Virus record (IMG/VR): IMGVR_UViG_3300036846_000743
Span: 162,074 to 226,073 of that record
Reading direction: 5' to 3' (one strand)
DNA: 64,000 nt
The position numbers were made by a program, and so were the translations under genes. Below are positions 1-64,000 of the stretch, piece by piece; the stretch's first letter is position 1; every line of letters starts with the position of its first letter. A model generated the notes under the pieces. That model had not been told where the DNA came from. It searched no databases and saw nothing but the letters and a program-made list of their open reading frames with translations.

Positions 1-536
1 CTGGCCAGGTTCTCCCGGCGTGGAGACAGCGCAGGATCACGCAGCGGGGTCAAGCCCGGATCGGCCTGCTTCGCGGAGCTACCCCAGTCGTCCATGGCAG
101 CTCGAAGTGCCGCCATCTTCATGCCACCAGCCTGGGGCGGGCCCGTGGGGGGCTGCGCGCCGGGCGGCAAGGCCGCGCCCTGGGCCTGGGCAGCCTGCTG
201 CTGCTGGGCCTGCATCTTGATCGCACACTCGGCGCCTTGCTGGCTGTTGGGGTCGGCCACCGAGCAGGCAATCGCGTCGGGGGGCGGTGGCGGCGGGGGC
301 ATCGGCTGTCCGGTGGCCGGGTCTACCGGTGGAGCACCGCCGCCGCCAGCCATAGCATTCGGGTCCATGCCTGGGGGTGGAGCACCACCAGGCGGCGGCT
401 GTCCCCCGCCCTGCTGCTGGGCTTGCAGTGCTTGCTGGGCCAGTTGCATCTGGACATCAGGCGTCGCGGCCTGGGGGTCCATGCTGGGAGTAATTATGGC
501 CAGCTTGGTGAGTCGCTGCGTCAGATCGGCGCGCAT
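1..536 (-). CDS. Pro/Gln/Gly-rich hypothetical protein, runs off the left edge; possibly virion-associated
   Basis: Not in the ORF track because no stop lies in the window. AAGGAGG precedes ATG at 536. Translates MRADLTQRLTKLAIITPSMDPQAATPDVQMQLAQQALQAQQQGGGQPPPGG... Confidence 0.75.
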   Translation of the reverse strand, partial: MRADLTQRLTKLAIITPSMDPQAATPDVQMQLAQQALQAQQQGGGQPPPGGAPPPGMDPNAMAGGGGAPPVDPATGQPMPPPPPPPDAIACSVADPNSQQGAECAIKMQAQQQQAAQAQGAALPPGAQPPTGPPQAGGMKMAALRAAMDDWGSSAKQADPGLTPLRDPALSPRRENLA

Positions 537-563
537 CAACGAGCCCTCCTTGGCGGTAAAGAC

Positions 564-797
564 TTATGTTCGGTCCAGGCCAAGCATCGCGGCCCCCGCC
601 CGGATGCCCAGCAGCTCCGAGACGGACCTGGCCTGCTTCTCCAGCTCGGCCACGGCCTGGGCGCCCTTCACGTGCTCGGGCAGCTTCTTGATGCTCGGAG
701 TCTTGTGTGCCCATTCCTCGCAATTCCAGCCTTTGGCCTGACCGCGGCCCTTCATTGCGAAGCATTTTTTTGCCTGGGCTTTACTTGTAAACGGCAC
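564..797 (-). CDS. small phage protein (MPFxSKAQ type)
   Basis: GGAGG RBS; N-terminus MPFTSKAQAKKCFA resembles small proteins common in phage head modules. Confidence 0.7.
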   Translation of the reverse strand: MPFTSKAQAKKCFAMKGRGQAKGWNCEEWAHKTPSIKKLPEHVKGAQAVAELEKQARSVSELLGIRAGAAMLGLDRT

Positions 798-813
798 GAT
801 ATGTTCCTCCGTG

Positions 814-1452
814 TCAGGGGGTATTCAACCAGAGGCCCTTGCGCCGGCAACCAAGAACGTACTGGCAGCCGCAAGGACACCGGGCCGGGTTAATATCCTT
901 GGTTTCCTTGTCGTAAAGCATGCCTTCGATCTTCTCGAGATCCGCCCTGACGGAGTCAGGATTGCGAATGGCCGGGATCTCGATCTCGCCGGAGAAGAGC
1001 CGCTTCCAGCGCTCCTGGGCTCGCATCCAGCGCTCGGGGATCACGCCGGTGTTTTCCCCCGTGTCGTCATCAGCCGGCCGGGAAAACTGACTGGCAGACA
1101 ACGAAGGCGCATCGCCGGCCGGTCGCCGGTTAAGCTCCCGCTGGATCGACTCGCGCAGGTCGGACATGCCGTGAACAGCAGCGAGTTCATCAGGCATCAT
1201 GTCCTCACTGATACACCTGCCAAAGTTCGCTGACTCGTCGACCAGCTCGTTCACATCGATCATCTCGACCATGGGCCGGAGATCGGGATTGATCGGCTCG
1301 AAACAGCGCTCCCTGCCGGCGTACGAGTCCTGCGGGCCCTGGATACCAGGCACCATCGGGTCCAGCAATTCGCAAAGCTCGGCCTTCTGGGCAGGCGTCA
1401 TGGCCCGGACACAATTCAGCAGTCCTTCAGGTCGAAGCAGCATCAGCTTCAT
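814..1452 (-). CDS. hypothetical protein with C-terminal Cys cluster
   Basis: 212-aa ORF in operon; CPCGC...C near C-terminus. Confidence 0.65.
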   Translation of the reverse strand: MKLMLLRPEGLLNCVRAMTPAQKAELCELLDPMVPGIQGPQDSYAGRERCFEPINPDLRPMVEMIDVNELVDESANFGRCISEDMMPDELAAVHGMSDLRESIQRELNRRPAGDAPSLSASQFSRPADDDTGENTGVIPERWMRAQERWKRLFSGEIEIPAIRNPDSVRADLEKIEGMLYDKETKDINPARCPCGCQYVLGCRRKGLWLNTP

Positions 1453-1529
1453 CCTCCGTGCAGAGCGGGCTCACACAGTATCAGCGACCAAGGCTCAGCC
1501 CGCAAGCACCTCAGTCGTTACGCGGCGTA

Positions 1530-2183
1530 TCACGTGTCGATGACCCGCACTCGCGGCGGTCTCGGTACAGCAATTCCCGGCTCAGGGGCCGGTAGTTTCA
1601 CATTCTCGACCAGGGCGGCGAACTTGCCCGAGGCCAGCATGCCGTTATCGGCGGCCTCCTGCAAGACCAGGTCCCTGTCGATGCCGTCGTTGTTGCCGGC
1701 CGCCAGCTTGATCAGGTCCCGCATCACGGACTTGAGCGGCCTGAGCTGGACGGTCGAATCCCAGTCCACCGGCGTCCCGAAGGGCTTCGTGACCGGCGGA
1801 AGCGGATTGTCGAACCCCTTGGACCAGGCCCAGGGCGACATCCCCAGCGCGAGCAAAAACGGCGGCACGATCTCGCGCTCGATCAGCTCCCGGACGCCGG
1901 TCTCGATCAGGTCCAGGAGCGTGTCGATGTGCAGGGCAAGGCAGCGACACCGGAAGTCGACAGCGAGCACGCCGTCGGTCGTCTTCTGGGGCCGGCTCAC
2001 TTCCATGCGCTCGATGATCCGCTCGTGCTCCCACCATTCATTGGGGATCACGACCCCCGGGGTGAGCACCCCGCGGCCCATGATCCGCAAGTAAGGATCA
2101 GCCTTGGCCTGACGCCGCAGTTCCGTGTGCAGCTCCGAGAGGATGACCGACGCGACCGGCGTGCCTGGCGGCGGAGCAGCCAT
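1530..2183 (-). CDS. hypothetical protein with C-terminal RVRVIDT tag
   Basis: AGGAG RBS; 217 aa; ends PRPPRVRVIDT*. Confidence 0.75.
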   Translation of the reverse strand: MAAPPPGTPVASVILSELHTELRRQAKADPYLRIMGRGVLTPGVVIPNEWWEHERIIERMEVSRPQKTTDGVLAVDFRCRCLALHIDTLLDLIETGVRELIEREIVPPFLLALGMSPWAWSKGFDNPLPPVTKPFGTPVDWDSTVQLRPLKSVMRDLIKLAAGNNDGIDRDLVLQEAADNGMLASGKFAALVENVKLPAPEPGIAVPRPPRVRVIDT

Positions 2184-2194
2184 GTCCTGGTCTC

Positions 2195-2575
2195 CTACGT
2201 GTCGATGATCCTGCGGCGAGGTGCAGCCAGCTTCGGCTGGCCAATGGACGATGGCGACTTGGGCTGGGGCGGCGGTCTGGATACTGGCTTCTTCTGCACG
2301 TTGTGAATCACGGCCGTGTCGGGCAGCGGCTTGAGCCCCGGCCCCGACTTCGCCAGGAAGTCCCTGGCCTGGAGCGGGGCCGACTGCATCACGATGACCT
2401 CGCCGGGCCGGACATGCGCGGATCGCTTGATCGCGACGGAGTACGGCCTGTTGGAATACGCCGCGGTCATGGCCAGCTGATCGAGCACGTTGAAGACGTC
2501 GGGCGCGGCCACGAAGATGGTGCCCGGCGCGGCGGTATTGAGCAGATCATTGAGCTGACTGACGTTCACGGACAT
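2195..2575 (-). CDS. hypothetical protein with C-terminal RRRIIDT tag
   Basis: Start at 2575 (MSVNVSQL) or possibly 2686; ends APRRRIIDT*. Confidence 0.7.
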   Translation of the reverse strand: MSVNVSQLNDLLNTAAPGTIFVAAPDVFNVLDQLAMTAAYSNRPYSVAIKRSAHVRPGEVIVMQSAPLQARDFLAKSGPGLKPLPDTAVIHNVQKKPVSRPPPQPKSPSSIGQPKLAAPRRRIIDT

Positions 2576-2678
2576 CAAGCTACCCTGCTTCAAAGGGCAC
2601 CAGGACAGCAGCGGCGAGAAAGTCGCTAAACGCCGCTGCCACCCCGGACCGCCGGAGTGCACGACGGTGCCGTCGATC

Positions 2679-2912
2679 CTACTCATTCACGACCCGGGCC
2701 GCTATCTCACGAATTCTCAGGTCCAAGATCAGGTCCATGGAGCCCCGGGGCTGAGCTTTGCGCTCGTGGTGCAGGCAGAGCGCCTGGATCAGCAGATCGG
2801 GATAGGCAATGCAGCCCTTGTCCATGCTGTAGATCGCCACCGCCGGGCTATCGCACAGCGAGCAGTGCAGGACAGGGCCAAGGCCCCGACCGGGGCTGTC
2901 ACCGCAGGGCAA
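2679..2912 (-). CDS. small Cys/His-rich, possibly Zn-binding protein
   Basis: CSLC...C...CLHH; abuts the upstream gene. Confidence 0.5.
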   Translation of the reverse strand: MPCGDSPGRGLGPVLHCSLCDSPAVAIYSMDKGCIAYPDLLIQALCLHHERKAQPRGSMDLILDLRIREIAARVVNE

Positions 2913-3350
2913 TCACCTGGCCTTGCGGGGCTGCGCGCCCACGTTTCCCGTCGTGATCGGCATGGAGCTGTCCCGGACATCCATGTTCCTCATGCCCTTG
3001 GTCTCCCTGGGCATGGTGATCGGGATCGTGCTGTCGGGCCGTGGCCGCGGCAGCTTCCCGGGCTCGGTGTCCACGACGGGAACAGCCATACCCCCCTGGA
3101 AGACCAGGGAGAACTGACCATCGACGACGCCGGTCGAGATGACCGGATGCTCCTTCAGGTACGCGCAGCCGATCTTGATGAAGCGCTCGATGTGCTCCCA
3201 CGACTCCTGGGGCGGGGAGCCCGGCAGGAAGCTCCCCAGGTAGACGTTGTGCAGCAGATCCAGCAGGTCGATGCCGATGTATGGCTCGTCATCGCCGCCG
3301 GACGTGCCGGCGACCTGTCCCTGCTTCTGTGCGAATTCGTGCGGGTCCAT
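2913..3350 (-). CDS. hypothetical protein
   Basis: 145 aa; TGATG overlap with the upstream gene. Confidence 0.65.
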   Translation of the reverse strand: MDPHEFAQKQGQVAGTSGGDDEPYIGIDLLDLLHNVYLGSFLPGSPPQESWEHIERFIKIGCAYLKEHPVISTGVVDGQFSLVFQGGMAVPVVDTEPGKLPRPRPDSTIPITMPRETKGMRNMDVRDSSMPITTGNVGAQPRKAR

Positions 3351-3694
3351 CAGGTGTCAACTATCCTCCGGCGAATGGAAGGGACCGCAACCGGTGACTT
3401 CGCCCCTGGGCCGGTAGCAGAACTAACCGGCTGGTCATCCAGCGATGAAGGCGGCTGCGGTTGTATCACAGTTTTCTGGGGCCCTGCGTTGATGATCACG
3501 GGCTTCTCGGCGATGGTCTTGTAGAATGGCTTGACTTTCACGGGCTTGCCCGTATCGACGTCAAGTCCCACCAGGCCATTCGCCGCGGGAGCCAGCTGGA
3601 CCACGTAGCCACTGTCCAGCTCGACTGGCTCGGTGGCGGCCAGCTCGGCCCCGACTTGCTCGAAGAAGTCCCGCAAGCATAGCTGCGTTGACAT
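3350..3694 (-). CDS. hypothetical protein with C-terminal RRRIVDT tag
   Basis: GGAG RBS; ends PSIRRRIVDT*. Confidence 0.75.
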   Translation of the reverse strand: MSTQLCLRDFFEQVGAELAATEPVELDSGYVVQLAPAANGLVGLDVDTGKPVKVKPFYKTIAEKPVIINAGPQKTVIQPQPPSSLDDQPVSSATGPGAKSPVAVPSIRRRIVDT

Positions 3695-3698
3695 TTAC

Positions 3699-3911
3699 TC
3701 ACTCCGGCGACTCGTGATCTTCCGGGTGCTGCTGGATGTGCTCGCCCTGCTTCAAGACCTTGTAGTGCATGGCATCGTCCTTGATGGCGAGTGTGACCTG
3801 GAAAGTGGTACCGACAGGATCAACCCGGTTGATCTGGAACGAGATCGTTTCCCCTGTCTTTACATTAACACAGTGTACCCATCGGCCGCACTTTCGCCTT
3901 ACCATGAGCAT
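3699..3911 (-). CDS. divergent CsrA/RsmA-like small protein
   Basis: MLMVRRKCG...ISFQINRV...VTLAI..D...YKVLKQGE follows the CsrA strand pattern MLVLxRKxG...VRLGIxAP...IxRxE; 70 aa. Confidence 0.5.
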   Translation of the reverse strand: MLMVRRKCGRWVHCVNVKTGETISFQINRVDPVGTTFQVTLAIKDDAMHYKVLKQGEHIQQHPEDHESPE

Positions 3912-3933
3912 CGGTCAAAAGCCCTTCCGTGGT

Positions 3934-4563
3934 TCACGTCCTTGCGACATCTGATCGGACAGCACTACGAGCAGCCCGCGCGTCATCGATCCCGTGCGAG
4001 ACCTTGGTCAGCGAATCTCGTGCTGCATCGATCAGCGCCATGAGCGACTTGTGCCCGACCAGTCTGGGCATTGCCTGGAGAAGCTGGCCATGGCGTTCGA
4101 TGATGTGCTTGAGCTGCTGGCCATGACGCAGATACTCTCCCGGGGTGAGGTCAGTTAGCACCTTGTGCGCGAATGCAGCGATCTCGGCGAGCTTGATCAG
4201 CTGAGCTACCTCGGAGGCCAGTCCGAGAGCCTCGCGTAGCTTGAGATGACGGGTAGGCTCGGTCATGCGGTTGTCGGGCGTCACCTGGGCCAGCAAGTTC
4301 GCGACTTCCGGGCTGGCCAGCCCGCAGATCTCCTCGAAGGTAAGACCGTAGCCATCCATGGCGTAGATCAGGATGCCGGCGCAGCGCGCCACAATCACGG
4401 AGCTGGTCTCGCCGTCGTAGAGGTGAGCCCGGCGCCCGACGTACTGTTCGGCAAAACGCCCTACGCCCGGCGGATCGGCCCGGCATGGGACGGCGTCTCG
4501 CACGACCAGGTCTCTGTGCGGTAAATAAACATATAGCTCCAGCGCAGTTGGGTCGAGTGGCAT
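3934..4563 (-). CDS. degenerate HD-domain (Mesh1/SpoT hydrolase-like) protein
   Basis: LTFEEI...PEVANLLAQVT.D...ASEVAQLIKLAE resembles the (p)ppGpp-hydrolase scaffold, but the HD and ED residues are absent; GGAGG RBS. Confidence 0.5.
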   Translation of the reverse strand: MPLDPTALELYVYLPHRDLVVRDAVPCRADPPGVGRFAEQYVGRRAHLYDGETSSVIVARCAGILIYAMDGYGLTFEEICGLASPEVANLLAQVTPDNRMTEPTRHLKLREALGLASEVAQLIKLAEIAAFAHKVLTDLTPGEYLRHGQQLKHIIERHGQLLQAMPRLVGHKSLMALIDAARDSLTKVSHGIDDARAARSAVRSDVART

Positions 4564-4637
4564 TGGATCCTCCAATGGTAAATTCCATGAAGATGCCTCC
4601 CGCACCTTACCCAACAAGCACTTGGAGCTTCAATGCG

Positions 4638-5636
4638 TTACTTCTTGTGTTCCGGCGGCTTATGTTCCGGCGGCCGATGCGTTTCGGGTGACCTGGCATG
4701 GTGCTCGGCCGGCTTGGCATGGTGCTCGGCCGGCTTGGCATGGTGCTCGGCCGGCTTGGCATGGTGCTCGGCCGGCTTGGCGTGATGTTCCGCCTGCTTG
4801 GCCGCCGCCTCCTTCTTTTCGGCCTCGCCTTCGGTCTGGAGCCTGGGCGGCTCGACGAACGAACCATCGGGATGGACCGTGCCCTGGGCTGGCACGCTGC
4901 CGAAGCTGGCCCGCCGGGGCAGCCCAAACGCCCCGGTGATGCCGCCACCAGCACTGGGCGGAGTCACAGGCGCGCCGGCCGAGCCGCCAGGTGCTTCCGG
5001 CTGGAAATGGCCATCCGGCGTCCTGGCCGACACGGTACGCATTGTCTTGGGCGCCATCTTGGCCTGTTCGAGCGCCGTGACGACGCGCGAGCCCCGCGGG
5101 GTCACAACCGGGGTGACTGCGCGCACAACCGGCACGCCGCCGGCGATGCCCGTGCCGCTGTGGGTCGGGACCGTCATGTTCGCCATGGCTCGCAGCCGGG
5201 GATCGGCCTTGGCGATCTCATCCTCGTCCATCTCGGCCAGTATATTCATGACTTCGACGCGGGCACGTAGCCGGTCACGGTAGCCAATCTGGTTCTGCCG
5301 GTAGCCATCACCGCCGACGGTATAGGCCGTGCTGTAGCCGCCGCCTCGCTGCCCCTTGGTGGCAACCTGTGGTACTCCGACGTTGCGCAGCTTGGGACGG
5401 TTGGGATAGCGGCGGCCGCTGCGTCCCACGATCGCATCGGGATAACCGTCGCGATCGTAGTCGATCATGACCGGGCTGACCGCCCTGGCGCCGCGCTCGA
5501 CCCGGGCATCGAAGCTCTCGATAGGTCCGCCGCCAGCAGCAGCATCACCATTCTCGATCGCCTCCTTGCGGCGAGCCTTTTCTTCGGGCGTCAGCTGACG
5601 ATGACCTTTGTGCGCTGTCTCGTGTGCTTTGGCCAT
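4638..5636 (-). CDS. low-complexity protein with a DxDxDG motif and His-rich C-terminal repeats
   Basis: AAGGAG RBS; DYDRDGYPD; AEHHAKP repeats followed by PPEHK repeats. Confidence 0.75.
   Translation of the reverse strand: MAKAHETAHKGHRQLTPEEKARRKEAIENGDAAAGGGPIESFDARVERGARAVSPVMIDYDRDGYPDAIVGRSGRRYPNRPKLRNVGVPQVATKGQRGGGYSTAYTVGGDGYRQNQIGYRDRLRARVEVMNILAEMDEDEIAKADPRLRAMANMTVPTHSGTGIAGGVPVVRAVTPVVTPRGSRVVTALEQAKMAPKTMRTVSARTPDGHFQPEAPGGSAGAPVTPPSAGGGITGAFGLPRRASFGSVPAQGTVHPDGSFVEPPRLQTEGEAEKKEAAAKQAEHHAKPAEHHAKPAEHHAKPAEHHAKPAEHHARSPETHRPPEHKPPEHKK
4694..4798. repeat. 21-bp coding tandem repeat (4 perfect copies + 1 degenerate)
   Basis: tggcatggtgctcggccggct at 4694, 4715, 4736 and 4757; variant at 4778; encodes AEHHAKP on the minus strand. 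Confidence 0.95.
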
Positions 5637-5728
5637 GGGAGCGAACTCCTTCTCAAGGATCGGCCTTCCGAACGACTGAACAACGGATCTCTTATCTTAC
5701 GCATCAGCACGGTGTGACGGTAGAGCGT

Positions 5729-6385
5729 TCAGAAATGCGCCGCCACAACTCCCGGTTGGTGAATCACTGGCAGCTTGTGCGCGCAGCGCAGATAAGCCCC
5801 GAAATAGTCGGCGTCATGCCGCTCCTGTGCGTGCTTGAAAACGCCCAGCTCACAGGCCCTGATCGTGGGGAAAGCCATGCAGGTCAGATCAACTTCGCCG
5901 GGCCTGAGATCATCGACCGGGTGCTTGCGGCTCGGCCGCACGCCCAGATACATGGGATGCGGCAGCAAGACCTGGGGATTGTATTCGCGCGTCACCCACC
6001 AGTCGATGTCGACCAGCGACAAACAGCCAGGCACCCTGGCGATGTTCTCGGCGTGGGCCAGTAAGTAGTCAGGATACAGCATACAGTCGTGTCCGATGAT
6101 CACCGTGTAGTCGCCGGTCGCCAGCTCCAGCCCGCGGCGGCGTGAGACATTGCCCCATTTACCCGGCGCGCTGGGTAAGGTAACGAAGCTGAACCGCTCG
6201 GGCATGCCCGGTTCCATCAGCGTCGTGAGAAAGTCATCGAAGATAGCGCGGGCAACAGGGTGCGCGCCGTCGGCCACGAAGATCACGTTCCAGTCAGCCA
6301 GCTTTTGCCGCAATATCGTGGAAAGAATATTGGGCATGAGCCCTTCCCGCTCATAAACCGTGACGACGATGGTGAACTGGCTCAT
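5729..6385 (-). CDS. glycosyltransferase family 2 (GT-A)
   Basis: FTIVVTVYER...VIFVADG...RRRGLELATGDY...GHDC: GT2 N-terminal pattern. Confidence 0.8.
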   Translation of the reverse strand: MSQFTIVVTVYEREGLMPNILSTILRQKLADWNVIFVADGAHPVARAIFDDFLTTLMEPGMPERFSFVTLPSAPGKWGNVSRRRGLELATGDYTVIIGHDCMLYPDYLLAHAENIARVPGCLSLVDIDWWVTREYNPQVLLPHPMYLGVRPSRKHPVDDLRPGEVDLTCMAFPTIRACELGVFKHAQERHDADYFGAYLRCAHKLPVIHQPGVVAAHF

Positions 6386-7098
6386 AGCGCGACCCACGGC
6401 TTGATCGGGTGATGTCGGCAGCGGAAGAACGGGTTCCCCAGCCGTTGCTTGTTCCAGGGATCCCTGGTGCGGCCCGGCGAGAGCGAAATGCACTGCATAT
6501 TCAACCGCCACAGACAGTACGCAAATGACAGCTGGTCGCGCCGGCTGCCACGCTCGATCTCGCCCCACCACAGCTCGGAAAGCCGTCTGAGCTGCCCGCT
6601 GTGCCGCCGCAACAAGATCGATGTTTCGTGCAGCTTGTAACCCTTGCTGTCAAAGCCTTCCTCGCAGTAGCGCAGCATCTGGGCCTGAACCACGGCCGGA
6701 TCGTCAACCGGGATGGAGATGACCTGCTCGGCTTCTTCTTCGAGCGTATTCCGCGAAGGATGCCGGAAGCTGGCGATGTCCGGCCCCCGCAGGAACCATT
6801 CGGGGAACCAGGAGATATCGGCCACCGGTTCGTAATTTGCGTCCATCCAGATCGAGTATTCGTACTCCGGAAAACACTCCATGGGATTGTGCTTGTGCCA
6901 GCGGGCCGTACGCACCGGATCGGTCGCGTGTCGCCAGAGCAGCGGCCGCACGACCCACGGCGCTGTGCTGATCTGGGGATCAAGCTCCTTATCGAGGAAA
7001 AGCACATAGTCGAACTGAGGACAGACGAACGATACCTGCGGGCAAGGATCTCGGTCGGCGACGATGCAGGTGTAAAAGACCGTCTTCATGCTGATCAT
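6382..7098 (-). CDS. DUF616 / TOD1-MUCI70-like glycosyltransferase
   Basis: YSIWMDAN, RHPSR...EE and RRDQLSFAYCLW motifs. Confidence 0.8.
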   Translation of the reverse strand: MISMKTVFYTCIVADRDPCPQVSFVCPQFDYVLFLDKELDPQISTAPWVVRPLLWRHATDPVRTARWHKHNPMECFPEYEYSIWMDANYEPVADISWFPEWFLRGPDIASFRHPSRNTLEEEAEQVISIPVDDPAVVQAQMLRYCEEGFDSKGYKLHETSILLRRHSGQLRRLSELWWGEIERGSRRDQLSFAYCLWRLNMQCISLSPGRTRDPWNKQRLGNPFFRCRHHPIKPWVAL

Positions 7099-7919
7099 CC
7101 GCGGTAATGGTGGGTGATGTCCTCGTGGAGCCGGGCCAGGGACATCTCACGGACTTCTCCTCGCCAGTGATAGTCGGCTTCGACGGCGTCATTCCCCGTG
7201 TGGATGTGATAACACCGGGCGATGCTCCGGCACATGTTCTCGTGCAGGAGCCTGAGCTGTCGGTGCGAGTTGAAGTCATGCCCGAGCCGGATCAGTAATT
7301 CGATCTTGTCGAGATGGCCGAAATGATAGGACTCATCGTAGCGAATGCCCAGGTTCCAGCCGTGCCGAGTGATGATGAGCTGAGGCTCGTCCAGCTCAGC
7401 AGTCGGCACTGGCACACCTGCCAGCGCAGCATTCCAGGATGCATGACTGATCCGGAGCATCGGCAGCGAGTAGGCCAGCTTGCCTTTGCCGTCGACGTGA
7501 TCACTCACGATCTCGGCCATGACTTCTTCCCATAGGTCCCATGTAAACCCGCAGTCGCCATCCAGGACGGCTGCGAACTGGGCGCCATGCTCATCGAAAG
7601 CGATGCGGAGGCCCTCGTTGCGGGCGTGGTTAATTCCGGGGCAGTAAAGCAAGCGATCGTCGCGACCCTTGGCCTTGAAGTAGGGATCTTCCCTGAACAC
7701 CAGTTCGCGAAGTCGGCCCCGGTACCCGGGCGCGAGCAGCTTGCAGTAGGCCGCGACCAGCTCCGGGTTCCAGACCCGGTTGATGATCCAGTACTTGGTC
7801 ACGCCGCCCAGTTCTGGCTCCCTGAGTAATTGCTCGAGCACGACCAGCCTGCTGCCTGGCAGATCACGAGGTGGCAGCTCATTGCCCAGGATCCTGATCA
7901 CGAAGAAAAGCGGTCTCAT
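7095..7919 (-). CDS. putative GT-A glycosyltransferase
   Basis: INHARNEGL followed by a DxD motif (VLDGDC); lies in the GT cluster. Confidence 0.6.
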   Translation of the reverse strand: MRPLFFVIRILGNELPPRDLPGSRLVVLEQLLREPELGGVTKYWIINRVWNPELVAAYCKLLAPGYRGRLRELVFREDPYFKAKGRDDRLLYCPGINHARNEGLRIAFDEHGAQFAAVLDGDCGFTWDLWEEVMAEIVSDHVDGKGKLAYSLPMLRISHASWNAALAGVPVPTAELDEPQLIITRHGWNLGIRYDESYHFGHLDKIELLIRLGHDFNSHRQLRLLHENMCRSIARCYHIHTGNDAVEADYHWRGEVREMSLARLHEDITHHYRG

Positions 7920-8953
7920 CGCGTCTTCCACACCTCCCGCGGAACAGCGTCTAACCATGCGGCCTCGAAGTCAAGCCGCCGCTGTTCCAGACCGATCGAG
8001 CAGCCTGCGGATATCCGCGACAATTCGGCCGGTTCGGTGAGGAGCATGAGCGCGTCGATCAGGCTCTGTCGATCTGCCGGCATGAGCAGTGTCAGCTCAT
8101 CGGGGACGAAACTGGCAGCCGAGCAGGGAACCAGTATCGAATTCCTGGGGTTTGCCAGCTCATCGAGCGTCTGGGTGTCGAACCCCACGATGGGCGTTCC
8201 CATGTGGAGCGAGAACAAGGCCCACATGCCGAAGTTGTAGATGGTCGACGAGAGCAGAGTTACCGAGTGCTCGCCACAGCGCAGAAGCTGTTGCTGATAG
8301 TTCACCGGCCGATCGAGAGTCAGCCGGGGCTCGATCTTCGCCAGGTTTTCGAGCCGCTTGACCAGGACACCGCGGCGACCATCCATCGAAACTGTAACCT
8401 GAACAGACTGATCATATTCGAACAACGCCTCGACGACATCGATGACCGAGCCGTCACCGCTATCTTCCGGTCGGTCGACCGGGGGCACGTAAACCTTGAG
8501 TGATCCATCGGGTTGCCGGTTCGTGACCGGCAGCATCGGGCTCCACGGACATAAGGTCGCATTGCGCAAGCCGCGATCCTTGAGTATATGGACCCAGTGC
8601 TGACTGGGAGCCATGACCCGCCAGAACTGCCGACCAGCTTCACCGATCGCGCGCAGATCATCCCAGTCAGGTACCAGGATAGCGCGCTTGCCAGCCTTGG
8701 CCACCCAGGTCGGCTGAGCTGGCTGCGGGCAAAATGTCCAGATCACGATATCGAGCGTGGCCGCCCAGTCAGTAAACCGGATCTGCGAATCATGCCGGAC
8801 CCGTTTGTCCCAGAAACTGCTCACCAGTGGCTTCCTGGGCGTCGGCGTCAGGATGGTCACATCATGCTGCCACTGGCTCATCAGATCGGCGATCTGGATG
8901 GCCGCGTAGGTTGAGATCCGACGTTGCCATCGGGTATAGATGCCGACGTTCAT
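7916..8953 (-). CDS. putative GT-B (GT4-like) glycosyltransferase
   Basis: MNVGIY start; HDVTIL; C-terminal NFGMWALFSLHMGTPIVGFD resembles a degenerate EGFGxxxxEAMxxGxPVI motif. Confidence 0.6.
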   Translation of the reverse strand: MNVGIYTRWQRRISTYAAIQIADLMSQWQHDVTILTPTPRKPLVSSFWDKRVRHDSQIRFTDWAATLDIVIWTFCPQPAQPTWVAKAGKRAILVPDWDDLRAIGEAGRQFWRVMAPSQHWVHILKDRGLRNATLCPWSPMLPVTNRQPDGSLKVYVPPVDRPEDSGDGSVIDVVEALFEYDQSVQVTVSMDGRRGVLVKRLENLAKIEPRLTLDRPVNYQQQLLRCGEHSVTLLSSTIYNFGMWALFSLHMGTPIVGFDTQTLDELANPRNSILVPCSAASFVPDELTLLMPADRQSLIDALMLLTEPAELSRISAGCSIGLEQRRLDFEAAWLDAVPREVWKTR

Positions 8954-8966
8954 TCACCACCCCGGC

Positions 8967-9854
8967 TCAACCAGCCTTCGGCCGGACTTGCTGCGACCGG
9001 TGCGGCATATCCTTTCCGCGATCATAAAGGACCCAATCCAGGTCTTCCGGAAGCGACGCCGCGATGGCGTCTGCCACACCCGGTTCGAGTAGCTCGCGCC
9101 ACTCGTCAACAGTTGAATGGTCTAGTCCCACCGGCCGCGCCTTGCGCTGCTCTTCGACCCAGTGCGGATAAGTGAACATGGTCTTCCCGTCCTGCGCGTA
9201 GCTGTTCGCCGGGCTCGTCATGGCCGGGTCGTAGTCGATCCCGATGAACTCAGCGATCCGTGACATCTGCTGCTCGGGAAAGAGCACCACATCCTCGAAT
9301 CGCACCAGCAGGACCGGCCTGTCAGCATCCAGCGCAGCCACGGCATCACTGGTCATGTGTGCGTAACGGTGCGCGGCGCTGACGGGGTTTTCCTTGTACC
9401 AGGGTCGCTTGCACCACGAGCAGTAAACTGCTCGCGGATCTCTGACCATGACGAGCGTCGGTATGTCCGGCATTTTGGAAAAGACGTGGCTGATCAGGTA
9501 GCCGATGTAGAAAACGCTCCTGTCGACCAGGATATCCCGATCATGGATCCCGTAGTGCGCAACTATATGGTCGAAGACTTCCGCGTACATGCTTTGCCAG
9601 CTACCAGTGGCCCTGATGGTCTTGTCGGCAATCTTCTCCAGTTCGGCTTCAGTTATGACTCGGCCGAGCGGTGGCAGGGGCCCTTCCCCCGATATTGGCG
9701 CAAATGGATCTACGTATGGAGGTTTGGTGTTAATGTTTAGAATCCCCACCTCAGTCTCCGCGAGGATCCGGGGATGAGCCCGCAGCAGGTCCAGCATCAA
9801 GGTGGTGCCGCTGTTCGTGACCCCGCAAAGAGCCAAGACCTTTGTAAGTAGCAT
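8967..9854 (-). CDS. sulfotransferase (Sulfotransfer_3-like)
   Basis: 5'-PSB-like GVTNSGTTLM; 3'-PB VRDPRAVYCS; VRFEDVVLFPE. Confidence 0.85.
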   Translation of the reverse strand: MLLTKVLALCGVTNSGTTLMLDLLRAHPRILAETEVGILNINTKPPYVDPFAPISGEGPLPPLGRVITEAELEKIADKTIRATGSWQSMYAEVFDHIVAHYGIHDRDILVDRSVFYIGYLISHVFSKMPDIPTLVMVRDPRAVYCSWCKRPWYKENPVSAAHRYAHMTSDAVAALDADRPVLLVRFEDVVLFPEQQMSRIAEFIGIDYDPAMTSPANSYAQDGKTMFTYPHWVEEQRKARPVGLDHSTVDEWRELLEPGVADAIAASLPEDLDWVLYDRGKDMPHRSQQVRPKAG

Positions 9855-9878
9855 TGGTCGTCTCCGTTCGCTGGCAGC

Positions 9879-11873
9879 TCAGACATCCACTATCCGCACC
9901 CGCCGAGGTCGCTTCAGCATCAGCCCCGTCGGCACCGGCAGCGGTGCCGCCGCGCCTTGCTTGCCATACTGCTGGGCTAGTACCTGCTGTCCTCCCTGCA
10001 TCTGGGCCTCCTGCTTCTGGTCGTCCATCCGCGACTTGACGAGCGCGTGCAACGTAGGATCAGTCTTCTTGAGGGAGATCAGCTCGCTCTGTCGCTGACT
10101 GTCGGGCAGGCTCTGAAGCTGGCCCGCGATCTCCTCGGCCTTGGCCATCAGTTCCTGGGGTGTAACCGGCGTATTGGCACCACCACCTGCTGCGCCAGCG
10201 GCCCCTCCACCGCCTGGAGGCGCGCCACCCGGAGGAGCGCCGCCACCGCCGCCAGCGTCCGGAGGTGCACCTCCTGCTGGAGCACCTCCCGGCGGCGCTC
10301 CACCCGCAGCAGCGCCTTGGACCGCCTGTTGCATCTGTGCTTCATCGGCCATCTCCTCCTGCATCTTCTGGGTCTCGTCGGCAACGAACTTCTCTTCCTC
10401 CAGCATCTGCTTCTGCTCATCCTCGAAGTCCATGCCGACCGAGCGAAGCCCGGTGGTTTGCGAGATCTGCTTGCCCATCATGAGCTGGAGCTTGGCCGCC
10501 TGACGGTTCATGTCGTCGGCGTGAGTGACCTTCATGAGCCGCGCGGTGACTGGCTCCCAGTTCAAAGCCTTGGCGAGCGATTCGACCAGCCAGCCCAGGA
10601 AGCCATTCATGTTGTGCGTGAGCGGTGCCCAGTAGCTCTCGAAGAGCCGCAGGGCCGGCGGAGCCGCCGACATGGTCAAGGTCCCCTTGTACATGTCGGC
10701 CGGGATACCAGCTGCGTTCAACAGGTGATCAATGCCCTGGTCAAGCAGGTCCTTGGGTGCCAGCTGGTTGGCATCGCCACCCATGGCCTTGTATTCCAGT
10801 GGGAACGGGATCACGTTCCAGCGGGCTGGATCTTTGCGGCGCGCCGCCAGCATGCGGTTCACCCGCGAGACGAACGTACCCATGTTGGCACCGAGCACGG
10901 GATCCTGGGCCGCCGGATCGGCAGCCCCGCCCTTGGACGCCGGCATGATCACCCGGAATGGGATCACGTAGTCCAGGGCGATGGCTTCGTTGTATCTGTG
11001 CAGGACCTGGACGTACCAAGCCTGGCCGAAGTTCGACAGGACTTTCGAGATGCCCCAGCCCTTGTTGCGGACACCGGCTAGAGCATCGTCTTTCATGTGA
11101 TAGATGATGCCGGGGTCGAACTGGAGCATCTTGTTGTTCTTGACCGCCTGGATCACTTCCCAGTTGGCACGCTCGAGATGGAACAGCTTGCCGCGGCGAA
11201 TGTCCTGCCGGTAGTCCTCGGGGATCTTCCAGATGTAGGACGTATCGTCGGTCAACGTGTCATAGAGGATCTCCATGTAGTGGGGGTCCCACCGCTTGAC
11301 ATGAACGTCCGCTTCCTCGCCAGAGCGACGATCGATGTGATGCCAGGCGCCGTTGTAATTGCACTCCGAGTTGGGACACTTGGCATGGAAGTCGAAGTCC
11401 TGCCACTGAAAGTGGAAGTCAGGTGTGCTGTAAACTTTTCGTAAGGGCCACTCGGTATAGCAGCGAGGGCAGCTCAGATAGCGCCGGAACGGTATAACTA
11501 CAGATGTGAATGAGTTTCCGTAGCATGCATAGTCCGTGGCCACGTAGTTCAGGACGCTCTTGTAGTCGATCGTCTCGTCAAGGAACTCCTTGAATTTATC
11601 TTTCTCCTCGCGGCTGGCATCCTGGGAGCTGACTTCGATATCGGTGATGAAGTAAGAGACGATGCGCCTCATGGCCTCCCGGTACACGCCCATCTTGCTA
11701 AAGATGAACTCGCACCAGTACATTATATCTCTGGGATGCTCAGGCATCACAGTTGAAGCCATGTCGCAAAATGGATCTGGGAAATTCTCGCTGCCTCGCA
11801 TCGTGAAGTTCCCCGATGCGAAGAGCTTGTTGTCGCTGACGGTAAGACTCATCGTGTCGTCCTTGACGGCCAA
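9879..11873 (-). CDS. probable portal protein with Zn-ribbon insertion, Gly/Pro-rich tail and C-terminal RVRIVDV tag
   Basis: 664 aa; DYACYGNSF and IYHMKD...GWG segments and Q/G/P-rich tail fit large-phage portals; CPRC...CPNSEC insertion; alternative ATG at 11853. Confidence 0.6.
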   Translation of the reverse strand: MAVKDDTMSLTVSDNKLFASGNFTMRGSENFPDPFCDMASTVMPEHPRDIMYWCEFIFSKMGVYREAMRRIVSYFITDIEVSSQDASREEKDKFKEFLDETIDYKSVLNYVATDYACYGNSFTSVVIPFRRYLSCPRCYTEWPLRKVYSTPDFHFQWQDFDFHAKCPNSECNYNGAWHHIDRRSGEEADVHVKRWDPHYMEILYDTLTDDTSYIWKIPEDYRQDIRRGKLFHLERANWEVIQAVKNNKMLQFDPGIIYHMKDDALAGVRNKGWGISKVLSNFGQAWYVQVLHRYNEAIALDYVIPFRVIMPASKGGAADPAAQDPVLGANMGTFVSRVNRMLAARRKDPARWNVIPFPLEYKAMGGDANQLAPKDLLDQGIDHLLNAAGIPADMYKGTLTMSAAPPALRLFESYWAPLTHNMNGFLGWLVESLAKALNWEPVTARLMKVTHADDMNRQAAKLQLMMGKQISQTTGLRSVGMDFEDEQKQMLEEEKFVADETQKMQEEMADEAQMQQAVQGAAAGGAPPGGAPAGGAPPDAGGGGGAPPGGAPPGGGGAAGAAGGGANTPVTPQELMAKAEEIAGQLQSLPDSQRQSELISLKKTDPTLHALVKSRMDDQKQEAQMQGGQQVLAQQYGKQGAAAPLPVPTGLMLKRPRRVRIVDV

Positions 11874-11903
11874 GGTGCATCAATACGCTGCGTAACGCCG
11901 AAC

Positions 11904-12083
11904 TCACCCTGTCTTCAGCTTATCCTTGACCATGTCGGAGTCTCGCTTGTGCTGATCTTGCTGATCCAGCTCTTCCACAGTCTTCCTGGGCTGAACCGCA
12001 GCCTCCTTGGGGCTCAGTGACTTGGGATTGCTAAGATCAGGCGTGATGTCAGGACCAATCACGCCGCGTTTTTCCATGCTCAT
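11904..12083 (-). CDS. small hypothetical protein (59 aa, MSMEKRGVIGPD...)
   Basis: Below the ORF-track cutoff; ATGA overlap with the upstream stop; GGAGG RBS; fills the gap before the portal. Confidence 0.65.
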   Translation of the reverse strand: MSMEKRGVIGPDITPDLSNPKSLSPKEAAVQPRKTVEELDQQDQHKRDSDMVKDKLKTG

Positions 12084-13057
12084 GACTCGCCTCCCTGTGA
12101 TACGCGTTCCTCGATCAGCAAACTGACGTAGGTTCGACCCGTATCCGGGTCCGTGAATGATTGATCAGGCCAGACCAGCTTGTAGTCCATCGGGTCGCCT
12201 TCGACTCGAGCGGCAAACGGTCCATCGATCTGGGGGAGATACTTGTTGCCGCCCTGGTATCGCTCATCGTAAACCAGGACGAATTGCTGGTTGCTGATGA
12301 TGACCCGGTGATAGTAGGCTTCATGCAGCCCGAAGCCAGGCACGCCAAAGGTCACTTTCTTGGTCGGCGGGCTGACCGGCATGGATGCCGCTGCGACTTC
12401 GACAGGCTGCGCGCGGGACTTCTGAAAAGCACCAAGCAAACCGCCTTGCGGTTCGCCGGACTTTGTTTGAGGCTGGGTCTGGACGACCGTGTTATTGAAG
12501 CTCGCGGCCTTGATGGTTCGTGGGCCAGTTTCTGGCGGGGCCGACGGGATTGACCCCTGAACATCATTCTGGGGAACCGTGATGACCTGCTTGGGCTCGG
12601 GCGATTGTGGCGGTGCTGGAGCATCCTGGGATCGCTGGGAAGCGCCGATCAGATGGAAGGCAGCCGCACCCTGGAGCCGTACCTGCTCGATTGCGGGAAG
12701 CTGACTGCCGTGTTTTTCTGCGTATTCCCTACCCAAGGTCGCGGCCTCCTCAGCAATGTCCTGAGTAACCCGATCCAGGTCCACGACGACCGACTGGCCT
12801 TCGATATGGGGGTCGATGTGAATGCGCCTGTGCGGCGGCTTGTGCGGGTCGTAAGCCCTTGATCCACCAAGTGGTTTGGCATGCGGAACCACTACCCCGC
12901 GCAGTTGTTTCCCGCCGACCGACGACGGCATGTACCTGGCCAAGCTGGTGCCGTCGTCGAAGCCGACTTGTTCGGGCCGCTGGTATTCCGCGGATGCTTG
13001 CCGGTCCGTCTGATCGATGAACGGATGCAGCGAGATGCCCATAATGCCGCCTTTCAA
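12080..13057 (-). CDS. hypothetical protein
   Basis: About 320 aa; two domains joined by a Pro/Gln linker; start may be MGISL about 15 nt downstream. Confidence 0.7.
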   Translation of the reverse strand: MKGGIMGISLHPFIDQTDRQASAEYQRPEQVGFDDGTSLARYMPSSVGGKQLRGVVVPHAKPLGGSRAYDPHKPPHRRIHIDPHIEGQSVVVDLDRVTQDIAEEAATLGREYAEKHGSQLPAIEQVRLQGAAAFHLIGASQRSQDAPAPPQSPEPKQVITVPQNDVQGSIPSAPPETGPRTIKAASFNNTVVQTQPQTKSGEPQGGLLGAFQKSRAQPVEVAAASMPVSPPTKKVTFGVPGFGLHEAYYHRVIISNQQFVLVYDERYQGGNKYLPQIDGPFAARVEGDPMDYKLVWPDQSFTDPDTGRTYVSLLIEERVSQGGES

Positions 13058-13620
13058 TTGACTTTGGATCCTTTGCGCAGGTTATCGTCGCGCCACAGCG
13101 GTTGCAAGTTAGTCAGGGCCCAACAAGCCACAAAGTCAGGATCATCAACTGTTCTATACTTGAACTTCGCTTGAGGAATGACATGGTCAATATGCCATTC
13201 ACCATAATTATCCCAAGTCATGCCTGGGAGGAATCTCGACTCCAAATGGGTCTTGAGTTCCTGAACCGTATAGCCGACGAGCCCAAAGCAGCGGCCGCGG
13301 CGCAACCCTCGTTTGATGGTGTGGCTGATCGTCGTTGCAATACCAGTCCGGATCCGCCAATTGATGCTGCGTCTCTGCCACGCCCTCGTGTTCGCCAGAA
13401 CTTTAGCCGTGTTCTTGCGATAATATCCCCTCACAGACTTTCTGACAGAGCTGCGATAACGCTCGAGATTCGCTGGATTCGCCAACCATTGACCTTGGTA
13501 GTTTTTCTTGCATTCCTTGCAATAGGTATCCAGACCATCCTTTCGCCGCAACAACTTGTGAAAGTCGGCAACTGGTTTCGTGCGCTTGCATCGATAACAC
13601 GACTTCACAAGCACCTTCAC
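13054..13620 (-). CDS. HNH homing endonuclease with N-terminal Zn finger
   Basis: CYRC...CKEC; WHIDHVIP...NLQPLW..DNLRK; lower GC than flanks. Confidence 0.9.
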   Translation of the reverse strand: MKVLVKSCYRCKRTKPVADFHKLLRRKDGLDTYCKECKKNYQGQWLANPANLERYRSSVRKSVRGYYRKNTAKVLANTRAWQRRSINWRIRTGIATTISHTIKRGLRRGRCFGLVGYTVQELKTHLESRFLPGMTWDNYGEWHIDHVIPQAKFKYRTVDDPDFVACWALTNLQPLWRDDNLRKGSKVN

Positions 13621-13652
13621 CTCCTTGGGACCTACTCTAGCATCGAATAGCT

Positions 13653-13709
13653 AAAAAAAAGAGGCCGGCTGCCGCTTGACCCCTGATGGGACCAAACAAC
13701 AGCCGACCC
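13653..13709 (-). terminator. long GU-rich hairpin plus U8, intrinsic terminator
   Basis: Minus RNA GGGUCGGCUGUUGUUUGGUCCC-AUCA-GGGGUCAAGCGGCAGCCGGCCU-C-UUUUUUUU gives a 22-bp continuous stem. Confidence 0.85.
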
Positions 13710-13799
13710 GTCCCCACGTCACCACCACGCGACGCGTACCTGGTTAATTCTTGCACCCAAGCGATCTTCACCGCCCGAAGACGACCAGAGCGTCGACGA

Positions 13800-14360
13800 T
13801 CAGTTGAGTTCAGCCTCAGCCTTGGCCTTGGCTCGTGCAGCTGCCGCCTGGTTAGCCGCCTGGTCAGCAGCCTTCTCTTTGGCATCCCTCTTGGCCTTGG
13901 CATCCTTGATGAACTTCTTGGCCTTCTTGGCCATCTCTGCCGCTTCAGCTTTGGCTTGGGCTTGAACCTTGTGCTTGTGCTCCGTGACAGCCATGGTCCT
14001 CGCGGTGAGATCTCTGAGCATCGAAGTAGCTGCCTGCGTAACCTGCATGTCACCGTCCGCTGCAAGTACCAGGTCGGCGACCAGCGAGACCAGCATGGCC
14101 GCGCCTGGCTGACTATTCTCGCAGAACCGCCAAGACATCTTCTGGAGTTCGATCATATCGGTTGCGACCTGCGCGCCGAATCGCTTGGTCAGTTCGCTGC
14201 GCATGGACTCCCACCGCTGTATCATCCCCTGATGGTACTGATCATGATCCTGCCAGATCTTGGCGTCGCTCATGGGCGGAAACCCGAAATGCGAACCAAT
14301 TAACTCGAGAATGATCATCAGCCCCGGTGGGATATCATCGTCGTTCTTGCGCGTTTTCAA
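13800..14360 (-). CDS. hypothetical protein with Lys/Ala-rich coiled tail
   Basis: AAGGAGG plus TTG start at 14360. Confidence 0.65.
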   Translation of the reverse strand: MKTRKNDDDIPPGLMIILELIGSHFGFPPMSDAKIWQDHDQYHQGMIQRWESMRSELTKRFGAQVATDMIELQKMSWRFCENSQPGAAMLVSLVADLVLAADGDMQVTQAATSMLRDLTARTMAVTEHKHKVQAQAKAEAAEMAKKAKKFIKDAKAKRDAKEKAADQAANQAAAARAKAKAEAELN

Positions 14361-14413
14361 GGCATACCTCCTTCGTAGGGAACGAGAACAGGACATGGCA
14401 GAGCCACAGCGGC

Positions 14414-14797
14414 TCACCGCTTGTCGGCCTGGAAGCCGTAGTAGAGCCTGGGTCGATGGGTAAAGTAAAGTGACCCCAGCTGATTGTCCACCAGACGACG
14501 AACCACGAGCATCGGGGCCGCGAAGCCGACCGGCTCGAAGTGTTCGGAGAGTTCCTTGGTGTTGAAGACGTTGTCCTTGCCGTGCTGAGCTTCGAGTTGT
14601 GCGCGGAGCAATTCCTCGGCCATGTCGTCGCGCGCTCTGAGAAGCTCCTGGGCTTCTTCGTCGGTCACCTCGGTCGTCCCGGCCGCCTCTGCGGCCTGGA
14701 TGATCATTGCGCCGGCCGTGGCCAGCGCATCATGCGCTGGCTGGTTGACCTCCGGCAACAGCTCTCGCCTTCTCGCTTCAGTCGGATCGGTGCTCAT
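14414..14797 (-). CDS. conserved hypothetical protein
   Basis: AAGGAG RBS; GFAAPMLVVRR...GSLYFTHRPRLYYGF. Confidence 0.75.
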   Translation of the reverse strand: MSTDPTEARRRELLPEVNQPAHDALATAGAMIIQAAEAAGTTEVTDEEAQELLRARDDMAEELLRAQLEAQHGKDNVFNTKELSEHFEPVGFAAPMLVVRRLVDNQLGSLYFTHRPRLYYGFQADKR

Positions 14798-15099
14798 GGA
14801 AGATGCTCCTTGGCAGTTAAAGTACGTTCGATCATCTCGTCCTTGAGCCGATGCCTGGCCACTGTGAACCAGAGAATCTTGTACTCATGATTGGTCAGGA
14901 GATGGTCCATCTCCCCCGGAGTGGTGACCCAGAGAGCACGCGTATGCGCCTCGTTCCGCGGTCCGGGATTCCGGATCACCGCAATCAAGGCGAACCGCTC
15001 GCTCTCGGGCCACTCCGGAGCACGATGAACCTTCCCGATCATCACGCTGCGAGCCCAGTCAGCCGGCTCAACTGATAACTGAAGCAGATGCACGGCCAT
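14794..15099 (-). CDS. hypothetical protein
   Basis: 101 aa; overlaps both neighbours in the operon. Confidence 0.6.
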   Translation of the reverse strand: MAVHLLQLSVEPADWARSVMIGKVHRAPEWPESERFALIAVIRNPGPRNEAHTRALWVTTPGEMDHLLTNHEYKILWFTVARHRLKDEMIERTLTAKEHLP

Positions 15100-16348
15100 G
15101 ATCGAAACTCCCTGTTGGCCGCCCCATAGCCGGCACTACCCGGCTGGCCCAGATCCGCTTGGTGGAATACAGATCCACATGACCGCCAGGGAACTGCCAG
15201 GTCAATGCGTCAGGCCGCGGCGGGATGTTATAACGCACCACGCGCACACCAGTCGCATGCGACAGGGTCATGGGCAAGTGCGGATCATCGAGGGCCGCCT
15301 TGATGTCCGCGTCCGTGGCCATCTCGCTGTTGCGGCCCAGCTCCTGCCTCATCATTCCGACCAGCACCTCGATGATCGTGTCATTGGCTTCGAGAGCATC
15401 GAGAAGCTGTCGATCCAAGTTCGCGATATCGGGAGCCGCCATGAACTGCGGATAGCTCAGATCGGCTGGGAAGAAGCTGTTCGCTCTCAGCACCGTGAAG
15501 GCCGGGTTGCGAAATGGCCTCCCGAGTACAGTTGCCATGTTGGCGTAGACTCGATGCGGTCGCTGAGCGCCAGGGTTCCACCGGCCATCGCCAAAATACC
15601 ACAGTCCCTTCCATTGCCCTGATGAGCCGGCCTCATCAGGACGAGTACTGCCGTCAACGGGATGCACAGGGTAGTCGCCCTGGCGCGCAAAGTAGCGTTG
15701 CGGCAGCAAAATACAACCATTCTCCTCGAAGCTGTGAGCCCAGAAGAAGTCCTCCAGTTCCTGATCGGTGATGTCGTCGATTGCCTTACCAAGAGCAGAC
15801 GATGCCTCACGCTTGATCACGGCTCCTCGCTCGAAGACGGGTCTTTGAAGAAACGCACAGTAGAATTCCGGCAGGGTAGGCTGATGGGGGATTGGTTCAT
15901 CAGCCTCGACGACCCTGTTGGCCTCTCGGGCCAGCATGACCGCCAGGTGAGCCGCAGTCTTGTTCTGGTCGGGGTCAAGATGGTGGCGACACGCGCCCCA
16001 TGTGCTGCGAGGCAGCGCGCAGTCAAAAACTGCTGGGCTGCACTCCTCGTTCTGCTTCGCGTCCACGTAGACTCGGCCACTATGGACATCAAAGGCGAAC
16101 TTCAGCGTGAGTAGAATGACCGACCGCTGCGGGGTTTTGGCATCTGGCCGCATTGTACGCTGCCAGCGCATGACGAACATCGTCGGGCCGGATAAAGGAG
16201 TAAGTCCGTGCTCGGCGAACGAGTCGCTCCGGCGGCTCGGTGGCCGGAACCCGATCGCGATGAGCCCGGAAAGTGTGGTCCAGCGGACCTCGTCAACAGA
16301 CGTAAGCTCAGGAAAAGCGCTAGACTTGAGACGTCTGGGATTGAACAA
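15068..16348 (-). CDS. hypothetical protein
   Basis: 426 aa; AGGAGG RBS plus TTG. Confidence 0.75.
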   Translation of the reverse strand: MFNPRRLKSSAFPELTSVDEVRWTTLSGLIAIGFRPPSRRSDSFAEHGLTPLSGPTMFVMRWQRTMRPDAKTPQRSVILLTLKFAFDVHSGRVYVDAKQNEECSPAVFDCALPRSTWGACRHHLDPDQNKTAAHLAVMLAREANRVVEADEPIPHQPTLPEFYCAFLQRPVFERGAVIKREASSALGKAIDDITDQELEDFFWAHSFEENGCILLPQRYFARQGDYPVHPVDGSTRPDEAGSSGQWKGLWYFGDGRWNPGAQRPHRVYANMATVLGRPFRNPAFTVLRANSFFPADLSYPQFMAAPDIANLDRQLLDALEANDTIIEVLVGMMRQELGRNSEMATDADIKAALDDPHLPMTLSHATGVRVVRYNIPPRPDALTWQFPGGHVDLYSTKRIWASRVVPAMGRPTGSFDHGRASASVIS

Positions 16349-16402
16349 GATAAGATCCTCCTGACTGACATCCCCTCATTAGTCTCGTACCGAAATGTAG
16401 GG

Positions 16403-16430
16403 TCAGTGCATGGCGGATCACCTCCTTCCT
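16403..16430 (-). promoter_or_regulatory. extended Shine-Dalgarno plus Met-His-stop minigene
   Basis: Minus strand reads AGGAAGGAGGTGATCC-GCC-ATG-CAC-TGA. Confidence 0.6.
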
Positions 16431-16508
16431 TGGCAAGGGCGCAGAATCTCCGGGCACACCGCCGGATAGCGCTGCTCATTAGTAGATGACAGGTTTTGCT
16501 ACGAATCT

Positions 16509-17099
16509 TCAGTCGTCGTCTTCGACGCCTTCATCTTCATCTTCGTCGTCATTGCCTTCATCATCGAAGTCATCATCATCGTCAGCGTGATCGAGCACTT
16601 CCACGTCGGGCGCAAGTATCTCGACAACGCTGGCTGCCGGCGCAGGGACCGGCTGGAGAATGGGTGGGACCGGGCCGATAAAGCCATCCACGTCAACTTC
16701 AGTCTCGTCATCACTCACGAACAAGGGATAGCGGCCTTCCGGTGCTACCAGATAATGCCCGCCTCGGGATGGCAGCAAGAGATCGCCGCGAAAGGCAAAC
16801 ATCTGCCCGCCCTGCGAGCGACGTGCACGCATCGTGGTCAATAGTTCATCGAATGTGTTCAGGGTCGTGACAGTCCCTTTGCCGTAGTCGTCGGGGACAT
16901 GCACGAGGTGGCACTTGGCCGGCGGGGTCAAGAGCGACGCCCTGGCGCGTTGCAGCGCATCAGCTAGCAAGTCCAGAAGCATGATCGGGCGACTGGACAG
17001 GTAAAGTCGCAGCAGCTCGGTCATCTGATCGAGATCATCGGCACTGGATTGATCACCGTCAAGCGACGGTTCCTGGATCTGCTCTTGAGCTACGCTCAC
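16509..17099 (-). CDS. hypothetical protein with highly acidic tail
   Basis: 196 aa; ends DDDDDFDDEGNDDEDEDEGVEDDD. Confidence 0.7.
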   Translation of the reverse strand: MSVAQEQIQEPSLDGDQSSADDLDQMTELLRLYLSSRPIMLLDLLADALQRARASLLTPPAKCHLVHVPDDYGKGTVTTLNTFDELLTTMRARRSQGGQMFAFRGDLLLPSRGGHYLVAPEGRYPLFVSDDETEVDVDGFIGPVPPILQPVPAPAASVVEILAPDVEVLDHADDDDDFDDEGNDDEDEDEGVEDDD

Positions 17100-17815
17100 G
17101 GGATCTTCTCCTCGGCTTCCTGGATCTTCTGTTTGATGTCGGCTGGATCGGCCGGCTTCACTTCTAGCGTCTCCATGAGCGGGGCCATGTCACCGGCCAG
17201 GATAGCCTCGCCGACTCGTTTTGTCTCCGGGCGAATCGGCAGATGAACGACCGCCGCCGTATCTTGCGGGTTAGCCGTTCGCGCTGCGAAGCCCACGTGA
17301 TAGTGGGTCCCGTCGATCCCGAAGGCCGTGATGGTTATCGTGGGGGGCCTGGGTTCCGCGATGATCGCGTTGTAGACGGCCAGGTAGTCGACGATCTCCA
17401 GCTCCTGCGCAACCGGCTGCGCATAACGGCCCCGTTTGCGATCGACCAGGCCGGTCTGCGCGATGAAGGTCCGCAGATCTTCCCAGTACTCCAGGGGCGT
17501 GGCAAGCAGCACATTCTCGACCTCATGCGGATCCGCTTTCCAGCCTGGCGGGCACATGCCGCTGAAGAATGGCCTTATGGACTGGAGTCGCATCACCGAG
17601 CAATCTGGGTCTCCGTGACGGCTGGTGAACTCAGCGACAATATCGCGATCAAGCCCGCCGTAAGTGTAGATGCATCCGACCGAGAAAAACATCCAGTCAG
17701 ACGTCATCTCCTTCCAGCTGCCCGCAGCTCGCAACGTGTCGTCACAGTGAAGCGCGATCCGGTTGGTCCGATCGACTCCTGAGATACCTTCGGGCAAGAG
17801 CGGCTTCCATCCCAT
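17096..17815 (-). CDS. hypothetical protein
   Basis: AGGAG RBS; 239 aa. Confidence 0.7.
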   Translation of the reverse strand: MGWKPLLPEGISGVDRTNRIALHCDDTLRAAGSWKEMTSDWMFFSVGCIYTYGGLDRDIVAEFTSRHGDPDCSVMRLQSIRPFFSGMCPPGWKADPHEVENVLLATPLEYWEDLRTFIAQTGLVDRKRGRYAQPVAQELEIVDYLAVYNAIIAEPRPPTITITAFGIDGTHYHVGFAARTANPQDTAAVVHLPIRPETKRVGEAILAGDMAPLMETLEVKPADPADIKQKIQEAEEKIP

Positions 17816-17830
17816 GAGTGATCACTCCTG

Positions 17831-18058
17831 TTAGTTCCGCTTCCGGTAAGTCAATCCCAGGTTAGTGTGCAACGCACCGCATGAACAGCGTTTGCCGCCC
17901 CCGGCAAGCGACCAGACGAACGCCTTGGTCTCCGCCTGACAGAAGGGGCAGGTGATGTAACAATGAGAACGACCGAAGGCCGAATAGACGCCTGTGCGCT
18001 GATGCACGGCGCTCTCGGTCTTCGTGTTCTGAATGTCCTTGTAAGTCGTTTTTGGCAT
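17831..18058 (-). CDS. small Zn-ribbon protein
   Basis: CPFC...WSLAGGGKRCSCG. Confidence 0.7.
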   Translation of the reverse strand: MPKTTYKDIQNTKTESAVHQRTGVYSAFGRSHCYITCPFCQAETKAFVWSLAGGGKRCSCGALHTNLGLTYRKRN

Positions 18059-18081
18059 GTACACCCCGCATGCTGGCGGCC

Positions 18082-18105
18082 GCCGGCCGGCAATTGCCGG
18101 CCGGC
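18082..18105. repeat. perfect 24-bp palindrome
   Basis: gccggccggcaa|ttgccggccggc, intergenic. Confidence 0.9.
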
Positions 18106-18115
18106 ATGCTCACCA

Positions 18116-18631
18116 TCAGGACAAGCGATCGAGCATGGCCCGGATGTCTTCCTCTTTCAGCTCCGTAGTGCGGATCTCGACGTCGGTGTGCTTGACGTAA
18201 CAGGTCCAGTGAAAGTCCACCATGCCTGGCCGCTCGTGCGACACGGCACCGACCACGAGCAGCTGCTCGCATTCCACCCTGGTATTTCCGTGCTCGGGTA
18301 GTTCCGGGGTAGCATCCGAGAAGCCATCGGTAGGATATTCCTCATCCTCGAAAATGGCCTTGAGCCGCGCACGTTGCTCGGATGGAACATCGAAGTCCTT
18401 GTCATCTTCCTTGCCGGACTCGAAGTATTCCACGACATAGTCGTGATAGGTCATCTCGTAGAGTGCATCGTCCAGCTTGTGAGCTGCCCGCCAGTAACCA
18501 GCTCGATGTAGGAGCTGATCGATCATGGGCTTGCCCAGGGTCAGGGTAGCGAAGAACGGCCCGAAGGCATCTCCGCCACCGTGAACCGACAGCATCAGCC
18601 TGATCATCTTGGAGCTACGAGTCTTCGGCAT
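18116..18631 (-). CDS. hypothetical protein
   Basis: GGAGG RBS; 171 aa. Confidence 0.7.
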   Translation of the reverse strand: MPKTRSSKMIRLMLSVHGGGDAFGPFFATLTLGKPMIDQLLHRAGYWRAAHKLDDALYEMTYHDYVVEYFESGKEDDKDFDVPSEQRARLKAIFEDEEYPTDGFSDATPELPEHGNTRVECEQLLVVGAVSHERPGMVDFHWTCYVKHTDVEIRTTELKEEDIRAMLDRLS

Positions 18632-18684
18632 CTTCTTCCTCCACGAGGAATATCAGGTCGACCTTGCTCGGGTTGGTTCCGACT

Positions 18685-19050
18685 TCACTCTGCGGCGGGC
18701 GTCGGCTCCTGGAGGACCGGCTTGTAGACGATGGCCTTCCGGCCGCTCTTGTTGCGCCGGGTGACGCCGGTATCGTACAACTTGTTCATCAGAACCAGCT
18801 CCCGGATCCGGGCCGATACCGTCTGATGCTTCGCGGCCAGGATATCCTCGATCTCCTCGCAGGTTGCCCCGTCGGGCTGCTCCGCGATCGCATCGAGGAC
18901 GATCTGGCCGAGCTGGCTCGCGACGGTCCGCATCGAGATCGCAGCCGCCCATGACGTTGGCTTTCCGACGTGCGGTGGCGTCCCATCGTAGAGGTTGTAT
19001 TCACCATCTGTGGTTACCATCGGCCGTACCTCACGAAAGACGAACTTCAT
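18685..19050 (-). CDS. winged-helix DNA-binding protein
   Basis: GATCEEIE..L..KHQTVSARIREL...DTG..R...SGRKA.V. Confidence 0.7.
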   Translation of the reverse strand: MKFVFREVRPMVTTDGEYNLYDGTPPHVGKPTSWAAAISMRTVASQLGQIVLDAIAEQPDGATCEEIEDILAAKHQTVSARIRELVLMNKLYDTGVTRRNKSGRKAIVYKPVLQEPTPAAE

Positions 19051-19349
19051 CCACCATCGGCCTCATCATCCTCCTCCTCCTCGTCATCGTCATCATCCAC
19101 AGGAAAGATCAGGTCGGGGCGAGCCTTCGGATCAGGCTCGCCAAGCAACTCGTGCGTGCCCTCCTGGGGGTCGTAGTCATCTTGGTCGCACCAGTCATGA
19201 CTGGTGCCGTCGACTTCCTCGTAGATATCGGTGAGCCTTCCCTTGATCACCTCGTCGGTCCAGCCTTCAGGGACCGCCACGGTGAGCGTGACGGTCCGCG
19301 GGTGAAGCTGCTGAAACTGGATCTGGACCAGCCGTGTCGGTCTAGCCAT
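19047..19349 (-). CDS. hypothetical protein, paralogue of 19342-19662
   Basis: Shares RLV.I...VAVP..WTD...K.RL..IY...EG.H.LLGE with its neighbour. Confidence 0.7.
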   Translation of the reverse strand: MARPTRLVQIQFQQLHPRTVTLTVAVPEGWTDEVIKGRLTDIYEEVDGTSHDWCDQDDYDPQEGTHELLGEPDPKARPDLIFPVDDDDDEEEEDDEADGG

Positions 19350-19662
19350 CTGCAATCTCCTCGTGATCGAAGGTCACGTCGGCCTGGGGCTTGGCCTCGC
19401 CCAGTAACTGATGGTCGCCTTCTCCGTCAGTCATGGCCTCTTCGTCCTCCCAGAGCCCTGCAAACTCCGCGTACGGCGCAGCTTGCTGGTAGATGGTAGA
19501 CAGTCGGGCCTTGACCTGATCGTCGGTCCATGTGGCGGGAACCGCCACATTGAGTCTGGCGAATTGCGGGACCCACCGCTGGAGGCGAATCGCGACCAGT
19601 CGCCGCTCGATCTTGGGCTTCTTGCCCTTCTTCTTGTCTTTCTTCTTGCTGTTCTTCCCCAA
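19342..19662 (-). CDS. hypothetical protein, paralogue of 19047-19349
   Basis: AAGGAG RBS; Lys-rich N-terminus. Confidence 0.7.
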   Translation of the reverse strand: MGKNSKKKDKKKGKKPKIERRLVAIRLQRWVPQFARLNVAVPATWTDDQVKARLSTIYQQAAPYAEFAGLWEDEEAMTDGEGDHQLLGEAKPQADVTFDHEEIADG

Positions 19663-19680
19663 TGCACATTCTCCTTGTCG

Positions 19681-20100
19681 TTAGTCGAGCATGTGCACCC
19701 CGCACCTTTCACCATCGAGCAGCCGCTCCGAGAGCTGCACGAACCCTTTGCTCCGGGGTGATCCGCTCTGATCTGCGGAATTGAAGAGAAAGATCGGGTG
19801 CTTTTCGCAGATATCCAGGAACCGAGTGATGAAGTGGATCGCCACACGTTCACTGACGTGCTGGATATCACGACGACCAGGGTGCCGGTATGTATGCACC
19901 TCCCAGTAGTAAGTCGTGGCCTGACCACCACGTACCCGGAACTTGAAAGACAGCTCGCGCTGATAGCCATACTGGTCGAGTATCTGAACTTCGAGCTTGG
20001 GCACGGCCCCGTCTTTCCCGGGTACGTGCTCGACGTTGTAGATCACGGTCGCCTGCTCGAACTCGTAGAACTTGCGCTCGGTAGGTAAGTCGTCTCTCAC
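19681..20100 (-). CDS. hypothetical protein
   Basis: 139 aa; GTGA overlap with the upstream gene. Confidence 0.6.
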   Translation of the reverse strand: MRDDLPTERKFYEFEQATVIYNVEHVPGKDGAVPKLEVQILDQYGYQRELSFKFRVRGGQATTYYWEVHTYRHPGRRDIQHVSERVAIHFITRFLDICEKHPIFLFNSADQSGSPRSKGFVQLSERLLDGERCGVHMLD

Positions 20101-21029
20101 TCATCCTCCTCCTCTTCATCTTCGTCTTCGTAGTTATCCAGAGTGTCGCTAATGGTCTCCCAGTTCTTGGCAGCCTTGCCCAGGCGCGCCTTGGCGTCCT
20201 CCTCGCGCGTCATGGCCTCGGCCCAGGTGGCATCGTCGCGGTGGTTGCCGATGGCATCCTGGATCAACGTCACAAGTACGGCCGGGTCCAGAGCGTCAAG
20301 CTCCCACGACTCATCGCCGTGGAGCGCCTGATAGCCCACGAACCGGGCATCAGTCACCTTGGCCGGGTTAGGCGGCGGATGGTACTGCTGGACCTGGTCC
20401 ATGTTTAGGGCTAGCCGCTTGAACTCGACGTTCACTCCGAAGATCTTGAGCCGATCCACGATGTCCCGGGACATGTCAATCCCGGACGGATCGTGATCGC
20501 CCAGATGCAGGATCAGGATCTTCTGCCCGTCGCGCTTCCACTTCTTGAGCCTCATCGCAGCCGACCAGACTTCACTGATCGATGTATAGCCGCGGCAGCT
20601 GAAGTAAGGGACATCGAGCGGCTCGCAAGCCGACTCCAAGATGCCCACCAGCGCATCCTTCTCGATCCAGACTTCGATGCGGTAGTCCTGATCTTCCCAC
20701 TTATCGTAGGCGAACGAGGAAGCTGCCGACTTGATGATGTCGGCCGGGGAATCCCAGTGAGAGTTGCTTCGTAGATTGCGCGTGCGATCCGTGATCGCTT
20801 CCCAGTCGATCAATCCCAACAAGCGACCATCAGCGATGGTATCACCGAGCTTCTTGTATTCGGTGTCCTTATTGGGGATCAATCCACGCGCGACAAACTG
20901 ATAATAAAGTTGGCGAAGAGTCAAGTCGAATCCTTGCGCCTGATACTCGTCAATGATCTCATTCGCCTTACTGATGACGTTGAGACGATCTTGAGATAGT
21001 CTCTTCGTGATATACCGTATCTTCGGCAA
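20097..21029 (-). CDS. Topo VI-A/Spo11-like (winged-helix + TOPRIM) protein
   Basis: LTLRQLYYQ (catalytic-Tyr-like helix), EVWIEKDAL, LGDHDPSG (DxD) and ELDAL. Confidence 0.8.
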   Translation of the reverse strand: MPKIRYITKRLSQDRLNVISKANEIIDEYQAQGFDLTLRQLYYQFVARGLIPNKDTEYKKLGDTIADGRLLGLIDWEAITDRTRNLRSNSHWDSPADIIKSAASSFAYDKWEDQDYRIEVWIEKDALVGILESACEPLDVPYFSCRGYTSISEVWSAAMRLKKWKRDGQKILILHLGDHDPSGIDMSRDIVDRLKIFGVNVEFKRLALNMDQVQQYHPPPNPAKVTDARFVGYQALHGDESWELDALDPAVLVTLIQDAIGNHRDDATWAEAMTREEDAKARLGKAAKNWETISDTLDNYEDEDEEEEDE

Positions 21030-21224
21030 AGCTGTGGTCCTTCCAGGCTATGGCCACGGCTGTCTCGTCCGCGTACTTGGGTTTCCAAGCCGGACGTGTA
21101 TGGACCCTCGAGTTTCTGTAGCGGCGCTTGGCCGCGACCGGAAGCCCCATACATCGTTTCTCCGACAAGACCCTTCTTTCGGCGACCGTCCAGCCAAACG
21201 GCCAGACAGTGTAAACGAGTTGCT

Positions 21225-21512
21225 TCAGATCTTCGTGGACTTCTTCGACACGCCTACCTCCTTTCTGCTTTCACCGGCAAGCAGCCGCAGAACATGGGTC
21301 TGGCTAATGTGGTATTTCCTCGCCAATGCCGCCTGCTTCCCGCGAACCGGATCGGCAGCATACTCAGCGCGCAACGCAGCAACCTGCGCATCGTCGAGTT
21401 TCACCATCGGATGCTTTTCTCCGCGCAGGCCGGGCCCGCCACCACGAACAAACGGGCTAGCCTCATCAGCGATATCGCTGATCGTCTGCCGTTTCGCCTT
21501 TGCTCTCGACAT
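21225..21512 (-). CDS. stand-alone HTH domain of the type found at the C-terminus of HNH endonucleases
   Basis: RGEKHPMVKL....V..LR...QAALARKYHISQTHV..L..G. Confidence 0.65.
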   Translation of the reverse strand: MSRAKAKRQTISDIADEASPFVRGGGPGLRGEKHPMVKLDDAQVAALRAEYAADPVRGKQAALARKYHISQTHVLRLLAGESRKEVGVSKKSTKI

Positions 21513-21515
21513 CGC

Positions 21516-21746
21516 TCAGATCTCCAGGATGTCTTCCCTGACGAACTTCGCCAGGAACGCGGCTGCATTGATAATTCTCTCCTGCCTGTCCTGCGAAGTT
21601 CTGCTGAACCAGCGGGAAGCAGCAGCAGTAGTCTTGCCCGAAAGGGCACTGTCAATCTGCTCGACAGCTTCGACCAGCATTGTGTACTCCGTATGCGTGA
21701 TGTTGAACATCACATCCGCACTCTCTCCGATAGCGGGTGCTTCCAT
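21516..21746 (-). CDS. small protein, paralogue of 21749-21958
   Basis: AAGGAG RBS; T..EY..L.EA...RW.S...II.AAAFLA.F..E.I. Confidence 0.7.
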   Translation of the reverse strand: MEAPAIGESADVMFNITHTEYTMLVEAVEQIDSALSGKTTAAASRWFSRTSQDRQERIINAAAFLAKFVREDILEI

Positions 21747-21748
21747 AG

Positions 21749-21958
21749 TTACTCCTTGGGCCCGGTGATATTCTCCTTGGCGAATCTCGCCAGGAACGCA
21801 GCTGCTTTGATGATCTTCACCTGATCGACATACCTGCTGTCGCTGAGCCAACGCATGATTGTCTGGGCGTCGTTGTTCCGGACAGTACTGTAAACTAGGT
21901 CAGTAGCTTCGATCAGCTTCTCATACTCATCTCGTGTGAGTTCGAGCTGTATCTTCAT
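21749..21958 (-). CDS. small protein, paralogue of 21516-21746
   Basis: Same shared motif as its neighbour. Confidence 0.7.
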   Translation of the reverse strand: MKIQLELTRDEYEKLIEATDLVYSTVRNNDAQTIMRWLSDSRYVDQVKIIKAAAFLARFAKENITGPKE

Positions 21959-22326
21959 CAGTTGTCCAGGGTCGGGGGCCTGTATGGTTGTTCCTCGGGC
22001 TCTCGTTCGAGTGCTTCATTCACCTCCTTTAATGCCGCTTCCTTCACCTTCCTGCCGTTTGCGAATTGTTCGACCCATTTCTGGTACGCCTGGACGGAGC
22101 CGTGGCAGGCAGCCGGGACTTCGTTGTGGAAGTAGGCACAGAAGGCCGGCAGGTTTTCCAGGTTCTCGTCGTCGGCACGTCCGATGACGATGAACACGTC
22201 ACGATGACAGATCAATGCTTCGAGGAAACCACCTTCCTCGACTGGCCAGCCTTCGTCGACGTAATTCCTGATCGTGACCATCATGCGGTCCGGGACGTAG
22301 TACTTACGGAACCTGTACTCTGCCAT
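21958..22326 (-). CDS. hypothetical protein
   Basis: MAEYRFRKYY start overlaps the upstream stop. Confidence 0.65.
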   Translation of the reverse strand: MAEYRFRKYYVPDRMMVTIRNYVDEGWPVEEGGFLEALICHRDVFIVIGRADDENLENLPAFCAYFHNEVPAACHGSVQAYQKWVEQFANGRKVKEAALKEVNEALEREPEEQPYRPPTLDN

Positions 22327-22589
22327 CAAGGTCGCCTCTTGTTGATGTTGATACCGATCGGGACGAAGTCCAGGACATAGAGATGAAAGATGTCCTGTTC
22401 GTCGACCAAGTCCTCGACCGGCGGGAAGAACTGGATGGCCCACTTGCCGGGATAGCGATCCCGGAAGACTTCCCATGCTTCGCGCCAGGAAAGCGAACCG
22501 TAATTCTCACGGCGGATGCGAATGTAGAGCACTTCGCCGAGATCCGTCGTGACTGGGCCCATCTCCTGGACGAACGCGAAGTTGACCAT
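22326..22589 (-). CDS. small conserved phage protein
   Basis: SWREAW...AIQFFPP..DLVD...FHLYV. Confidence 0.65.
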   Translation of the reverse strand: MVNFAFVQEMGPVTTDLGEVLYIRIRRENYGSLSWREAWEVFRDRYPGKWAIQFFPPVEDLVDEQDIFHLYVLDFVPIGININKRRP

Positions 22590-22598
22590 GAAAGCTCC

Positions 22599-22880
22599 TC
22601 ATACTTCATAAGGAACCACATAAGCGATGTAGCGACCCTCGAAACCAGGAACCTCAAGAGTCTGATACGCTTTGGTGCAGTAAAGCTCTTGAAGGGCGTC
22701 GTAGGCTTCCTGATGTTCCTCGTTCTCGGGCTTCTGCCAGTCTTCTTCGGTCTCGTGCACCCGGAACATCTCCAGGTGATGACTGACGCCGAGGATCTCG
22801 ATCGTGCCCAGAAGCCGGCTACCGTCCTTCTCCTCGGAAACGTCCCTGGGCTCCTGGATAACCTTGAGTCTGATCCTCAT
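22599..22880 (-). CDS. hypothetical protein
   Basis: GAGGAG RBS; 93 aa. Confidence 0.65.
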   Translation of the reverse strand: MRIRLKVIQEPRDVSEEKDGSRLLGTIEILGVSHHLEMFRVHETEEDWQKPENEEHQEAYDALQELYCTKAYQTLEVPGFEGRYIAYVVPYEV

Positions 22881-23638
22881 GACAGCTCCTCACTGAGCAT
22901 CTCCTCGATATGGTTCTTGGCCTCGGTAAACTGATCATCGGCGTAAGCAAAAGACTGAGCAGCACGCTGAAGTCGTTCGGTCGCTGAATTGCGCCGTTCC
23001 TCGAATTCGCGCAGATAAGCGGCAGCAGCTTCTTCTCGCGAACCAGCACCTCCTTCTTCGATAAAGGTCCTGGTTCGCTTCTCGATCTCGCGGCCACTGC
23101 CGAGCTTGTAGGTTATCTTGCCGCCGCCCTGCTTGACGATCTTGCCTTCGGCGAACTTGTATTTACCGTCTTCGTCGCGAAAGACCCGGTAGACGCAGTC
23201 GGATTCGATCCGGGGATGCATGACTTTCTTAGCTGGGTCCCGCGGCGGCGGCCCATCGACTTCGCCCGGCTCGTCGAGCAGGAGCGTATGCTTCAAACTA
23301 ACTAATTCAAGCGGGAATTCGGTCTGTAAGTGACTGTAGATCTCAAGAGCGATCTCTTCCCACTTCGCCCTGGTCATGCGCCCTTCTGCGAGGGCTTTCT
23401 GCCTGCACCCACTGCCATCGTCAGTCGGGTAAATGGCGATCTCCGTCGCCCCGTAGTAGCGACCAGCACCGATGCCTCCCCAGTGCTTGGAGCCGCCGAC
23501 GTGGATGAGCTGAACCTTGATTCGCCCCTTCTTGGGATGCGTGATCGTGTTCTGGACCAGAACCGAGCGACGGCCACAACCATAGTCGCAGCCATTCTCA
23601 TGCTGTGGCCGGACGATCTGCTCGTCTGCATACCTCAT
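22877..23638 (-). CDS. hypothetical protein
   Basis: 253 aa; ATGA overlaps at both ends. Confidence 0.65.
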   Translation of the reverse strand: MRYADEQIVRPQHENGCDYGCGRRSVLVQNTITHPKKGRIKVQLIHVGGSKHWGGIGAGRYYGATEIAIYPTDDGSGCRQKALAEGRMTRAKWEEIALEIYSHLQTEFPLELVSLKHTLLLDEPGEVDGPPPRDPAKKVMHPRIESDCVYRVFRDEDGKYKFAEGKIVKQGGGKITYKLGSGREIEKRTRTFIEEGGAGSREEAAAAYLREFEERRNSATERLQRAAQSFAYADDQFTEAKNHIEEMLSEELS

Positions 23639-24090
23639 GGACTTTCCTTCCGCCGAGGTCCCTCCAACTGTAAGTGTTGCTCATTGAGAATTTGGAAGAC
23701 AGTCCGGTCGCCGTCCAGGAGGAGATACGGCAGCATGACTTCGTCAACAGTTACCAGCCCTGCTTCCACAAGTGCCATCTGCACTTCGACCCAATTGAGC
23801 AAGATCCGCCAGGCCACACGAGTAGCATGCTCCCGCGTGGCCTGGCTGTTCGTGACCTTGCGACGTTTACGATGTTGCTGGAGTGTACGCTCCACGCCGT
23901 CGATATTTGCGGGCAGTCGGAATGGCCGGTCGCCATGCCGGGTCGCGATCGTGAACGAGAGCCCGCTGGGCTGACGATCTTGACCGTACTCGACCAGGAT
24001 CCTCGATGCACCGTGCGCGCTCAGGACCTTACTGATCTGACCGACAGTGCGATCAGCACTGATCGAAGTGGTGTAGTTCAGGAGCGGCAT
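23635..24090 (-). CDS. conserved phage hypothetical protein
   Basis: MPLLNYTTSI...L..HGA..I...Y...FRLP.N...AWRI...WVE.QMA. Confidence 0.75.
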   Translation of the reverse strand: MPLLNYTTSISADRTVGQISKVLSAHGASRILVEYGQDRQPSGLSFTIATRHGDRPFRLPANIDGVERTLQQHRKRRKVTNSQATREHATRVAWRILLNWVEVQMALVEAGLVTVDEVMLPYLLLDGDRTVFQILNEQHLQLEGPRRKESP

Positions 24091-24430
24091 CTGATGGATC
24101 CTCCTTCTTGCAGCCGGGGCAACCCAGCCGTTCCCATTCGCGGTGCGTCAAAGCATGCGCCCCGCACAGAGTGCACTGTAGCGGTTGGGGAAGCTGGCCA
24201 GAGAGTGGCAAGTTTTCCCACTGGAATACCTTGATCGGTTTCCACTCATGGGCCCTGGGGACACATGGCGGATCATCTCTGCTGGGTATGTCGGCGTACG
24301 TACAATAGCCGCACTTCATACAGCGCAGAACGCCGAGTTTGCCATCATCCATGCGGATGCTGATGGCCCGTGTGAACACATGCTGTTCAGGGAACAACAT
24401 GCGCATCACGGCCGCGATCAACCTATTCAC
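24053..24430 (-). CDS. Cys-rich Zn-finger protein
   Basis: CMKCG, CTLCG and CPGC motifs. Confidence 0.6.
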   Translation of the reverse strand: MNRLIAAVMRMLFPEQHVFTRAISIRMDDGKLGVLRCMKCGYCTYADIPSRDDPPCVPRAHEWKPIKVFQWENLPLSGQLPQPLQCTLCGAHALTHREWERLGCPGCKKEDPSDAAPELHHFDQC

Positions 24431-24500
24431 ATACCCTCCAGATAGGTACTGGGCGTCCTTGCCCTGGTTCGAGAGATCGAACAGCTATGGTGATTCGCTC

Positions 24501-24740
24501 TTACCTGGACTTGCGCTCTGGACCGTGGCCCAGCGGGCAAAACCATTTTCCGGCGAATGAACCATCTGGCTCGTAGGCAGGTTCCATACGGTGGCATGGA
24601 CCTCCCTTATGGTTACAGTAAAACACATCGCTTGGATCGGTGTGTTTGGCGATCTCCCAGATCTTGGTTCCATCTGCCAGTTTATTGCCCTTGGCGTCGC
24701 AATAACCACGGTCTGGGGAACCAACGATGATCAACTTCAT
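24501..24740 (-). CDS. small Cys/His protein
   Basis: AGGAG RBS before MKLIIVG. Confidence 0.55.
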   Translation of the reverse strand: MKLIIVGSPDRGYCDAKGNKLADGTKIWEIAKHTDPSDVFYCNHKGGPCHRMEPAYEPDGSFAGKWFCPLGHGPERKSR

Positions 24741-24783
24741 GAAACCAACTCCTGAAAAACGAAAAAGGGACAGACACCACGAA

Positions 24784-25299
24784 CTAGGACAGCAAGTAAC
24801 GCACGCCGCCCACGACCAGGGACTCAAGAGTGCGGTGATCGACCAGCCGCAGGTTATCATCCTGCTCGAGTTCGAGATCGAGGCAGAGGCAGCGGCCGAA
24901 CTTCTCTTCGTGGCGAATGAGGTAGCCGCGCAGCACGCGCTGCTGGCCATCCTTCTTGACGAAAGCCACGGTGAACGGCACGCCGAAGCTGGTAGTCAGG
25001 ATCTCGACCATCTGGCTCTTGCTGATCCGGACTGTGTCGGCGAAATAGTCGGCCGAGGCCAGGCCGACGATCATGTCGCGGCCGTCGATAGTGAACTCGC
25101 CGCCATCGATCAGGTCCTTGACGGTCATGGACTCGGCGCCAGCGGTCACGTCCAGGACCTGCACGTAATTGCGAATGCAGAGAATATTGCCCTTCTCGAT
25201 CTTGTCGGGATCGAGTGGATGCGTAGGCCGGTCATGGACTGGATCGGGCTTGGGAAGCGGCTCGTCCATGTTGTCGAACTTCTTGGTCGCCTTGGCCAT
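24784..25299 (-). CDS. hypothetical protein
   Basis: AAGGAG RBS; FTVAFVKKDG..RVL.G resembles small beta-barrel domains. Confidence 0.7.
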   Translation of the reverse strand: MAKATKKFDNMDEPLPKPDPVHDRPTHPLDPDKIEKGNILCIRNYVQVLDVTAGAESMTVKDLIDGGEFTIDGRDMIVGLASADYFADTVRISKSQMVEILTTSFGVPFTVAFVKKDGQQRVLRGYLIRHEEKFGRCLCLDLELEQDDNLRLVDHRTLESLVVGGVRYLLS

Positions 25300-25853
25300 C
25301 AATATCTCCTTCGCGGTTGAAGTAACGGACTGGACGGCCGGCGCCGGCGAAGCTCCACAGCCATCGCCGCTCGCTTCTCGTCCGGTCCTGGTGCACGCAA
25401 GTTTTCATCCCACAACAGCTGCCAGAGCCTGGAGTATAGCTCGCCGGTCTTATGGGCTTCCATGATCGCACCAAGCCCGGGCGCCGAGATGATATCGGAC
25501 TGTTGCTGATTCTGCCCACAGTAGAAGAACGCGCATCCGAAAGGCGCATTCTCGTGGATCTCGCAGCGGCCGTTCTTCAGCCAGTGACAGGCCATGCCGC
25601 CCGTGATGTGGGCCGGCACCAACGTGCCGATCTGGATCACCTGCCGTTCGCCAGTTGCATTGTTGATGCGTAGGATCTTGGCGCCAGGTGAAGCCCGCAA
25701 GTGCTCACGGGCCCAGGTCTCCGGATCGGCCTCGGGCGGAATCATCCGCCCAAGGTCATCCGGGATCAGGTAGCCAGGTATGAACTGACAGTTCAGCACA
25801 CAGTGCTGGCAGGTACACGCGTTGCGGTTGAAGCCGAATTCGGTCCGGGGCAT
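25299..25853 (-). CDS. YkgJ-like Cys-cluster (Zn/Fe-S) protein
   Basis: CTCQHC..NC...PG; C.WL..GRCEIH...PFGC..F.C. Confidence 0.65.
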   Translation of the reverse strand: MPRTEFGFNRNACTCQHCVLNCQFIPGYLIPDDLGRMIPPEADPETWAREHLRASPGAKILRINNATGERQVIQIGTLVPAHITGGMACHWLKNGRCEIHENAPFGCAFFYCGQNQQQSDIISAPGLGAIMEAHKTGELYSRLWQLLWDENLRAPGPDEKRAAMAVELRRRRPSSPLLQPRRRY

Positions 25854-26446
25854 GGGTCCTCCTGAGAACCTGTGGTCTGGTTCTTGGGGGTAAGCTGCTT
25901 GAGCGTCTCACAGAGACACTTGTAGTTATTACCCCCGAACTCATCGATAGCGGCCTGTAGTCTCGTCCGGTTCTCCGGCGTATCCAGCATGTGGTAGACG
26001 AACCCACGGTCCGTCTTACCGAGCGACGGCCAGCCCGGCTTGACCTGAGCGCTGAACCGGCTGCTCCTGCCTTCGGTGCCGCGCCAGACCTGGGTTCCAT
26101 CGCTCTGCATGGCGATCTCGAAGCCCTCGATCAGGATATTGGTTGTGGCAGCGCGCCGGCCCTGATTGGGCGCAAAGAAGTCCTTGAGAAAACCGTCCTT
26201 GTTGATGGTCACCAGTATGTAGGAGGTCCACGTGACCTTGGTCCCATCCGCACAGCGGACGAATACGCGCGATCTGAGCGTGTTGGCGTTCTCATCCTGA
26301 TCGGTGAACGACATCGGTGTCCTCACTTCGGCCAGGAACGAGACTTTCTCGTCATTGATCACGGTGAAAACCTGGATCTTGTGCTCGCGGCTCGTAACTT
26401 CGTCCACGTAAGTCCACTGAGTAAACTTCCGCTTGCTGATAGGCAT
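25793..26446 (-). CDS. hypothetical protein
   Basis: GGGAG RBS; 217 aa. Confidence 0.6.
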   Translation of the reverse strand: MPISKRKFTQWTYVDEVTSREHKIQVFTVINDEKVSFLAEVRTPMSFTDQDENANTLRSRVFVRCADGTKVTWTSYILVTINKDGFLKDFFAPNQGRRAATTNILIEGFEIAMQSDGTQVWRGTEGRSSRFSAQVKPGWPSLGKTDRGFVYHMLDTPENRTRLQAAIDEFGGNNYKCLCETLKQLTPKNQTTGSQEDPCPGPNSASTATRVPASTVC

Positions 26447-26448
26447 GT

Positions 26449-26907
26449 TTATCTCCCTGGTAGGGCAGTCTTCAACATTTCAGCGACAGTAGCGAAGATC
26501 AGTTGCCGCTGCTTACGGCTACGAAACTGGCCGGGATCGTAGAGTCCGAGCCGTCTGGCAACCTGCCGCATCCGGTTCTCGGCTTGCTCGGCCGTGCCCT
26601 TGCGCTGGCGCTCGCAGAAGATCAGAGCGCCAGCACAATGGATATCCCTGGTCGAAGGTTGATACTCACACTCATCGGTCGTGTGACCATGTAGCTCCTT
26701 GTGACAAGAGAACGTGCTGCCGTTGGGATCAAGCAGGTCCTTGGTGATCTCCAGGATACGGCTGCGGCTGAGCCGGACAGCAAGGCGCCCACTACGCCGA
26801 AATGGACATTCGGCGCAGGGCGTCAGAACATCGAATCTCACTGGCTCCTCCCATTTGGGATCAGAACTCGATGTGTGGGCAGTGCACAACCACCTGAAGG
26901 GTCCCAC
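26449..26907 (-). CDS. Cys-rich phage protein
   Basis: PCAECPFRR...FSCHK...HCAGAL; true start probably near 26840. Confidence 0.6.
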   Translation of the reverse strand: MGPFRWLCTAHTSSSDPKWEEPVRFDVLTPCAECPFRRSGRLAVRLSRSRILEITKDLLDPNGSTFSCHKELHGHTTDECEYQPSTRDIHCAGALIFCERQRKGTAEQAENRMRQVARRLGLYDPGQFRSRKQRQLIFATVAEMLKTALPGR

Positions 26908-27301
26908 TGGTATACCAGGACTTTGAAGGGTCGGACACGCGAACGATCATCGACAACGCACGGATGGCCTTCAGTGTCTCCTTCGCCTCGTCGGAAAGCT
27001 GGTAGGGATGGCCGACCAGGAACAGGGGCTTACCGCCCTTGCCCCAGAGTTCGACGTGGTCGAACGGCGTACCGTAGCCATACGCATCCCCCAGCATGCC
27101 ATGTTCGGCATACCAGTAGCGCTGGAGCAATTCCTTGACCCGGACTGGCAACGCCCCTCCCTGCTGGAACAGCCGGAACAGGTTATGATAGCTGTTCCGA
27201 TACTCCCGCACTCTGTGCCGGGCCCTGAACATATTCAGGCGCTCCTGGCAGTTCGGCGCGAGAACGAAGTTGGTGGCGCTGGTACCTTGTAGGGCCTTCA
27301 C
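26861..27301 (-). CDS. hypothetical protein
   Basis: FDHVELW...LVGHPY...SWY motif. Confidence 0.6.
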   Translation of the reverse strand: MKALQGTSATNFVLAPNCQERLNMFRARHRVREYRNSYHNLFRLFQQGGALPVRVKELLQRYWYAEHGMLGDAYGYGTPFDHVELWGKGGKPLFLVGHPYQLSDEAKETLKAIRALSMIVRVSDPSKSWYTSGTLQVVVHCPHIEF

Positions 27302-27852
27302 GAGTCTTTCTCCTGAGTAGGTAGCACGGGCATGATGACGTCCATGCGAAGGCCATCATGCGACGGCATGCAGCGGTGTCGCGGCCTCGTACCGCTGGAC
27401 AGCACGTCTTCCGAATGAATGTAAGTATTCGCGTCCGGGCCGGGTACGAGCTTGGCAGGTTCCCCGCAATTGGGGCATTTTACGAGATCGACCCCCTTGG
27501 GCGGCTTGTTAATATCCATCCGATCATAATGGATCATCATGCCGCCGCAGCCGCAGACATCAGTCTCTTTGTCCGCGGTTCTGCTCCTGTCGGTCTTAAC
27601 ATTGAAGAAGCCGTAACCATGAACGTTACAGATTGCAGCAGCAGCAAGAAGCAGCCTGTTGATGTTCCTGGTGCGAGACGAAGAAACCTTCAAATTCTCA
27701 AGATCCGAATGAGCCGCGTGATAAACCTCTGCCATGTTCTTCGCCAGCGAGTCATCGACGACCAGTTGGTCCATGATCTCGGCTAGCAATGGATGTATGG
27801 CGCGGCTGGTCGTATCCTTCATCGCGGCACGTAACCGTTCGATCAGAGTCAT
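27298..27852 (-). CDS. hypothetical protein with Zn ribbon
   Basis: Start MTLIERL after AAGGGAG; CGCGG and CPNCG motifs. Confidence 0.55.
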   Translation of the reverse strand: MTLIERLRAAMKDTTSRAIHPLLAEIMDQLVVDDSLAKNMAEVYHAAHSDLENLKVSSSRTRNINRLLLAAAAICNVHGYGFFNVKTDRSRTADKETDVCGCGGMMIHYDRMDINKPPKGVDLVKCPNCGEPAKLVPGPDANTYIHSEDVLSSGTRPRHRCMPSHDGLRMDVIMPVLPTQEKDS

Positions 27853-28216
27853 CACAGCTCCCTTATGGTGACGAGGTACCTTCGGCCGAGAACATCCCGG
27901 CATACTGGGGCTGATCATGCCGGCCCACGCCGACACATTCCCAGCGGTTGCCCCTGCTCCGCTGAAATTCCCAGATGACCGCTTCGCGACCTGCTCGCGT
28001 GGGCGGATCATGGACGTAGAGCGTACCATCACGCAGAACGTGCTGGCATGCAAGCAGAGCTTTGGTCTTGACGCAACAGCCCAGTATGAACATGAGCATA
28101 AGAACCACTCCCGGGCGCTAAATGACAAGGGCCGCCGTCCGCCAGTTCGTGGCCTGGCAGACGACGGCCAAAAAGTTGACATTGCGTGTTTATCCGGATG
28201 CGCAACCCCCCGGTAT

Positions 28217-28948
28217 TCATTTTTTCACGGCACGGAAGATACGCTTTTCAATGATCATATTATTCCTGCGCAGGTTAGTAATGATCACTTGAACGCAATG
28301 ATGTCTGGCAGCCTCCAGAAAGGCGACCGGATCGGCATTTTGCTCGGCCAGCACCTTGGCTCGTAATTCCTTCACAGTTTGGTCCTTTCTTCTAAGCTCA
28401 CGACTTACGAGCACGTTGGTATATCGCGTGATGGACAGCTCGCTATGTATGCAGGGTGCCAGAGCCGCGACCAGAGCGTCCACAGAAATGCCCGGGTTTT
28501 CCTCAATCTTCTGGTAGACCGTGTTGTAGCTGAGGCCGTACTTTGTGTCAGCCGATGGCTTGTTCATGCTATCCGGCAATAGCTTGCTGCCAATAACTGG
28601 GTGACGCTTCGTCGCCATGACACAACGATACTCCTTTCTGCCGCGACTCCCTTCGCGAGCCTCAAATACCTTATTGCGGACAGCCGAGCCAACCGCATCG
28701 CGCACAAGTTGACGCTGCCCAAACTTGAGCAGCTGCTCGAAGTTACATTCAGCCTTTTTCGTCGGCTTGGGCGCGGCACGAATAGCCAGATGGTCTGGTA
28801 TCTTTCCCTTTTTAGCGAGGGCGACCACCATGTCGTGAATAGTCCGACATTTGCCGTCGCCGAATTCCTCACGAAGCATATCCCGGGTCACCGGGTTGCG
28901 ATCTCGCGGTAGTCCGTCGTCTTGGATCGTCGAAGGGGCTCTTCCCAT
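28217..28948 (-). CDS. hypothetical basic protein
   Basis: GAGGAGG RBS; lower GC. Confidence 0.65.
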   Translation of the reverse strand: MGRAPSTIQDDGLPRDRNPVTRDMLREEFGDGKCRTIHDMVVALAKKGKIPDHLAIRAAPKPTKKAECNFEQLLKFGQRQLVRDAVGSAVRNKVFEAREGSRGRKEYRCVMATKRHPVIGSKLLPDSMNKPSADTKYGLSYNTVYQKIEENPGISVDALVAALAPCIHSELSITRYTNVLVSRELRRKDQTVKELRAKVLAEQNADPVAFLEAARHHCVQVIITNLRRNNMIIEKRIFRAVKK

Positions 28949-30015
28949 CAAAGCCTCCTCTTGATGCGCGCAATGGTGACGTTGATCTTACCGCTCAGCT
29001 CGATGAACACTCGGCGAAGCTCTACGTCAGTCAGCACGTCCTTGGGATTGACATCGTCACCGAAGATCTTCTTGAGCATGTTCTGGCACTGTCTGAGTCC
29101 GCGTATTACAGTGCGCTGCCTCGCATCTGGCCCACGCTGGGGACCTGCTTCTAGCTCCAGCTCGTCCATAAAAGTTAAGATCTCGGTATCGACAGCCGCA
29201 ATCATCCCCCTTTCGGTATGGGGTTTGGCCGCTCTGACTGCGCGCTGAAGCCGCTCAGCATGATAGTGCGTAAAGCCGGAAAGAGTAAGCAGCTGTCCCG
29301 CAGCGTACTGGAGCACAGCATCATTCGGGATCATCGACAGGTTGTAGCGAACTGTGGAATTGAACGCCTCAGCGCCTGGGACCGGCAGATCGCCATCAAC
29401 TGAGAACCGGTGCTCCATGTCCTCAGCCTTTATCGCCTGCTTCAAGGAATGGAGGCCGACGCCGCCTATGTTGGCAGCTGCTTGATAGGAGCAATTCGGA
29501 TGACTCCTGTAGTATTGCTTCCCATGTCGCATCTTCTCATCATGAGACGAGCCACGACCCACAATGGCATTGGCTCCCATGGTGACCCCATCGATCTGGA
29601 TCTGGGTAGGGTCGACCAGGATGTACATCGCCGCATGGGTCGCGTGCAGACGCCGCACACCAGCGTGGCGGTGGTTGCCGTCGGCGTAGATCAGCTTACC
29701 TGCCTTGTTCCGCCAGGCGACCATCGCTGGTAAGTATAAATACTTATGCATACGTGCCTTGATCACCATGGAGTCGATGCTCTGTTGGTCCAGCCTTGGT
29801 CCCATTCTCGCCATGTTCTCCAGGCTCTTGCGCACATCGACCTCGGCGAGCGGGACATGCTCGCGATACTCAGCCTCGACATGGTGGTCCTTGAATAGTT
29901 GCTCCATCTCCGACCATTGCGACCAGATGATCTTGATCTTCTGGTCCTGCTGCGCGTGCTCTGCATCGTCCGAGTCATCCATGGTATGGTCTGCCAGCTT
30001 GACATTGTCGATCAT
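28948..30015 (-). CDS. ParB/Srx-like N-terminal domain protein
   Basis: LPAMVAW...LIYADGNHRHAG; GAGGA RBS before MIDNVK. Confidence 0.65.
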   Translation of the reverse strand: MIDNVKLADHTMDDSDDAEHAQQDQKIKIIWSQWSEMEQLFKDHHVEAEYREHVPLAEVDVRKSLENMARMGPRLDQQSIDSMVIKARMHKYLYLPAMVAWRNKAGKLIYADGNHRHAGVRRLHATHAAMYILVDPTQIQIDGVTMGANAIVGRGSSHDEKMRHGKQYYRSHPNCSYQAAANIGGVGLHSLKQAIKAEDMEHRFSVDGDLPVPGAEAFNSTVRYNLSMIPNDAVLQYAAGQLLTLSGFTHYHAERLQRAVRAAKPHTERGMIAAVDTEILTFMDELELEAGPQRGPDARQRTVIRGLRQCQNMLKKIFGDDVNPKDVLTDVELRRVFIELSGKINVTIARIKRRL

Positions 30016-30085
30016 TGCAGTCCTCGTGATAAAACTTGGTGAATGGCAAACTGTTGAGTTGCCCTGGTTGACTGACATGTTTGGT

Positions 30086-30213
30086 CTGTACGCACCTTGC
30101 GCACACAGCCCAGGGGCCGCGGGGCCTCCCCCTGGCGTTAATGAGCGATCCGGCTGCACCCCAGCCGGGAGAGCACGCTCCCTGCGGAAGCGGTAAGTGC
30201 CTGCCACGCAGGC
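30086..30213 (-). ncRNA. candidate structured RNA with five consecutive hairpins
   Basis: Stems at 30199-30213, 30169-30182, 30150-30168, 30110-30135 and 30086-30108; two need GU pairs that form only on the minus strand. Confidence 0.45.
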
Positions 30214-30234
30214 CCATTCTCTTGAACTGCTCGG

Positions 30235-31110
30235 CTAGCTATTACCCTGAATACCAGGTGTGTCCAGGGGATCGCCTTCCTTGACTGCATCTACCCGGAC
30301 CTGGGCCCGTTCACAGTCACTGCTCGACAGCTCGAAGCCGATCCAGTACCGTCCGAGCTTCTTGGCCACGCAGGCCGTGGTTCCAGATCCAAGAAACGGA
30401 TCGAGCACAATGTCTTCCGAGTTGGAGCAGAGCCGGATGATCCGGCCGATGAGCTGCTCCGGGATCTGTGTAGGGGTGCCTGCACGGCTCTTGAAGGTCC
30501 CGTTAATTCTCGGGCAATGCCAGGTCGTCTCACTGGCTTTGAAGCCGTCAGGCAAGTCCTGGGGCCGGATGATCCAAGTATCGTCTGGAAGTCGGCCTTC
30601 CGGGTTGGCTCGCTTGTCATTGTAGATCAGTTGGCGAGCCGACGGCACTCTGCACGCACTCACGTTGAACGTGAATTGATCCTTGTCCTTGACGTAGTAG
30701 AGCAGGTGCGCGTGGCTGCGGGTCAGCTTGTTCTCGGAGTTGACCCCGAAGGTGTAAGTCCAGATCACATGCGACCGCTTGTGCAACCCGAGTCTGGCCT
30801 TGCACATGACGTCGATCTCGGAGACCAGCTCATCAGGTATGAACAACCAGAACGTACCGGTATCGGTCAAGACCCTTACGATCTGGGTCAGCCACTGCAT
30901 GGCCCAGGCCAGATACTCTTCACGGGGCCGATCGTCGTCGTAGTGGTCGCCGTAGTCGATCCCGAAGTTGTAGGGCGGATCAGTGCAAACCAGGGCTACC
31001 GATCCTGGTTCCAGCTTCGACATGCCAACGACGCAATCGCTGTGAAAGATCGCCCCGCGATCGGGATCAACCACTTGGTGAGCGTCACCCCGTGCTCGCT
31101 TCTGGGGCAT
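30235..31110 (-). CDS. orphan N6-A/N4-C DNA methyltransferase (beta class)
   Basis: TDPPY precedes LDPFLGSGTT; no cognate restriction gene adjacent. Confidence 0.9.
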   Translation of the reverse strand: MPQKRARGDAHQVVDPDRGAIFHSDCVVGMSKLEPGSVALVCTDPPYNFGIDYGDHYDDDRPREEYLAWAMQWLTQIVRVLTDTGTFWLFIPDELVSEIDVMCKARLGLHKRSHVIWTYTFGVNSENKLTRSHAHLLYYVKDKDQFTFNVSACRVPSARQLIYNDKRANPEGRLPDDTWIIRPQDLPDGFKASETTWHCPRINGTFKSRAGTPTQIPEQLIGRIIRLCSNSEDIVLDPFLGSGTTACVAKKLGRYWIGFELSSSDCERAQVRVDAVKEGDPLDTPGIQGNS

Positions 31111-31774
31111 CTTGGATCCTCCGTTTGGACTTCTTTTTGGGCGTCTCTTCGGGAATACCCATACTGTAGCTTTCTATCCCGAGCAAGAGACAAAACGCAG
31201 CATCAGCTATGTTATCGACGCCACTGGTCTCGTAGCCTTCCGGATCAAGACCGACCTTGAACAACTCGTTACAGGCGTCGATCACGGCCACCTTGTCGGC
31301 GTTGCCACGCCCGGTGGCCCGCTTCTTGATAGCACCGATCGGGATCCCTTCGCAAGGGATATCGTGTTCCTCGCACCAGCAGGCCACCGTGGCCTTCAGG
31401 GCACCCAGAAACTCGATCGGCCGGGCGGCGCGCGCCAGGATGGCTGTCAGGTTGATCAGATTGGGCATGTCCGGCGGGACGTGCTTCACATCTTCGTAGA
31501 AGACGATCGCTGGCCGGAGCACGGCCAGGAACTGGCGGAGACGGACGAACCGGATCGCACCTGAGTCGTTCGGGCCGGCAGACAGGTCCCACTGACCGAA
31601 TGCCGTTGTGTGCGCTCCTGGAACATAAGGTTCGCCTGGAACAAAGTAAGTATACGCATAACCAGTAGTCGTGGCCAGGTCGAGACCTAGCGCCAGCCGT
31701 AGACCAGGATCCTCGACGGGCTTCCAGTCCCGTTCGAAAAGTCTGGGATCTCTCTGGATCAAAAACTTTGGCAC
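31085..31774 (-). CDS. RuvC-like Holliday junction resolvase
   Basis: LGLDLATTTGYA, FYEDV, IKKRATGRGNADK and DNIADA. Confidence 0.8.
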   Translation of the reverse strand: MPKFLIQRDPRLFERDWKPVEDPGLRLALGLDLATTTGYAYTYFVPGEPYVPGAHTTAFGQWDLSAGPNDSGAIRFVRLRQFLAVLRPAIVFYEDVKHVPPDMPNLINLTAILARAARPIEFLGALKATVACWCEEHDIPCEGIPIGAIKKRATGRGNADKVAVIDACNELFKVGLDPEGYETSGVDNIADAAFCLLLGIESYSMGIPEETPKKKSKRRIQDAPEASTG

Positions 31775-31784
31775 ATCGAACTTC

Positions 31785-32246
31785 CTAACGTCGAATTCGG
31801 TAGAGCCTGATCGGAACGGCAACCGCTTGGTCAGGCGTCAAACCTCTTCTGACCCGCGAGTGCAACGTACCATAGGAGCAGCCTAGCTCCTTGGCCCAAA
31901 CCATAAGTAGTTGTGTTCGGCCATCTTTGGTAGCTAAAACGTTATCTCTCCTGTTGTGGGCTTGGCCGGTCTTGGTTGTCCAACGGCAGTTACCAGGTGA
32001 GTATGATCCGTCGCCGTTCTTACGATCAAGCGTGTGGCCGGCTGGTGGCTCACCCATGTCCGCCAAGAAATTCACAAAACCATTTTTGCCTCGCCATCTC
32101 CGACACACAGCAATGCCACGACCACCATAGCTGTGATAGCTGCGTTCAGCTTCACGCGCGCACCGGTTGAGCATGCTGCGGTACCGCTTGTAGATAGCGG
32201 TCTGCGACTTACCATGCGTGCGAATGCGATCGCCGATCGACATCAT
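31785..32246 (-). CDS. HNH-type homing endonuclease
   Basis: THGKS...M..RC...YGGRGI.VC.RW...F..DMG...TLDR.N....Y.P.NCRW; lower GC. Confidence 0.85.
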   Translation of the reverse strand: MMSIGDRIRTHGKSQTAIYKRYRSMLNRCAREAERSYHSYGGRGIAVCRRWRGKNGFVNFLADMGEPPAGHTLDRKNGDGSYSPGNCRWTTKTGQAHNRRDNVLATKDGRTQLLMVWAKELGCSYGTLHSRVRRGLTPDQAVAVPIRLYRIRR

Positions 32247-32746
32247 GTGTCGATGACCCTTGTCCTTTTTGCTGGTCGCCGAACCGACGCCCGATCCTCA
32301 GCCGCCGTGATCCGTTCGACGATGCTCTGCTCTTGCGAGATCGCCGCGATGATCGACGATCGCTCGGGCTGCGTCGGGACGTAACCTCCACCTCGGAGAT
32401 CTTCACGGACGCTGATTGCGGCCTCGTGCGCTTCCTTGAAGTAGAGGTTGGAGTAAGCGGGCCTCTCCATGACCATACGGCGCGGACCATCAGTGATCTG
32501 GATCGACCATGTCCAGGGGCAACCGGGCTTGGTCGTCCGGTCACTCTGGAAGATGTTGATCCTGACTTCGATCACGATGTCGGACAGCTTCTTGGAGAGA
32601 AAGAATGATCCGACATAATTACCCGCCTTGGTAGGGACGAACCCGTTGAACCAAGAGATCAGGGCAGTATCCTGATCACCGAGGGTGCGGCCGCGCACCA
32701 ACTGATCAGGAATTCGGAAGTGCGTCGGCTCGACAAAGACTTCCAA
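32243..32746 (-). CDS. hypothetical protein with C-terminal RTRVIDT tag
   Basis: AAGGAGGTGA plus TTG; ends PAKRTRVIDT*. Confidence 0.7.
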   Translation of the reverse strand: MEVFVEPTHFRIPDQLVRGRTLGDQDTALISWFNGFVPTKAGNYVGSFFLSKKLSDIVIEVRINIFQSDRTTKPGCPWTWSIQITDGPRRMVMERPAYSNLYFKEAHEAAISVREDLRGGGYVPTQPERSSIIAAISQEQSIVERITAAEDRASVRRPAKRTRVIDT

Positions 32747-32921
32747 GGGTCACCTCCTTCTTAGCCGATGCCGACGATGGCAGCATTGGGCATCTGGGCA
32801 AGCTATCGTCACCTCCTTGCGGACTAACTTGACTCCCTGGATGTTCGCGCAGTGCTGCGTACGGCATCACGATCAATGTATGATCTGACCACGATAATGC
32901 ACAAGAACTTTCGTCCACCAA

Positions 32922-33683
32922 TCAGTGGTTCACGTCCGCCTTACTGAGCTGTCCGGCCTCCGCAAGTTCGCGGAAAGCCTCCAGGACGTAGTGGGTGCAC
33001 CGACAATCCTGAGCGGCTCCGTGCATCCCTTCCATGTCGATCTCGTAGCGCTCAATGAGGCCCAGCTCGTGCAAGCAGGTTGATAGACTCCACTTGCCCT
33101 TGCGAACCAGCCCGCGGACGTCCTCGTACCAGCGAAAGACATGCTGAGCCCCGGGCTCGGGTATGGGAAAGCCCGTGGCCTTGGCCTTGAAGATCATCCC
33201 TGAATCCATGAACCGTCTGTAGTCGAACCGGAACATATCGCCGGTGGCCGTGTAGGTCGCATTCTCGATGATCGGCCGGTCGAAACCGTAGCCGTTGTGG
33301 CCAGCATACCAGTAGTCGTTGGTTAGCGCATCTTCCAGGAATTCGCGAAAGAGCGGCATGATCTCCCGGGGATCGAGGCCCTCGTCGCGGAGCTTCTCCC
33401 AGCCAACGTGCGCTTTGCCCTGCTCCGCCATCCGCCGGGCGGTCTCGCGGACCGACTGTTCGAACCAGACCGGATCGATGTCCGGATGCAATGCCCAGTT
33501 GATCAAGAAGCTGTCCTCGTGAACCGGGACTCGACTCTTGATCATGCACCAGCCCAGATCGACGGGCAGCGTCTGCCGACTCCGCTCCTTGATACCATTG
33601 GTCTCGCAGTCGAAAACCAGATAGTTGTCAGGAAACCCACCGAGAAATGACGCCATCCGCGCATACCAGCGCAGATTGACCAT
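32922..33683 (-). CDS. DEDDh 3'-5' exonuclease (DnaQ-like)
   Basis: VFDCETNG, GHNGYGFD and HGAAQDC. Confidence 0.85.
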   Translation of the reverse strand: MVNLRWYARMASFLGGFPDNYLVFDCETNGIKERSRQTLPVDLGWCMIKSRVPVHEDSFLINWALHPDIDPVWFEQSVRETARRMAEQGKAHVGWEKLRDEGLDPREIMPLFREFLEDALTNDYWYAGHNGYGFDRPIIENATYTATGDMFRFDYRRFMDSGMIFKAKATGFPIPEPGAQHVFRWYEDVRGLVRKGKWSLSTCLHELGLIERYEIDMEGMHGAAQDCRCTHYVLEAFRELAEAGQLSKADVNH

Positions 33684-34141
33684 CACCGCAGTCCGTCCAG
33701 TGTCTGTAGATGCTGTTCCGCTGCCCATACGAGTGACTCCACATCATCCCGGATGCCGTTTTCCCCCATCGGGGTCGTGTCCTTGACGCCGGCCATGTAG
33801 ATGCCGGTTGTCAACTCGCCAATAACCATGAAGACAATGGCCTGCGCCGCCGCGGGGCTCAGAACGAACCCTGTTTTCGCGAAGGCCACATCCAGGCTAT
33901 TGATATCAGGGTCCAGGTGAGCCAGCTTCAGTGCCTGGATATAGCGCTGGGCGGTCTGGAAAAGGACCGTGTCCGTGATCGCGTGATGCTCAAGCATCTT
34001 CGCCATGTAGGGCGGTCGATGCTGTGGCAGCATGCGTTCGAGCGCGACCCGAAGCAGTGTTGGCCAGAAGTTGAGCACGTCGCCTGGCGGCCAGTATGTG
34101 CTCAGCTTCCCGGCCATTCGCTTCGGACGCGCCCGGATCAT
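33683..34141 (-). CDS. hypothetical protein
   Basis: 152-aa ORF in operon. Confidence 0.65.
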   Translation of the reverse strand: MIRARPKRMAGKLSTYWPPGDVLNFWPTLLRVALERMLPQHRPPYMAKMLEHHAITDTVLFQTAQRYIQALKLAHLDPDINSLDVAFAKTGFVLSPAAAQAIVFMVIGELTTGIYMAGVKDTTPMGENGIRDDVESLVWAAEQHLQTLDGLR

Positions 34142-34147
34142 GCTCGC

Positions 34148-34612
34148 CTACCTTTGCGCTACGATCATCTGGGTGTGCCCCTGCGGGGTGATCACCTTGC
34201 GGACCGCGTGGCCTTGCTTCGATGCCTGATTGCGGATCGCGTGCTCCGCGTATTTGCCCTTGAGTTTCTCAAGGTTTTTGCCCGCCTTGGCCTGGATCTT
34301 CTGGCCATAGGCCCCATAGAAGTCGTAGACCGGCATGAAGCTGCCATCGGCTTTCGGGTTGGAGACCAGGCCGATCTCGTAGGCCGTATTGTCTCCCTTG
34401 ACCGAGATGGCATGATCGCCTTTGCCGTAGTCCTCGGGCTTGATGCCATGCTTGTAGGCGGCATCTTGCTGGTGATAGTCGTTTGCCCATGACCCCCAGT
34501 ATTTCCAGGTCTTCTGACCGGATCGAAATTCCAGCCCCAGCTCCTCGCACGCTGCCGACAGCGCGTCGAAGTCGCTGAAACAAACATCTGGATGAGCTAC
34601 AACGTGCGACAA
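34148..34612 (-). CDS. DUF1257-like protein
   Basis: GGGAGG plus TTG; MSHV...D..AL..AC..LG...YEIGL...YD.Y...L..KYA. Confidence 0.6.
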   Translation of the reverse strand: MSHVVAHPDVCFSDFDALSAACEELGLEFRSGQKTWKYWGSWANDYHQQDAAYKHGIKPEDYGKGDHAISVKGDNTAYEIGLVSNPKADGSFMPVYDFYGAYGQKIQAKAGKNLEKLKGKYAEHAIRNQASKQGHAVRKVITPQGHTQMIVAQR

Positions 34613-34667
34613 GACATCACCTCCCGTCTTGCGGTCCACGCCAGTTTGACGCGAAAAACGCAATTGG

Positions 34668-35258
34668 TCAACGGTTGTCACCGCTGCCCCGGAGCACACC
34701 GCGGTGTGCCCGGTCAGTCAGCTTGTCGTAGTTGGTCTGGGCCACACAGCCCAGCGAGACCCGCATTTCGGTGCAAAAAGCAGACACGTACCACAGGGCA
34801 TCGCCGGCTTCCTTGACCATCCGCTCCCGTTCGGGCGGCTCCACGACGCAGACCGGCGGGAACTCGACACGCTGAGTGTGCTCGACGGCCACGCGGAGAA
34901 CATCCAGGGCCTCGCCGGCCGCATCGATAGCGTCGTAGATCGCCTTCTTTCGCTCCGGAGTCAGTTCCCCGGCCGGGTCATTGCGGTATGCCTTCTTCAT
35001 CAGCTCCATGAGGGCACCGCACGTGCCAGCGACATCGAGAACGTCTATGGCCAGGGCATAATTGTGCGGCTTGATCTGCCGCACGGCCATTTGCATGATG
35101 GCCGTGGCCAGCTCGCCGGCCTCACCGACCAGGGAGATAGCCGGGTAGATGAGCTGGTTGTCGCCGCGCCCTGGATAAACGGCCAGCTCCGTGGTCTTGC
35201 CCTGATAGTCGTCCAGGGTCATCGTAGGTTCCGCGTTACGCGGCGTATCACTCATCAT
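34668..35258 (-). CDS. MazG-like NTP pyrophosphohydrolase with internal insertion
   Basis: YQ......AVYP, GEAGE, KEAGDALWY and NYDKL.DR..RG.L.GSGDNR. Confidence 0.8.
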   Translation of the reverse strand: MMSDTPRNAEPTMTLDDYQGKTTELAVYPGRGDNQLIYPAISLVGEAGELATAIMQMAVRQIKPHNYALAIDVLDVAGTCGALMELMKKAYRNDPAGELTPERKKAIYDAIDAAGEALDVLRVAVEHTQRVEFPPVCVVEPPERERMVKEAGDALWYVSAFCTEMRVSLGCVAQTNYDKLTDRAHRGVLRGSGDNR

Positions 35259-35368
35259 CGTTCTCCGTGAATGGTCCACCGAGTATTCCTGGTAACTCTC
35301 CGTAGCTGAAAACCGAGCCAGTTAGTCCAGAGGCACCGTGACGAGACCGCAAAGCGGAATTACTCGTC

Positions 35369-35956
35369 TCAGCATGTTTCACTGGCTCGGTTGGCTTCTC
35401 GTGGCTCACGGCCCGCCGGGATGGTTCTGCATAGTATATGACACGAAAACGCGTCAGCGTTAAGTGGTTTGCCATCGGGCTTCCAGACGGGTGGCCCAGG
35501 CACCAGTCCCGGAAAAACTCGATCTCCTTCATACTCACCTTCGACGAGCGTCAAGTAGATCTTGTTGGCGAAAGGCAGAAAGATCTCGTAGACCTGGGCC
35601 CCGCCAATCACGACCGCGTCGGTCGCGCCGTTGCCGTTCCAGCCCCAAGCTGCCATATCCAGGGCCTCGAGCGGATTCCTGGCCCAGCGAGTCCCCTGTA
35701 CATCAACCCCGGCCGACGGCCAACTTTCATCCCACGGCCGCCTGCTCAGCACGACATTGACCCGCTTCTCGAGCGGCTGACCATTGCGCGTCAGGATCGA
35801 GTCGTAAGTCCGTCTACCCATGATGAGCGACTGGTGCAGCGTATGCTCGCGGAACCACTTGACGTCCTTGATATCGGGCCAGGGCAAACTGCCATCCCGA
35901 CCGATCACTCCTTGTTTGGTCATTGCCACGATGATCGCAAGATTGCGAATATGCAC
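35369..35956 (-). CDS. folA: dihydrofolate reductase
   Basis: VIGRDGSLPW, D..WF...T, MGRRTYDSI, PL..R.N.VLS and IGGAQVY. Confidence 0.95.
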   Translation of the reverse strand: MHIRNLAIIVAMTKQGVIGRDGSLPWPDIKDVKWFREHTLHQSLIMGRRTYDSILTRNGQPLEKRVNVVLSRRPWDESWPSAGVDVQGTRWARNPLEALDMAAWGWNGNGATDAVVIGGAQVYEIFLPFANKIYLTLVEGEYEGDRVFPGLVPGPPVWKPDGKPLNADAFSCHILCRTIPAGREPREANRASETC

Positions 35957-36028
35957 TGGTTAAAGTCCTTGGTACTTTTCGCGGCCAACCTGGCAGCGGT
36001 CTGCCGCCCGTTGGCTTAGCTGAGGTAG

Positions 36029-36925
36029 CTAAACGGCGACTTCGGCACGTAGCTTGCCCGGGTGCGGCGCGTAGCCGTCCAGGAAGAACCAGGCCGGATC
36101 GGCCTTCAGCAGCTGATCGGGGCTCAGGTAGGAGCACGCCTCGAAGAACTTGTCGCTGATCATCAGATTCGGCAACGGCCGCAGCTTGCGGGTGATCTGC
36201 TCCCGCACCTGGTCAAAATGGTTGTCGTAGAGGTGGCAGTCGGCGATGTTCGCCACCAAGTAGCGGGGCGTCAACCCGGCGAGCCGGCCGAAGATGTGGG
36301 CCAGCAGCGCGTACTGGACGATGTTAAAAGGCGCCCCCAGGAACATGTCGATGCTCCGCCAAAAACAAACGACATCAAGATGGCCGTTGGTCGGCAGCCA
36401 CTGGCTCATCGTATGGCAGGGCGCCAGGCCCATGTCCGGAACGACTGGTGGATCCCATGCCGTCAGCAAGATCCGCCGCCGGAAACGATGGCTCGGATCG
36501 GCAACCACGGCCTTGAGCTGCATCAAGATGTAAGTGATCTGGTCCCACATCTCGGCGAAGCCGTGCTCTGCCCGATATTCCCATCGCCTCCAGGCCCGAC
36601 CGTAGATCTTGGGCACATCTCCATCCGGCTGACTCCACTGGTCCCACAGCTTGCGGCGGATGAAGTTGCCGCTACCGTCCTGCCGGCCCAGCGTATTGAT
36701 ATTGGTCTCGCCACGCAGGAACCAGAACACTTCGTCAACGACCACGTCGAACGGTACCGGCTTGGTTGTGACGATCGGGAATCCATCCCGGAGATCGAAT
36801 CTGAGCTGCTGCCCCAGCAGCATTCGGCATGTAGCCTTGCGATCTTCACTCTTGATCACGGCGCCCGACTGAACGTCTTCACCCTCGTCGATGATCTTCC
36901 TGAGCAGATCAAGATACTGCTTCAT
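36029..36925 (-). CDS. thyA: thymidylate synthase
   Basis: MKQYLDL, LAPCH (catalytic Cys), RSIDMFLGAPFN, DCHLYDNH, C-terminal VAV. Confidence 0.95.
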   Translation of the reverse strand: MKQYLDLLRKIIDEGEDVQSGAVIKSEDRKATCRMLLGQQLRFDLRDGFPIVTTKPVPFDVVVDEVFWFLRGETNINTLGRQDGSGNFIRRKLWDQWSQPDGDVPKIYGRAWRRWEYRAEHGFAEMWDQITYILMQLKAVVADPSHRFRRRILLTAWDPPVVPDMGLAPCHTMSQWLPTNGHLDVVCFWRSIDMFLGAPFNIVQYALLAHIFGRLAGLTPRYLVANIADCHLYDNHFDQVREQITRKLRPLPNLMISDKFFEACSYLSPDQLLKADPAWFFLDGYAPHPGKLRAEVAV

Positions 36926-36940
36926 CTCGCAACTCCTGGA

Positions 36941-37195
36941 TCAACGGCCATAGAGTTTCTTGAGCCCACAAACCGCCTCTTTGCCAGCCGTAGTGAGGCG
37001 ATAGTAACGAACTCGACCGCGCGCGGCCATAGCGTAGGTCCGGGCTTCCGGGACGAACATCTCGGCAAACCCGAGTGAAACCAGCGAACTGCCGGTCCTG
37101 GCGTGTATGCTTTTGGTACTGACCTGGCCAGCCTCTTCGATCTTAACCAGGGCCTTGAACTGGGCTTCGCCAACCTTGATGCCGCCAATGGTCAT
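36941..37195 (-). CDS. small winged-helix-like protein
   Basis: SLVSLG.....YYRLTTAGK. Confidence 0.55.
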   Translation of the reverse strand: MTIGGIKVGEAQFKALVKIEEAGQVSTKSIHARTGSSLVSLGFAEMFVPEARTYAMAARGRVRYYRLTTAGKEAVCGLKKLYGR

Positions 37196-37512
37196 GGCCG
37201 CCCCTTTGGATGAACGTCGACCAGAATGGTGAACTGCTCGAAGCCGCCCTGCTGCTCGCGTATGAACGCCGTAGTATCGCTAAGGCCGTCAACAGCTTCG
37301 GGATTGCAGACGGCCCACAGGCTCCGCAGCACCTCGTAGATATCGACGAGCTTCATCGGATCGTCATCTTCCTTGAACTTGTCGACCTCTTCCTGGAGCT
37401 TCAACTTGAGCCAGCCTTTGCGATCTTGTGGGTCGGCCGTCTCGATGACAGGAGCAAGCCCCTGAGCGCTGATCGACAATGGAACACTGTCCCGTACCAG
37501 GCTCGGTATCAT
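37192..37512 (-). CDS. degenerate MazG/HisE-like pyrophosphohydrolase
   Basis: LVRD.VP..I...G...LK.KLQEE..KF...KLVDIYEV...GGF. Confidence 0.6.
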   Translation of the reverse strand: MIPSLVRDSVPLSISAQGLAPVIETADPQDRKGWLKLKLQEEVDKFKEDDDPMKLVDIYEVLRSLWAVCNPEAVDGLSDTTAFIREQQGGFEQFTILVDVHPKGRP

Positions 37513-37529
37513 TCGTGTCTCCTCGGCGC

Positions 37530-37576
37530 AACAAAAACGGCGGCTGTCCGCGCTCTGATAGCTCGAACAGCCGCCG
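37530..37576 (-). terminator. intrinsic terminator
   Basis: Minus RNA CGGCGGCUGUUCG-AGCUAUCAGAGCG-CGGACAGCCGCCG-UUUUUGUU. Confidence 0.8.
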
Positions 37577-37581
37577 GTCGT

Positions 37582-38004
37582 TCAGTAACCACACCCACTG
37601 CATTGCTGCGCGTATACCGTCTGCTGCTGGACGCATGCAGTCTGGACGCAGCGGGCTTTCCGGTGATGGCCGAAACAGCGCTTGAAGAAGCCGAGACGGC
37701 GCTGCTTGACCATCACCACTTCTGTCACCTGGCAGCCGCCGTAGCCGGGATAGGCCAGCTCGCGAATGCACGGGTTGATCGGGATGGCGATCGGCGGCAA
37801 CGCATAACCGGTCTGTGGCGCCGAGTAGACGACCGGGGCTTGGGGCGATGCCTGCGGCATCGTCTTGGTGGCCTGCTGCGGCATCGTCTTGACGGGCGTG
37901 CCCGGAGGTGCCTGCTGGACTGTCACGCCCGGAGGACCAGGCACGCCAGGCGGCGGAGGCGGATTCTGGGTCACGATGGCAAGAGTCAGAACGAGCGTGA
38001 ACAT
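37582..38004 (-). CDS. putative exported Pro/Cys-rich protein
   Basis: Hydrophobic N-terminus MFTLVLTLAIV, Pro-rich stretch, KTMPQ duplicated, Cys-rich tail; GGAG RBS. Confidence 0.6.
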   Translation of the reverse strand: MFTLVLTLAIVTQNPPPPPGVPGPPGVTVQQAPPGTPVKTMPQQATKTMPQASPQAPVVYSAPQTGYALPPIAIPINPCIRELAYPGYGGCQVTEVVMVKQRRLGFFKRCFGHHRKARCVQTACVQQQTVYAQQCSGCGY

Positions 38005-38009
38005 GAGGT

Positions 38010-38888
38010 CTAAGTCTCCTTGGGTTTGAGTCGGACCTTGGTGGCACAGCCGATACACATATCCAATGCCTCGTCGGCTGGGTCGTGCCACGCTTTCGGG
38101 TTCCCGCAACAATCGCAGATCTTCTGCACGTAGTCTAGCGGATGTACTGCCAGCGGACAGCTACCATAGCCCAGCCAGCACACGTGACAACCATGCGCAT
38201 AACCCCGCGGCTTGCAGCCCGGCTCCCTGGAGAACCGGTCCACCATCAAGGGCTCGTTGTATTTGGCCAGGCCCGGGGATAGCCGGACCTTGTGAAAGCC
38301 GGGCCGCTCGAACGACAGCTTGGGTTCGAATAGCGCCGAGAACCGGAGCCGCACCAGATAGGCTGGGTGAAGTAGCGGCCGGTCCCGCCGGCTCGAAAAG
38401 CCCAGCTCGATCCCGATGTAGCTGCATTGACGCTGGCTCCAGAACCTGACCAGGCTGAACCCAACCGGTGTGCCGGCCAGAACCAGAAACTGGAAGTAGC
38501 TTCCCGGGTCATCTTTGCTTTTGCCCTTCCAGCCAAGACCAGGCCAGCACCGCAGGACTTCTACCGGTGCCCATTCTTCCTCGGTTTGCGCGGTCCACGG
38601 CAAGACCACTTCGCCATGTCGCAATCGCTGAACATTGGCAGCGATCCGCCAGGCGAAAGCATTCAGCCGGGTCTCAGTCAGCTCCTTGCCGAGTAGCGAA
38701 ACACAGCTCTCCTCGAGCACGCGTATAGCAACACTACCGCCCAGCAGCCGGCCGACGTCGAGTACGAGGTTTGCGAAGATCTCGCCCGTCAGCACTGCGT
38801 TGTAGTACTTCCACATGCTCGGATCGGTCGTGATCTTCTTTCGTAGCGCTTCGATCTGCTTGAAGTTGTAGGCCGTCGCTCTCGCCAT
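38010..38888 (-). CDS. hypothetical protein with C-terminal Zn fingers
   Basis: CHVC...C...CDCC...CIGC; GAGGGG RBS. Confidence 0.7.
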   Translation of the reverse strand: MARATAYNFKQIEALRKKITTDPSMWKYYNAVLTGEIFANLVLDVGRLLGGSVAIRVLEESCVSLLGKELTETRLNAFAWRIAANVQRLRHGEVVLPWTAQTEEEWAPVEVLRCWPGLGWKGKSKDDPGSYFQFLVLAGTPVGFSLVRFWSQRQCSYIGIELGFSSRRDRPLLHPAYLVRLRFSALFEPKLSFERPGFHKVRLSPGLAKYNEPLMVDRFSREPGCKPRGYAHGCHVCWLGYGSCPLAVHPLDYVQKICDCCGNPKAWHDPADEALDMCIGCATKVRLKPKET

Positions 38889-38935
38889 CCGGCCCCTCCC
38901 ATCGATACTCAGGACAGCCACAGGTGCACCAAAGG

Positions 38936-39331
38936 CTACTTACCGGCCTTGGTAGGTTGCATCTGTTGCAGACCTTGGCTCGCATCAGCATTCTCCGGTT
39001 CGGGCGCGCCTTCCCGAGGAAACGCGAGATCATAAATTTCGCGGACACTCTCCGCGACAGCGATGATCTTGTCCATGCCAGTGGCGGTCTCCACCTCCTG
39101 GAGGAACTCAGCGATCTGCCCGAGATGCTGGATACCGAGCAGCTTGCCGGGATCGACCCGGAACCGTCGGTCGGCGACATCCAGCGTGAGCGTCATCTGA
39201 TCGACGGTGATGGTCTCCAGGGCCTCGCCCATCTCGGTAAGCCACTGGCTGTTGCCGTAGTGGGCGTTGAGCTGGGCCATGTCCCGGTTCAGTCTGGCGA
39301 GCAATTCACCGAAGGTCGACGGACGGGGCAA
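38936..39331 (-). CDS. hypothetical protein
   Basis: 3' part of track ORF 38936-39727; start uncertain. Confidence 0.5.
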   Translation of the reverse strand: MPRPSTFGELLARLNRDMAQLNAHYGNSQWLTEMGEALETITVDQMTLTLDVADRRFRVDPGKLLGIQHLGQIAEFLQEVETATGMDKIIAVAESVREIYDLAFPREGAPEPENADASQGLQQMQPTKAGK

Positions 39332-39363
39332 TCCTTCGAGGATCTGATCGGCCAGGTCCTCGC

Positions 39364-39753
39364 CTATTTGATGCGAATCGCTACCCCCACCCAAAAGCGG
39401 AACGCCTCCACTTCCGGGCGCAGGTCCTCCACCGGTCTCCCCCGAATCACGTGAATCCTGCGAACCGGGCCCCGTATCATGTTGACCTGGAGCCCGGCCT
39501 GGATCCCGGTCGCCAGCAGAAACGCGAACGCCCCCTCCGGTTCCAGCGTGACTCTGTACGGAACCAGCGGTACGTAAACCCCGTCGCCGTCCTTGACTAG
39601 CAACCACTCCATCGGGCGGTCGAACTCGATCGGACTCTTCGCTACCAGCCATTCTTCTTGTGCTCCTCTGGAAATAATGCCGACCGGTTCGCGCCCATCC
39701 CGGGCATAGGCGTCCAGGTCGGCCCATTGATGTGTGAGTTCTATCCCTTTCAT
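39364..39753 (-). CDS. hypothetical protein
   Basis: 129-aa ORF in operon. Confidence 0.6.
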   Translation of the reverse strand: MKGIELTHQWADLDAYARDGREPVGIISRGAQEEWLVAKSPIEFDRPMEWLLVKDGDGVYVPLVPYRVTLEPEGAFAFLLATGIQAGLQVNMIRGPVRRIHVIRGRPVEDLRPEVEAFRFWVGVAIRIK

Positions 39754-39915
39754 GTCACCGACTTTCTGTGTCTGACTGGTCGTGTAAAAGCCTCCTCAAT
39801 CAAGAGTTCTTAACGCTCCAATCGATGCCAGAGCGTAACTTTACTCATCTGTAACTCCTCCGCCCACATTATCAAGGGTCGACTACGAGTTTTCTTAGTT
39901 CGGTATTCCGCATTC
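39750..39915 (-). pseudogene. remnant of an HNH endonuclease C-terminal domain
   Basis: Reads ...PLIMWAEELQMSKVTLWHRLER*ELLIEEAFTRPV; matches LLMVWAKELGCSYGTLHSRVRRGLTPDQAVAVP of 31785-32246; internal TAA at 39810-39812; AT-rich. Confidence 0.65.
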
Positions 39916-40665
39916 TTACTCCCGTTTGATTGCTCGCCTCGCCGCCAGCGCCAACGCTTCGAGATCGGGTCGCGTGCCCCAGCCTCCTGCCATGAGCAGC
40001 TCACCCATCTGCACCAGCTTTCGATCTGCATCGGGCACTGCCGTGCCATCAAGCCGCGGCGATGCGCGCCCGCACCAGTTCTCGTACTGCCGGCCAATAT
40101 GCAGCACGGGAGACGGTAGCGCCGTACGAGTTGTGAACCTCAGCGCGAAGTCCCAATCTGCGTAGGCCGCATTCATGTAGCCCCTCGGATACCAAGGCAG
40201 CGACCTGAGCGCCGCCGCCTCGGCGTGGAAAAGCTGGAAATATCCCGCGCAGGGATCTTCACGCGTCAGCTCCCAGCGTTCCCAGTCGCCGTCAAGATCC
40301 AGCACGCCCTCGGGGAGCTGCCGGCGTGCTGCGCCGTAGAGCACATCCCGGTCCAGTTCTCCCAGCTCGAACGTCGCTGGAAGCGCGATATCGGCATCCA
40401 CGATCAAGATCCAGCCTGAACGGCCTATGACATCAAAAGCCTCCTCGATCGCCATTCCCTTGTTGAAGATTGCTCCATACCGGGTAAACGCGTCGGTGCG
40501 AAACAGCTCAACACCTTTCATGCCCTGTACGAGCTGACATGTCCGCTCATCCGTGAGCGAAGTTACCACCAAGCACCTGCGTAAGTGCCGCATGTTCCGG
40601 GGTAACGTGAGTGCGAGGATATCGTCGTAGTCCACGCAGACCGTCAGGGCGGAAACGTCATCCAT
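39916..40665 (-). CDS. GT-A glycosyltransferase-like protein
   Basis: CVDYDD.L..TL, FNKG, WILIVDADI (DxD) and GYFQLF. Confidence 0.7.
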   Translation of the reverse strand: MDDVSALTVCVDYDDILALTLPRNMRHLRRCLVVTSLTDERTCQLVQGMKGVELFRTDAFTRYGAIFNKGMAIEEAFDVIGRSGWILIVDADIALPATFELGELDRDVLYGAARRQLPEGVLDLDGDWERWELTREDPCAGYFQLFHAEAAALRSLPWYPRGYMNAAYADWDFALRFTTRTALPSPVLHIGRQYENWCGRASPRLDGTAVPDADRKLVQMGELLMAGGWGTRPDLEALALAARRAIKRE

Positions 40666-40694
40666 GAGCAGCCCCGGGCTAGATACAGGGATAG

Positions 40695-40719
40695 GGGCGG
40701 TAAGGAACGCTCACCGCCC
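40695..40719 (-). terminator. intergenic hairpin (terminator or stabiliser)
   Basis: GGGCGGUGAG-CGUUC-CUUACCGCCC right after the stop; no U tract. Confidence 0.5.
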
Positions 40720-40726
40720 TAACCTA

Positions 40727-41686
40727 TCAGCGTTTCATGACCTGTCCGTTCACCGCCTTGGGATGCTTGGCGAGTCGGACGCGCGGCTTGGGCTTGGCCA
40801 TGCCGGCCTTGCGGAGCTTGCCCTTGTGCATCCCGTTGCCGTTAGCCGAGACTTTGGCCGGCGCTTCTTCCTCGGTCTCCTCAGCATCCTCGGTCAGTTC
40901 GGGATTGCCCATGGCCGTGGACACCTCGGCGGCTATGGCCTCGGCTTCCTCGGCGTCGCGCTGGGCCTTGTTGGCCACGTCGCGGAGCTGGATAGCCGCC
41001 TCATGGGTGAGTTGTAGAAACTCCGGCGTATGCTTCTCGTCATCGCTGAGATTGGACACCAGGCCCTTGAACTGATCGATCCAGCCGTCTTCCTGGGCCA
41101 GCCACGCCCGGGAGCGCAGCTTCATAGCGCTGAGCGCCCCGACGTAGGTCTTGTACTTCGTCTTGCCGGGCTTGCGCCCGCCCTGCGACTTCTTGCCGCC
41201 CAGAATCCCGGTGATCACGTCTTGTAGCTCGCGATAACCCAGCCGGTCCCTGACGATCCGGGCCACCAGAGTGACCCGCTGCGCATCTGTGATGCCTTCG
41301 CGAAGCAGCTGCCGGAAATGCGCCCAGTTCAGCTCGTGACCACCAGCCGCTGCCGTCTTGAGCATCTCCTGGATCTGGGCCTGCTTGTAGAGCGCGGCCA
41401 GTCGTACGGAGAGTCGTAACGTCTGGGGGGCACGCTGGAGCCCGATCGAGTAAACGCGAATGGTCTCCTCGTCGTGCTCCTTGAAGCTCACGCCCAGGAT
41501 GTCGCCAACCTGCCAGTGATGCAGGACGTCGCCCTGGCTGTGAGTTCGCTGGAGGGTCTCGAGCTTCTCGTATCGCTTCCGTTCCGGCTCACCGCCCAGC
41601 TCCAGGACCATCGCGATGACCTGCTCGCGAGACGGTGTACTCGGACGTTTCTTGCCTTGTCGACTCTTCTGCGCTACTGCTGTCAT
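40727..41686 (-). CDS. DUF1016/YhcG N-terminal-like putative DNA-binding protein
   Basis: HWQVGDIL...LAALY...LNWAHFRQLL...R..L...L.YREL...I. Confidence 0.5.
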   Translation of the reverse strand: MTAVAQKSRQGKKRPSTPSREQVIAMVLELGGEPERKRYEKLETLQRTHSQGDVLHHWQVGDILGVSFKEHDEETIRVYSIGLQRAPQTLRLSVRLAALYKQAQIQEMLKTAAAGGHELNWAHFRQLLREGITDAQRVTLVARIVRDRLGYRELQDVITGILGGKKSQGGRKPGKTKYKTYVGALSAMKLRSRAWLAQEDGWIDQFKGLVSNLSDDEKHTPEFLQLTHEAAIQLRDVANKAQRDAEEAEAIAAEVSTAMGNPELTEDAEETEEEAPAKVSANGNGMHKGKLRKAGMAKPKPRVRLAKHPKAVNGQVMKR

Positions 41687-42828
41687 TTGTTCATCCTCTT
41701 GTCAGTAATTCGACCGAGCAGAATCTGAAAAGCCGCCTGTTCAATGGCTTCCATCACAGTCATGTCGAGGCCACGCGACTCGCGCGTGAGCGTACTGTAA
41801 AGGTCGAACCAGGTTCGGCCTTGTCGCAGCCGATCAGGCGCACGTGGCAGTTGCCTCGGCAGATCACTGCCATAACTCATCGTAGCCAGAATGATCCGAC
41901 GGGCCACACTCCGCGGTACATTCTGTCGGTGTAATAGTAGAGACAGGTCGTCAAGTCGCTCCTCTCGCTGTTGCTCCCCTTGCCCGAGATCGAGCGGCAT
42001 TTCTCGGAGGCGCTGCATTCGGCGCGCCAACAACGGACCATCTTGGTTGGTAGTCACGGCGCCAGCAAAGATCCTTATCACTTTCTTGACAAAGTCCTTG
42101 CCTGTATGAGCCAGGGGCCCGCGGCCAGGGAATGGGCCAAGAGATGTCGTCGCCGAGCGATGCCGATAGAGCAGCGTTGTCACACGGACACTGGCCTCGC
42201 CCACCTCCGAGTTAGAGACATGATACCCCCCGGAAAATGGTTCGCAGTCGGTTCCGGGACCGGTATCGACAACGAAGAGGGGCCGTACGTGGACGAACCG
42301 AAGCAAGAGTCGCCGGCCTTCCAGCACAGCCTCCAAGAACCGCACTCGTAATGGGCTCGATGCCATGGCGTCCCTTGCCATATCGTAGAGGGCGCGGTTC
42401 TCCAAGTAGTTATACTTCGGACCCAACATACCTTCAACCAGATGGCGCTGCACATCGCGGATCAGCCGCACCTTGCCTTCAAACCGTTCCTGGTAACGGA
42501 TCCTCAATGCTCTGTTGAAGACTTCGATGGCATCGGCGAATGAATAGTCACGCCGCGGCTGCACGGAGGTTCGCCTGATCCCCGACAGGTCAACCACGGC
42601 CTGATGCAGGCCGGGACAGGCCAGACCACAGACTTGCTTGAAGGCGGTCGACGTGTAGCGATAACCGCCGGGCAATTCGCCTTCATGGTTGAGCTGGAGC
42701 TGTGACAGCGCACCCACGTAGGGCGTCTGCGTGACCCGATCAGTCTCGGCCAGCTTGTCCACGAGCGCGGGCTCGGCGCCCTCGCCGTATGTCACCGCTT
42801 CGGGATACACGTAAAGGGCGTTCTTCAT
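41683..42828 (-). CDS. DUF932-like protein
   Basis: KYNYLENR...GGYHVSNSEVGEASV.V...LYR. Confidence 0.5.
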   Translation of the reverse strand: MKNALYVYPEAVTYGEGAEPALVDKLAETDRVTQTPYVGALSQLQLNHEGELPGGYRYTSTAFKQVCGLACPGLHQAVVDLSGIRRTSVQPRRDYSFADAIEVFNRALRIRYQERFEGKVRLIRDVQRHLVEGMLGPKYNYLENRALYDMARDAMASSPLRVRFLEAVLEGRRLLLRFVHVRPLFVVDTGPGTDCEPFSGGYHVSNSEVGEASVRVTTLLYRHRSATTSLGPFPGRGPLAHTGKDFVKKVIRIFAGAVTTNQDGPLLARRMQRLREMPLDLGQGEQQREERLDDLSLLLHRQNVPRSVARRIILATMSYGSDLPRQLPRAPDRLRQGRTWFDLYSTLTRESRGLDMTVMEAIEQAAFQILLGRITDKRMNK

Positions 42829-43384
42829 CGGGTCGTGTCCAGCCGATCGCCGCCAGCAGGCCGTCCAGGTCCTCGATCGTGTAGATCCATGGAGGTGCCT
42901 TTGGCCGCCCAACCGCGTAGATGAGCTTGGTTCTGCTCGCCTGCCCTGGCTCGCCAAACTCCCTGGGCAGCATGTGTAGGGTCATTCGCTCGCCGAAGCC
43001 GCGCCATCGGAACACCAAAACTGGTGGCTGTTCACCTGGGAATTCGTCGGCAGCTTCCAGGTACGCCCGATGTATGGGCGTGGCGGTGGGCCGCTTGAAG
43101 ACGTCTCCCACGGGCATGTCCACGAGTTTCAGCTTAGCCGCCACCAATCGCAACGGGAAGTCGGCGTACGTGCTAAAGGCGCGGAGACTAACCCCCCACT
43201 GGCCAGTTTCTTCCTGCACTCGCTGAGCGAGCATAGACACCCCGTTGAGCAAACCACCCATCTTGTAGACGTGAGCGATCACTGACTTCTCGTAAGCAGC
43301 CAGCGACATGCCGGCAGCCTGGGACGCACCGTCGCGCGCGGCGGCCTGCCACAGCGCATCTTCCTCGCTCTGATCGTAGCTCAT
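42740..43384 (-). CDS. hypothetical protein
   Basis: ATGA overlap with the RecA-like gene. Confidence 0.6.
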   Translation of the reverse strand: MSYDQSEEDALWQAAARDGASQAAGMSLAAYEKSVIAHVYKMGGLLNGVSMLAQRVQEETGQWGVSLRAFSTYADFPLRLVAAKLKLVDMPVGDVFKRPTATPIHRAYLEAADEFPGEQPPVLVFRWRGFGERMTLHMLPREFGEPGQASRTKLIYAVGRPKAPPWIYTIEDLDGLLAAIGWTRPDEERPLRVSRSGDIRRGRRARARGQAGRD

Positions 43385-44916
43385 TCCTCATCATCCCTTG
43401 ATCGCGGCGCTGTCTTCTTGTGCAGATTCTCCGTGACGTCAGCAAACTCGCTCAGGTTAGCATCGTAGTCGGCATAGTAATTGGGCAGCTCGGCATCAGC
43501 CTTCGCGGAGGCTTTCTCGATCGTATCGTCGAGCCGCTCCCCAGGCCGGAACACCGGCCGGCGCGTGATGCCCAGAATCGGGAACAGCTCGCGGCAGACA
43601 CCGCGGTCATAGTCGAGCGCTCTCCCGAATTCATGACGGCGTACGGGCTTTTCTTTAGATATGCCCAGCCGGGTTGACCAGTAGCGGCCCTGGCTTGCGG
43701 CATTGATGTCGACGATGTCGTTGATCGCGTTCCAGGTCTTCCTCGAGTCCTTGTCGGCCTCGTACTGAAGCAGAGTCTCGAGAGTCGCCGTATGCCAGTC
43801 GAAGTAAACGTGCTGGCGCCAGTCGGCAGCTTCCTCGTTGTATCTCCAGTCCCAGACCATAGCCACGCGCACGGACTTGAGCCGCTCGCCGATCGAACTC
43901 TTGAGGATGTCGATCTGAAGCCATACCCCGGACTTCGATGCCTCCTTGTACTTGTTCCGCCGCGTCATCTGGATCTCGCACGACTCCATGAACTTGAGCG
44001 ACTTGCCGCCCGGCGAATGCGGGGTCTCGTTGCCGAACTCATCACGCTTGGGCTTCAGATGGTTGGTGCCAGCGACGATGATCGAGGTGCCCCGGAGCTT
44101 CTCTGCCCAGCTCCGACCGTATTCGGATAGCAGATTGGCTTCGAGCGGGTGGCTGCGCCCGGGCGCACCCATCTTGTCCATCTTGGTGAGCTTCTCCTCA
44201 GCCATGGCGGACGTGAATGCGTCGACCCCGAAAATGTAAGGACTTTTCCAGCCGATGCCCTGCGAGCCGCCGTAGCCCTCGTTGTACCTGCTGACTTCGC
44301 CGATCTCCCTGTGCAATCGCTTCATCCATGCTTCCAGCGAGTTACACGGCTCGATCAGGCTGCGAACATCGAGCCAGGTCCGGTTGTACTCCCAGATCCC
44401 CTCGCGTAGCTCGGCGATGTCCTTAGCCTCGGTCTCGAAGATCATCGCGTAGCCGGAGTGGATCAAGACCCAGCGCATCATCTCGGCCAGGAAGCTGGAC
44501 TTGGACGAGCCCTCCTCGCCGATGATCTGGTAGAGCCGGCCCAACGGCAACACGCTGGACTGGAATAGGTGCATGAGTGAAAGACTGGGCAGCGGTAAGC
44601 CGACCACCAGCTTGCGGGCCTCGCCGCACGTGTGCACGTCCTTGCGGTCATTGTCCTTCTTCTGGATGTTACGCTGCGCCGTCCACGCAGCATCCTGAGC
44701 CATGTCGTGGCCCAGCTTCTTCACGCTCTCGTGATAGACCCGTAACGCAGCCCGGGCCGGATCGCCAATCCTCACCTTGCTCGTAGATTGTTTGCCTGTG
44801 ACCTGACCGTTCTTCGCTGCCTTGAGTTTAGCCTTGGCCTTGGCTTCCGCGGTGAACTCACCCTGGACCGTCGTGGCAGCTCTGATGGCCCCCTTTCGGG
44901 CTATCTTCTTGGCCAT
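43381..44916 (-). CDS. RecA/UvsX-like recombinase
   Basis: LPLGR..QI.GEEGSSKS (variant Walker A), FETE, GVDA, NHLK and PGGKSLKF. Confidence 0.8.
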   Translation of the reverse strand: MAKKIARKGAIRAATTVQGEFTAEAKAKAKLKAAKNGQVTGKQSTSKVRIGDPARAALRVYHESVKKLGHDMAQDAAWTAQRNIQKKDNDRKDVHTCGEARKLVVGLPLPSLSLMHLFQSSVLPLGRLYQIIGEEGSSKSSFLAEMMRWVLIHSGYAMIFETEAKDIAELREGIWEYNRTWLDVRSLIEPCNSLEAWMKRLHREIGEVSRYNEGYGGSQGIGWKSPYIFGVDAFTSAMAEEKLTKMDKMGAPGRSHPLEANLLSEYGRSWAEKLRGTSIIVAGTNHLKPKRDEFGNETPHSPGGKSLKFMESCEIQMTRRNKYKEASKSGVWLQIDILKSSIGERLKSVRVAMVWDWRYNEEAADWRQHVYFDWHTATLETLLQYEADKDSRKTWNAINDIVDINAASQGRYWSTRLGISKEKPVRRHEFGRALDYDRGVCRELFPILGITRRPVFRPGERLDDTIEKASAKADAELPNYYADYDANLSEFADVTENLHKKTAPRSRDDEE

Positions 44917-44936
44917 GAAACTCTCCTATACACAAG

Positions 44937-44966
44937 GGCGGGCAGGCCACGATTGGCCCGCCCGCC
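44937..44966 (-). other. 13-bp intergenic hairpin
   Basis: GGCGGGCGGGCCA-AUCG-UGGCCUGCCCGCC. Confidence 0.7.
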
Positions 44967-44977
44967 GAATGCCGCGA

Positions 44978-46726
44978 TCACTGAGCGCCCATGAACTTGG
45001 CGCGCGCTGCTGCCATCACATCCTTGGGATTGCGCTGATTGTTCGCTGTCGGCTCGGGTACCGGTTTAGCAGCCGCCGGTTTGGTAGCTTGCTTGGGAGC
45101 CGCAGCTGGGGGAGGTTCGGCGAACCCGCCAGCACGATTGACGACCGGACGATCATCATCGTCGTCGCCGCCATTGGCAGCCGCCGCGGCGGCCCGGCTG
45201 GGCCGGAATGTCGTAGCAGCAGCCGCCACATCCGGCGCAGCGCTGCCGCCAGCAACCCCGGCAGCAACGTCACCGGCAGCTTTGGTCGGCTTTGCCCGCC
45301 CACGGGCCACCCGCCCCTTCAGGGGCTGCGTTTCCTGCGGCGTAGCAGCCTCCTGCTGCGCAACCATGCGTGATGCGCGATGAGGCGGCGGGTCATCGTC
45401 AGCCGCTTCGGCTGGAGCCTGCACCGGAGCCGGAGCGCCCAGCCGTCGCGTAGAACGTGGCTGGTCATCCGCCCGCTCGGCGGAATCACCGGCGCGCTGC
45501 CGGGGCCGGCGGTCGGCATCATGCTGAGCGGCTGGACGATCGTCATCATCATCCACACCGCCGTCAGGATCGTACTTGGTAGAGACCTGATGCCGATTGA
45601 TCCACTCGGCCCAGATATCGGAGTCCTTGTCAGGCAGCCAGTCGGGATGATCCTGCCAGGCATAGAGCAGGACATCGAGCTTCAGCTCGCCGCCGAACCG
45701 CATACGGCTCCACAGGTAGCTGGCCGCCGTCTTGTGATCCGGGACCTTGATGATCTCGGGCCACGGATAGATCTTCTCAGCGAGTGCTGCGGCCAGATCG
45801 GGTTCGATGCCTGGCTCCCAGCCCTGGTATTCGTCCAGGATCGAAACCTCATAGCCGATCTTGTCGCGATCGCTGTCGACTTCCCGCTGCGCGCGACTGC
45901 GGCTCTCGGCCACAGCGGCACGGCTCAAGGACCGTCGCGGGCCCTGCACCGCAGGAGCATGCCCGTCACGGCTAGGGTCTTGGTTGGCCGGATAGAGCTG
46001 GACGAACTTGCCGCCATCGAAGGCGGTGATATCGCCGTACTGGTAATAGTCGGCGTAGCTCGCCACTGTGCCATCCTCCGGCAACTCGTCGGGCGACTTG
46101 CGCTTGTCCAGCAGCGAGCGCAAGCACTTGCCGCCGTCCGAGGCCAGATCGAAACAGACGATCTTCTCGCCCTCGTCGACGCCCATCGGTGGGTCATAGA
46201 GCTTGTCGCCACGGCCGTAGATCAGGCACTGGACCAGGAACATCGGCCCTGGCTTCTTGATGACCTTCCGTTGCTTGGAGGTCACCATGGGTGCCCAGTG
46301 GGATTGGACGTGCTTGTTGCCTTCGTCGACCGCCCAGTAGATGGCGTTGTAGAGAATGTAGCACGGATGTTGCCGCGGATCGTAATTGTGATCCTGCACA
46401 TCCTCATCAGAGCAAAGAAAGAAGGTCACTGCGGGCTCGCCGATCGCACGGACGGCCCAGGCCGAGTAGATCCAGCGGCCAAATTCTCCCTTGCCTGTGC
46501 CCGTGCGGAACTTCGACCAGCTGCCGTCGTTCCGTTTGCCAGGCATGACCCGTAGCACGGTGTCGAATTGCTTGAGTCGCGTCCCTGGTACGTTCCAGAG
46601 GGACTTCATTGGCGACACAAGATTGGCATCGACGAACAAGTTGCCGCTGTAACGGCTGTCATCGTCGAACATGGATGAGACGTACGAACGCTCGGGCGGT
46701 TCGCCGCCCCCGTGGGCGTGAGCCAT
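44978..46726 (-). CDS. putative ssDNA-binding/recombination mediator protein
   Basis: 582 aa; globular N-terminus plus long disordered Asp/Ala/Pro tail; directly upstream of the RecA-like gene; function inferred from position only. Confidence 0.45.
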   Translation of the reverse strand: MAHAHGGGEPPERSYVSSMFDDDSRYSGNLFVDANLVSPMKSLWNVPGTRLKQFDTVLRVMPGKRNDGSWSKFRTGTGKGEFGRWIYSAWAVRAIGEPAVTFFLCSDEDVQDHNYDPRQHPCYILYNAIYWAVDEGNKHVQSHWAPMVTSKQRKVIKKPGPMFLVQCLIYGRGDKLYDPPMGVDEGEKIVCFDLASDGGKCLRSLLDKRKSPDELPEDGTVASYADYYQYGDITAFDGGKFVQLYPANQDPSRDGHAPAVQGPRRSLSRAAVAESRSRAQREVDSDRDKIGYEVSILDEYQGWEPGIEPDLAAALAEKIYPWPEIIKVPDHKTAASYLWSRMRFGGELKLDVLLYAWQDHPDWLPDKDSDIWAEWINRHQVSTKYDPDGGVDDDDDRPAAQHDADRRPRQRAGDSAERADDQPRSTRRLGAPAPVQAPAEAADDDPPPHRASRMVAQQEAATPQETQPLKGRVARGRAKPTKAAGDVAAGVAGGSAAPDVAAAATTFRPSRAAAAAANGGDDDDDRPVVNRAGGFAEPPPAAAPKQATKPAAAKPVPEPTANNQRNPKDVMAAARAKFMGAQ

Positions 46727-46798
46727 GTCACTTCTCCTATCACGCGTTTCACTTCACAGATCACATTTTTAGCTGCCCGGACAAGCCGAGCACTAAGC

Positions 46799-46827
46799 AT
46801 CCTAGCAAGCCAGTCTGCCTCCGGCAA
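46799..46827 (-). promoter_or_regulatory. sigma70-type promoter with extended -10
   Basis: TTGCCG-17 nt-TAGGAT with TGn immediately before the -10. Confidence 0.65.
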
Positions 46828-46874
46828 TATCCCGGCTTTACGCGATGTAGATAGGATCCAAAACATCACTCCGA

Positions 46875-47627
46875 TCAATCCGTGTCGATCGATCGAACGC
46901 GTTGTGCTTCTGCCAGCGTATAGGTGTCTTCCGGCGGAGGAATACCTTCCTCGATCGGCGTATCTTCCAGGCCCTGCTGCGGGGAGCTTTCCTGGATGCC
47001 ATCCTTCATGAAAAGGGCCATGATGCCAATGACTACGTCATTGGCACCAGTGTCGCGGCATGTAACCACGTACTCACCGTCATCGAGCTTGCCTGAGAGC
47101 CGCGTGCTGTAAAAAAAGCCCGATGGCTTGCCCGGCGTAGCTGTGGGCATACCCGCACGCGGGGCGACCGGCAAGACCGAAAACTTCTTGCTGGCAAAGT
47201 CGTAGAAAAAGTTGTCTTTAACCCTCCGGATCGAGTAGATCAGGACGGTCTTCCTGTAAAACCAGAACACGATGTCCACGCCGCGCCTCCCGAGTGGGCC
47301 TTCCCAGGGCGGCTGTGAAAAGGCTTTGACGCCCGGATCGGACTGGAAGCCCATGACCTGAAGCGCCGTCTTCACGTCCTGCTTCGTAATGCCACCGCAT
47401 ACCGTTTGATCGTGCGTACCGGGCAAAGGAAAGTCCACGCCAACAGTATGTGACGGGACTTCCCCGAAAACTTCAGTCTTCCATTGGTGCACCGACATGT
47501 GGTCCTTGATCTGGCCCACGTACGGCGCAATCGCGTCCACGAACGAGCGGTCGCCGGTCAGCTCCGCAAGGAGCTGACCGGGCTTGGGCACGATGATGCG
47601 CTTCTCATCACTTTCCGAGGTACTCAT
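46875..47627 (-). CDS. hypothetical protein ending in a variant tag (RVRSIDTD)
   Basis: 250 aa; overlaps the polymerase stop region. Confidence 0.7.
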   Translation of the reverse strand: MSTSESDEKRIIVPKPGQLLAELTGDRSFVDAIAPYVGQIKDHMSVHQWKTEVFGEVPSHTVGVDFPLPGTHDQTVCGGITKQDVKTALQVMGFQSDPGVKAFSQPPWEGPLGRRGVDIVFWFYRKTVLIYSIRRVKDNFFYDFASKKFSVLPVAPRAGMPTATPGKPSGFFYSTRLSGKLDDGEYVVTCRDTGANDVVIGIMALFMKDGIQESSPQQGLEDTPIEEGIPPPEDTYTLAEAQRVRSIDTD

Positions 47628-50600
47628 CCGGGATCCCCAAGGACCGACCGCGCTCCGGATCGATCGCCTGTCCCCAATTCAGGAAAACCGAGCAATCGAC
47701 CTTGAAGTGATAGGGCTTCTCCAAGCAACGCCCGCCGCGCCCGGCAGCCTCCATCTTCTTCTTGTCGTCAAAGCGGATGCCATCAAGCGTTCGTGGCATG
47801 ATCTCCACGTCATCAGACAGCGCCAAGACGACCGCTTCGCGAACCTCCTCGATATGCGGAATTTTCACCTCCAGCATAACAGCGTCATGGATCTGGAGCA
47901 CGGTCCGGAACTTGTTGCGGAACCCGTTTATCCGGAGCTGGCGCAGGTTATACATGCCCAGCAAGATAGCGTCTGCCACCAGGTTCTGGATCGGATAGTT
48001 CTTGGCCGATCGGCCCTGGTCAGCCTGGGCTGACTTATCGTCAACCCTGCCGAACCGCCGCATCCGACCGAATGCTCCGACCAGATATGGCGTCCTGCTG
48101 CCAGGCCGCGCTTCGCATTCGGCCAGGAACGAACTGGCGGCCGGATAACGCTTGTAGTAGTTATCGATCAGCCGCTGACACTCCTGTACTGAAACATCAG
48201 CACCCTCTTCGCGGCACTGTCGCGACAGTGCCTCGGCACTACGCCCGTAAGGAACGCCGAACCTCACGTTCTTCGCAGCCACGCGCAGCCCAGGCTTGCC
48301 CAGGGCCTTGAGCGCCTTCTTGTTCGGGTCGCAGCTCAGCTTAAACGCCTCGACGGCTGTCGAAGAATGAAGATCCAGGAAGTCCGGATCATCCTCCGGA
48401 AGCATGGCCCGATTGACGTCCTCGATCATCTTCTCATCCCCGGACTCCCAGGCCAGGGCGGCAATCTCGGCCGCGATGATGTCGAACTCCATGAGCACCG
48501 TGGGCACATCGTCCCATTCACCGGCCGTCACGATCGACCGGATCGGGTTCTTGTAGAGAGGCGCACCCAGGATCTTGGTGTAGTCACCAATCACCTCGCC
48601 GTCTTCCACGTGTCCGAGGATGCGCGCGTAGTCATCCTCGCGGCGCTTGGCCAGGTTCTGGAGATTGGGGCCCGAACTCGAGCAACGACCCGTCTCAACG
48701 GGGTAGAACCGGCTGCGCACCCGGCTGTCCCGCGTATTGACGTAGCTCAGGAAGCCGCCGTCGAACTCGTCCGCCTCGTCGAAGACCACACTGCCGTTGG
48801 CTTCGGCACCCATGGCCTCGCCGATCTTGGGTGGACGAAGTACCGACTGGAGCACCTGGCGGATGTAACGGATGTCCCGCAGCTTCTTGACCCGATCATC
48901 CGTGTGGGCAAAGATCCCCAGAACTTCCTTGTCCACGGCCGGCACGAGCAATTGCTTATCCCTCGGGTTAAGGGTACCCCACGATCTCGACGGCTTACCC
49001 GTAGTCTTGATCGGCACCTTGCCGAGTTTCATCTCGGGATCGGGCATTTGCGGCCGGTTCTTGCCGGTTTTCTTGTCAATGACACGACTGAACTCCTCGC
49101 CGAAAAGCCACGCGCGCACCTGTGCCGGCGAGTTGGGATTGAATGATGGCCAGTTCAATTCCTCGCGGAGCGACGTGGTCAGCCGTTCCTTGACCAGCTC
49201 GAAGACCTTGATCAGCTCCTTGCCGCGATCGACATCGACTGTCACGCCGGTCTCTTCCATCTCCAGGAAGGTGAGCCCGGCCAGCATCGTTCGCCAGTAT
49301 GGTTCCCGTGAACTCTTGTGCCAGACATCCTGATCCAGGAATCCGTCACCATCGTTCAGGGTCCGGGCGAAGTTGAACCTCCAGAACAACCGAAGCGTCG
49401 CGTCGGCGTCATAGAGTGCGTAGGGCACAAGCACGTTATCGGGGATATCACCATATCCGCCCAGGTCCCGGAGTTTGATCCCCATTTCCTTGGCAATCCG
49501 GACCTTGGCTTCCTCCACATCGACGCTCCAGCGCGGGATCGTCGTCCAGCGCATGGCCAGCTGCTCCAGATCGAAGCTCTCCGTAGCCTCGAAGACTGCA
49601 TGCGTCATGTAGCCGGTGTCGAAGCCGCCCGTGTAACGGGTCATCTCCCATGGTTCGTGCGGCTCCACGAGCTGGTTACGGTCAACAAGGTCTCGCGATA
49701 CCAGTACTGGTGCCCGTTTCTCGGCCTCGGCATTCGCATCCTCCTCGATCTGGAACTTGGCAATCTTCTTGCGGTATGCAACACCATTGATCCGCTTCGG
49801 CAGTCGTTCCCTCCTCTGCTCCTCGGTCTCGCCTTTCGGCCCTGGTTCCTGCGGCGACGGGACCGTCCAGAGCGGAGCGAAGTCAATCCCCAGAAACTCG
49901 CGGATCCAGGGAATGTCCGCTTTGAAGAAGTGACCGCCGTGGCGGGTCTTGATGTGGATCTCGCCGTTGCTATGTCGGCCATCGATCAGGCGCCGAAGCT
50001 CGCGAGCGATCAACTCGGTGGTAGGACGCCCGAGGCCACCTCCTTGATCCGACAGGCCAACACAGGTGGCCTTCATGGGAGCCCTCCTGTAGTTGCCCCC
50101 GACAGAGAACTGGATGGTTCGCAGGTACGACCCAGGATCGCCAGGATGGCGGCCATGCCATTCCGCGTCCCAGGCGATCGGCAGGTCACCGTCGATCTCG
50201 GAGTCCCATTCACGACTGGCCTTCTCAAGGATATTGTCTATCACCCTGGCCAGATGCTTCGGCGTGTAGCAGACCGAATGATCCCTCGTGCTCTCGATAT
50301 CCTGCGGCCGCTCGCCCTTGATCAGCTCGGTGAGCTGCCTGAGTCCTGATAGCAGATCGGGATACGCCTCCTGCATGCGGAAGATGTAAGCCGGGTGCGG
50401 CATGCCTATGATCTGGACCGTCTGCTCGCCGTAAGAGCCCAGATCATCGAAAGCTGCGTGGGTCTCGGCATCGAACGGCGGGAAGTTGTACTTCATTTCG
50501 ACGACCCGGCCAGTCATGTTGCCGACGGTGAAACCCTTACCCAGGACCGCCCTGATTGCCTCGGTGCCGAGACAGGCGATGAACTTGGGTCGGACCAGGA

Positions 50601-51258
50601 GGATCTCCTGCCAGAGCAGCGGCGCGCAGTTCTTGAGCCACGCCTGCTGCATGGTCCCCGACGTGGGGTCCAGCCTGTTGAACTTCACGGTGTTGGTGAC
50701 ATACCAGTTGCTCCGGGCCTCCAGCGAGACTCCAAGCTCGCGAAGCGCACGGTGCAGTGGTTCGGACGACTGGCCGATAAAATTCTGCTCAAAGGTAAGC
50801 TCCTCAGCACCTGGATGCTTACCGATGATCATGACGTCGGAGTGATAACGCGGGCCGGCAGCTTTCCTGTATTCGACCCATTCGTAGTCCTGGCTGTTTA
50901 CCGAGCTGTTCCTCGAGTTGAAGAACGGCGGCAATGACCAGCGCCCACCCCGCAGGAATGTGGCGTTGACGAACTGGCCCTTGAAGCTGACCTGAAGTTG
51001 CCACTTGCGCTTGTAGAGCGCATTGCGGTAGAGATGTTCCAGGCCGATCATGGCCGGATCGTCGCGCGCCATCTTGGCCGAGACCTTGGATTCGGTCAGC
51101 TGGAGTACGGTCCTGGCAAAGTCAGGACCAGCCGCCGGAATGAGCGGATGGTCCATTGGCACCAGATGCTTCCATGCGTAGCGAGCCCAGCGTTGCTCGC
51201 GGGACAAATTCTTGACGTCGTCGAAAGTGGTGGAATCATCGTCTTTGGTCGTGGTCAT
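47608..51258 (-). CDS. family A DNA polymerase with N-terminal family-4 UDG-like domain and 3'-5' exonuclease
   Basis: UDG-like GKHPG..E...NFIG, TNTVKF, HPAY; exo DAEW, KADI, YALYD; pol TGRCSS..PNLQN, D....E, R..AK...FG..YG, NYPIQ, IHD; start after AGGGAG. Confidence 0.92.
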   Translation of the reverse strand: MTTTKDDDSTTFDDVKNLSREQRWARYAWKHLVPMDHPLIPAAGPDFARTVLQLTESKVSAKMARDDPAMIGLEHLYRNALYKRKWQLQVSFKGQFVNATFLRGGRWSLPPFFNSRNSSVNSQDYEWVEYRKAAGPRYHSDVMIIGKHPGAEELTFEQNFIGQSSEPLHRALRELGVSLEARSNWYVTNTVKFNRLDPTSGTMQQAWLKNCAPLLWQEILLVRPKFIACLGTEAIRAVLGKGFTVGNMTGRVVEMKYNFPPFDAETHAAFDDLGSYGEQTVQIIGMPHPAYIFRMQEAYPDLLSGLRQLTELIKGERPQDIESTRDHSVCYTPKHLARVIDNILEKASREWDSEIDGDLPIAWDAEWHGRHPGDPGSYLRTIQFSVGGNYRRAPMKATCVGLSDQGGGLGRPTTELIARELRRLIDGRHSNGEIHIKTRHGGHFFKADIPWIREFLGIDFAPLWTVPSPQEPGPKGETEEQRRERLPKRINGVAYRKKIAKFQIEEDANAEAEKRAPVLVSRDLVDRNQLVEPHEPWEMTRYTGGFDTGYMTHAVFEATESFDLEQLAMRWTTIPRWSVDVEEAKVRIAKEMGIKLRDLGGYGDIPDNVLVPYALYDADATLRLFWRFNFARTLNDGDGFLDQDVWHKSSREPYWRTMLAGLTFLEMEETGVTVDVDRGKELIKVFELVKERLTTSLREELNWPSFNPNSPAQVRAWLFGEEFSRVIDKKTGKNRPQMPDPEMKLGKVPIKTTGKPSRSWGTLNPRDKQLLVPAVDKEVLGIFAHTDDRVKKLRDIRYIRQVLQSVLRPPKIGEAMGAEANGSVVFDEADEFDGGFLSYVNTRDSRVRSRFYPVETGRCSSSGPNLQNLAKRREDDYARILGHVEDGEVIGDYTKILGAPLYKNPIRSIVTAGEWDDVPTVLMEFDIIAAEIAALAWESGDEKMIEDVNRAMLPEDDPDFLDLHSSTAVEAFKLSCDPNKKALKALGKPGLRVAAKNVRFGVPYGRSAEALSRQCREEGADVSVQECQRLIDNYYKRYPAASSFLAECEARPGSRTPYLVGAFGRMRRFGRVDDKSAQADQGRSAKNYPIQNLVADAILLGMYNLRQLRINGFRNKFRTVLQIHDAVMLEVKIPHIEEVREAVVLALSDDVEIMPRTLDGIRFDDKKKMEAAGRGGRCLEKPYHFKVDCSVFLNWGQAIDPERGRSLGIPDEYLGK

Positions 51259-51310
51259 CGCAGTCTCCCTTGTCAGCCAATGATAGGCATGCGCGGGAAA
51301 GGGATCGAAG

Positions 51311-52438
51311 TCAGGCAAAGCTGGCGATGTCGATCCCCTTCGCATCGCCAGCGGCGTAGATCAGGTTCCAGATCGTTTCATAGTCGAAATTCCCAGGGTC
51401 TTTCCCGTGGGGTAAGTGGACTCGCACGGCTGCCCCACCGGTCTTGGCATAACTGTTCCCCAGGCTGGTGAAAGCCAGAGCCAGCCGCCGCTGTTCTTTG
51501 TAGTCTTGATCGGCGTCAGGATCAAGCATGAGCACCAGGCAACGGGGCTCGCTGCTGTAAGCTGTCAGGCTCGCAAGCCTGAACATCTGGTGCGCCGTGA
51601 TTGACTTGCCCAGCAGCGCCACCGCAGCGTCGCCGACGGTCCAGACGCCGGTCACGCCTTCGACCACAACGATGATCCGGCCCTGGGATGCTCGATCCCA
51701 ATTGTAGAGGATCCTGCGCTTCTTCATGCCCGGCAGGTTGTAATACTTCCGGACCCCACAGGCGCTCCAGTTCAGTTCGCCGATGTAACGGGCCTGCCAG
51801 CCGACCAGCTGGTGTTCCATCTCGATGGGGACCACGAGCCGGCCCTGGACCTGGGAAAACTCGAATGCCTTGCGGCAATAACACAGGCCATACTTGCGGC
51901 CCAGCTTGGCCGCGTCGTAGCCGCGATCCTCGATGTATCGGACCGCCTGGTGATCGAACGACAACTCATCCAGACGAATAACCCGGCCTGGCATCTCGAC
52001 CGCGACGAGCGGCCCTTCATCGCTCCGGTTACCCGGCCGTGTTGCCAGCAGAAGGTTCCGCTCCCCGGCGCTCATCTCGGCACGGAACAACCGGATCTCA
52101 AGATCCTGTCGGTTCTCGACAGCCCGGCGATCACGACCTGACAGGCAACCCTCGTTGTAGCAGTTGACCAGCCAGTTGATCGTGCGACCATCATCGTCCA
52201 GCGAGCCGTAGCAATAATGGAACCAGAGCCGCTGACGGCTATCGCCGCAGTAAGGGCAGTTGACCCTGTAATACTCGCCCGACTGGATGATGTCCCACTC
52301 CATTCGCTTTTCGACGGAGTTCCAGTGTCGGCTGGCAATGACGACCTCCTCGCCTTCGTTGGCGATGGTGATCTCGCCGAACGCGCGGCGAAGCAATTCG
52401 TAAAGGCCAGGACAAAGCGGGCCGGTGAACTGCATCAT
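51311..52438 (-). CDS. DNA primase (Zn finger + TOPRIM)
   Basis: CPYCGD...CYNEGC, VVVEG and LMLDPD. Confidence 0.85.
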   Translation of the reverse strand: MMQFTGPLCPGLYELLRRAFGEITIANEGEEVVIASRHWNSVEKRMEWDIIQSGEYYRVNCPYCGDSRQRLWFHYCYGSLDDDGRTINWLVNCYNEGCLSGRDRRAVENRQDLEIRLFRAEMSAGERNLLLATRPGNRSDEGPLVAVEMPGRVIRLDELSFDHQAVRYIEDRGYDAAKLGRKYGLCYCRKAFEFSQVQGRLVVPIEMEHQLVGWQARYIGELNWSACGVRKYYNLPGMKKRRILYNWDRASQGRIIVVVEGVTGVWTVGDAAVALLGKSITAHQMFRLASLTAYSSEPRCLVLMLDPDADQDYKEQRRLALAFTSLGNSYAKTGGAAVRVHLPHGKDPGNFDYETIWNLIYAAGDAKGIDIASFA

Positions 52439-52441
52439 GAC

Positions 52442-52675
52442 CTACCCTCCCAGCGCCCGAAACGTGAACACGTTGCCGAGCTTGGTCCAGATCTTGATCA
52501 CGCCGTCTTTCCAACTCACCCGCTTACGTGTCAACACGACAGACTCAGCTCCGGTGGGGTGATACCACTCTCTGCCGTGAACAAGATTCAGCTTCCCGGT
52601 TGTACCAACAAGATCGCCGAATTCCTCCTGGTTGCCCGTGACCGAGATCAGCTTCACACTGACGAGTTCCATCAT
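52442..52675 (-). CDS. small hypothetical protein
   Basis: 77 aa between helicase and primase. Confidence 0.6.
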   Translation of the reverse strand: MMELVSVKLISVTGNQEEFGDLVGTTGKLNLVHGREWYHPTGAESVVLTRKRVSWKDGVIKIWTKLGNVFTFRALGG

Positions 52676-54354
52676 TCATCCCCTTCTGTGCCCGCGTATG
52701 GCTTCCACGGGGCGATCGGTGGGGCAGTCATGCCCGCCGGGACCGGCTCACCGTGGATCTCATTGTAGAGATGCGACTGGACAATCCGCTTGGTAACAAT
52801 CTTGTAATTGTTGCTCGCGTCCATCGTGCGACCGTAGCCGCCATCAAGCGATACCAGAGTGTCCATTCCCTGGTTCTCGCTGCGCCGCCCCTTGGTGTAG
52901 AAGACGCGGCAGCACCCGGTCGAACCATCCTTGACGCCAAAGACGAGGCAGTTGACCAGGTTCTCGGCGAAGTCGCGGGCCTCACCCGCATGAGCATGGT
53001 TCAGCGGGGCCGTCGGCGAGCGCGTATTGGCCTCGCCAGAAAGCTGCTGAAGCAACCACACGGTACAGCCGAATCGCTCGGCCAGCTCCATCTTGGCCAC
53101 CATCGGCGTCTCGTTGATCAGATGCCGCAGGGCTCGGTCCGGGTCCTTGTCCTGGGCCTTCAGGTACCGACGGCACATGATCTTGGTGTAGTCGACAATG
53201 ATCGTATCGATCGCCCAGCCGTACTGCTGTTGCTGCCGCTCGATGTACGAGGCCAGCTCGGGAACCCAGCCTACGCCGCGGCCATCCTTGCGCATGTCCA
53301 TCATCTGCAAATTCTGGCCGATCTGCGCATCGGCCTTGAGCAACCGCTCGTACTCGCCGTCCATCAACTCGGGATCAGCAATCTGCTGCATCTCATACCA
53401 CGTCAGCTCGTAGGGGCGCAGGTGGCCCTTGCGGCTGAGCTGATCCAGCGACTTGAGGCCCTCCAGCGTCGCTTTCCTGATGTGCGCAGCGCACGACATG
53501 ATGCGCGGCCGAATATCGCGATCGATGTCTTCCTCGTAAGACGCGAAGATGATCTGCCGGAGCCGTTCGTGGCCGGCATCGCCGTGGACGTGCCAGGCCA
53601 TACACAGCTTGGCTCGCTCCACGGCAGCTTGTACCGCGAACATGGTTTTGCCGCCGCCGAATGGCCCCAGGATCCCGTTCACGTCACCAGGAGCTTGACC
53701 ACCCATCAGGTTGTCTGCCCACTGGATCCCGATCGGTGTCGTATCGATCGTGGTCGGCACCCAGCCCGCAGGAAGCATGGTCTGAAATGGATTGCTGCCG
53801 ATCGCCTGGACGGCCCGGTCCTTGAGAGTGATCTTGTTCAGATAAGCGCCGAAGCCCATTACATTGCGGCCGCTAGCACTGTCGATCACGCGGCGGACCT
53901 TGTCCTGGATCTGCCGCTCCTGGAGGAACTTCCTCAAGAGCGTGAGGCCATACGGCACGCTCAAGTCATTCTCATTGACTCCCATGTACGCATGATAGAG
54001 AAGCCCGTTATACGGGTCGGCATCGTCGGGTCGACCGACAATATCGTTGATCAGGAACTGCGACTGCCGCAGAATCGCATCATCATCCAGAATGCGCTTG
54101 ACCTCGGTGTGGACCGCCACGTAAGGGATCCCACCGATCGTGTATAGCTTGGAGTCCCCCAGCTGGAAGAAGCCGTCGATCAAGATCCGATAATGCCGCT
54201 CAGAATTCGCATCCCAGTCGTCAATCTCGACGTGCTGACGAGCCTCGGCGTAGACTGCGGGCACCCGGATGATATGGATGAGCAACTCCTCCAACTCGGC
54301 CGGAGTCATGCGTGGCTCATCCTGTACCCCGCCACTCCCGAATTTCCCTGCCAT
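52672..54354 (-). CDS. DnaB-like (SF4) replicative helicase
   Basis: GPFGGGKT, SYEE, IIVDY, LQQLS and KGR. Confidence 0.85.
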   Translation of the reverse strand: MAGKFGSGGVQDEPRMTPAELEELLIHIIRVPAVYAEARQHVEIDDWDANSERHYRILIDGFFQLGDSKLYTIGGIPYVAVHTEVKRILDDDAILRQSQFLINDIVGRPDDADPYNGLLYHAYMGVNENDLSVPYGLTLLRKFLQERQIQDKVRRVIDSASGRNVMGFGAYLNKITLKDRAVQAIGSNPFQTMLPAGWVPTTIDTTPIGIQWADNLMGGQAPGDVNGILGPFGGGKTMFAVQAAVERAKLCMAWHVHGDAGHERLRQIIFASYEEDIDRDIRPRIMSCAAHIRKATLEGLKSLDQLSRKGHLRPYELTWYEMQQIADPELMDGEYERLLKADAQIGQNLQMMDMRKDGRGVGWVPELASYIERQQQQYGWAIDTIIVDYTKIMCRRYLKAQDKDPDRALRHLINETPMVAKMELAERFGCTVWLLQQLSGEANTRSPTAPLNHAHAGEARDFAENLVNCLVFGVKDGSTGCCRVFYTKGRRSENQGMDTLVSLDGGYGRTMDASNNYKIVTKRIVQSHLYNEIHGEPVPAGMTAPPIAPWKPYAGTEGDE

Positions 54355-55046
54355 CAGAGCACCTCACTGTAGAAATGGTCGGCCGCCTTGCGCAACTCAT
54401 CTGGAATACGATCGCCCCAGGTAGCGTCGTACGCCTCACGGTCGAAGACATACATCCGGAATGCCTCCTGTTTGAACCGCTCAGCTACATCATCAGCGCC
54501 ACCGATCGTTCCCACGCAGTAGCGGTAGAGCGGTGACAGTTCGTTGGTTGGATCGTTCAAGGCACGGCGCGCCGCAGCCTCGACGTCCATCTTGTCGTAG
54601 AGTTGGTGGACCGTGGTCGCAGCCTTGAACCGATGATCCTCCATCTTGAGGTTCTCGCTATAGACGGTGTACGCGTCTGCGAGCATCCGCGCACGCCGCA
54701 GCGACAGCGCATTGGCAAACTGGTTGGGAAAAGGCGGTGTCGGGCTCTTCCACTCCCGGAATGTACCCCGGACCAGCAGGATCGGGCTGATCGAGTTGGA
54801 GAGCGCGTAGCGGACGATGTCGAACCAGACGGGCTTGTCGTAGACCTTGCCCTGTCCATCGCGACCACCGTCCCAGCGAGGTATAGGCTGAGATCCATAC
54901 GTGCACGGCCCGCCACCTTGCTTGGTCTCGACATGCCGACGGTACTCGAGGATGTAGTAAGTTCGTACCGTGTTGGCCATGTCATAGAGATCATGGCCGT
55001 TGTCGACCCTGTGGTTGCTGCGCGTTGGCATCGCCAAGAGCCTCAA
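54354..55046 (-). CDS. hypothetical protein
   Basis: About 230 aa; translationally coupled to the helicase. Confidence 0.65.
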   Translation of the reverse strand: MRLLAMPTRSNHRVDNGHDLYDMANTVRTYYILEYRRHVETKQGGGPCTYGSQPIPRWDGGRDGQGKVYDKPVWFDIVRYALSNSISPILLVRGTFREWKSPTPPFPNQFANALSLRRARMLADAYTVYSENLKMEDHRFKAATTVHQLYDKMDVEAAARRALNDPTNELSPLYRYCVGTIGGADDVAERFKQEAFRMYVFDREAYDATWGDRIPDELRKAADHFYSEVL

Positions 55047-56587
55047 GTGAAAAACATCCGTGCAACGCCTGAACTGGAGAATGTGCCAGCTGGCTCGATC
55101 TGCACCCAGGCGTGCTTCTTGTAAACACGGCGTCGTGCCATGGCCTGCTTGTAAAACTGCTCGTCAAACTCGTCATTGAAGTCATAGACGACACCGTATT
55201 CCTTTCCGGACTCATCGTGAATACGCGAGACGCGAGACGGTCCCTGAGTCGCATCGATGGGCGAGGAACCCCCGCCAGCCCAGATCAGGGCCGCCAGGGC
55301 GTCGAATGACACACCCAAACGCCAGACGCCGGTAGCAATGGCGCCCCGGATCTTGCCTGCTTCGAAGTCCTCGCGGAGTTGCTTGCGAACAGCAACCGTC
55401 AATGGCGTGTAGTTAACCGGCAGCAACCCGTACTTGCGGTAGTAGCCCTCATCGGCCTCGTCGATGTTGCCGTAGCAGAGCGCGAAGTCAGGCATGAGCC
55501 TGGCCAGGTGCAGCAAATGTTCAATCTTATCGACCAGCACTAAGATCTGGTCGCCTTCTTCGTAGTGCTTTTGAGCGATCTTAGCGATATGCGCATTCCG
55601 GACCTTATTCGTCCAGATGCCATGCCGTTTCCTCGCTGTATCGCCCTGTAGCCCCTTCGTCGGGTTGCCACCCATTTCCACCCGCTGCCAGCGTACCTCG
55701 ATCGGTACGACCAGCTTGAGGCCAACAGCCTCGGGGTAGGTCAGCTTAAACAGAGTCCCGCCGAAGACCGCTTCCATGCGGGCATCTGCGTTATCGGATC
55801 GTCCCTCGACGGTGGCCGTGAAGCCAAAGCGAATGGCCTGGGGGGTCGTCGTGACGATATCGGCAACGTAGGTCTCGGCGAGCAGCTCGTGAACCTCGTC
55901 GCCAAGGAACAGATCCGCAGTCCCAGCGTAATTCCCCACCGACGCAGCCGTAGCCACAGTCACGCGGGCTTGCTTGGCCCGCCCGGCTCCGCGCTGGCCG
56001 ATCGACGGCTGCGGCAGATAGCGGAGCAGCACGCGGATTGTCTTCTGCACGTTGTCAGTCGACTTCACGCAGATCAGGATCTGGGCCGTAGGTAGAAGCA
56101 TTGCCAGGGCGGCGAATAGCTCAGTCTTGCCGAAACCAGCGGCAGCATCGATCACGCCGCCGCGACGAGCCTTGTAGGCCGCCTCGATGGTCCGCAGGGC
56201 TTCTTCCTGGCGGGGCCGGAACTGGAATGACCCCAGGTTGTCCCAGTGCCACTCCAGCTGCTGAGGAAACTGGGGGGAGTCATCAACATAGCAGATCTGA
56301 TAACCCTGGCTGGCGAGTATCTTCTGTACCCGGTCATAATAACCAGCCGGGAAGTTAAGGCAGCCGTAGTCATCGATGCTGAACAGCTTGCGCTGCTCGG
56401 TCTTGATCCGCTGACCGGAAGACTTACCGAACGCTTCACGGCCGTACAGCCGCGTCACGTGCCGGTACTGCATGTAGTAGGTCAGCTCGGAATAGACGTC
56501 GATCGGCAGTGGCTCGTCGAGCCGGCTAGCCAGGTAGAGCGCATTACCGTTTCGGACCAGTAACGCTTTGAGTGGCGAAGTGATCAT
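55043..56587 (-). CDS. superfamily 2 helicase (UvsW/XPB-like)
   Basis: RPRQ, AAAGFGKT, DEVH, GFTAT and Q...RVSR. Confidence 0.9.
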   Translation of the reverse strand: MITSPLKALLVRNGNALYLASRLDEPLPIDVYSELTYYMQYRHVTRLYGREAFGKSSGQRIKTEQRKLFSIDDYGCLNFPAGYYDRVQKILASQGYQICYVDDSPQFPQQLEWHWDNLGSFQFRPRQEEALRTIEAAYKARRGGVIDAAAGFGKTELFAALAMLLPTAQILICVKSTDNVQKTIRVLLRYLPQPSIGQRGAGRAKQARVTVATAASVGNYAGTADLFLGDEVHELLAETYVADIVTTTPQAIRFGFTATVEGRSDNADARMEAVFGGTLFKLTYPEAVGLKLVVPIEVRWQRVEMGGNPTKGLQGDTARKRHGIWTNKVRNAHIAKIAQKHYEEGDQILVLVDKIEHLLHLARLMPDFALCYGNIDEADEGYYRKYGLLPVNYTPLTVAVRKQLREDFEAGKIRGAIATGVWRLGVSFDALAALIWAGGGSSPIDATQGPSRVSRIHDESGKEYGVVYDFNDEFDEQFYKQAMARRRVYKKHAWVQIEPAGTFSSSGVARMFFT

Positions 56588-56692
56588 TGTTCCCCTTCCG
56601 CAGTCACAAACTGCGCAAAGGGGCTTGTCAGGGCTATTTGCGCCCTGTACACTTCCTTTGGCATGTGAGGAGCCCTGGTTTTGGGATCAAGT
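56588..56692 (-). other. 105-nt structured intergenic segment
   Basis: Hairpins at 56592-56623 (contains the helicase RBS GAAGGGG) and 56629-56647. Confidence 0.5.
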
Positions 56693-57235
56693 TCACGCGA
56701 GCCCGTCGGGTGGCCCCCCGGCGGGCTCGCTGCTTTTCAGCACGTCGCTCTGCGGGATGGCCCTCCCCGCTGGATGAACCGACACGACAGTAAACCGGCC
56801 GTATTCGCCCGGTTTATAGGGCGAAATACCCCGGAACTTGCCAGCCACTTCCATCAACGCTACGAACGTATTGACTGTGAGATCGACCGGTAGAACACAA
56901 TCTATGCCGACAACCCGCCCAGGCAGGAACGCCTCGTGCTGGGCATACCTGGGCCGGGCGTTCTCAGGCCGGTTAGGTTCTTGGATATACCGCTGCCAAA
57001 GCCGCGGGCTGCCGTCAATAGCCGGTGACCATTCGATCTTCTTGACGGTGGCAATCGGGATATTCTTGATCCTGGCGGCATGGGTCACTATAGCTCGCCA
57101 CCAGGTCTGATGGAACAGCACTTGGCCGTCAGGGGTCCGTGGGAAGCAAAATACAGTTCCCAACCCTTCACGGGGGCGCTTATCTGCACCCAAGCAAGGC
57201 AAAATAAAACGAAGCAGGACCTTGACCTCTTGCAC
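56693..57235 (-). CDS. stand-alone RAMP (Cas7/Csm3-like) protein
   Basis: VKVLLRFILPCLG; FPRTPDGQVLF...WRAIV..AA; HEAFLPG..V.I; C-terminal Gly loop AGKFRGISPYKPGEYGRFTV; AGGAGG RBS. Confidence 0.6.
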   Translation of the reverse strand: MQEVKVLLRFILPCLGADKRPREGLGTVFCFPRTPDGQVLFHQTWWRAIVTHAARIKNIPIATVKKIEWSPAIDGSPRLWQRYIQEPNRPENARPRYAQHEAFLPGRVVGIDCVLPVDLTVNTFVALMEVAGKFRGISPYKPGEYGRFTVVSVHPAGRAIPQSDVLKSSEPAGGPPDGLA

Positions 57236-57254
57236 GTCGGATCCTCCTGCCGAC

Positions 57255-57283
57255 GCACGGCGTTACGCTGCGTAACGCCGTGC
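57255..57283. repeat. perfect 14-bp inverted repeat with a 1-nt centre
   Basis: gcacggcgttacgc-t-gcgtaacgccgtgc between the IS110/Nop-like and RAMP-like genes. Confidence 0.95.
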
Positions 57284-57286
57284 CGG

Positions 57287-58312
57287 TCATTTCCCGCCCG
57301 CGACAACATCGCGATGCCGCACATAAGCAGCTGCTTCTGCGCGATCCACAAAGAAATGGTCTGGCGCGAACAAGCCTTCCTGGCGAGGACGCTTGCCCGG
57401 CGCTGCGGGCTTACCTTCGACCCGATCGCAGTAAAGCGCATCGAGCCACACCAGCCGCAGATAGTCCACGAACATCTGACTGGCTCGAAGAGCACCCTTT
57501 ACAGGGCCTTCTTCTCGCCGGTAGCGGCGCCAGAGAAAACAGCCTGGATGATCACGATGCTGGATCGGCGGTGGGCCAAGACCAAACCAGGTATCGAACA
57601 CCAGGCGGCACCGCGCCGTCCCGTCAGACTCCTTGTAGAACCCGAGCACGCTGGCCATCGTTCGCGGATCAAGGCCCAGATAAGCATGCAGCTTGGCCGC
57701 GTCGTCGTGATAAGAGATGACGTCGCCATCGCGGCGAGGCGCGCGCAGCGACACGTACCAGCGAGGATCAAGTATGACCCCCAGCAGCCGTGCCAACTTA
57801 TCCAGATGAAGATACTTGATGAATGACAGGGCCGGCCACGCCGGATGTTCCTCGAGCATCCGATGGCGAAAGTCGCCCATGCTGAAGTCTTGATCGTAAC
57901 CGGCGGCCGCTGCAATGGCGTATGCCGGATAGTCGGTATCGCCGAATTCGTGCCAGCCTCCCAGGGCCGGGTTCAGCCCGTCAGCAGCCGAATCACGCAT
58001 CCGAACCAGCATGAGCTTCGGATTGTCACGCTCGGCGCGAGTCCGGCCAACAACTGCCGGACTCGCAACTTCCAACCGTAGCAGATCACCGCTCCTCTTG
58101 CGGCCGTGCATCGCACACAGAGCCCGGGCGTTGCCGACGCTACCGACCATCCGGATATGACGGGCGCGCTGACAAGCACCGTCCCCGAGAAAGCTCTCAA
58201 CAGGTGCGTGCGTATTGGTGGCGACGCGACCGCCATCCACATACCACACAAGGCCATCCTGCGCCGTGTGCATCTTGAGAACCTGATCCTCGAGGACTTC
58301 CGGTAAAGACAT
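57287..58312 (-). CDS. IS110/Nop-domain-like (Tas-like) protein, apparently catalytically degenerate
   Basis: HPAWPALSFI.....LARLLGVILDPRWY...AKLHAYLGLDP...GALRASQMFVDYLRLVW; no DEDD tetrad recognisable in the N-terminal domain. Confidence 0.55.
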   Translation of the reverse strand: MSLPEVLEDQVLKMHTAQDGLVWYVDGGRVATNTHAPVESFLGDGACQRARHIRMVGSVGNARALCAMHGRKRSGDLLRLEVASPAVVGRTRAERDNPKLMLVRMRDSAADGLNPALGGWHEFGDTDYPAYAIAAAAGYDQDFSMGDFRHRMLEEHPAWPALSFIKYLHLDKLARLLGVILDPRWYVSLRAPRRDGDVISYHDDAAKLHAYLGLDPRTMASVLGFYKESDGTARCRLVFDTWFGLGPPPIQHRDHPGCFLWRRYRREEGPVKGALRASQMFVDYLRLVWLDALYCDRVEGKPAAPGKRPRQEGLFAPDHFFVDRAEAAAYVRHRDVVAGGK

Positions 58313-58345
58313 GTGGTTACCCCCATGATTGGACCGATAAAGACT

Positions 58346-60478
58346 TCATCCGGCCAGTCGCAGGACACCGTCGAAGAGAACCTCGAAGGATGGCTCGTGC
58401 GTGACGAGCAGGCATTGAATGCCACGACTCTCGGAGAGATCGCGCATCTTGCCGATCGCCACTTCCAGGCATGCAAGGTTCCTCTCGTCAAGCGACTCGG
58501 TCGGTTCATCCAGACACAGCAGCCCAGCCGTGCCTGCGAACAAGGAGTTTACAGCGACACGGAAAGCCAAGGCAAGCAGGACCTTCTGACCTTCACTAAG
58601 ACGCTGCGCGGGCGAAACCGTACCAGCATAGGCCCCACGCAGGAATGTAGTCGTGAAGTTCAGGCCATCACCCAGGCTCACCCGAAAGTCGGCATCGAAC
58701 GACTCCAGCAGCTCGTTGGTGTCGTCCGCCAAGATCTCCAAGTAATTATGCGCCACGATCTTGGGCAGGCGATCGTGGTGCATGACCTTGCGGACCTCGC
58801 TCAGGTGGTAGACCCAGAGACGGTCCATCTCGGCCTTGCGCTCGGCCGCTTCCAGCCGCCCTAGCATATCCTCGTCGGACTTCAGGGCGTCCTTGATGGC
58901 ATGCAGCTCACCTTCGGCCCTGACGACCAGCTGACCGAGCGGCTCGACCTCGCGCAGCGCTTCCCGAGCCTTCTTGACCGCAGCCTCGTCGGGAGCCGTG
59001 CCTAGCGCATCACTGCTCTTGACGTGCTTCAGACTGATCTCGTCCAGCTTGCCGCTGCTCCGGCTCACTTCCTTGCGCAGATGCGTAACCCGGATCTCGG
59101 TCTCGGCGATGGCCCTGTCCATGGTTATCCCGGCATCGATCATCTCGCGACAGGTGTCGGGATCAGCAACAGGAACTTCCCCGTTGCTGGCTGTGAAAGC
59201 CGCCTGGTCAAGAGATAGTGTGATCATGCGCTTGGCATGATCCTGGGACCAGCCTTGCCACCGCGCGTGCTCGCGACTGTAACCGGCGTGTTCCTCCTGG
59301 ACCTGAGTCGCATCCTTGAGCGCCTTCTTCAAGCCAGGCAGTTCAGTCTTGTAGAGCTTAACTTTCTTCAGGATCACATCGGTCTCCGTGCCGCAGGTCG
59401 GACAGACCTTCGGTTCGTCCTTGAACCATTTCAGTAGCTCTTCGCGCGTCCTGATCGAATGCCCCAGCTCATCGATCTTCTCCTTCACCACCTTTTCGCC
59501 CGGATAGCCCTTGGGCTCTTGCGGCTCTGGATGTGCTGTCCGTTCCGTTTTCAGGCCATCTTCTCGGGCCTTGAGCGCTTCTTCCTGCTCCCGCCGTTTC
59601 TTGGCGACTTCCCATTTGGCCAGGGCCTCCTGGGCGGCATTGATGTCCCCGGCGGCGCCCGCTTTGGCCTGTTCGAGTTCAGCCTGCTCCTGCACAGCAG
59701 CCGTCAGCTCTTTCTGCCTGGCCTCCAGGTCGGCTGCCAGCTCATCGACCTGCTCGCCCAGGGAAACGACGACCACGCGATCACGCCGCCACTGTTCGTC
59801 GCGACTGACCAGCGCCTGGGCCGCCGGGACGTCGAGCTTGTTGATCACGGCGTTGTCCTTGGCGATCGCCGCCACCAGCTCATCCCGGCGACCCTGGTTG
59901 CGCGCGACCCGCGCACGCAACGTGTCGATCTCCGGATTGGGCTGTGCCGGGTTGACCCGCTTGATCTCGGCATCCAGGAGTTTGTAGATAACATCGGCGC
60001 GCGCCAGGTCGAACAGCTGGCCGAAGGTCTTGTTGCGCTCGGCTGGCGTCTCGTCGATGAATGCAGCCATGTTCCGCTGCGGGACGAAAATGTACTCGGA
60101 CAGGATACGCTGATCCACTCCGAGTAGATCCAGGACCGCCGCGGTCACGGCGTTGTCGCCGTCGATCGCGTCGCCACTGCCGATCCGGCAAGTACTGACC
60201 CCTCGACGTAGTACGCGGATAATCTCGACCTTGATCCCGTTATGCTCGAAGTTGAGCACGATCCGGGACCGCTCCCGGTTATCTGCCAGCTGGCAGATAT
60301 TCTCGGTCTTAGTCCCCGCGTTGTCGATTGTGCCCAGGATGGCGCCTCGTATCGCCTTAACAACATTGCTCTTGCCAGAGCCATTCGGCCCCACGATGCC
60401 GTTGAGCCCGTGATGCCAGACATGCTTCAAATGCCGATGCTGGCAGAAATTCTCCAGGACAAGCCGTTCCAGCTTCAT
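58346..60478 (-). CDS. SbcC/Rad50-like ATPase
   Basis: GPNGSGKS, coiled coil with CPTC hook, LSEGQ, LDEP and VTH. Confidence 0.92.
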   Translation of the reverse strand: MKLERLVLENFCQHRHLKHVWHHGLNGIVGPNGSGKSNVVKAIRGAILGTIDNAGTKTENICQLADNRERSRIVLNFEHNGIKVEIIRVLRRGVSTCRIGSGDAIDGDNAVTAAVLDLLGVDQRILSEYIFVPQRNMAAFIDETPAERNKTFGQLFDLARADVIYKLLDAEIKRVNPAQPNPEIDTLRARVARNQGRRDELVAAIAKDNAVINKLDVPAAQALVSRDEQWRRDRVVVVSLGEQVDELAADLEARQKELTAAVQEQAELEQAKAGAAGDINAAQEALAKWEVAKKRREQEEALKAREDGLKTERTAHPEPQEPKGYPGEKVVKEKIDELGHSIRTREELLKWFKDEPKVCPTCGTETDVILKKVKLYKTELPGLKKALKDATQVQEEHAGYSREHARWQGWSQDHAKRMITLSLDQAAFTASNGEVPVADPDTCREMIDAGITMDRAIAETEIRVTHLRKEVSRSSGKLDEISLKHVKSSDALGTAPDEAAVKKAREALREVEPLGQLVVRAEGELHAIKDALKSDEDMLGRLEAAERKAEMDRLWVYHLSEVRKVMHHDRLPKIVAHNYLEILADDTNELLESFDADFRVSLGDGLNFTTTFLRGAYAGTVSPAQRLSEGQKVLLALAFRVAVNSLFAGTAGLLCLDEPTESLDERNLACLEVAIGKMRDLSESRGIQCLLVTHEPSFEVLFDGVLRLAG

Positions 60479-61587
60479 ACGCTCTCCTCACTTGATGCTT
60501 CGTAGAACTCATTTCTCATGGCCTCCAGCTCGATCCGCGGATCGGCGACTTCCAGCAGCCGTACCGATGAATCCCGCACTGGGCCGGGCTCGCAAACCAT
60601 GTGAACAGCACCGGCCAGGCCACGATCCGCAACCTGTCGACGAGCTGTAGCCGACGGTGCCCGTTCGTCGCGACGCCGGCTCCGGTGCCGCAGGAACAGA
60701 TGACAGCGATCTTCGAGTGCATTAGCCAGCTTGGCACCAAGGCCCTCGATGTCATCGTAGTAGGCAATATCGATCACGGCCCGCTTGATCCCCTCGCCGT
60801 CCAGGGGCAAGTCACGGCGCGCCAGAAAGGCTTCAGCTTCCTGATGTGTCGTGATCTGGTAGCGGCGAATCGGCCGCGTATCGAGATTGATCGACTCGAC
60901 ACGGAACGGGTTCGCATCGTTATAGATGGCATAGAACCGTTTTGTCTCTTCTTCGGCCACATCGCGGACGTGGGTTGAACCTGGCGAAAGCGCCACGCCC
61001 ATTGACCCATTCAGGGCCTTATAGCTCAGCTCTGTGTGCACGTGATAGTCACCAGCCAGTAAGTGCATCGCGAACGGTAACTGCGCCATCGACAGCTCGG
61101 CCTGGCGCACGTTGCCCATGAATTCGTGCCATACCTGGTGACAGAGCAGGAATGATCCTGACGGGGCCTGGAGGGTAGCATACGTCGCCATGAACTCGGC
61201 AGGCCGCATGTAGTCGAGCCCGTAGATCATGAAGTCGTCCACGTCGTACACCAGACCGTGCAAGTGAACCGGATCTGGATGGATCGAAGGCCAGTCCTGC
61301 CGGCCATCGTGCTGCCCGAGGACATAGACGACCTGTACTTCGTCACCGCTGAGCTTCTCGAACTGATCACGCAGGAACTTGATCGTCTCGGGCCGCGGCG
61401 TCGGCTTGTCCAGGATGTCTCCGCCCAGCGCCAGAATATTCGCTTTGTGTTCGCAGCAGAACCCAACGATCTGCTCGAACGAGTGCTGAGCATCCCCAGT
61501 GATGCCTCGGTACTTCCAGGCGCCGGTTTCGTCGAAATGCAGGTCCGCCGCGAACACGATGGACGGACGGTCGAGCTTGGTCATCAC
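60475..61587 (-). CDS. SbcD/Mre11-like nuclease
   Basis: ADLH, GGDILD, GQHD, CHQ, GDYH and PGS. Confidence 0.9.
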   Translation of the reverse strand: MMTKLDRPSIVFAADLHFDETGAWKYRGITGDAQHSFEQIVGFCCEHKANILALGGDILDKPTPRPETIKFLRDQFEKLSGDEVQVVYVLGQHDGRQDWPSIHPDPVHLHGLVYDVDDFMIYGLDYMRPAEFMATYATLQAPSGSFLLCHQVWHEFMGNVRQAELSMAQLPFAMHLLAGDYHVHTELSYKALNGSMGVALSPGSTHVRDVAEEETKRFYAIYNDANPFRVESINLDTRPIRRYQITTHQEAEAFLARRDLPLDGEGIKRAVIDIAYYDDIEGLGAKLANALEDRCHLFLRHRSRRRDERAPSATARRQVADRGLAGAVHMVCEPGPVRDSSVRLLEVADPRIELEAMRNEFYEASSEESV

Positions 61588-61877
61588 AACCCTTTCTTAG
61601 TCTTTTCGAGATACTCATGGAGAAGTTTCATCTGATAGTCAGTCAGGCGATGCCGCCGCTTCATCTTCTCCAGATAATAGCGCTCATTCGCCTTGTAGAC
61701 AGCTTCGCAGTACTCGAAGAACGACTGCCCGGACTTTTCGAGAGCCCTGGCCAGCCGGAGCGCGTCGACGGCGCTGGGGATCTTGTAGATCCTCCTCAGC
61801 TCAAAGACATGCTCCATGAGTTCACCTTCACGCTCAGAAGTTTCGTCCCACAACTTGTCGAAAACGATGGAAACCAT
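61584..61877 (-). CDS. hypothetical protein
   Basis: AAGGAG RBS before MVSIVFDK. Confidence 0.65.
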   Translation of the reverse strand: MVSIVFDKLWDETSEREGELMEHVFELRRIYKIPSAVDALRLARALEKSGQSFFEYCEAVYKANERYYLEKMKRRHRLTDYQMKLLHEYLEKTKKGL

Positions 61878-61886
61878 GATGGCTCC

Positions 61887-62011
61887 TTGACAGTTTGGCC
61901 GCTCCCTGGTGACCATGAGGATACAGCCTGGTTGGGCCCTCCAAAGTGCGCCGACTGGATGGCGCTCCCCAACAAGGATGGACCATGGATGTTTCGCACG
62001 GAGGAAGTCTC
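61887..62011 (+). promoter_or_regulatory. putative csrA promoter and GGA-rich leader (CsrA-binding sites)
   Basis: TTGACA at 61887 with a weak -10 (GACCAT); seven GGA at 61919, 61957, 61976, 61980, 61987, 62000 and 62003. Confidence 0.65.
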
Positions 62012-62260
62012 ATGCTAGTCCTATCGCGAAAAATTGGCGAGCGGATCCACATCAATGATGATGTCGTCATCACGGTGATCCGGATCCAAGGGGACAAGGT
62101 GCGCCTCGGTATCGAAGCCCCTCGCATCATCCCGGTGCACCGGGCAGAAGTCCTGGAACGGATCAGGATCGCGGCGGCCCTGGCGCCACAGCCCGATACA
62201 TCGGCTCCTGGCATGCCTGCATCTGAAGAGCGGCCTACCAGAGTGGCTCGCCGTCCCTAG
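62012..62260 (+). CDS. csrA: carbon storage regulator CsrA/RsmA
   Basis: MLVLSRKIGERIHINDDVVITVIRIQGDKVRLGIEAPRIIPVHRAEV; GGAGG RBS. Confidence 0.95.
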   Translation: MLVLSRKIGERIHINDDVVITVIRIQGDKVRLGIEAPRIIPVHRAEVLERIRIAAALAPQPDTSAPGMPASEERPTRVARRP

Positions 62261-63065
62261 TCTGCTTGCGGAACCACGCATAATACTGCCGCAGGGACTG
62301 TTCGTCGTGCACCGCAACATATCGAATGGGATGGTAGATGAGGAAGTCGCGGCGCAGAATCTTCGGGCTCGGCGCCAGTCGCATGTGATTGTGCTGGTTG
62401 GCGTAGATGGGCGGCTTGGGATCATCCATGCTGCCCCAGGTGACGACGTACGCGCCGAGAATCTGGGCGACCCACGAAATGTATGGGTCAGGCCAGAGTG
62501 GCCATCCCGCGCAGCCATCCGGCACCAACAGGCTACGTTCGACCATCGCATCGACCAGCCCGCGAGACATCCAGTTGATCGCGTAGAAGATCGTTTCTGA
62601 ACTCAGGTCTACGGGCCCGAAGATGTTCCTGGCTTCGGGCAGCCAGCGACCTAGCAGCTGGGGCACCTGCTTCCAGTAGTTCTGATAGTGGACCCTATCA
62701 CGGACCCCGAGCAGATCGATAGCTGTGAGATCCATCTTGGCGATTGCCCACTCGTCGATGCCGCAACCGATCGGGAGTGCGTCATCGTCGAGGCAGAGCA
62801 CATACCTGAAGTCGATGCCGTCGTTGAGGGCAAACTGGATGCCCTCGTAGTTCTTGAACCCTGATAGATGCTTCTGCCCGGGAAGCCGCGATGCGATCCG
62901 AAAGTAATTATCCTCACGGCGAATCACCGGATCGTCGCGCTCGAGTGTGTCGTCCACACAGACGATGGCGCACGGCAGTGTATGCGACCAGCGAATCGCT
63001 TCCACATGATCCTGGATGATACCCTTCCTGTTGGTCGTGAAAACGACCAGGGTTTCTACCTTCAT
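62235..63065 (-). CDS. putative GT-A glycosyltransferase
   Basis: VCVDD and VLCLDDDALP; ATGA-coupled to the GT75-like gene. Confidence 0.6.
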   Translation of the reverse strand: MKVETLVVFTTNRKGIIQDHVEAIRWSHTLPCAIVCVDDTLERDDPVIRREDNYFRIASRLPGQKHLSGFKNYEGIQFALNDGIDFRYVLCLDDDALPIGCGIDEWAIAKMDLTAIDLLGVRDRVHYQNYWKQVPQLLGRWLPEARNIFGPVDLSSETIFYAINWMSRGLVDAMVERSLLVPDGCAGWPLWPDPYISWVAQILGAYVVTWGSMDDPKPPIYANQHNHMRLAPSPKILRRDFLIYHPIRYVAVHDEQSLRQYYAWFRKQTRDGEPLW

Positions 63066-64000
63066 GACTCCCATCCTGCCTCCTTGAATTTGTCACACCA
63101 CTCCAGGATCCAGCCGCCGAGCTGTGGTATGTATTGTCGCAGCTGTTGATCACGAACCTGCACAACATGAGCCCCTTCGAGATACGTGCCGATGTGACTC
63201 ATGCATCGCAGTGGCGTATCGTCGCTTGGCCCCAGCGGCACGTCGTCGATGATCCTCCAGAATTCCTCATTGGCCCTGATACCGGGTGACTCCCCGACCA
63301 GGTTATCCATGGGCCGCGATGCCTTCATGTGATTGACGATCGGCTTACCCACCGAACAGGCCAGATCCAGGTGGCGCATGCACTTCTGGGCGATCACGCC
63401 GCCCCAGATATCATCAAACCTGCGGAATGGCATGCCTTCACCATTGCGCGGGAAATAAAGCAAGGGGGTGATCTCGCGGCGAAATGCGATGTTCATGCCG
63501 CAGAGTGGCCAGTACTGTCGCGGGCTCATCACCCGCGAGTGCCGGTAGATATTCTTCATGGGCTTCCAGGGCTTGTAATATCCCTCGGGCGTCCAGTTGG
63601 TCAGCTCGTGAACCGCATCACGGTCCGGGATCGTAGCCCAGACGCCCATGTTCAGTGAGGTTGTCATCTCGCCGAGAGAATTCTGACGGAGCCGCGGCCG
63701 CCGCCGACCATCATCATCAGTGCCGTAAGGCATCCCTCGTGGTATGAAGCCAGGGATCGAAGTCGTCCACCGATCGGTGTGATAGAGCGCTGCCACATGC
63801 TGTTCCACGAAGCTGGCACGCGCAGCCTCGATCAGCTGGTCATGATCAGCGCCCTTGCGGTGCCAGCTGGGATCAGCCGCCAGTGCACATGGCAGACAGT
63901 CGTCGTCGAGCGTGATGACGACATCGGCCCCATGCTCGAGCACCGCGGCCAGAAAGCCCCAGGTCTTGATGCCCGAGTCGCAGCGGGCCAACCAGCCTGG
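63062..64000 (-). CDS. reversibly glycosylated polypeptide / UDP-arabinopyranose mutase-like (GT75); 5' end outside window
   Basis: DSGIKTWGF, TLDDDC, PRGMPY, GVW..IPD.DA, CGMNIAFRRE, RFDDIWGG and H.KAS....NL..E..G; frame stays open to 64000. Confidence 0.85.
   Translation of the reverse strand, partial: PGWLARCDSGIKTWGFLAAVLEHGADVVITLDDDCLPCALAADPSWHRKGADHDQLIEAARASFVEQHVAALYHTDRWTTSIPGFIPRGMPYGTDDDGRRRPRLRQNSLGEMTTSLNMGVWATIPDRDAVHELTNWTPEGYYKPWKPMKNIYRHSRVMSPRQYWPLCGMNIAFRREITPLLYFPRNGEGMPFRRFDDIWGGVIAQKCMRHLDLACSVGKPIVNHMKASRPMDNLVGESPGIRANEEFWRIIDDVPLGPSDDTPLRCMSHIGTYLEGAHVVQVRDQQLRQYIPQLGGWILEWCDKFKEAGWES

What the first reader, a model, noticed from the sequence alone, without database searches (positions are those of the whole stretch)
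62235..64000. Phage-encoded GT75/RGP (UDP-arabinopyranose mutase-like) coupled to a glycosyltransferase
Seen: RGP motifs (LDDDC, RGMPY, PD.DA, CGMNIAF, RFDDIW) ATGA-coupled to a DDD-containing GT-A gene. Established: characterised GT75 proteins are mainly plant and algal UDP-Arap/Araf mutases, and some T4-like phages arabinosylate their DNA. Inference: the phage makes a furanose donor for DNA, virion or host-surface glycosylation.
Basis: partly seen in the sequence, partly recalled or inferred. Interest (0 to 1): 0.6.

Follow-up and report, generated by a model that had tools for sequence, protein, structure and literature searches.

The report
Phage sugar-ring mutase with glycosyltransferases
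A 226-kb soil jumbo phage carries a plant-type (GT75) sugar-nucleotide ring-contracting mutase in a tightly coupled operon with two glycosyltransferases, next to a sulfotransferase; it probably builds a furanose-containing glycan, but what gets glycosylated is unknown and the phage lacks the known machinery for glycosylating DNA.

Summary
Window 63062-64000 (-) encodes residues 79-390 of a 390-aa GT75/RGP protein (PF03214, 59 bits against a cut-off of 23.8). Its stop overlaps (ATGA) the start of a 276-aa gene with an invariant DDD motif, which a confident model shows to be a GT-A glycosyltransferase.

The window is the end of a circularly assembled 226-kb soil phage record, so the gene runs across the record's ends.
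- a second GT-A (287 aa, GT92/GT2_4-like), whose stop lies 10 nt upstream of the mutase start;
- a divergent sulfotransferase.

This upstream GT plus RGP is the conserved unit. It occurs in 9-10 related phage loci and 31 of 79 bacterial loci, where an SDR epimerase/dehydratase usually follows.

All catalytic residues of the solved mutase MtdL are kept. The specificity positions have the active-plant states (Asp86, Ser87, Gly246), which points to a UDP-sugar: L-arabinose or D-galactose.

DNA glycosylation is not supported. The only thymidylate-synthase homologue is canonical, and no TET, TAGT or C5-methylase gene was detected. Known phage DNA arabinosylation uses no GT75.

Verdict: a new phage member of a known enzyme family, in an uncharacterised conserved module. 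Acceptor unknown. Moderate interest.

The parts
63062..64000 (-). GT75/RGP-family NDP-sugar pyranose-furanose mutase, residues 79-390 of 390. The first 78 residues lie across the circular junction at C1:363-130, and window 63872-64000 repeats C1:1-129.
   Evidence: PF03214 E 6.2e-16, 59 bits > 23.8. MtdL (PDB 7yua/7xpr) E 7e-14 with the protein alone and 4.8e-36 with the family profile. Start and length.
63899..63907 (-). DDD (DXD) metal/nucleotide motif, residues D110-D112, equivalent to MtdL D109-D111
   Evidence: Invariant in all 26 aligned family members. Aligned to MtdL DDD. Numbering.
63737..63739 (-). Arg166 in PRGMPY, equivalent to the autoglycosylated and catalytically essential Arg (MtdL R159, OsUAM1 R158)
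   Evidence: Alignment to MtdL. At least 90% conserved. Role of the residue from PMC9937993.
63974..63979 (-). Asp86-Ser87, the specificity positions (MtdL has Ser86-Asp87; active plant RGPs have Asp-Ser)
   Evidence: Profile alignment to MtdL. In MtdL, S86D abolishes GDP binding and D87S abolishes GDP-Fuc mutase activity; AtRGP2 Ser91 corresponds to Asp87.
63329..63421 (-). Arg272, Asp275 (RFDD) and His302, equivalent to MtdL R257 (beta-phosphate), D260 (sugar) and H287 (Mn2+)
   Evidence: These residues are lost in the inactive class-2 plant RGPs and kept here.
62235..63065 (-). 276-aa GT-A glycosyltransferase, translationally coupled to the mutase by ATGA. Invariant DDD at residues 93-95.
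   Evidence: No Pfam, PHROG or NCBIfam hit. 28 homologues, all on phage-like contigs. AF2 pLDDT 93.2. Z 14-16 to GT31-type enzymes (CHSY3/CHPF, B3GalT5/6, the galactofuranosyltransferase AfGfsA), to GT14 and to PBCV-1 A64R. Its N-terminal ~100 residues are homologous to the RGP N-terminus (hhalign 95.5%, E 1.6e-8).
61946..62260 (+). CsrA-family gene, convergent with and overlapping the 3' end of the GT gene by 26 nt. It marks the downstream edge of the operon and is not claimed to be part of the glycosylation function.
   Evidence: PF02599 E 6e-22. Found at the same place in 8 related phage loci.

Best explanation
The feature is a translationally coupled three-gene operon on the minus strand of a circularly assembled 226-kb soil jumbo phage.

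Gene order:
1. A GT92/GT2_4-like GT-A glycosyltransferase (287 aa, C1:374-1237, outside the window).
2. A GT75 NDP-sugar pyranose/furanose mutase (390 aa). Its GTG start follows the upstream stop by 10 nt.
3. A GT31-like GT-A glycosyltransferase (276 aa), coupled by ATGA.
A PAPS-type sulfotransferase is transcribed divergently from the operon's head.

Shown:
- the family and fold of each protein;
- retention of every catalytic residue of the mutase;
- the gene couplings;
- conservation of the GT-RGP pair in phages and bacteria;
- all the enzymes lack membrane-spanning segments.

Inferred:
- The mutase uses Mn2+/Mg2+ and its conserved Arg166 to contract the ring of a host-supplied UDP-sugar of galacto configuration (UDP-D-Galp or UDP-L-Arap) to the furanose.
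- One or both flanking GT-A enzymes use that short-lived donor at once.
- The sulfotransferase decorates the product.
- The phage has at least five further glycosyltransferase-like genes and a second sulfotransferase. Together these suggest cytoplasmic assembly of a complex, possibly sulfated glycan on a soluble acceptor.
- The acceptor is most likely a phage (virion) protein, as in chloroviruses and mycobacteriophages, rather than DNA.
For: Mutase:
- PF03214 above cut-off; the family profile hits MtdL at E 4.8e-36.
- DDD, R166, D204, R272, D275 and H302 align with MtdL D109-111, R159, D195, R257, D260 and H287, all required for activity. They are invariant or at least 90% conserved in the family alignment.
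- Asp86/Ser87/Gly246 are the states of active plant RGPs. [quoted passage not shown]

Coupling:
- Stop-to-start gaps of 10 nt with an AGGAG, and an ATGA overlap.

Folds:
- Upstream GT: pLDDT 93.7; Z 13.0 to ThuS, 12.2 to GalS1 (GT92), 11.8 to SunS. A bacterial homologue hits PF13704.
- Downstream GT: pLDDT 93.2; Z 14-16 to GT31-type enzymes, including a galactofuranosyltransferase.

Conservation:
- The GT-RGP pair is adjacent and co-oriented in 9-10 phage loci and 31 of 79 bacterial loci. An SDR epimerase/dehydratase lies directly downstream in 32 bacterial loci, and a Sulfotransfer_3 gene is present in 4.
- The phage sulfotransferase (PF13469, E 2e-8) is conserved in 8 phage loci.

More glyco genes in the same genome: GT2, TOD1/MUCI70-like, GT1, GT2 with a methyltransferase-like region, a PF13704 GT and a second sulfotransferase. 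No hydrophobic 19-mer in any of them exceeds 1.6 on the Kyte-Doolittle scale.

Against DNA as the acceptor:
- One thymidylate-synthase homologue only, with L143, D169 and N177 kept, and DHFR beside it.
- No TET/JBP, C5-methylase or TAGT match.
Against: - No activity, sugar, nucleotide or acceptor has been measured.
- The base-contacting positions (Ala11, Asn13, Gly43) match neither plant RGPs nor MtdL, so UDP is inferred from Asp86 alone.
- The operon sits at the head of the replication/recombination module (Mre11, Rad50, helicases, primase, polymerase, UvsX). This is the kind of place where DNA-modification genes sit in RB69-like phages (PMC13326640).
- In 12 other viral contigs a short RGP-like gene follows a TAGT-family gene, a family predicted to glycosylate DNA.
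- Nothing links the operon physically to capsid or tail genes in this phage.
- It is not shown which of the two GTs uses the furanose donor.
- The TET/JBP search rang in no control genome, so that negative result is weak.
- Terminase and major capsid genes were not identified in the limited scans.
Confidence: 0.55

Rival explanations
1. DNA furanosylation. The mutase supplies UDP-Araf or UDP-Galf, and one or both GT-A enzymes glycosylate a modified base in phage DNA to block restriction, as in RB69/DLP3 (Araf on 5-hydroxycytosine) or the Pootjesviridae (Galf supplied by a phage mutase).
For: - Position directly upstream of Mre11/Rad50 and the replication genes.
- RGP-like genes sit next to TAGT-family genes in 12 viral contigs.
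- GT-A-fold DNA glycosyltransferases exist.
Against: - No hydroxypyrimidine source: the single TS homologue keeps L143, D169 and N177 and sits beside DHFR.
- No TET/JBP, C5-methyltransferase or TAGT match.
- Neither GT is related to TAGT at profile level.
- The same GT-RGP-SDR module is a stand-alone operon in many bacterial MAGs.
- The module is associated with sulfotransferases, and no sulfated DNA glycan is known.
- The known Araf-DNA pathways use no GT75.
Confidence: 0.17
2. Host-envelope remodelling. The enzymes add furanose (and sulfate) to a host lipid-linked or cell-wall glycan during infection, changing the receptor to exclude other phages or to aid release.
For: - Phage GTs that alter host serotype are well known (established knowledge).
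- The bacterial homologues of the module presumably act on cellular glycoconjugates.
- Galf and Araf are typical envelope sugars in bacteria.
Against: - No membrane-spanning segment in any of the enzymes, and no flippase or GtrA/GtrC-like partner was seen.
- No integrase was looked for or noticed in the limited scans.
- At least eight glycosyltransferase-like genes is far more than serotype-conversion cassettes carry.
Confidence: 0.15
3. The RGP protein is not a mutase here. It would act as a self-glycosylating primer or plain glycosyltransferase, or as a non-catalytic scaffold like class-2 plant RGPs.
For: - GT75 proteins autoglycosylate on the conserved Arg, and some plant members are inactive (PMC9937993).
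- The phage clade carries two insertions not seen in the bacterial homologues in the same alignment: about 24 aa after the DDD motif and about 14 aa after PRG.
Against: - His302 and Arg272, which are lost in the inactive AtRGP5/class-2 proteins, are retained, together with all residues whose mutation kills the MtdL mutase.
- Strong conservation across phages and bacteria.
Confidence: 0.08
4. It is a GDP-sugar mutase of the MtdL/Hyg20 type (GDP-L-Gal or GDP-L-Fuc to the furanose).
For: - MtdL is the best solved relative by direct sequence search (E 7e-14, against 3e-3 for the plant entry 8cid).
- In some viral contigs the SDR next to RGP resembles NDP-hexose 4,6-dehydratases, which would fit a 6-deoxyhexose.
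Against: - Positions 86/87/228/229 are Asp/Ser/Gly/Met as in plant UDP-sugar enzymes, not Ser/Asp/Ser/Gln. In MtdL, S86D abolishes GDP binding and D87S and Q229A abolish activity.
- 8cid is a class-2-like sequence (DDN for DDD, no RFDD). With the family profile it scores almost as well as MtdL (E 2.8e-31).
Confidence: 0.08

Closest known systems
MtdL / Hyg20 (bacterial GT75 GDP-L-Galp / GDP-L-Fucp mutases; PDB 7xpr, 7yua)
   Same: Same family (PF03214). GT-A core with DDD, catalytic Arg, Asp195, Arg257, Asp260 and the Mn2+-binding His all conserved. FAD-independent ring contraction is expected.
   Different: The specificity residues differ: Asp86/Ser87/Gly246/Met247 against Ser/Asp/Ser/Gln. 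The phage clade has two extra insertions. The context is a phage operon with GT-A enzymes rather than an antibiotic gene cluster.
Plant class-1 RGPs / UDP-arabinopyranose mutases (OsUAM1, AtRGP1-3)
   Same: Same family. Same states at the sugar-pocket and base-exclusion positions (Asp86, Ser87, Gly246) and the same CGMN and RFDDIW motifs. [quoted passage not shown]
   Different: The N-terminal nucleotide-binding strand is ASNR, not PTIR. Position 42-equivalent is Gly, not Asp. In a direct sequence search the only solved plant entry (the class-2-like 8cid) scores just E 3e-3; class-1 plant sequences were not compared. Prokaryotic-virus context.
Phage DNA furanosylation systems (RB69/DLP3 Araf-5hoC; Pootjesviridae Galf)
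   Same: Phage-encoded supply of an NDP-furanose plus glycosyltransferases, located near replication genes.
   Different: Those systems use a Ru5P-derived UDP-D-Araf pathway or an FAD-dependent UGM, not GT75. They also need a D169N/N177D thymidylate-synthase homologue, which is absent here.
Virion glycosylation by virus-encoded cytosolic GTs (chlorovirus PBCV-1 A64R; mycobacteriophage capsid/tail-tube glycosylation)
   Same: Multiple soluble virus-encoded GT-A enzymes. The downstream GT aligns with PBCV-1 A64R at Z 14.1 (3.4 A rmsd, 192 residues).
   Different: No evidence here for the acceptor. A mutase and sulfotransferases are not among the components I know of in those systems.
GalS1 (GT92) and ThuS/SunS (GT2 S-glycosyltransferases), for the upstream GT
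   Same: GT-A fold with a DXD-type motif (EVDE) and a C-terminal His. Z 11-13 over about 205 residues.
   Different: 8-11% identity. The phage protein has no Pfam match. Only a bacterial homologue reaches PF13704.

Membership tests
GT75 / RGP (PF03214) | Profile match above the curated cut-off | tested here: met
   59 bits against 23.8; 56.8 bits in the six-frame genome search.
GT75 / RGP (PF03214) | DDD (DXD) motif needed for metal binding and activity | tested here: met
   D110-D112 align to MtdL D109-D111. Invariant in 26 sequences.
GT75 / RGP (PF03214) | Conserved autoglycosylated/catalytic arginine (OsUAM1 R158, MtdL R159) | tested here: met
   R166 in PRGMPY.
GT75 / RGP (PF03214) | Residues lost in inactive members: Mn2+-binding His287 and beta-phosphate Arg257, plus Asp195 and Asp260 | tested here: met
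   H302, R272, D204 and D275 are present. Their roles come from PMC9937993.
GT75 / RGP (PF03214) | NDP-pyranose/furanose mutase activity dependent on a divalent cation | not testable with these tools
   Needs a recombinant enzyme assay.
Plant-type UDP-sugar specificity (class-1 UAM) | Asp at MtdL position 86, Ser at 87, Gly at 228 | tested here: met
   D86, S87 and G246. Mutant data.
Plant-type UDP-sugar specificity (class-1 UAM) | Pro at position 13, Ile at 15 and Asp at 42 (base contacts) | tested here: not met
   Ala11, Asn13 and Gly43 instead.
MtdL/Hyg20-type GDP-sugar mutase | Thr13, Asn42, Ser86, Asp87, Ser228, Gln229 | tested here: not met
   Ala, Gly, Asp, Ser, Gly, Met at the aligned positions.
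GT-A glycosyltransferase (downstream 276-aa protein) | Rossmann-like GT-A fold with a DXD motif | tested here: met
   pLDDT 93.2. 997 of 998 compared chains at Z >= 5, and the top 50 listed are glycosyltransferases of the GT-A type. Best Z 15.9. DDD is invariant.
GT31 (PF01762), downstream protein | Sequence-profile membership | tested here: not met
   No Pfam hit at E < 0.01. Only fold-level resemblance, at 8-14% identity.
GT92 (PF01697) / Glyco_tranf_2_4 (PF13704), upstream protein | Sequence-profile membership | tested here: inconclusive
   The phage protein has no Pfam hit. The bacterial homologue L108:4862-5998 hits PF13704 at E 4.8e-8. The nearest Atlas clusters with a common Pfam family carry PF01697. 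Fold Z 12.2 to GalS1.
Phage DNA hydroxypyrimidine glycosylation system (T-even / RB69 type) | Thymidylate-synthase homologue with N177D plus L143D/E or D169N | tested here: not met
   Only one homologue in the genome. It reads GLAPCH ... RSIDMFLGAPFN, i.e. L143, D169 and N177 are retained. It scores above the cut-off of the thyA equivalog TIGR03284.
TET/JBP-associated glycosyltransferase (TAGT) system | TAGT (PF20691) or TET/JBP (PF12851) gene present | tested here: not met
   No match in the genome. The PF12851 control rang nowhere, so that half of the test is weak. hhalign of both GTs against a TAGT alignment is not significant.

The most novel reading that the evidence does not exclude
A lineage of soil jumbo phages builds its own sulfated, furanose-containing glycan (arabinogalactan-like) in the host cytoplasm and puts it on the virion.

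The toolkit would be GT75 mutase, GT92-like, GT31-like and TOD1/MUCI70-like transferases, GT1/GT2 enzymes and two sulfotransferases. Its family make-up recalls plant cell-wall glycan synthesis.

If so, the underlying GT-RGP-SDR(-sulfotransferase) operon, shared with Solirubrobacterales, Acidobacteriota and other uncultured soil bacteria, would be an uncharacterised, FAD-independent route to furanosyl glycoconjugates in prokaryotes.
Probability: 0.2. Interest if true: 0.75.

Novelty: new member of a known kind. Interest (0 to 1): 0.5.

Why it matters
- Furanose sugars are absent from animals and often mark microbial surfaces. The only well-known prokaryotic route to them is the flavin enzyme UGM. 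Only two bacterial GT75 mutases have been characterised, both in antibiotic pathways.
- RGP homologues were confirmed on 96 viral contigs and 171 prokaryotic genome stretches. In 9-10 of the 80 viral and 31 of the 79 bacterial loci examined, they are paired with one particular GT-A enzyme. This points to a widespread, untested furanosylation module.
- In phages it could underlie virion glycan shields or, less likely here, a new DNA modification. Either would affect host defence, immune recognition and phage engineering.
- The enzymes would also be useful biocatalysts for making NDP-furanoses.

Tried and rejected
- PHROGs and NCBIfam gave nothing for the mutase, either GT or the sulfotransferase.
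- blastn of the locus against 50,697 phage records found no match. tblastn found one 595-kb uncultured phage at 40% identity.
- The N-terminal 124 residues alone found no solved relative. The family profile was needed.
- Sequence profiles of both GTs found nothing credible in the PDB.
- hhalign of both GTs against a TAGT alignment, and against each other, was not significant.
- Typing the SDR enzymes next to RGP in other loci, to infer the sugar, failed. All NCBIfam scores were below the equivalog cut-offs: the bacterial ones are unclassifiable and the viral ones resemble a 4,6-dehydratase.
- Host inference was weak. The DNA polymerase is only 25% identical to polymerases of isolated phages, mostly T5-like. 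In a FastTree tree the nearest non-viral RGPs are from Xanthobacteraceae, Bauldia and other alphaproteobacterial MAG contigs, on long branches. This is no more than a hint.
- The 'moraphage' jumbo lineage (PMC12619734) was considered and dropped. Its predicted hosts are Bacteroidota; no sequences were compared.
- Sequencing runs: only the source soil metagenome holds the locus and no RNA run does. Read laying was therefore not used, and there is no expression evidence.
- No complex prediction was run, because no physical binding is claimed.
- The full-length 390-aa protein spans the record's ends. It was joined only inside the Python box, for residue numbering and the tree, and was never typed into another tool. 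Structure prediction of the mutase itself was left out for that reason and because the two prediction jobs went to the GTs.
Full report
**1. What is at the coordinates**

Two co-oriented minus-strand ORFs fill window 62235-64000.

It matches Pfam PF03214 (reversibly glycosylated polypeptide, GT75) at E 6.2e-16, 59 bits against a gathering cut-off of 23.8. A six-frame search of the whole genome finds the same single copy.

The downstream ORF contains LCLDDDALP. Its 25 orthologues all begin at the second Met, MKVETL. The DNA reads GAG TCA TGA AGG, so the ATG of this gene overlaps the TGA of the RGP gene.

**2. The window end is not the gene's end**

- The window is the last 64 kb of a 226,073-bp IMG/VR virus record, estimated 100% complete by CheckV.
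- The record's last 129 bases repeat its first 129 with one mismatch three bases from the end. This is the signature of a circular assembly.
- Read across the junction, the RGP gene starts at a GTG (C1:363-361) seven bases after an AGGAG. That start lies ten bases after the TAG of another gene. The protein is 390 aa, and the window holds residues 79-390.

**3. It is a phage**

- Genes identified: a baseplate wedge protein, a UvsX-like recombinase, a 1245-aa family-A DNA polymerase, primase, DnaB-like helicase, and SbcC/Rad50-like and Mre11-like genes.
- About 260 genes lie almost all on one strand.
- Close homologues of the locus lie on contigs of 222-246 kb.
- No isolated phage is close: the polymerase is 25% identical at best.
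- The only sequencing run that holds the locus is a soil metagenome.

**4. The mutase**

With the protein alone, the best solved relatives are the MtdL entries (7yua, 7xpr; E 7e-14). The plant entry 8cid scores only E 3e-3. With a profile of 26 family members, both are strong: 4.8e-36 and 2.8e-31. 8cid carries DDN in place of DDD and lacks RFDD, so it looks like an inactive class-2 protein.

The MtdL paper (PMC9937993) defines the functional residues. Their states here are:

| MtdL residue | Role | This protein |
|---|---|---|
| D109-D111 (DXD) | metal/nucleotide binding | D110-D112 |
| R159 | catalytic, autoglycosylated Arg | R166 |
| D195 | sugar pocket | D204 |
| R257 | beta-phosphate | R272 |
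| D260 | sugar | D275 |
| H287 | Mn2+ | H302 |
| R289 | diphosphate contact | K304 |

H287 and R257 are exactly the residues missing from inactive plant RGPs. I therefore read this protein as an active NDP-pyranose/furanose mutase.

At the positions that differ between the GDP-sugar enzymes and the plant UDP-sugar enzymes, it has the plant states:
- Asp86 (the S86D change abolishes GDP binding in MtdL);
- Ser87 (AtRGP2 Ser91);
- Gly246 (AtRGP2 Gly216), followed by Met247 where MtdL has Gln229; a plant state for this position was not checked.

Three base-contacting positions (Ala11, Asn13, Gly43) fit neither group. [quoted passage not shown]

The phage has no PF01370-type NAD-dependent epimerase/dehydratase gene, so it must take its pyranose substrate from the host. 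UDP-Gal is common in bacteria and UDP-L-Ara is not known to be (my own knowledge).

**5. The partners**

*Downstream protein (276 aa).*
- It has no Pfam, PHROG or NCBIfam match. Only 28 homologues were found, all in the close phage clade.
- Its model is confident (pLDDT 93.2) and is a GT-A glycosyltransferase.
- Structural matches, Z 14-16: GT31-type enzymes (CHSY3/CHPF, B3GalT5/6, the Aspergillus galactofuranosyltransferase GfsA), GT14 enzymes, and PBCV-1 A64R.
- Its first ~100 residues are specifically related to the RGP N-terminus (hhalign 95.5%, E 1.6e-8).

*Upstream protein (287 aa, C1:374-1237).*
- It also has no family hit.
- Its model (pLDDT 93.7) is a GT-A closest to ThuS (Z 13.0), GalS1 of GT92 (12.2) and SunS (11.8).
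- A bacterial homologue reaches PF13704. The nearest Atlas clusters that have a common Pfam family carry PF01697, i.e. GT92.

*Sulfotransferase.* Diverging from the upstream GT is a Sulfotransfer_3 gene (E 2.3e-8).

**6. What is conserved**

In 80 viral loci fetched with the RGP profile, tblastn and clustering show the following.
- One block recurs in a family of large phage contigs: sulfotransferase (opposite strand), upstream GT, RGP, CsrA (opposite strand), Mre11, Rad50.
- The upstream GT is in 9-10 loci and the sulfotransferase in 8.
- The downstream GT occurs in only two of these loci (L004, L032).

In 79 prokaryotic loci, mostly soil MAGs of Solirubrobacterales, Actinomycetes, Acidobacteriota and Proteobacteria:
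- The upstream-GT homologue ends about 50 bases before RGP, on the same strand, in 31 loci.
- An SDR epimerase/dehydratase starts right after RGP in 32 loci.
- A Sulfotransfer_3 gene adjoins in four loci.
- Nothing else around the module is conserved.

The functional unit is thus GT-RGP(-SDR)(-sulfotransferase), shared by bacteria and phages. In this phage clade a second GT sits where the SDR sits in bacteria.

Phage RGPs occur in at least two other contexts:
- next to a GT2 and a dehydratase-like SDR, downstream of a capsid gene;
- as a short form behind a TAGT-family gene, beside ParB-like, terminase and portal genes.

**7. The acceptor**

*Against DNA as the acceptor.*
RB69 and DLP3 carry D-Araf on 5-hydroxycytosine. 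The donor is made from ribulose-5-phosphate, and the base is made by a thymidylate-synthase homologue with N177D, L143E and D169N. Pootjesviridae use an FAD-type UGM (PMC13326640).
- This phage has one TS homologue. It scores above the cut-off of the thyA equivalog TIGR03284, sits next to DHFR, and keeps L143, D169 and N177.
- No TET/JBP, C5-methyltransferase or TAGT gene was found. The TET control was uninformative.

*For a soluble, non-DNA acceptor.*
- The genome holds more glycosylation genes: a GT2, a TOD1/MUCI70-like protein and a second sulfotransferase at window 5.7-9.9 kb, and elsewhere a 770-aa GT1, a GT2 with a methyltransferase-like region and another PF13704 GT.
- None of these proteins has a membrane-like segment.
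- I therefore favour cytoplasmic assembly of a complex, possibly sulfated glycan on a soluble acceptor, most likely a phage protein.

*For DNA.*
- The operon's place at the head of the replication/recombination module, and the TAGT association elsewhere, keep DNA as a real rival (about 0.17).

**8. Novelty**

- GT75 is a known family. Only MtdL and Hyg20 have been characterised from bacteria.
- Phage-encoded GT75 has been listed in a soil virome survey, cited in PMC12016548. I found no functional or comparative study.
- This is a new phage member of a known enzyme kind. It sits in a conserved but uncharacterised module, the sugar is not settled and the acceptor is unknown.

Noticed in passing
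window 5729-9854 (minus strand): A second glycosylation cluster: GT2 (5729-6571, PF00535 E 1e-9), a TOD1/MUCI70-like glycosyltransferase domain (6382-7098, PF04765 E 4e-16), two unknown ORFs (7095-7958, 7916-8953), and a second sulfotransferase (8967-9854, PF13469 E 6.5e-14, PF00685 E 8e-8).
   Followed up: partly
G000 C1:145424-147736, C1:101018-102406, C1:153490-154377: Three further glycosyltransferase genes outside the window: a 770-aa GT1 (PF00534), a 462-aa GT2 with a weak methyltransferase match, and a 295-aa PF13704 GT. With the others this makes at least eight glycosyltransferase-like genes, two sulfotransferases and one mutase in one phage genome.
   Followed up: partly
window 4638-5636 (-): A 332-aa protein with five tandem AEHHAKP repeats at its C-terminus and Pro/Thr/Val-rich stretches, directly downstream of the GT2 gene. 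Function unknown; it could be a glycan acceptor, but this was not tested.
   Followed up: no
window 61946-62260 (+): A phage-encoded CsrA homologue (PF02599 E 6e-22), convergent with the glycosyltransferase gene and overlapping its 3' end by 26 nt. It is kept at this spot in 8 related phage loci.
   Followed up: partly
window 35369-36925 (-): Canonical thymidylate synthase (L143, D169 and N177 retained; above the cut-off of the thyA equivalog TIGR03284) next to a dihydrofolate reductase. The phage makes ordinary dTMP.
   Followed up: yes
window 63872-64000 and G000 C1:1-129: The record's ends overlap by 129 bp with one mismatch three bases from the end. This looks like an assembler k-mer overlap of a circular contig, although the source classes the record as linear. 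The RGP gene is split by this artificial break.
   Followed up: yes
L066-L079 (e.g. L071:676-2312): In 12 small viral contigs a short RGP-like ORF (254-260 aa, lacking the N-terminal ~90 residues) directly follows a TET-associated glycosyltransferase (TAGT, PF20691 E 1.6e-31), between a ParB-like gene and terminase/portal genes. This may be a furanose-based DNA modification system.
   Followed up: partly
L041, L046, L052, L058, L059 (e.g. L058:4029-12125): In another set of viral contigs a GT2, RGP and 4,6-dehydratase-like SDR operon lies a few kb downstream of the major capsid gene (PF05065). This hints at capsid glycosylation with a 6-deoxy- or other hexofuranose.
   Followed up: partly
L108:4862-5998, P0185, P0176: Bacterial homologues of the upstream GT carry an extra ~125-residue N-terminal domain (motifs GWV...RPDV...SGF) that the phage protein lacks. 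Its function is unknown.
   Followed up: no
L003:7606-9387 (-): A 593-aa protein with a BRO-N / anti-repressor (Ant) domain, about 7 kb upstream of the operon in a stretch of small ORFs that gave no Pfam or PHROG match where scanned.
   Followed up: no
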